This document shows, one piece after another, positions 1-12,051 of a stretch of DNA of 12,051 nucleotides. The DNA comes from Candidatus Heimdallarchaeota archaeon. GTDB lineage: Archaea; Asgardarchaeota; Wukongarchaeia; Wukongarchaeales; JBHIFL01. The notes beneath the pieces were generated by a model that was not told the DNA's origin, searched no databases, and saw nothing but the letters and a program-made list of their open reading frames with translations. Positions within the stretch are counted from its first letter, which is position 1, and each line of letters starts with the position of its first letter. Both the position numbers and the translations under genes were made by a program. The stretch spans positions 1 to 12,051 of the forward strand of contig JBHIFL010000106.1 in assembly GCA_046761065.1 (NCBI GenBank), given 5' to 3'.

Positions 1-26
1 TATTAACCAAAGATGGTGGTGGAGAG

Positions 27-398
27 ATGCACGAGTACTCGGCAACAGTTCACTTGGTGGAAGCTGTTCTTAGAGAGGCAAGAAAGAGGAACTCAAAGAG
101 AGTTACTGAGGTTCATTTACTAATAGGCAAGCTAAGTTACTTTGGAACAGAGCAGATGCAATTCTGGTACGAAGTCTTAGGTAAGGGGACTATCTTAGAG
201 GGATCTGTGCTGCTTATAGAAGAGGAAGAGGGAGAGGTGGAGTGCGAGATTTGTGGTTATAAAGGCCCGATCCAACTGGAGAAGGCTCCCCATTACTTCA
301 TCGCTGTTCCCACTCTACGCTGTCCTATATGTGACTCCGTAGTCAAGATAGTTAGAGGGAAGGAATGTATAATAAAGAATATTAAAATGGTTGCCTGA
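27..398 (+). CDS. hypA: Hydrogenase maturation nickel metallochaperone HypA
   Basis: N-terminal Ni-binding MHE motif. Zn-binding CEIC...CPIC pair with a long archaeal-type insertion. C-terminal GKECIIKNI motif. GGTGGTGGAG RBS directly upstream. Close to hydrogenase genes. Confidence 0.96.
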   Translation: MHEYSATVHLVEAVLREARKRNSKRVTEVHLLIGKLSYFGTEQMQFWYEVLGKGTILEGSVLLIEEEEGEVECEICGYKGPIQLEKAPHYFIAVPTLRCPICDSVVKIVRGKECIIKNIKMVA

Positions 399-546
399 AA
401 GACATTCAAACAAGAGATTTAACTCGTCCTCTAAAGTCTGATAGGGTATCATTCTCTGCAAAGATAAATTATAAGTATATTCATCAAATTAGAATTAAAG
501 TCGTAGAGTTATCTTAAGTTATGCAGGTGGTGGTAAACAAAGTTTT

Positions 547-975
547 ATGCTCTATCAAGCACTTAGAAAGAATGTTAGCACTAAAAGAGATCTATTTGAT
601 CATATTTTAAATATATTTGCCCGGAGAAGAGTTTCCTCGTTGCTTAATTTTACAACAATGATTGTTCACCGCATTCGTGAAATTCGTTGGACTCATATCC
701 TGTTGCAAAATTATGCTAGTAGAGCTGGTTTAAGCATCGCTGAAGATATGACTGTGAGTGAAATGATTGTCTATCATGAGTAACAGTGGATTTATGCTCG
801 AACAGGAATGCAAGGCGTAGACATACCATTGAATGTATATGATCCGCTTGCATATCGAAATCCTTTCTTGCTTGATAATATAATGTTCGGGCTCAATATG
901 AGGGTTCATCGGGCAGTTATTGATTGTGGTCAAGATACAAGTATACTATGTGATCAACGTATAATTAGTACTTAG
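547..975 (+). pseudogene. Possible disrupted gene of unknown function (78 codons, internal TAA, then 63 more in-frame codons)
   Basis: ORF 547-783 ends at TAA 781-783, but the same frame stays open to TAG 973-975 (QWIYARTGMQGVDIPLNVYDPLAYRNPFLLDNIMFGLNMRVHRAVIDCG...). GGTGG lies upstream. No family recognised. Confidence 0.35.
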
Positions 976-1221
976 TATTTATTGAGGTTTGATGTACGAA
1001 TGTGATAACAGTATTTGAAATCAAATAGTAAATAAAAGACATACGGAAAAGCGTAAGCAAGCTAAGTTACTCTAGAGATAGGGAAGGAGGCATCGAGACT
1101 GAAATTTAATTCTAACAGATATGAAGAATTTAATACAAAATTTTTGATTATATTATAATGTTTATATATATAATATAATAAAAAATAATATACATATTAT
1201 ATAGTATATACAATATATATG

Positions 1222-1260
1222 ATATATGTGAACATATATAGAAAAAGAGTTAAATATAAA
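1222..1260 (+). promoter_or_regulatory. Putative archaeal promoter (BRE + TATA) of the hydrogenase operon with an upstream inverted repeat
   Basis: Purine-rich GAAAAAGAG (1241-1249) followed by TTAAATATAAA (1250-1260), about 45-55 bp before the ATG. Inverted repeat ATATATGT-ga-ACATATAT at 1222-1239. Confidence 0.5.
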
Positions 1261-1303
1261 CTCGTCTTTTACAACTAAGGAGTTTTTCTAAGCAGGAAAA
1301 GAG

Positions 1304-2278
1304 ATGGTATTGATGTCGAATATTCATGTTGTATGGTTACAGGGTCAAGCTTGTACAGGGTGCACAGTATCCTTCACGAATGCTACGCATCCAAGCTTTA
1401 CTGACCTCTTAACAGGCTTTATACCTCCAGCTGCAGGTGTCACTCTCGACTTCCATCAGACAATAATGACTCCTTGGGGTGAACAAGCCACTCAGATCTT
1501 GGATGCTGCTAATGAGGGAAAACTCGCTCCCTTGGTATTGGCCGTGGAAGGAGCAGTACCGGATGAGAGTATAGCGGGTAAAACTGGTGGTTTCTGGTGT
1601 CTTGCTGGCGAATCAGAAGGGAAACCGGTAACCTTTGCTGAGAGACTCAGCGATCTTTCGAAGAAGGCGGCTCTAGTAGTCGCAGTCGGAACCTGTGCAA
1701 CCTATGGGGGAATCCCCCATGGTAAACCCAACCCCACAGGAGCTAAGGGTGTTTTAGACTATTTAGGTCGAGATTGGACAAGTGCTCTTGGCTTACCAGT
1801 TGTTTGTGTCCCCGGATGCCCTGTTCATGGCGAGCATCTGGCCGAGGTGTTAGCTCACGCCGTACTAGCTGTTAGAGAAGTCATACCTCTCCCGGAGCTC
1901 GATAATGAGCATAGACCTGTTCATATCTTCGGCCACACAGCTCATGAGAATTGCCCACGGGCAGGATTATTCGCTGATGGGAAAAACTCCCATACATTCG
2001 GTGAACCCTACTGCATGGGATTGCTCGGATGTAAAGGCCCGGTTTCCCACTGTGATGTCCCACGAAGAGGTTTCATCGAAGGAGTCGGTGGGTGTCCAAC
2101 AGTGGGGTCTCCATGCATCGGTTGTACTGAGCCAAGATTTCCTGACCGTCCTTATTCTCCTTTCCTAGGAAAGCCTCCTAAATGGCCGTTTGTCTCAGAA
2201 AAGATAAAAGGTACTTGGGGATCAATCGACGCGCTCTGGAGTAGGTTTAAGGATTGGGTTTTTGGAAGAAAAATCTAA
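1304..2278 (+). CDS. [NiFe]-hydrogenase small subunit (group 1, group 1h-related), no Tat signal
   Basis: Proximal cluster motifs WLQGQACTGC, VEGAVP, AVGTCATYGG and VPGCP. Distal cluster HENCPR...C...GCKGP. Medial cluster CDVPRRGFIEGVGGCPTVGSPCIGC. The start could alternatively be the ATG at 1313. Confidence 0.96.
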   Translation: MVLMSNIHVVWLQGQACTGCTVSFTNATHPSFTDLLTGFIPPAAGVTLDFHQTIMTPWGEQATQILDAANEGKLAPLVLAVEGAVPDESIAGKTGGFWCLAGESEGKPVTFAERLSDLSKKAALVVAVGTCATYGGIPHGKPNPTGAKGVLDYLGRDWTSALGLPVVCVPGCPVHGEHLAEVLAHAVLAVREVIPLPELDNEHRPVHIFGHTAHENCPRAGLFADGKNSHTFGEPYCMGLLGCKGPVSHCDVPRRGFIEGVGGCPTVGSPCIGCTEPRFPDRPYSPFLGKPPKWPFVSEKIKGTWGSIDALWSRFKDWVFGRKI

Positions 2279-2289
2279 GGTGAATCACA

Positions 2290-4017
2290 TTGGCAAAAAA
2301 AGAGATTATTATAGAGCCACTGACAAGAATTGAAGGACACCTTGGAATCCAAGCTGAAGCGGATCTTAATACAAATAGGTATGTGGATGCACATAGTTTT
2401 GGAACCATGTTCAGAGGATGGGAGATTATTCTTCAGGGTAGAGAACCTGCTGATGCCATCTGGATTACGCAAAGGGTTTGTGGGGTCTGTCCTTACCCGC
2501 ATGCCCTTGCTTCAGCTCAAGCTGTGGATATGGCTTATAACGCCCCTCCACCGCCCATGGGAATTCTCTTAAGAGATCTCATGCACGGAGCCGAGCAGCT
2601 CTATGACTCAGTGTTGGGTTGCATCGTGCTTGAAGGTCCAGATTACAGTCAGCAAATCATAGAAAAGTCTAATCCGGCGTGGTGGGGGGAAGCTACGAAA
2701 ACAAAGGCCCCTCGAAGTGAATTCCATGGTTACCAGACTATCGCAGAGATCATGACTGCTCTGACCCCTCTCACTGGTTCTTTATGGTTGAGGTCCCTAG
2801 GACTGGAGAAACTGGGTCGAAAGATGGCCGCCCTTCTAGGCGCAAAGCACCCTCATGTGAACACCGTAATACCGGGTGGCATGGCAAAGACATTAACCGC
2901 AACAGATCTCGAGCAGTATGCGGCAATGCTCTCTCAACACATCGCTTTTGCGAAAGAATTCATTCCCATTTTCGACGACTTATGTGACTTTCTAATAGGT
3001 ATGGACTACGAAGACTCAGGTGCACGACCTATAAACCTCTTATCATACGGGGCATATGAGGATCCCTCTGCTTATACAGCAGTGTACGAGGACATGACCG
3101 ACTGGGGTCTAAAACGTCAGATTTCCCCCGGTGTTGTGATAAATGGGGAGCTGATTACCCAGGATTTGGTTGAGATCAATGTTGGGGTACACGAGTTCGT
3201 TGACCACTCATATTATACTAAATGGACTGGTAAGGAGTTGGAAGAGGATCCCTTGGGGAACCCACTTGCCACTGAGCATCTATGGAATAAGGAGACAAAG
3301 CCAGAGCCTGGACCACCTAAAAATTGGGAATCTAAGTATTCCTGGGCGTCCTCTCCTCGATGGGCGGATTGGAAAAAGAGGGTAGATGGAGGATTACATG
3401 TTCTAGAAGCTGGACCCATTGCTAGATTGTGGACCACAGCATTATCAAAAAAGATACCAGAGTCTACCGGAGAGAGTCTCCTCTTCACCCTTCCTAAGGC
3501 GACCGTAGTGGGTTATCCCATAGCAGATGAATTCACCCTCGAGTGGAAAATACCCGGGAAAGTAAACACGATCGAACGACTCAGAGCTCGAGCTTACTAC
3601 CATGCCTTCTCTGCGTATGCCACCTATAGTCAGCTCCTAAAAGCCTTGGAATTGATCAAGAAGGGAACAGCTCAGGTCTGGAACAAATATAAGAAGCCGA
3701 AACGAGGCGTGGGAGTCGGGATGGTGGAGGCAATGCGGGGCGCCCTGGCACACTGGGTCGTTATGGAGAATAAAAAGATTCGGAAGTACCAGATCATAAC
3801 ACCCTCTGGATGGAATGCAAGTCCTCGTGGTCCTAATGACGATCTCGGTCCCTATGAGGAGGCAATCGTCGGAACGCCCATCACGGAGCCATCGCCAGAT
3901 GAAGAGCTCGTCGGCATCGATATAGTTAGAGTGGTGAGGAGTTTTGACCCATGTTTAGCTTGCTGTGTACATCTATATGCTGGAGACAGAAAAATTAGAC
4001 AAATAGAAATCATTTAG
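2290..4017 (+). CDS. [NiFe]-hydrogenase large subunit (group 1, group 1h-related), TTG start
   Basis: EPLTRIEGH, FRGWE, L1 motif RVCGVC, EAMRGAL.HW and L2 motif RSFDPCLACCVH, followed by a 14-aa cleavable tail (LYAGDRKIRQIEII). AGGTGA RBS overlaps the small-subunit stop. Cys, not Sec, in L2. Confidence 0.97.
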   Translation: MAKKEIIIEPLTRIEGHLGIQAEADLNTNRYVDAHSFGTMFRGWEIILQGREPADAIWITQRVCGVCPYPHALASAQAVDMAYNAPPPPMGILLRDLMHGAEQLYDSVLGCIVLEGPDYSQQIIEKSNPAWWGEATKTKAPRSEFHGYQTIAEIMTALTPLTGSLWLRSLGLEKLGRKMAALLGAKHPHVNTVIPGGMAKTLTATDLEQYAAMLSQHIAFAKEFIPIFDDLCDFLIGMDYEDSGARPINLLSYGAYEDPSAYTAVYEDMTDWGLKRQISPGVVINGELITQDLVEINVGVHEFVDHSYYTKWTGKELEEDPLGNPLATEHLWNKETKPEPGPPKNWESKYSWASSPRWADWKKRVDGGLHVLEAGPIARLWTTALSKKIPESTGESLLFTLPKATVVGYPIADEFTLEWKIPGKVNTIERLRARAYYHAFSAYATYSQLLKALELIKKGTAQVWNKYKKPKRGVGVGMVEAMRGALAHWVVMENKKIRKYQIITPSGWNASPRGPNDDLGPYEEAIVGTPITEPSPDEELVGIDIVRVVRSFDPCLACCVHLYAGDRKIRQIEII

Positions 4018-4029
4018 GGGTAGATCTAT

Positions 4030-4050
4030 ACCCCCCCTTCTTTTTCTATT
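4030..4050 (+). terminator. Possible archaeal pyrimidine/oligo-T terminator between convergent genes
   Basis: CCCCCCCTTCTTTTTCTATT lies just after the large-subunit stop, in the 56-bp gap before the convergent protease gene. Confidence 0.4.
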
Positions 4051-4073
4051 CAATTACATCATATAGAGCTGAA

Positions 4074-4595
4074 TTACTTTTCCTCTCGATTGAGGATCTC
4101 CATAATCAATGAGACTGCCTTTTTTGTTGCGTCCTCGACCTCCCCAGAGCGTTCTAAACTCAGTTCTAAACTCTTTGGTTCACAACTTATCAGAATACTC
4201 TTGGGAGGTAGAGACCCCAGAGTCTTAGCTACCTTCAAAAGTCCTTCCATCCCAGCTTCGTGGAGACTCAGAGAGATTAGATTTGTAACACCATCTACAT
4301 TGACCTCTTCAGCTTTGATCTCTTTTTTGTATAAGGTTCCCGGCTCTCCATTGCCCTTATTTGTATCGAGGAAGATGATGAAGTCGTACTCACTTAGGTC
4401 AGAGGCGACCGTAAGGCCAGCCGTGCCGAGATCCCAGAGTTCCACGTTCTCCGGGAGTGAACAATCTGAAAGGAGATCGATGACTCGTGGGCCAAAGCCA
4501 TCATCCCCTATGAGCCTATTGCCAATCCCAGCAACCAAGATCCTGTTCGCTCGAGAGTGTCGTTCTATCTGCATTTCCATTTTCTTCCACATCAT
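4074..4595 (-). CDS. Hydrogenase maturation protease (HybD/HyaD/HycI family, peptidase A31), copy 1
   Basis: ILVAGIGNRLIGDDGFG, DLGTAG, IIFLD and SLHE motifs. The metal-ligand D...D...H triad is present. Confidence 0.94.
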   Translation of the reverse strand: MMWKKMEMQIERHSRANRILVAGIGNRLIGDDGFGPRVIDLLSDCSLPENVELWDLGTAGLTVASDLSEYDFIIFLDTNKGNGEPGTLYKKEIKAEEVNVDGVTNLISLSLHEAGMEGLLKVAKTLGSLPPKSILISCEPKSLELSLERSGEVEDATKKAVSLIMEILNREEK

Positions 4596-5447
4596 ATTCT
4601 GGTTGTATTAAACATTATAGATCATGTAATTTAGGAAAAAATAATTTCAAATAAAAAAGTTTCGTTTATACTTTTATTTTATAATATTAAAATTTATATA
4701 TAATAATAATAAAAAAAATTTTTATATAGTTCAAAAGTAAACTAATTCTTCAGAACAGTAGACCTTTCAATCTATATACATGGTTCAAAAGTATCTAAGA
4801 TAAGACACGGATAATATTGATATTAACGAATATTGGGGAATTTTTTGCTTTACTACCTGATAAAACACCTCTATATCCAGAATAAGCAGTTCTATTTATA
4901 TATTGGAGATAAGTAAATCCGACAAATAGACATTTAAGGATAGTTAAGTTTTAAATGTATAAATTTTGAAATGATGAATCTAAGAGAATGATATACTCTA
5001 CACTTCATTTTTTAATTCCTCTAAACCCTAATAGGGCATATTATTTTCCTCTCGATTGAGGATCTCCATAACCAATGAGACTGCCTTTTTTACTGCAGCC
5101 GCGACCTCTTTTGAGAGTTCAAAACCCGGTTCCAAACTTTTTGGGTCACAACCTATCAGAATAACCTTAGGAGGTAGAGTTCCCAACGCTTTTGCGATTT
5201 TAAGGAGACCTTCCAGCCCAGCCTCGTGGAGACTCAAAGAGACCAGATCTGTGACATCCTCTTCACTAACATCATCAACCGTTATCTCCCTCTTGTACAA
5301 AGTCCCTGGCTCTCCACTACCCTCAATCGCGTCGAGGAAGATGATGAAGTCGCACTCTCTTAGGTCAGAGGCGACCGTAAGGCCAGCCGTGCCGAGATCC
5401 CAGAGTTCCACGTTCTCCGGGAGTGAACAATCTGAAAGGAGATCGAT
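4393..5447. repeat. 89-bp exact direct repeat (4393-4481 = 5359-5447) inside the duplicated protease genes
   Basis: Base-by-base identity from CTTAGGTCAGAGG to GGAGATCGAT. A second tract, 4078-4125 vs 5044-5091, has one mismatch in 48 bp at the same offset. Confidence 0.92.
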
Positions 5448-5555
5448 AACTCGTGGGCCAAAGCCGTCATCCCCCCTGAGCCTACTTCCAACACCTGCTA
5501 CCAAGATTTTTTTCCCTTTAGACGAGTGTTCCAACTGAGGCATCTTCTTAACCAT
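5028..5555 (-). CDS. Hydrogenase maturation protease (HybD/HyaD/HycI family, peptidase A31), copy 2
   Basis: ILVAGVGSRLRGDDGFG, IIFLDA, GEPG, SLHE and LIGCDP motifs. Collinear paralog of 4074-4595 at a constant 966-bp offset. Confidence 0.94.
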   Translation of the reverse strand: MVKKMPQLEHSSKGKKILVAGVGSRLRGDDGFGPRVIDLLSDCSLPENVELWDLGTAGLTVASDLRECDFIIFLDAIEGSGEPGTLYKREITVDDVSEEDVTDLVSLSLHEAGLEGLLKIAKALGTLPPKVILIGCDPKSLEPGFELSKEVAAAVKKAVSLVMEILNREENNMPY

Positions 5556-5937
5556 ACGGCATTAAATGCTTGAATACGAAAAGGGCTTCTGCATCTTGTT
5601 AGCTCTCCTTGGCATGCGCAATAATCCAGTTTATTCTGTAGAACCGGACAAGTTACTTGAAGATTAATTCATCTGAATATTAATCGCTTTTTCTTTTTTT
5701 GCACTGTGTAATGCAAGAATAGCAGATAAACTTGTTATCTTGATGAGCTTCATATATCGTGATGGAAGACGCAGTATTCACATGTACGATGTGCGAAGGC
5801 AAGATTGTAGAATATAAACCTCCTTCTTGTGTGAGACTTTGTGTTGTTGAGATTGTTTCGCTTAGGTATTGCCTGATTCTGTGTTATCAGGGAATTCTTT
5901 CCATTGTGGACAGTTGCTCTAAATTATTTAAATTTAA

Positions 5938-6219
5938 GAAAGTCATTACTATTTCAGTGGGGCTTACTTGCAGTGTAAAACAAAAATCGAAATCAAAGAT
6001 GTAAATAGGGACCCAAATCGAATTTAGATATCAAAATTCCCTAAGAAAGGCAAAAAATATGCGTTTCCATCCGTTAACAGTCAGGAAGGTGATTTTATCA
6101 AACAAGTTTACCAGTTCCTGGCTTACATGAAGAAGCACAGTGTGCAACGATATTTAGATGAGGCGAATGAGCTGAAACAGAAGTTTGAAGGTGTAAATAC
6201 TGTCAAGAGAGACCATTAA
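5938..6219 (+). pseudogene. Possible gene remnant of unknown function
   Basis: The frame reads ESHYYFSGAYLQCKTKIEIKDVNRDPNRI*ISKFPKKGKKYAFPSVNSQEGDFIKQVYQFLAYMKKHSVQRYLDEANELKQKFEGVNTVKRDH*. Composition is protein-like, with one internal TAG (6025-6027) and no clear start. Confidence 0.25.
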
Positions 6220-6624
6220 CATTCAAGAATTTCTGATCTTTTGTCATTTGACCAGTGAAACGGTTTAAAGTACTGATAAAACCCTTTAATTCTGGGTTCC
6301 CATTCAAGTTAGGTTAATATTAATCGAAGGTGCTGTATTCGATGATTTACCCATACCAGCGAATCAACACAAAGCCGTTTTGAAGAACCTATCTTCTAGC
6401 TCCTGAATAATCCTTAGGTCTTTCAAAGCAGGATGGGTCCGTTATAGACACGTATTTACTCATTAAAGAGCCAGTTACACCGGATATCCTTGATTAAGAA
6501 ATATTTGAAATAAAAATACAATATTCGAAATGAGAATAGCACAACGTTTAACATATTATACAATTAAGATATTAATCAAAAATCAAATAATTAATTATTA
6601 TTAGAATAACATAGAGACGATTAG

Positions 6625-9342
6625 ATGCATAAAAGAAGCATACTCAAAACAACATTATTCCTAATCGGCTTAATTTTGCTTATTGGGTTTTTTAGTGCCC
6701 TCCACGTGGCGCAGGAGGCTGGGGGAGAGGTCACAGATGTGATGAGTGTGCCACGATTGCAATATCAAGACCAGCAGCAGACTGTACCACTGTCCTTCGC
6801 TTTACCCCTCCAAAACTCTCTTCCCCTACAGGACTTCCTGCGATCGCGATCGCTTGGAACCTCGCTTATAGCCATTGAAGGGGGCATGGAGTGGAATCGG
6901 ACATATGACGATTCTGATTATGACACAATCTATGCAGTCATCCAAACGATGGACGGGGGGTATGCGCTCGCTGGTTCCACTCACACTTCCGAGACGGACG
7001 GATATTATTATGAGTTCTGGCTAGTGAAGACCGATACCTCAGGAAATGAGCAGTGGACACGGACGTATTTCGGCTCTGAGGTGGTTGATGTGGCTGAAAC
7101 CGTCATCCAGACGGCGGACGGGGGGTATGCGCTCGCTGGAAGTATCAATGGATCTGAGTGGACCAAAACAACTGCATGGTTGGTGAAAACCGATGCTAAC
7201 GGGATCCCGCAGTGGAACCAGACCTATGGTGGCCATGATTCGGATTGGGCCAAAGCAATGATCCAGACGGTTGATGGCGGCTTTGCGCTCGTTGGGTGGA
7301 CTCGATCTTACGGGGCAGGTGAAGCGGACTTCTGGTTGGTGAAGACCGATGCCCGTGGAGCTGTGGAGTGGAATCAGACCTATGGTGGCACAACGGATGA
7401 ATATGCTTACGCAGGCATCGAAACGACGGACGGCGGCTTTGCGCTCGCTGGAAGTTTGATGGTACCTGAGAACCGGGGATGGTTTGATGCTTGGTTAGTG
7501 AAAACTTACCCTAATGGCACTGTACAATGGAATCAGACCTATGGCGGCTCGGGGGAAGATAATGTTTACGCAGTCATCGAGACAGCGGATGGCGGGTATG
7601 CGCTTGCCGGGGAGACTTGGTCCTACGGGGTGGGTGAGAGTGACTTCTGGTTGATGAAGACCGATCCCAATGGGAAGGCCCAATGGAATCAGACCTATGG
7701 CGGTTCTGATTACGATACGGCCTATGCGGTCACCGAGACGCCTGATGGTGGGTTTGCACTCGTTGGAACTACTAGATCCTCCGGGACGGGCGGTTTCAAC
7801 GGCTGGTTGGTGAAGACGGATGATTATGGGGATGTTGAGTGGACACAAACGTATGGTGGCTCAGAGGGCGATTTTGTATATTCGGGAATCAAGACAGCCG
7901 ACAGCGGGTTTGCGCTTGCCGGATTCACCGATTCTTTTGGAACTGACAGTCGCGACGGCTGGCTGGTTAAAGTAATCGCATCGTACACCACGCCACTCAC
8001 CGTCACACCCGCTGTCACAGTCCTGAGTCCCAATGGTGGAGAGTATTGGAATGGGACACAAACTATCAATTGGGCCGCCACAGATCCCCAAGGTGATCCT
8101 TTGACCTACTCGGTCTACTACAGTTCCGATGGTGGGCAAACCTGGACCCAACTGGCGACTGGGCTCACTGAATCCTCTTATCTCTGGGATACCACCACAG
8201 TCGAAAATGGAGTAAATTGTCTGATTCAAGTGGAGGCCAGTGATGGCACATACATTGGAGCAGATGCCTCAGATACGCCCTTTGAGATCGCGAATGAGCC
8301 CATGAACACCGCGCCTGTTGTGTATGTCATCCAACCCAACGGGGGTGACTGGGTCAACGGTACGTACGAGATCCAGTGGAGTGCTACTGATCCCAATGGG
8401 GATGCGCTCACGTTTACCATCAGCTATAGCCCCAATGGTGGGGACACCTGGACTCAACTCGATACTGGGGTCTCCGAACCCTCCTATCCATGGGATACCA
8501 CTACAGTCATGAACGGTACGAGTTACCTGATCCGAGTGGAGGCTTACGACGGCACGTACACTGGGATGGACGTCTCAGACACGCCATTTGAGATTGCAAA
8601 TGAACCGGTTCCGTTTGAAATGCATCCAGTAAAAACACAGTCCACCATGGATGTCACCATGGCTGCAGCCGGAGCTGCGATTTCAGGAGTGGTTCTTCTT
8701 GGAGCAGCTGTAAAAGCGACTTCTATTCCACCGCCGCTCCCCGGCATGAGATCCCAGAAGGATTTCTTGAAACGCCTCTTTTGGTACCTGTGCTACTCCT
8801 TTGTTTGGCTATTTGGGCATGTTATATATCCTCCAGTCTGTCGCCGCTTAAACAAGGCCGATGTTACCACGAATTCGACCCGCCAAGCGATCCTGCACCT
8901 GCTAAGAGAACGCGGGGTAGCCTACCTCCGCGAGATCGAACGATCCATCGATTCAGGGTTTTTTGGCTTAATGTGGCATTTACAAGTACTGGAAGATTTT
9001 GGCCACATCCGCCAAATACGGATTGGCAAGTATCGCGTGTATTACCTTAAGGAATATGGGAGCCCGGTTTCCCTCTCTGTGGAGTTAGGGTTCTTATTTA
9101 AAAATAAGAACACACGTGCTATCATCAATTATATCAGGGATCATCCGGGCACATACCAAGCTGAAATTGCGCGCACCCTGGGGCTCCATCACACCACCGT
9201 GCGCTATTACCTCCAACAAATAATAGAACAAAAACTGCTTGAGTCGTTTTCGGACGGGCGTAGGACTCGGTATTTCCTCCTTAATGAAAAGAAACCCCAA
9301 GTCAACGCGATGTTGCAACACGTTCAGCCCGAAGGGGCTTAA
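6625..9342 (+). CDS. Membrane-anchored receptor-like transcription regulator: signal peptide, 7-blade beta-propeller, 2 Ig-like domains, TM helix, tandem winged HTH (ArsR-like / COG3398-type)
   Basis: Basic plus hydrophobic N-terminus. Seven ~52-aa repeats W(N/T)(Q/R)TYxG...TxDGG(Y/F)AL(A/V)G...WLVKTD (6886-7974). Two PNGG(E/D)...W.ATDP.GD.LT...Y.S..GG.TW...WDTT domains (8008-8601). Hydrophobic VTMAAAGAAISGVVLLGAAV (8653-8712). Two wHTH units, TRQAILHLL...YLREIER...WHLQVLEDFG...RVYY and TRAIINYIRDHPG.YQAEIARTLGLHHTTVRYYL...GRRTRYF (~8860-9290). Confidence 0.88.
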   Translation: MHKRSILKTTLFLIGLILLIGFFSALHVAQEAGGEVTDVMSVPRLQYQDQQQTVPLSFALPLQNSLPLQDFLRSRSLGTSLIAIEGGMEWNRTYDDSDYDTIYAVIQTMDGGYALAGSTHTSETDGYYYEFWLVKTDTSGNEQWTRTYFGSEVVDVAETVIQTADGGYALAGSINGSEWTKTTAWLVKTDANGIPQWNQTYGGHDSDWAKAMIQTVDGGFALVGWTRSYGAGEADFWLVKTDARGAVEWNQTYGGTTDEYAYAGIETTDGGFALAGSLMVPENRGWFDAWLVKTYPNGTVQWNQTYGGSGEDNVYAVIETADGGYALAGETWSYGVGESDFWLMKTDPNGKAQWNQTYGGSDYDTAYAVTETPDGGFALVGTTRSSGTGGFNGWLVKTDDYGDVEWTQTYGGSEGDFVYSGIKTADSGFALAGFTDSFGTDSRDGWLVKVIASYTTPLTVTPAVTVLSPNGGEYWNGTQTINWAATDPQGDPLTYSVYYSSDGGQTWTQLATGLTESSYLWDTTTVENGVNCLIQVEASDGTYIGADASDTPFEIANEPMNTAPVVYVIQPNGGDWVNGTYEIQWSATDPNGDALTFTISYSPNGGDTWTQLDTGVSEPSYPWDTTTVMNGTSYLIRVEAYDGTYTGMDVSDTPFEIANEPVPFEMHPVKTQSTMDVTMAAAGAAISGVVLLGAAVKATSIPPPLPGMRSQKDFLKRLFWYLCYSFVWLFGHVIYPPVCRRLNKADVTTNSTRQAILHLLRERGVAYLREIERSIDSGFFGLMWHLQVLEDFGHIRQIRIGKYRVYYLKEYGSPVSLSVELGFLFKNKNTRAIINYIRDHPGTYQAEIARTLGLHHTTVRYYLQQIIEQKLLESFSDGRRTRYFLLNEKKPQVNAMLQHVQPEGA

Positions 9343-11829
9343 TGCCGGAAACTCAGGCGGCGCGGCTCTAAGCTACTCCCCCTGCCTAGTTTCGAGTTGT
9401 TCCTGGAGGATCCTCCATCGTGGACAAATGCTCTAAATTTTATTTATATGAGAACGTCCAAACAAATACCTTAGCAATTGAATTGAGAAGAACCATAGTG
9501 TAGGGGACTTTGGTCACTGGAGCCTTGGCGCGGAGTCGTAAAGCGTGGCTAAGCTATCCCTCAATCTCATAAGGTGATTAAAAATGAACAAGAAAAGTTA
9601 CGTAATACGTGCGTTAATTATCTTAGGAATGTTTTTTAGCATGGTAATCGGGCCGATTGGGGGCTCAGTTGGGTCAACTCAATCCGATGTAGGACGTATC
9701 GTGGTTTCAGCCGATGACTGGCCTATATGTGACTCCTATTGGAGTACGAGTGCAAGCATTTTCACGTTAAATACCTTTGGCTGGCTCACCGAATTTTCTA
9801 CCGGGAAACGGATCTTAGGGAATCCTATTGTTGAAACCGATCCATTACATACAAAAAACCACATGGTAGACACCCTCCAAACCAATGGGTATACTGTGGA
9901 CATAATAGACACCTCCAGTTGGACTCAAGCCTTGTTAGAAACCTATGATGGTGTATTTATTGAGGTTGGCCCCATCGATGATACGCTGTTAATAGAGTAT
10001 GTAAATGGAGGGGGCGGTGTCTTCCTTATTGGGGGACATTTTGGAACTGAACAGAGATATAATGAGTTTCTCTTGCACTTTGGTATGAGTTGGCATGAGG
10101 TGGTCGATCTTCGTGTCACCCTAACGAGTTTCGAGCCCCATCCGGTGATAACTGGGGTTTCTTCCTTGAAGATAGGAGGGCCCACACCGGTAGAAGTTCA
10201 TTCCAGTGGACCCACAATTTTAGCGACTTGGGGTGGTTGGAATTTGTTGGCCGTCTATTCAAAAGAGTTCGTGAGCCAAAATAACGGAGGGGAATGGAAT
10301 CCTCGAGCTCCAATGCCCACCTCACGAGCTGATCTAGCAGCAGTGGTGATGAATGAACGAATCTATGCAATCGGCGGCTTTAACGGCACGCACAATCTTG
10401 CGACTATGGAGGAGTATGATCCCGCGACCAATACATGGCATCCTCGGGCTTCGATGCCTACTGCACGGGGTTGGTTGGCGACAACGGCAGTGAACGGAAA
10501 GATTTATGCGATTGGAGGTTGGGATGGTACCAATTATCTGCCGACTGTAGAGGAATACGACCCCGCAACCGACACGTGGCGCCGTCGGGCTGACATGCCA
10601 ACCCATCGATACGGTCTGGCTGTGGTCGCCGTCGGGGGACGAATCTACGCCATTGGTGGCCAGAATGAAATCGGTGTGGGGTATCGGACAACGGTTGAGG
10701 AGTACGATCCGGCGACCGACACGTGGCGCCGTCGGGCTGACATGCCGACCCCTCGATATGGCTTGGCCGCGGTAATGGTTCATGGTCGGATCTATGCTCT
10801 TGGCGGCTTTAATGCAATAGATGGGGCGTTAGCGACGGTCGAAGAGTACAATCCCATTCTCAACACCTGGCGCCAGGTGACCGACATGCCATCCGCCCGG
10901 ATCAGTTTGGCAGCAGGCGCCGTGGGCGGGCGGTTTTACGCGATCGGGGGCTTGGAAACCTATCCGTCTCCTGTGGAGGAATACGATCCCCTCGCCGACA
11001 CATGGGAGCGCCGAACCCCCCTGCCGACTCCACGTGCCGGGCTGGCTGTCGCGGTGGTGCGGGGGCGGCTCTATGCGATCGGGGGGTATGATGGGGATCG
11101 GCGGCTTAGTACAGTAGAAGAGTACGATCCCCCCTTCTATGATACCGATGGGGATGGCTTTGCAGATGATGAGGAGTTACGCTATGGCCGAGATCCCTTG
11201 GTGCCTGAATGGGAACCTATGCCTCCCGAGTTATCCGTCCCCACTGTTACAGTGGTGAGTCCGAACGGGGGAGAGGTTTGGCAAGACCTGCAGACCATCA
11301 CCTGGACTGCAACAGATCCCCAAGGGGATCCATTGACCTATACGGTCTACTACAGTCCCAATGGCGGCCAAACCTGGACTCAACTGGCAACCGGGCTCAC
11401 CGAACCATTTTATCTATGGGATACCACCACAGTTGTGAATGGGACGAATTGTCTGATCAAGGTGGGGGCCAGTGATGGCGCATATATTGGGGTAGATGTC
11501 TCGAATGCACCCTTTGAAATCGCAAATAAGACCACGAACACTGCGCCTATAGTAAATGTCATCCAGCCCAATGGGGGGGAACGGGTTCGTGGCATGTACG
11601 AGATCCAGTGGAGTGCTACTGATCTTGATGGGGATACCCTCACGTTTACCATCAGCTATAGCTCCAATGGAGGGCAAACGTGGACTCAACTTGCGAGTGA
11701 GGTGACAGGAACCTCCTTCCAATGGGATACTTCCAGTGTGCAAGTGGATGAGAATTACTTGATCAAGATAGAGGCTAGTGATGGTCATCTTACTGCCGAA
11801 GATCGCTCCGATTACAAGTTTACGGTCGA
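8008..11829 (+). repeat. Two-Ig stalk cassette shared by the two large genes (8008-8601 and 11240-11829)
   Basis: Collinear protein match (ATDPQGDPLTY.VYYS..GGQTWTQLATGLTE..YLWDTTTV.NG.NCLI). Exact DNA tracts, e.g. 29 bp at 8364-8392 = 11596-11624. Confidence 0.88.
9404..9460 (+). promoter_or_regulatory. Putative promoter of the downstream surface-protein operon with a palindromic candidate operator
   Basis: Perfect 14-bp palindrome TGGAGGATCCTCCA (9404-9417). TATA-like TTTATATG (~9443-9450) inside an imperfect TGGAC...GTCCA inverted repeat (9421-9460). Strong RBS AAGGTGAT at 9571-9578. Confidence 0.45.
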
Positions 11830-11971
11830 ACGGGAAATCCTTACAGAAACGCGTTCGGAAGCATTTTTTGTGCCAAGTTTTAGGATGGTCGAGGTGTTGG
11901 GCGCACTTCTTGTCTTATTGGGCCTTGGTGAGAGTGGGAGAAGGCGGAATAAGTTAATTAAGGGATTTTAA
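9584..11971 (+). CDS. Secreted cell-surface protein: GATase/GIFT(DUF4350)-like domain, 6 Kelch repeats, Ca-binding DxDxDG motif, 2 Ig-like domains, C-terminal PGF-CTERM-like anchor
   Basis: Signal peptide MNKKSYVIRALIILGMFFSMV. YDGVFI...EYVNGGGGVFLIGG...NEFL..FG...HPVITGV. Six YA(I/L)GG...EEY(D/N)P Kelch units (10292-11131). DTDGDGFADDEE...GRDP (11141-11197). Ig pair at 11240-11829. Tail VPSF, hydrophobic segment, RRRNK (11870-11971). Confidence 0.88.
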   Translation: MNKKSYVIRALIILGMFFSMVIGPIGGSVGSTQSDVGRIVVSADDWPICDSYWSTSASIFTLNTFGWLTEFSTGKRILGNPIVETDPLHTKNHMVDTLQTNGYTVDIIDTSSWTQALLETYDGVFIEVGPIDDTLLIEYVNGGGGVFLIGGHFGTEQRYNEFLLHFGMSWHEVVDLRVTLTSFEPHPVITGVSSLKIGGPTPVEVHSSGPTILATWGGWNLLAVYSKEFVSQNNGGEWNPRAPMPTSRADLAAVVMNERIYAIGGFNGTHNLATMEEYDPATNTWHPRASMPTARGWLATTAVNGKIYAIGGWDGTNYLPTVEEYDPATDTWRRRADMPTHRYGLAVVAVGGRIYAIGGQNEIGVGYRTTVEEYDPATDTWRRRADMPTPRYGLAAVMVHGRIYALGGFNAIDGALATVEEYNPILNTWRQVTDMPSARISLAAGAVGGRFYAIGGLETYPSPVEEYDPLADTWERRTPLPTPRAGLAVAVVRGRLYAIGGYDGDRRLSTVEEYDPPFYDTDGDGFADDEELRYGRDPLVPEWEPMPPELSVPTVTVVSPNGGEVWQDLQTITWTATDPQGDPLTYTVYYSPNGGQTWTQLATGLTEPFYLWDTTTVVNGTNCLIKVGASDGAYIGVDVSNAPFEIANKTTNTAPIVNVIQPNGGERVRGMYEIQWSATDLDGDTLTFTISYSSNGGQTWTQLASEVTGTSFQWDTSSVQVDENYLIKIEASDGHLTAEDRSDYKFTVEREILTETRSEAFFVPSFRMVEVLGALLVLLGLGESGRRRNKLIKGF

Positions 11972-11972
11972 A

Positions 11973-12051
11973 ATGCGTAGGAGAAAAATGATTAGTGCAA
12001 TGTTAACCCTGATAAGTTTAGTTGTATTTCTTGGTGGTGAAAGTATCACCC
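11973..12051 (+). CDS. 5' end of another secreted or membrane protein (truncated by the window edge)
   Basis: ATG lies 1 nt after the previous TAA. It reads MRRRKMISAMLTLISLVVFLGGESIT, a basic n-region plus hydrophobic h-region typical of a signal peptide. The frame is open to the window end. Confidence 0.7.
   Translation, partial: MRRRKMISAMLTLISLVVFLGGESIT

What the first reader, a model, noticed from the sequence alone, without database searches (positions are those of the whole stretch)
1304..4017. Hydrogenase with a group 1h-like scaffold but canonical catalytic and Fe-S residues: candidate distinct subgroup
Seen, compared from memory with Hhy/Hof (group 1h) sequences. 1h-like segments: DPLGNP...H.WN..T.P.P, KYSW..SPRW.D, GPIARLWTTAL, EWKIP...N.IER.RAR.Y, EAMRG (no Pro), WNASPR, and in the small subunit C.VP.RG...GVGGCP.VG..CIGC. 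The 1h hallmarks TRIVGS, RICGICGDNH, CLPCGVH and the Asp-ligated proximal CDGD are instead TRIEGH (proton-gate Glu kept), RVCGVCPYPH, CLACCVH and CTGC. Inference: an archaeal sister or basal lineage of the high-affinity, O2-tolerant atmospheric-H2 hydrogenases, probably with three conventional [4Fe-4S] clusters.
Basis: partly seen in the sequence, partly recalled or inferred. Interest (0 to 1): 0.72.

Follow-up and report, generated by a model that had tools for sequence, protein, structure and literature searches.

The report
Cytoplasmic archaeal [NiFe]-hydrogenase, 1g/1h-basal clade
This is an intact two-subunit nickel-iron hydrogenase that stays inside the cell; it belongs to an uncharacterised archaeal branch already visible in published trees beside the air-hydrogen-scavenging enzymes, and this Asgard archaeon probably acquired it from Bathyarchaeia.

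Summary
Positions 1304-4017 encode a [NiFe]-hydrogenase small subunit (324 aa, no Tat signal) and large subunit (575 aa), and every quoted motif is present.

The "distinct lineage" reading holds. In large- and small-subunit trees the enzyme sits in a 100/100-supported clade outside groups 1h and 1g. That clade is mainly Bathyarchaeia, Altiarchaeota and Korarchaeia. With a Njordarchaeota-type sister clade, it branches beside (1g,(1h, unlabelled relatives)). An exclusive sister relationship with 1h is rejected (AU p = 0.016).

The lineage is not new. A 70%-identical member is in the Fig. 3 tree of Leung et al. 2024, whose text mentions undescribed archaeal group 1 clades. Other papers labelled relatives 1h or 1g using HydDB.

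Nothing supports high affinity or O2 tolerance. No terminal oxidase was found in the genome, but acetyl-CoA synthase was. The 1h accessory genes are missing.

The enzyme is rare in Asgard archaea (2 of 400 species genomes), which suggests lateral transfer. The electron partner is unknown. In several Bathyarchaeia relatives the genes lie next to quinone-linked membrane modules.

This scan had already noted similar Tat-less, partner-less hydrogenases in other genomes.

The parts
3..398 (+). hypA (nickel metallochaperone for hydrogenase maturation), 5' end cut by the contig end
   Evidence: Pfam HypA E 4.5e-25; NCBIfam TIGR00100 above its cut-off. hypA/hypB also precede the structural genes in relatives L047, L062 and L001.
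1304..2278 (+). [NiFe]-hydrogenase small subunit, 324 aa, no Tat signal. Ligands for three [4Fe-4S] clusters. Conserved C-terminal tail, amphipathic by eye, with no TM anchor seen in the alignment.
   Evidence: The first Cys motif, CTGC, is at residues 17-20, and an in-frame stop lies 5 codons upstream of the ATG. Other ligand motifs: GTCA, PGCP, HENC, C..GCKGP, SHC, GGCP, PCIGC.
2290..4017 (+). [NiFe]-hydrogenase large subunit, 575 aa, TTG start. L1 is RVCGVCPYPH and L2 is DPCLACCVH, followed by a 14-residue C-terminal extension of the kind removed at maturation.
   Evidence: A GGTGA ribosome-binding site precedes the TTG.
4074..4595 (-). HycI/HyaD-type hydrogenase maturation endopeptidase, convergent with the large subunit gene
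   Evidence: Pfam HycI and TIGR00072. A protease lies directly downstream of the large-subunit gene in L001, L047, L048 and L061-L064 too (same strand in L063); 71-76% identical to the L001 and L047 proteases.
5028..5555 (-). Second copy of the same maturation endopeptidase (tandem paralogue)
   Evidence: 73% identical to the first copy and 75-79% identical to the L001 and L047 proteases.

Best explanation
The locus encodes a complete, probably functional, cytoplasmic heterodimeric [NiFe]-hydrogenase with its own maturation protease (duplicated here) and hypA. It belongs to an uncharacterised, mostly archaeal clade (Bathyarchaeia, Altiarchaeota, Korarchaeia, a few Asgard). Together with an Isp-type sister clade, this clade branches beside groups 1g, 1h and unlabelled 1h relatives. 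Shown by sequence: a standard active site (four Ni/Fe cysteines, the Glu of RIEGH) and a relay of three [4Fe-4S] clusters ending in a His-ligated distal cluster. There is no export signal, no membrane anchor and no partner gene in the cassette. Inferred: the enzyme is an ordinary O2-sensitive type that oxidises H2 in the cytoplasm. It probably passes electrons from the distal cluster to an acceptor encoded elsewhere, most likely one of moderate potential. In Bathyarchaeia relatives the neighbouring genes point to quinone-linked membrane modules (NarI/HdrD-like or an 11-subunit Nuo-like complex). In this anaerobic Asgard archaeon, which carries the Wood-Ljungdahl pathway, it would add reducing power from H2. 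The Asgard copy was probably acquired laterally from Bathyarchaeia.
For: Identity and integrity.
Clade signature: L1 is R-x-CGVCP-x-PH in 115 of 117 full-length relatives, and [TS]R[IL]EGH was found in 115 of 117.
Tat-less start: seen in 13 of 13 clade small subunits.
Trees: the clade is supported 100/100. With the Njord/P0123 sister clade support is 95/85. The neighbouring assemblage (1g,(1h, relatives)) has 96/94 and the supergroup 100/99. The small-subunit tree agrees that the clade lies outside 1h and 1g.
Reference labels: checked against the published tree file. WP_011153987.1 and WP_016920676.1 are labelled 1h and WP_011822511.1 is labelled 1g.
Published placement: locus L002 (70% identical) is leaf QMXQ01000078.1_7 in the Leung et al. 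tree, grouped with Altarchaeota and Korarchaeales and next to ANME-1/Syntropharchaeum.
Anaerobic host: no COX1 or cytochrome bd was found while the control genomes matched; CdhC is present.
The contig belongs to the Asgard genome: its other genes have many paralogues on other contigs of the genome, and the best foreign hits of the 905-aa protein are in same-order genomes.
Lateral origin: only 2 of 400 Asgard species genomes carry the enzyme. The Asgard sequences nest among Bathyarchaeia with 100/98 support.
Context hints: a NarI-like + HdrD-like + UbiA operon lies divergent to the small subunit gene in L006, L037 and L008, with an HdrD-like gene and only a NarI-like fragment in L007. A Nuo-like operon lies beside the genes in L048, L061, L004 and L007. 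UbiA, UbiE or polyprenyl synthase genes lie nearby in L047, L061, L048 and L002.
Against: No activity, direction or partner has been shown for any member of the clade. The window itself, the Sifarchaeum locus and several others carry only hyp genes and the protease. The quinone link therefore rests on a subset of loci, several of them closely related. A cytoplasmic H2:quinone reaction gains nothing from a redox loop, and no terminal acceptor for quinol is known here. The genome is a 91%-complete bin with 8% contamination, so missing oxidases or accessory genes could be unassembled. I had no named sequences for groups 1a, 1b, 1e, 1f and 1i-1l, so placement against those rests on unlabelled 50%-identity representatives and on the published tree.
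Confidence: 0.6

Rival explanations
1. It is a true group 1h (Hhy-type) high-affinity, O2-tolerant hydrogenase, or its direct archaeal sister, used to scavenge trace H2.
For: 5AA5 is by far the best solved match. Shared insertions and a similar small-subunit tail are visible. HydDB-based papers labelled clade members from Korarchaeia QMVU01 as 1h. The best HydDB BLAST hits of clade members are 1h or 1l at about 41-42% identity.
Against: The clade lies outside the 100/100-supported 1h group in both subunit trees. Forcing clade and 1h together is rejected (AU p = 0.016). TRIVGS, RICGICGDNH, CLPCGVH and the Asp of CDGD are all replaced. The NifU-like/DUF5947/DUF6084 genes that follow every 1h structural pair examined are absent from the locus and were not found in the genome. 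No terminal oxidase was found.
Confidence: 0.05
2. It is a group 1g (Crenarchaeota Isp-type) membrane-bound uptake hydrogenase, the label HydDB gave the related ANME-1c enzyme.
For: The ANME-1c paper reports a HydDB call of 1g for a neighbouring lineage. TRIEGH and a canonical L2 motif are shared with 1g. The sister clade (P0123, Njordarchaeota) does carry isp1/isp2 genes.
Against: There is no Tat signal, with a stop 5 codons upstream of the start. [quoted passage not shown] The clade is separated from the 1g references in both trees.
Confidence: 0.04
3. It works mainly in the H2-evolving or bidirectional direction, as a cytoplasmic redox valve. It would dispose of electrons from ferredoxin or a low-potential quinol during fermentative or syntrophic growth.
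For: Asgard and Bathyarchaeia metabolism is usually modelled as fermentative or syntrophic with H2 release. There is no export, no cytochrome b and no anchor. [NiFe] enzymes are reversible in principle (general knowledge).
Against: All characterised relatives in the surrounding supergroup (1g, 1h) are uptake enzymes. The genome already has group 3- and group 4-like enzymes, which are the usual H2 producers. No ferredoxin gene accompanies the cassette.
Confidence: 0.22
4. It is an H2 sensor, like the group 2b/2c regulatory hydrogenases: cytoplasmic, two subunits and no redox partner.
For: It is Tat-less and partner-less, and a 905-aa protein with HTH domains lies 2.6 kb downstream.
Against: The large subunit keeps a C-terminal extension and has dedicated proteases. 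From my own knowledge, not a tool result, regulatory hydrogenases lack both. It is far from HoxC (2b) in the tree. No kinase, PAS or regulator gene recurred in the relatives' loci whose genes I listed. The 905-aa protein belongs to a large paralogue family scattered over the genome.
Confidence: 0.04

Closest known systems
Unnamed archaeal group 1 [NiFe]-hydrogenase lineage in Fig. 3 of Leung et al. 2024 (Nat Commun, PMC11018855): Altarchaeota, Bathyarchaeia order TCS64, Korarchaeales QMVU01
   Same: Same clade. Leaf QMXQ01000078.1_7 is my locus L002, 70% identical to this large subunit and inside the 100/100 clade. Altiarchaeales IMC4 proteins are members too. The CGVCPxPH L1 motif is visible in their supplementary sequences.
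   Different: That paper only mentions 'previously undescribed clades' and does not name or characterise them. No Asgardarchaeota entry was found in the part of its table that is held as text. The present copy is from an Asgard genome.
ANME-1c / Ca. Syntrophoarchaeum / Ca. Alkanophagales [NiFe]-hydrogenase (Benito Merino et al. 2022, PMC9539880)
   Same: Reported 'at the base of groups 1g and 1h'. It is the next branch outward from this clade in the Leung tree file. Function unknown.
   Different: It is a separate branch with a long stem of 0.44. That paper calls it membrane-bound and gives a HydDB call of 1g. I did not have these sequences in my own tree.
Group 1h (formerly group 5) Hhy / actinobacterial-type hydrogenase, Cupriavidus necator HofKG, PDB 5AA5
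   Same: Best structural template, 39% identical over the full length. No Tat signal, a four-Cys medial cluster, shared insertions and a similar small-subunit C-terminal tail.
   Different: The Glu of RIEGH is kept here, where 1h has Val. L1 and L2 differ. The proximal cluster has Cys instead of Asp. The NifU-like/DUF5947/DUF6084 accessory genes are missing and the host is anaerobic. The clade is outside 1h in the trees.
Isp-type hydrogenases: group 1g (Hyperthermus, Pyrodictium) and the Njordarchaeota/P0123 sister clade
   Same: TRIEGH and a canonical L2 motif. The sister clade also shares the CGVCPVPH L1 motif. Some Bathyarchaeia clade members have a NarI-like + HdrD-like gene pair (the Isp1/Isp2 type) next to the structural genes.
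   Different: Group 1g has a Tat signal and isp1-isp2 between the subunit genes. The sister clade has SSU-LSU-isp1-isp2, with tatA nearby in L066, and CSGD at the proximal cluster in L009 and L010. The window enzyme has none of these.
'Group 1h' hydrogenase reported in Wood-Ljungdahl-encoding Korarchaeia Kg_8 (genus QMVU01) (PMC10667645)
   Same: The QMVU01 leaves group with this clade in the Leung tree file. The context is also an anaerobe carrying the Wood-Ljungdahl pathway, with a proposed role in H2-dependent acetogenesis.
   Different: It was labelled 1h by the HydDB tool, and an F420 link was proposed from a weak domain hit. I found no F420 module in the loci I examined.

Membership tests
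[NiFe]-hydrogenase, group 1/2-type heterodimer | Large subunit with N-terminal RxCGxCxxxH and C-terminal DPCxxCxxH Ni/Fe-binding motifs | tested here: met
   RVCGVCPYPH and DPCLACCVH are present. Pfam NiFeSe_Hases E 1e-78.
[NiFe]-hydrogenase, group 1/2-type heterodimer | Small subunit with ligands for proximal, medial and distal Fe-S clusters | tested here: met
   The alignment with HofK, HoxK, HyaA and HybO shows all ligand positions filled.
[NiFe]-hydrogenase, group 1/2-type heterodimer | C-terminal extension on the large subunit and a cognate maturation endopeptidase | tested here: met
   Fourteen residues follow the His of L2. Two HycI/HyaD-type proteases lie downstream.
Group 1h (Hhy, high-affinity) | Placement inside the 1h clade | tested here: not met
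   The enzyme is outside the 100/100-supported 1h group in the large-subunit and small-subunit trees. AU test p = 0.016 against clade + 1h.
Group 1h (Hhy, high-affinity) | 1h motifs: TRIVGS, RICGICGDNH, CLPCGVH | tested here: not met
   The window has TRIEGH, RVCGVCPYPH and CLACCVH. The 1h motifs were confirmed in five 1h sequences (one has TRIIGN).
Group 1h (Hhy, high-affinity) | Asp in place of the second Cys of the proximal-cluster motif (CDGD) | tested here: not met
   The window and all 13 clade small subunits have C-T-G-C.
Group 1h (Hhy, high-affinity) | Conserved accessory genes after the structural genes (NifU-like HhyE, DUF5947, DUF6084) | tested here: not met
   DUF5947 and DUF6084 follow the structural genes in all four 1h loci examined, and a NifU-family protein is annotated in two of them. 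They are absent from the window. They were not found in the genome by protein or family search. The family searches matched none of the control genomes either, so genome-wide absence is weakly shown.
Group 1h (Hhy, high-affinity) | No Tat signal on the small subunit | tested here: met
Group 1h (Hhy, high-affinity) | Nanomolar-range H2 affinity and O2-insensitive turnover, coupled to aerobic respiration | not testable with these tools
   Indirect evidence only: no COX1 or cytochrome bd was found in the 91%-complete genome.
Group 1g (Crenarchaeota Isp-type) | Tat-exported small subunit | tested here: not met
   A stop lies 5 codons upstream of the start and there is no RRxF motif. The Hyperthermus small subunit has one.
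Group 1g (Crenarchaeota Isp-type) | [quoted passage not shown] | tested here: not met
   There is an 11-nt gap between the subunit genes here. Hyperthermus has SSU-isp1-isp2-LSU. The feature is defined in PMC11018855.
Group 1g (Crenarchaeota Isp-type) | Placement inside the 1g clade | tested here: not met
   Only two to four 1g sequences were available.
Unnamed archaeal clade (Altiarchaeota / Bathyarchaeia TCS64 / Korarchaeales QMVU01; Leung et al. 2024 tree) | Monophyly with published members | tested here: met
   The clade is supported 100/100 and includes L002 (a leaf in the published tree) and Altiarchaeales IMC4 proteins.
Unnamed archaeal clade (Altiarchaeota / Bathyarchaeia TCS64 / Korarchaeales QMVU01; Leung et al. 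2024 tree) | Signature found here: L1 is CGVCPxPH, RIEGH is retained, the proximal motif is CTGC, the small subunit is Tat-less | tested here: met
   115 of 117 large subunits and 13 of 13 small subunits fit the signature. This signature is my own description, not a published definition.
Group 2b/2c regulatory (sensor) hydrogenase | Large subunit without a C-terminal extension, no maturation protease, and an associated kinase or regulator | tested here: not met
   The extension and two proteases are present, and the enzyme is far from HoxC in the trees. The defining feature itself comes from my own knowledge.

The most novel reading that the evidence does not exclude
The clade is an 'inside-facing' descendant of Isp-type uptake hydrogenases. 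It lost export and now feeds H2 electrons from the cytoplasmic side into a quinone-linked membrane module (NarI/HdrD-like or an 11-subunit Nuo-like complex). Its lateral arrival in this genome would give an Asgard archaeon that carries the Wood-Ljungdahl pathway a real H2-uptake route. Published surveys found group 1 hydrogenases only in Wukongarchaeota and reported none in Sifarchaeia.
Probability: 0.2. Interest if true: 0.65.

Novelty: new member of a known kind. Interest (0 to 1): 0.4.

Why it matters
The HydDB web classifier has put members of this clade and of the neighbouring ANME-1 lineage into 1h or 1g. Papers have then borrowed the physiology of aerobic trace-gas scavengers or sulfur-respiring Crenarchaeota for strict anaerobes. 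Showing that the clade lacks the defining features of both groups argues for giving it its own subgroup and for biochemical study. Its acceptor, direction and O2 response are all unknown.

For Asgard biology the interest is narrower but real. Group 1-type hydrogenases are nearly absent from the phylum: 4 of 400 species genomes here, counting the sister clade. The literature reports them only in Wukongarchaeota, and one study states that Sifarchaeia lack them. A laterally acquired cytoplasmic uptake-type enzyme in a Wood-Ljungdahl-positive Asgard bears on models of hydrogen-based syntrophy. As a discovery it is modest, because the lineage is already in published trees and this is one more member.

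Tried and rejected
1. Complex prediction with the L006 HdrD-like protein and the small subunit returned no verdict. It is not evidence either way.

2. Searches for the 1h accessory genes in the genome, by protein and by Pfam family, found nothing. The family searches matched none of the control genomes either, so this is weak.

3. The own-genome NarI-HdrD fusion on contig C27 was looked at as a candidate partner. It sits next to an acyl-CoA dehydrogenase, so it more likely serves beta-oxidation/Etf electron transfer. It was not pursued.

4. The extra Cys in DPCLACC was considered as a defining catalytic feature and rejected. That position is C, S, T, A, D or G across the clade.

5. The 78-aa ORF at 547-783 has no family hit and no called counterpart in the relatives' loci. 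It was not counted as part of the system.

6. Cluster look-ups gave names only for the 1g representatives. The 1h-neighbour representatives (P0124, P0126, P0127, P0132, P0137, P0140) stay unlabelled. They may include 1l, but I could not show it.

7. I did not read the whole published Newick file. Its beginning and end, together with a term search, were enough to place the clade.

8. No structure prediction was run. The sequence match to 5AA5 already fixes the fold.
Full report
**What is in the window**

The window is the whole of contig C106 of a 4.4-Mb bin that is 91% complete and 8% contaminated. On the plus strand it carries a 5'-truncated hypA (3-398), an unassigned 78-aa ORF, the hydrogenase small subunit (1304-2278, 324 aa) and, 11 nt later, the large subunit (2290-4017, 575 aa, TTG start). 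Two HycI/HyaD-type maturation proteases lie on the minus strand (4074-4595 and 5028-5555). Next come a 905-aa protein with C-terminal HTH domains and a 795-aa Kelch-repeat protein.

The two proteases are 73% identical tandem paralogues. Both are orthologous to the single protease that lies directly downstream of the large subunit gene in relatives.

**The observation**

The recalled 1h motifs are also right. In HMMER alignments to PDB 5AA5, the group 1h enzyme of Cupriavidus necator, the 1h protein has TRIVGS, RICGICGDNH, CLPCGVH and small-subunit CDGD. The window has TRIEGH, RVCGVCPYPH, CLACCVH and CTGC at the same positions.

5AA5 is by far the closest solved structure. It scores 430 bits against the large subunit, with 187 bits for the next hit, and 233 versus 183 bits for the small subunit. 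The '1h-like scaffold with canonical residues' is therefore a correct description.

**Cluster ligands and location**

I aligned the small subunit with 13 clade relatives and with HofK (1h), HoxK and HyaA (1d), HybO (1c) and HoxB (2b). The ligand pattern is:
- Proximal cluster: four Cys (CTGC, GTCA, PGCP).
- Medial cluster: four Cys (SHC, GGCP, PCIGC). This is a [4Fe-4S] pattern as in 1h and [NiFeSe] enzymes, not the [3Fe-4S] pattern of 1c/1d.
- Distal cluster: His plus three Cys.

All clade small subunits start 8-16 residues before the first Cys. In the window an in-frame stop lies 5 codons upstream of the ATG, so a Tat signal is excluded. No C-terminal membrane anchor is apparent. The subunit ends in a conserved tail, amphipathic by eye, that aligns with the HofK tail.

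**Relatives**

The large subunit has more than 120 cluster representatives at 57-85% identity. Those with names are labelled Bathyarchaeota, Hodarchaeota (87%, partial), Korarchaeota, Altiarchaeales, Nitrososphaerales and Planctomycetota. The closest species-genome hit is Ca. Sifarchaeum subterraneum at 81%.

Across 117 full-length large subunits (the window's plus 116 relatives):
- The L1 motif is R-x-CGVCP-x-PH in 115.
- The N-terminal motif [TS]R[IL]EGH was found in 115.
- About 70 have DPCLACC.
- Fifty-five replace the His after L2 with Gln. The window keeps His.

**Phylogeny**

I built large-subunit trees from three sources:
- Clade members.
- The best 50%-identity representatives from a search of 1.8 billion proteins.
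- Named references taken from annotated records: HofG, Methylocystis, Kitasatospora and Mycobacterium for 1h; Hyperthermus and Pyrodictium for 1g; HoxG and HyaB for 1d; HybC for 1c; HoxC for 2b; HoxH for 3d.

Three of these references carry the same accessions and group labels in the published tree file of Leung et al. 2024.

In the careful 51-row tree (LG+C20+F+G4), supports are ultrafast bootstrap / SH-aLRT:
- The clade: 100/100.
- The clade joined to a sister clade (P0123, Njordarchaeota, 'Promethearchaeati'): 95/85.
- The neighbouring assemblage (1g,(1h, six unlabelled relatives)): 96/94.
- The whole supergroup: 100/99.

The 85-row quick tree gives the same picture. Forcing the clade and 1h to be exclusive sisters costs 42.2 log-likelihood units and is rejected (AU p = 0.016). 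A small-subunit tree also keeps the clade outside 1h (100/100) and apart from 1g, although the order of the deep branches differs and is weakly supported.

A motif table shows that the clade keeps the Glu of RIEGH, as do 1g, 1c and 1d. Group 1h and its neighbours have lost it.

**What the literature already has**

Leung et al. 2024 (PMC11018855) built a tree of all archaeal group 1/2 enzymes in GTDB r202 together with the HydDB references. [quoted passage not shown]

Their Newick file begins and ends with exactly this clade: Altarchaeum, IMC4, Bathyarchaeia order TCS64 and Korarchaeales QMVU01. One leaf, QMXQ01000078.1_7, is my locus L002. ANME-1 and Syntropharchaeum form the next branch. Groups 1l, 1h, 1g and the Sulfolobales clades fill the final parts of the file, next to where this lineage closes.

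Benito Merino et al. 2022 place the ANME-1c/Syntrophoarchaeum enzymes 'at the base of groups 1g and 1h' and report a HydDB call of 1g. A Korarchaeia study reports a '1h' enzyme in the Wood-Ljungdahl-encoding genus QMVU01 and proposes acetogenic H2 use.

So the lineage has been seen, is unnamed, and has been filed under 1h or 1g. An earlier follow-up in this scan reached the same view for a Syntrophoarchaeum enzyme, and several first-stage notes describe similar Tat-less, partner-less hydrogenases in other genomes.

**Membership tests**

Group 1h fails on phylogeny, on the three large-subunit motifs and on the Asp ligand. It also fails on accessory genes:
- DUF5947 and DUF6084 follow the structural genes in all four 1h loci I fetched, and a NifU-family protein is annotated in two of them.
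- These genes are not in the window.
- They were not found in the genome. This is a weak negative, because the control genomes did not match either.

Group 1g fails on export and gene order. Hyperthermus has a Tat-bearing small subunit and SSU-isp1-isp2-LSU.

The sensor type (2b) is excluded by the C-terminal extension, the proteases and the tree.

**Host and origin**

G010 in the genome search matches at the same contig coordinates as the Sifarchaeum locus L001 and is listed as 'same phylum' as the window's genome. The genome is therefore in the Asgard phylum. Earlier notes of this scan call it Heimdall/Hod-type; I did not test that.

The contig is not a mis-binned fragment. Its 905-aa and Kelch proteins have many 50-84% identical paralogues on other contigs of the same genome, and the best foreign hits of the 905-aa protein are in the two same-order genomes.

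Only 2 of 400 Asgard species genomes carry the clade enzyme: this one and Sifarchaeum. Two more carry the Njord-type sister, and the two same-order genomes lack it. In the tree the Asgard sequences sit among Bathyarchaeia with 100/98 support. Lateral acquisition from Bathyarchaeia is the simplest reading.

For comparison, published surveys found group 1 enzymes in Asgard only in Wukongarchaeota (1k type) and reported that Sifarchaeia lack them.

The genome gave no hit for heme-copper oxidase or cytochrome bd, while the control genomes matched. It does encode CdhC, the acetyl-CoA synthase subunit. It also has a group 3-like and a group 4/Nuo-like large subunit.

**How it probably works**

Shown: an intact catalytic pair with standard Ni/Fe ligands and the conserved Glu, a three-cluster relay, cytoplasmic location and dedicated maturation genes.

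Inferred: a standard, O2-sensitive-type enzyme that oxidises H2 in the cytoplasm and delivers electrons to a partner encoded elsewhere.

The conserved cassette in 17 loci is only SSU-LSU-protease, with or without hyp genes. Several Bathyarchaeia members do have suggestive neighbours:
- L006, L037 and L008 have a divergent NarI-like (Pfam Nitrate_red_gam) + HdrD-like (CCG) + UbiA operon. L007 has an HdrD-like gene and only a NarI-like fragment. This is the Isp1/Isp2 or DsrMK type of module.
- L048, L061, L004 and L007 have an 11-subunit Nuo-like operon beside the genes.
- UbiA, UbiE or polyprenyl synthase genes recur nearby.

The sister clade is a true Isp-type enzyme with SSU-LSU-isp1-isp2. 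This suggests a quinone-linked acceptor reached from the cytoplasmic side. The evidence is a subset of loci, some closely related, and none of these genes is on the window's contig.

The direction of catalysis is open. My estimates are about 55% for uptake, 25-30% for evolution or bidirectional use, and the rest for other roles.

**Verdict**

The suggested kinship with high-affinity, O2-tolerant enzymes is not supported beyond shared ancestry of the fold. This is a new member, from an unusual host, of a known but uncharacterised kind.

Noticed in passing
Relatives P0011-P0027 and others; in the window the corresponding His is the last residue of CLACCVH, about 3970-3972: In 55 of the 117 full-length large subunits examined, the His that ends the L2 motif (DPCxxCxxH) is Gln (DPCLACC[IV]Q). 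From my own knowledge, this His is the site where the maturation protease normally cuts. A cognate protease gene is still present in the loci examined. The window keeps His.
   Followed up: partly
L009 and L010 small subunits (Njordarchaeota, Promethearchaeati): The sister clade's small subunits have C-S-G-D at the proximal-cluster motif. This is the same Cys-to-Asp replacement as group 1h (CDGD), yet their large subunits keep TRIEGH. They are encoded with isp1/isp2 genes.
   Followed up: partly
P0126, P0137, P0140: Three 590-616-aa representatives that group beside 1h lack most or all of the L1 cysteines, and their sequences end before the L2 cysteines. They look like hydrogenase large-subunit homologues without a Ni-Fe site.
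   Followed up: no
L047:7380-9722: The closest full-length relative (85% identical large subunit, Logan contig) has hypB-hypA directly followed by the large subunit. No small-subunit gene lies anywhere in the 11.9-kb locus fetched (8 kb upstream, about 2 kb downstream).
   Followed up: partly
window:6625-9342 and window:9584-11971: A 905-aa protein with fn3-like repeats and two C-terminal HTH domains, and a 795-aa Kelch-repeat protein. They share repeat modules with each other. They belong to large paralogue families (15-31 matches in this genome, up to 84% identical) that are also expanded in some other Asgard genomes.
   Followed up: partly
G000:C27:11723-13738 (L068:1135-3150): A 671-aa fusion of a NarI-like membrane domain with an HdrD-like (Fer4 + CCG) domain, next to an acyl-CoA dehydrogenase gene. 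It resembles the Etf-linked Fe-S oxidoreductases of syntrophic fatty-acid oxidisers.
   Followed up: partly
window:4074-5555: The hydrogenase maturation protease is duplicated in tandem (73% identity). The relatives examined have one copy.
   Followed up: yes

What the first reader, a model, noticed from the sequence alone, without database searches (positions are those of the whole stretch)
6625..9342. Receptor-like one-component transcription factor: extracellular beta-propeller and Ig stalk fused through a membrane helix to tandem winged-HTH domains
Seen: one ORF joins a signal peptide, a ~570-aa ectodomain (7-blade propeller with N-x-T sequons in five blades, two Ig-like domains), a TM segment and two wHTH domains. 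Known: tandem wHTH (COG3398-type) modules occur on archaeal membrane proteins, and ToxR/CadC show that membrane-tethered DNA binders can signal. I know of no characterised example with a propeller-plus-stalk ectodomain. Inference: this is a type I surface receptor that converts ligand or cell contact directly into transcription.
Basis: partly seen in the sequence, partly recalled or inferred. Interest (0 to 1): 0.85.

Follow-up and report, generated by a model that had tools for sequence, protein, structure and literature searches.

The report
Membrane-tethered receptor-like archaeal transcription factor
One real, conserved gene of an Asgard archaeon joins a cell-surface propeller-on-a-stalk to two DNA-binding domains through the membrane; it belongs to a very large but untested archaeal family of membrane-bound gene regulators, and its sensor head is exchangeable.

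Summary
It has an N-terminal signal sequence, a 7-blade beta-propeller, two Ig-like domains, a membrane helix and two ArsR-like winged-helix (wHTH) domains. AlphaFold2 models are confident for both halves.

The fusion is not a chimera. A full-length ortholog sits in a syntenic locus of an independent 304-kb scaffold. Contigs from four vent samples also bridge the stalk-membrane-wHTH junction.

- A second, strongly conserved, aromatic and amphipathic hydrophobic helix lies between the membrane helix and the wHTH pair. The number of membrane crossings is therefore not settled. Cytoplasmic wHTH is favoured but unproven.
- The tail is a widespread archaeal module: 2207 cluster representatives, and 228 of 301 genomes searched in this phylum.
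- In a relative, the same leader, stalk and tail carry a Kelch head instead.

The gene class is already described: transmembrane transcription regulators (Demey 2023). Bacteroides hybrid two-component sensors are a characterised propeller-plus-Ig analogue.

Verdict: a new variant of a known kind. DNA binding, ligand and signalling are all inferred. Moderate interest.

The parts
6005..6624 (+). Upstream intergenic region with an AT-rich promoter-proximal stretch. Candidate regulatory region, not tested.
   Evidence: It is 88% identical to the region upstream of the ortholog in L008. Flanking coding DNA is 72-82% identical. No Rfam family matches.
6625..9342 (+). Whole gene, 905 aa.
   Evidence: Full-length ortholog P0003: 61% identity over 100% of the query.
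6625..6720 (+). Signal peptide or signal anchor, aa 1-32. Cleavage is not established.
   Evidence: Basic n-region, then a hydrophobic core with Kyte-Doolittle 2.5. It is favourable on all three scales used.
6721..6876 (+). Low-complexity leader/linker, aa 33-84.
   Evidence: Low pLDDT at the start of the ectodomain model. It is 70-72% identical to the leaders in L008 and L009.
6877..7974 (+). Seven-blade beta-propeller head, aa 85-450.
   Evidence: 28 strands, with pLDDT mostly above 90. The best PDB match is the CylK propeller, E 5.6e-21 and 21% identity. Thousands of archaeal homologs exist.
7987..8304 (+). Ig-like domain 1, aa 455-560.
   Evidence: Seven-strand sandwich. Weak Tissue_fac and fn3 hits. 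72-80% identical to the L008, L009 and L018 orthologs.
8317..8619 (+). Ig-like domain 2, aa 565-665.
   Evidence: The Ig-Ig cassette is shared with the neighbouring gene at 64% identity.
8641..8724 (+). Ala/Gly-rich membrane helix TM1, aa 673-700.
   Evidence: AlphaFold2 helix. Kyte-Doolittle 1.92. It is marginal on the Wimley-White and Hessa scales. It is not amphipathic.
8725..8754 (+). Conserved Pro-rich basic hinge, aa 701-710 (motif S-I-P-P-P-L-P-G).
   Evidence: Invariant or nearly invariant in six subfamily members.
8755..8826 (+). Conserved aromatic amphipathic helix H2, aa 711-734. Either in-plane or a second membrane helix.
   Evidence: AlphaFold2 helix, pLDDT 80-89. Hydrophobic moment p = 0.008 and 0.0002 against shuffles. 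Basic on both flanks. Wimley-White octanol -15 kcal/mol.
8857..9054 (+). Winged helix-turn-helix 1, aa 745-810, ArsR-like.
   Evidence: Phr 2p4w, E 8e-4. The family-invariant W-H-L..L motif lies in the recognition helix.
9073..9282 (+). Winged helix-turn-helix 2, aa 817-886, HVO_0163-N / HTH_24 type.
   Evidence: ArsR-family structures superpose at 1-2.5 A rmsd with 21-33% identity.
9283..9321 (+). C-terminal helix, aa 887-899.
9584..11971 (+). Neighbouring surface protein: signal peptide, N-terminal domain, six Kelch blades, TSP3, the same Ig-Ig cassette, and a C-terminal anchor without wHTH. Candidate co-regulated partner.
   Evidence: The gene pair is conserved in L008, and its start is present in L018.

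Best explanation
The gene encodes a single-chain transmembrane transcription regulator of an Asgard archaeon. Its orientation is head outside, DNA-binding domain inside.

Proposed anatomy:
- A Sec-type leader exports an acidic ectodomain: a 7-blade propeller head on a two-Ig stalk.
- One membrane crossing follows. Most likely this is the Ala/Gly-rich helix 673-700.
- The conserved Pro-rich hinge and the aromatic amphipathic helix 711-734 then lie on the cytoplasmic face of the membrane.
- The basic tandem ArsR-like wHTH pair binds promoter DNA at the membrane.

Proposed action: binding of a ligand or partner surface to the head changes the oligomeric state or the position of the juxtamembrane helix, and this alters DNA binding. 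The likeliest targets are its own conserved upstream region and the adjacent genes for surface proteins that share its stalk.

Shown: the domain anatomy, conservation of the fusion, head exchange, and membership of a large archaeal tandem-wHTH family.
Inferred: the topology, DNA binding, the signal and the targets.
For: Anatomy. ORF and domains. AlphaFold2 models: pLDDT 86.9 for the tail and 89.4 for the ectodomain.

The fusion is real.
- Ortholog P0003 lies in a syntenic locus: HypA, NiFe hydrogenase large subunit, HycI, receptor, Kelch protein.
- Contigs of four samples bridge 7875-9700 and 8364-9700.

DNA-binding kind.
- Of 100 family members, 87 hit PF24266, 79 hit HTH_20 and 69 hit ArsR HTH_5 (best E 7.5e-19).
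- Single wHTH domains superpose on ArsR-family regulators at 1-2.5 A.
- The best PDB sequence match is the archaeal regulator Phr.

Topology.
- The ectodomain has pI 4.05 (85 D+E against 23 K+R). The wHTH region has pI 9.8.
- Both flanks of H2 are rich in K/R in all six subfamily members.
- H2 is significantly amphipathic, while TM1 and the leader are not.
- 47-50 of about 77 leader-bearing relatives have exactly one hydrophobic segment before the wHTH pair.

Modularity.
- Against L008, the leader, stalk, membrane region and wHTH are 72-83% identical, but the head is only 54% identical.
- In L009 the same chassis carries a Kelch head.

Context. In four syntenic or related loci, the tail-bearing gene is followed by a gene for a membrane-anchored surface protein.

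The class is documented in archaea (PMC10269533).
Against: - No experiment or expression data exist for this protein or any close relative.
- Two hydrophobic helices separated by a short loop are also the signature of a helical hairpin, which would put the wHTH pair outside.
- The scales disagree on which helix spans. Kyte-Doolittle and Hessa favour TM1.
- In some relatives the H2-equivalent is the only, clearly hydrophobic, membrane helix.
- wHTH 1 is below the curated ArsR cut-off.
- No operator motif was identified.
Confidence: 0.58

Rival explanations
1. The topology is the same, but signalling works by regulated proteolysis. Ligand binding or shedding of the ectodomain leads to cleavage within or next to the Ala/Gly/Ser-rich membrane helix. 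This releases H2 plus the wHTH pair to act on DNA away from the membrane, as in site-2-protease or Notch/ATF6-type pathways.
For: - TM1 is rich in small, helix-destabilising residues and is followed by an invariant P-P-P-L-P-G hinge.
- The genome encodes at least four M50 site-2-protease homologs.
- Proteolytic control is described for bacterial TTRs such as CadC and TcpP (abstracts listed).
Against: - M50 proteases occur in all 14 control genomes, so their presence is uninformative.
- The released fragment would still carry the very hydrophobic H2.
- No cleavage motif is known for archaea, and no protease gene is linked to the locus.
Confidence: 0.17
2. It is a surface adhesin or structural envelope protein. 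Its cytoplasmic tandem winged-helix tail is a docking module for proteins or for the nucleoid, and is not a gene-specific regulator.
For: - The whole-tail Foldseek hits are tandem winged-helix scaffolds such as ESCRT-II, TFIIIC, ScpB and SelB.
- The genome has ESCRT-II.
- The neighbours are anchored surface proteins with the same stalk.
Against: - Those structural matches have TM-scores of only 0.2-0.3.
- By sequence the tail matches only DNA-binding wHTH families, and no ESCRT-II or EAP30 profile at E <= 0.1.
- The recognition-helix motif is the most conserved part of the family.
Confidence: 0.12
3. Both hydrophobic helices span the membrane as a hairpin, so the wHTH pair is extracellular. 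It would then bind extracellular DNA or another polymer, or the protein is not a regulator at all.
For: - Two predicted helices are separated by a 10-residue Pro-rich loop.
- H2 is the strongest membrane-partitioning segment on the Wimley-White scale.
- 18-24 leader-bearing relatives show the same two-segment pattern.
Against: - K/R clusters lie on both sides of H2.
- The tail is basic and the ectodomain acidic.
- H2 is amphipathic.
- Most leader-bearing relatives have one crossing.
- The wHTH domains are of the canonical ArsR type.
Confidence: 0.1
4. The fusion is an assembly chimera or a gene-calling artefact.
For: - The window is a whole 12-kb contig of a MAG with 8.2% contamination.
- A 29-bp repeat shared with the neighbouring gene breaks de Bruijn contigs at 8364-8392.
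Against: - The same fusion is present in L008, L009 and L018 from other assemblies.
- Contigs of samples X1 and X4 run uninterrupted through Ig2, the membrane region and the wHTH pair.
Confidence: 0.01

Closest known systems
Transmembrane transcription regulators (TTRs) such as ToxR, TcpP and CadC (survey: Demey et al. 2023, PMC10269533)
   Same: One polypeptide carries a membrane segment, an extracytoplasmic sensor and a DNA-binding domain. It is presumed to act on DNA from the membrane. The survey counted 1,384 archaeal TTRs in 367 of 404 species.
   Different: ToxR and CadC have an N-terminal OmpR-type DNA-binding domain and a C-terminal periplasmic sensor, which is the opposite orientation. 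Here a leader-exported N-terminal ectodomain precedes C-terminal tandem ArsR-like wHTH domains. No OmpR-type (Trans_reg_C) match appeared.
Bacteroides hybrid two-component systems, e.g. BT4663 and BT4673 (PDB 4a2l/4a2m, 3ott; PMC11253607)
   Same: A single chain has beta-propeller plus Ig-like (Y_Y_Y) sensor domains outside, a membrane segment and a DNA-binding domain inside. Their periplasmic domains appear among the Foldseek hits of the ectodomain model.
   Different: These systems insert a histidine kinase and a receiver between the membrane and an AraC-type domain. None of those domains is present here. Whole-model TM-scores are low, at 0.15-0.24. According to PMC10269533, hybrid TTRs were found only in bacteria.
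HVO_0163-type tandem wHTH proteins of archaea (Pfam PF24266 with HTH_24/HTH_20/HTH_5)
   Same: The tail matches PF24266 above its cut-off. Atlas clusters with this annotation match the tail at TM 0.55-0.63. 87 of 100 relatives carry the family.
   Different: Most members are 200-280 aa (membrane helix plus wHTH pair) or 400-600 aa. This one has a 640-aa propeller-Ig-Ig ectodomain and is the longest open frame among those listed. I found no functional study of the family.
ArsR/SmtB family and the archaeal heat-shock regulator Phr (PDB 2p4w)
   Same: Fold and recognition-helix motif are shared. Phr matches at E 8e-4. Structures 3f6o, 7p6f and 3cuo superpose at 1-2.5 A rmsd with 21-33% identity.
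   Different: Those proteins are soluble dimers with one wHTH per chain. Here two wHTH domains sit in tandem on a membrane protein. wHTH 1 scores 30.5 bits against a cut-off of 55. Metal sites were not examined.
ArnR and ArnR1 of Sulfolobus (membrane-bound archaellum regulators; cited in PMC13286277)
   Same: They are archaeal, membrane-bound transcription regulators with experimental support.
   Different: Their HTH is N-terminal and they have no large ectodomain. No sequence relationship was tested.
Integrin alpha subunits and other eukaryotic type I receptors
   Same: The domain order is the same: 7-blade propeller head, Ig-like stalk, single membrane helix. Integrin alphaV and alphaM appear as Foldseek hits, E about 1e-10 and TMq 0.41.
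   Different: Sequence identity is 8-11%, and the match follows from generic folds. Integrins have no DNA-binding tail. No homology is claimed.

Membership tests
Transmembrane transcription regulator (definition of PMC10269533) | At least one predicted transmembrane region | tested here: met
   Hydropathy peak at 677-697 and an AlphaFold2 helix at 673-700, plus a second hydrophobic helix at 711-734.
Transmembrane transcription regulator (definition of PMC10269533) | A predicted DNA-binding domain in the same chain | tested here: met
   PF24266 and HTH_24 score above their curated cut-offs.
Transmembrane transcription regulator (definition of PMC10269533) | Regulates transcription while in the membrane | not testable with these tools
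   Needs EMSA, DAP-seq and genetics.
HVO_0163-type tandem wHTH (PF24266) | Profile match at or above the gathering score | tested here: met
   33.1 bits against a cut-off of 31, at residues 830-884.
ArsR/SmtB metalloregulators (NF033788, PF01022) | Profile match above the curated cut-off | tested here: not met
   NF033788 scores 30.5 bits against 55 at residues 750-809. PF01022 is not listed for this protein, though 69 of 100 relatives hit it.
ArsR/SmtB metalloregulators (NF033788, PF01022) | Metal-sensing site | not tested
   There is only one Cys in residues 739-905. The sites were not aligned.
ToxR/CadC-type regulators | N-terminal OmpR-type winged helix, then a membrane helix, then a C-terminal periplasmic sensor | tested here: not met
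   The orientation is reversed, and no Trans_reg_C match appears at E <= 0.1.
Bacteroides hybrid two-component systems | Histidine kinase, receiver and AraC-type domains after the membrane segment | tested here: not met
   No HisKA, HATPase_c, Response_reg or AraC match.
Delta-60 repeat / DUF5122 propeller (TIGR02608, PF17164) | Profile match | tested here: not met
   No match at E <= 0.1 in Pfam or NCBIfam. Some homologs of the head carry PF17164 or PF26094, or are named delta-60 repeat proteins by JGI.
ESCRT-II winged-helix subunits | EAP30 or ESCRT-II profile match, or a close fold match | tested here: not met
   No such Pfam hit. Foldseek TM-scores are 0.23-0.29.
   No COG library is on hand. 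The term occurs in no searchable paper.
Substrates of intramembrane proteolysis | Cleavage within the membrane helix | not testable with these tools
   Only permissive features were seen: a TM1 rich in small residues and M50 proteases in the genome.

The most novel reading that the evidence does not exclude
The locus is a plug-and-play surface recognition system of Asgard archaea. A constant chassis (leader, Ig-Ig stalk, membrane helix, amphipathic helix, tandem wHTH) receives different heads. The heads (7-blade propeller or Kelch) are exchanged by recombination through the Ig cassette that the chassis shares with neighbouring anchored surface proteins. Contact with a partner cell, virus or polymer then directly retunes expression of the cell's own surface-protein cluster. 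This would be a one-protein route from the cell surface to the genome in the closest prokaryotic relatives of eukaryotes.
Probability: 0.2. Interest if true: 0.8.

Novelty: new variant of a known kind. Interest (0 to 1): 0.52.

Why it matters
Signal transduction in Asgard archaea is almost unexplored experimentally. These organisms live in close contact with partner cells.

This protein would be the simplest possible route from a surface event to gene expression. It displays a large adhesin-like head and carries its own DNA-binding domains.

The tail module is present in most genomes searched in the phylum, and in Methanobacteriota and Thermoplasmatota as well. Showing what one member does would therefore annotate thousands of proteins now called only 'winged helix-turn-helix transcriptional regulator'.

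The head exchange on a constant chassis also gives a natural experiment for mapping which part sets specificity.

Tried and rejected
- **Homodimer test of the tail** (residues 655-905, two copies). Complex prediction gave no verdict, score 0.00. This is neither for nor against dimerisation.
- **Scan of genome contigs with the close-tail alignment A1.** 89 pattern matches were found, but none was confirmed.
- **Literature searches.** 'COG3398' returned no paper. 'HVO_0163' returned only an acetylome list. Searches for archaeal membrane-tethered regulators returned nothing on this family.
- **Rfam on the whole window.** No family matched.
- **Repeat search in the two intergenic regions.** It found only a weak 23-nt direct repeat and a 12-nt AT palindrome, which are not convincing operators.
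- **Ectodomain of the C95 paralog against the neighbour's N-terminal domain.** No similarity.
- **P0014 as a 'headless' Ig-only form.** Rejected. The DNA upstream of it in L018 encodes the leader and propeller blades in other ORFs or frames. That gene is therefore split, broken or mis-assembled.
- **Membrane geometry of the two helices.** It could not be read, because model coordinates are not exposed. No SignalP, TMHMM or DeepTMHMM is available.
Full report
**Observation**

The window is one whole 12,051-bp contig (C106) of a 4.42-Mb metagenome-assembled genome. The genome has 234 contigs and is 91.5% complete with 8.2% contamination.

The ORF 6625-9342 on the + strand is open for 905 codons.
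- **Leader.** A basic N-terminus is followed by a hydrophobic core at residues 5-30.
- **Propeller.** There are seven repeats of about 52 residues. The W-[NT]-[RQ]-T-Y motif occurs at 90, 144, 197, 249, 302, 354 and 406. Five of these read N-x-T.
- **Stalk.** Two beta-sandwich domains follow the propeller.
- **Membrane helix.** A hydrophobic helix lies at 677-697.
- **wHTH pair.** wHTH 1 (750-809) matches the ArsR/SmtB profile at E 2.3e-7, but below the curated cut-off. wHTH 2 (827-884) matches PF24266 (HVO_0163 N-terminal HTH) and HTH_24 above their cut-offs.

The AlphaFold2 models are confident.
- The ectodomain model (residues 70-672) was built on an alignment of 98 sequences. Its mean pLDDT is 89.4. 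It shows 28 strands, i.e. seven four-stranded blades, and then two seven-stranded sandwiches.
- The tail model (655-905) was built on 116 sequences. Its mean pLDDT is 86.9. It shows a helix at 673-700, a loop, a second helix at 711-734, two winged helices and a C-terminal helix.

The N-x-T motif in the blades is part of the repeat consensus W-N-x-T-Y-G-G seen across about 100 homologs. It may or may not be glycosylated.

**Is the fusion real?**

Yes, on three lines of evidence.
- **Syntenic ortholog.** A full-length ortholog (P0003, 992 aa, 61% identity over the whole query) lies on an independent 303,790-bp scaffold. The neighbourhood is the same: HypA, NiFe-hydrogenase large subunit, HycI protease, the receptor, a Kelch surface protein, and then two more large proteins.
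- **Same junction elsewhere.** The junction also occurs in L009, with a Kelch head, and in L018 from another assembly.
- **Bridging contigs.** Contigs from four hydrothermal-vent samples of one study hold the stretch. One contig of X1 covers 7875-9700. One contig of X4, a sample not flagged as the possible source, covers 8364-9700. Both run without a break from the stalk through the membrane region and both wHTH domains.

The contig breaks seen at 8364-8392 coincide with a 29-bp repeat shared with the neighbouring gene.

**What organism**

The genome is most likely an Asgard archaeon of an isolated lineage.
- The closest named tail relatives are from Candidatus Hodarchaeota and Candidatus Borrarchaeum.
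- The genome encodes an ESCRT-II Vps25-type protein above the Pfam cut-off. That family rang in none of 14 control genomes.
- A related locus carries an Arf/Roc GTPase gene.
- Only two of the searched genomes share the order.

**The tail is a widespread archaeal module**

A full HMMER search with residues 680-905 found 2207 cluster representatives at E <= 1e-3, and 183 at E <= 1e-10. The match lies at the C-terminus of proteins 180-800 aa long.

Of 100 such proteins, 87 hit PF24266, 79 HTH_20, 74 HTH_24, 69 ArsR HTH_5 (best E 7.5e-19) and 48 MarR. Almost none of their N-terminal parts has a Pfam family, although four carry a BNR_2 propeller.

Within the phylum, 228 of 301 genomes searched have a match at E <= 1e-12. 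Open frames cluster at about 230-280 aa and 400-600 aa, and a few reach about 780-850 aa. The 905-aa frame here is the longest listed.

Atlas clusters annotated 'HVO_0163 N-terminal HTH domain-containing' or 'ArsR' match the tail at TM 0.55-0.63. They come from Methanobacteriota, Thermoplasmatota and Promethearchaeota.

The most conserved columns of the family are N750, R753 and the W-H-L..L motif of the recognition helix of wHTH 1.

Single wHTH domains of the model superpose on ArsR-family regulators (3f6o, 7p6f, 3cuo) at 1-2.5 A with 21-33% identity. Whole-tail matches to tandem winged-helix scaffolds (ESCRT-II, TFIIIC, ScpB) have TM-scores of only 0.2-0.3. The best PDB match by sequence is the archaeal regulator Phr. 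The tail is therefore of the DNA-binding kind.

The sequence between the membrane helix and wHTH 1 is the best-conserved part of the close subfamily. It holds a hinge S-I-P-P-P-L-P-G and then a helix rich in Trp, Tyr and Phe, with the motif W-Y-L-x-Y-P-F-x-W-L-F-G-H.

The scales disagree about this helix (H2, 711-734).
- Kyte-Doolittle gives only 1.24.
- The Wimley-White octanol scale gives -15 kcal/mol. That makes H2 the strongest membrane-seeking segment, while TM1 is marginal.
- The Hessa scale prefers TM1.

If both helices span the membrane, the wHTH pair would be outside the cell. Four observations argue for a single crossing.
- H2 is significantly amphipathic (p = 0.008 and 0.0002 against shuffles). 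TM1 and the leader are not. All six subfamily members show this.
- Both flanks of H2 carry K/R clusters in all six members.
- The ectodomain is very acidic (pI 4.05) and the wHTH region basic (pI 9.8).
- 47-50 of about 77 leader-bearing relatives have exactly one hydrophobic segment before the wHTH pair.

Two observations argue the other way. 18-24 relatives share the two-segment pattern. In some relatives the H2-equivalent is the only, clearly hydrophobic, helix.

I put a cytoplasmic wHTH pair at roughly 85-90%, but it remains an inference.

**Head exchange**

Against the L008 ortholog, identities by part are as follows.

| Part | Identity |
|---|---|
| Leader | 72% |
| Two Ig domains | 79-80% |
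| Membrane region | 75% |
| wHTH pair | 83% |
| Flanking genes | 72-85% |
| Propeller head | 54% |

In L009 the leader (70%), Ig domains (77-84%), membrane region (78%) and wHTH pair (82%) are retained. The head, however, is a six-blade Kelch propeller, and a propeller-headed protein without the tail lies next door.

A second orthogroup combines the same TM1-hinge-H2-wHTH module with an unrelated domain of about 250 aa and a Thr/Pro-rich stalk. It includes the own-genome paralog on C95, at 45% identity, and P0270 to P0272.

In the window, L008, L009 and L019, the tail-bearing gene is followed by a gene for a leader-bearing, C-terminally anchored surface protein.

**Structure comparison of the head**

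The best solved match is the seven-blade propeller of CylK, at E 5.6e-21 and 21% identity. Weaker hits include integrin alpha ectodomains. They also include the periplasmic sensors of Bacteroides hybrid two-component systems, such as BT4663 and BT4673.

The Bacteroides systems are single chains that contain the membrane sensor kinase and the DNA-binding response regulator (PMC11253607). They are a characterised analogue of 'propeller plus Ig-like sensor wired to a DNA-binding domain', with a phosphorelay in between. According to PMC10269533, such hybrid forms were found only in bacteria.

**Mechanism**

The best-supported reading is a one-component transmembrane transcription regulator. The head lies outside and the tandem wHTH pair inside. 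It would act on DNA at the membrane, probably on its own upstream region and the adjacent surface-protein genes.

Rivals are:
- release of the tail by intramembrane proteolysis;
- a non-transcriptional docking role for the tail;
- an extracellular wHTH pair.

No tool here could test DNA binding, the ligand or signalling. The homodimer prediction gave no verdict.

**Novelty and verdict**

The kind is known. Transmembrane transcription regulators are documented as widespread in archaea, with 1,384 in 367 of 404 species (PMC10269533). The tail family is already annotated, though I found no functional study of it.

The following appear to be undescribed:
- the leader-first orientation with a 640-aa propeller-Ig-Ig ectodomain;
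- the conserved aromatic juxtamembrane helix;
- the exchangeable head.

I class the finding as a new variant of a known kind, of moderate interest.

Noticed in passing
window 6005-6624: The 620-bp region upstream of the gene is 88% identical to its counterpart in L008. That is more than the flanking coding DNA, which is 72-82% identical. A 63-codon stop-to-stop frame at 6028-6219 is only 68% identical at the protein level, so it is probably not coding. No Rfam family matches. Possibly a regulatory region or an unknown RNA.
   Followed up: partly
window 8689-8833: Samples X2 and X3 hold a second allele with six differences in the membrane/H2-coding stretch. These give T699A, S725P, F726L and V727I, plus two silent changes. 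S725P restores the Pro that five of six relatives have in the middle of H2.
   Followed up: partly
window 4074-4595 (-) and 5028-5555 (-): Two tandem paralogous hydrogenase maturation protease (HycI-type) genes lie downstream of the NiFe-hydrogenase small and large subunit genes (1304-2278, 2290-4017) and HypA (27-398). L008 has only one HycI gene at this place.
   Followed up: no
window 8364-8392 and 11596-11624; Ig cassettes 7987-8619 and about 11215-11860: The receptor and the downstream Kelch protein share the two-Ig cassette at 64% protein identity, including an identical 29-bp stretch that splits de Bruijn contigs. This is a plausible substrate for recombination and head exchange.
   Followed up: partly
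L018 7683-9000 (GCA_012975005.1 contig): The syntenic gene in this assembly is split. A 154-aa ORF carries the leader. Propeller blades are readable at 8048-8767. A 523-aa ORF carries Ig-Ig, the membrane region and the wHTH pair. This could be a frameshift, a pseudogene or a collapsed repeat assembly.
   Followed up: partly
L006/L007 (G040:C7:754304-756206): A complete-quality relative carries two tail-bearing genes (417 and 446 aa frames) side by side, which suggests local duplication of such regulators.
   Followed up: no
window 9584-10290 (aa 1-235 of the neighbour): The N-terminal domain of about 200 aa in the Kelch protein has no Pfam family. It is 83% conserved in L008 and 62% in L009.
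   Followed up: no
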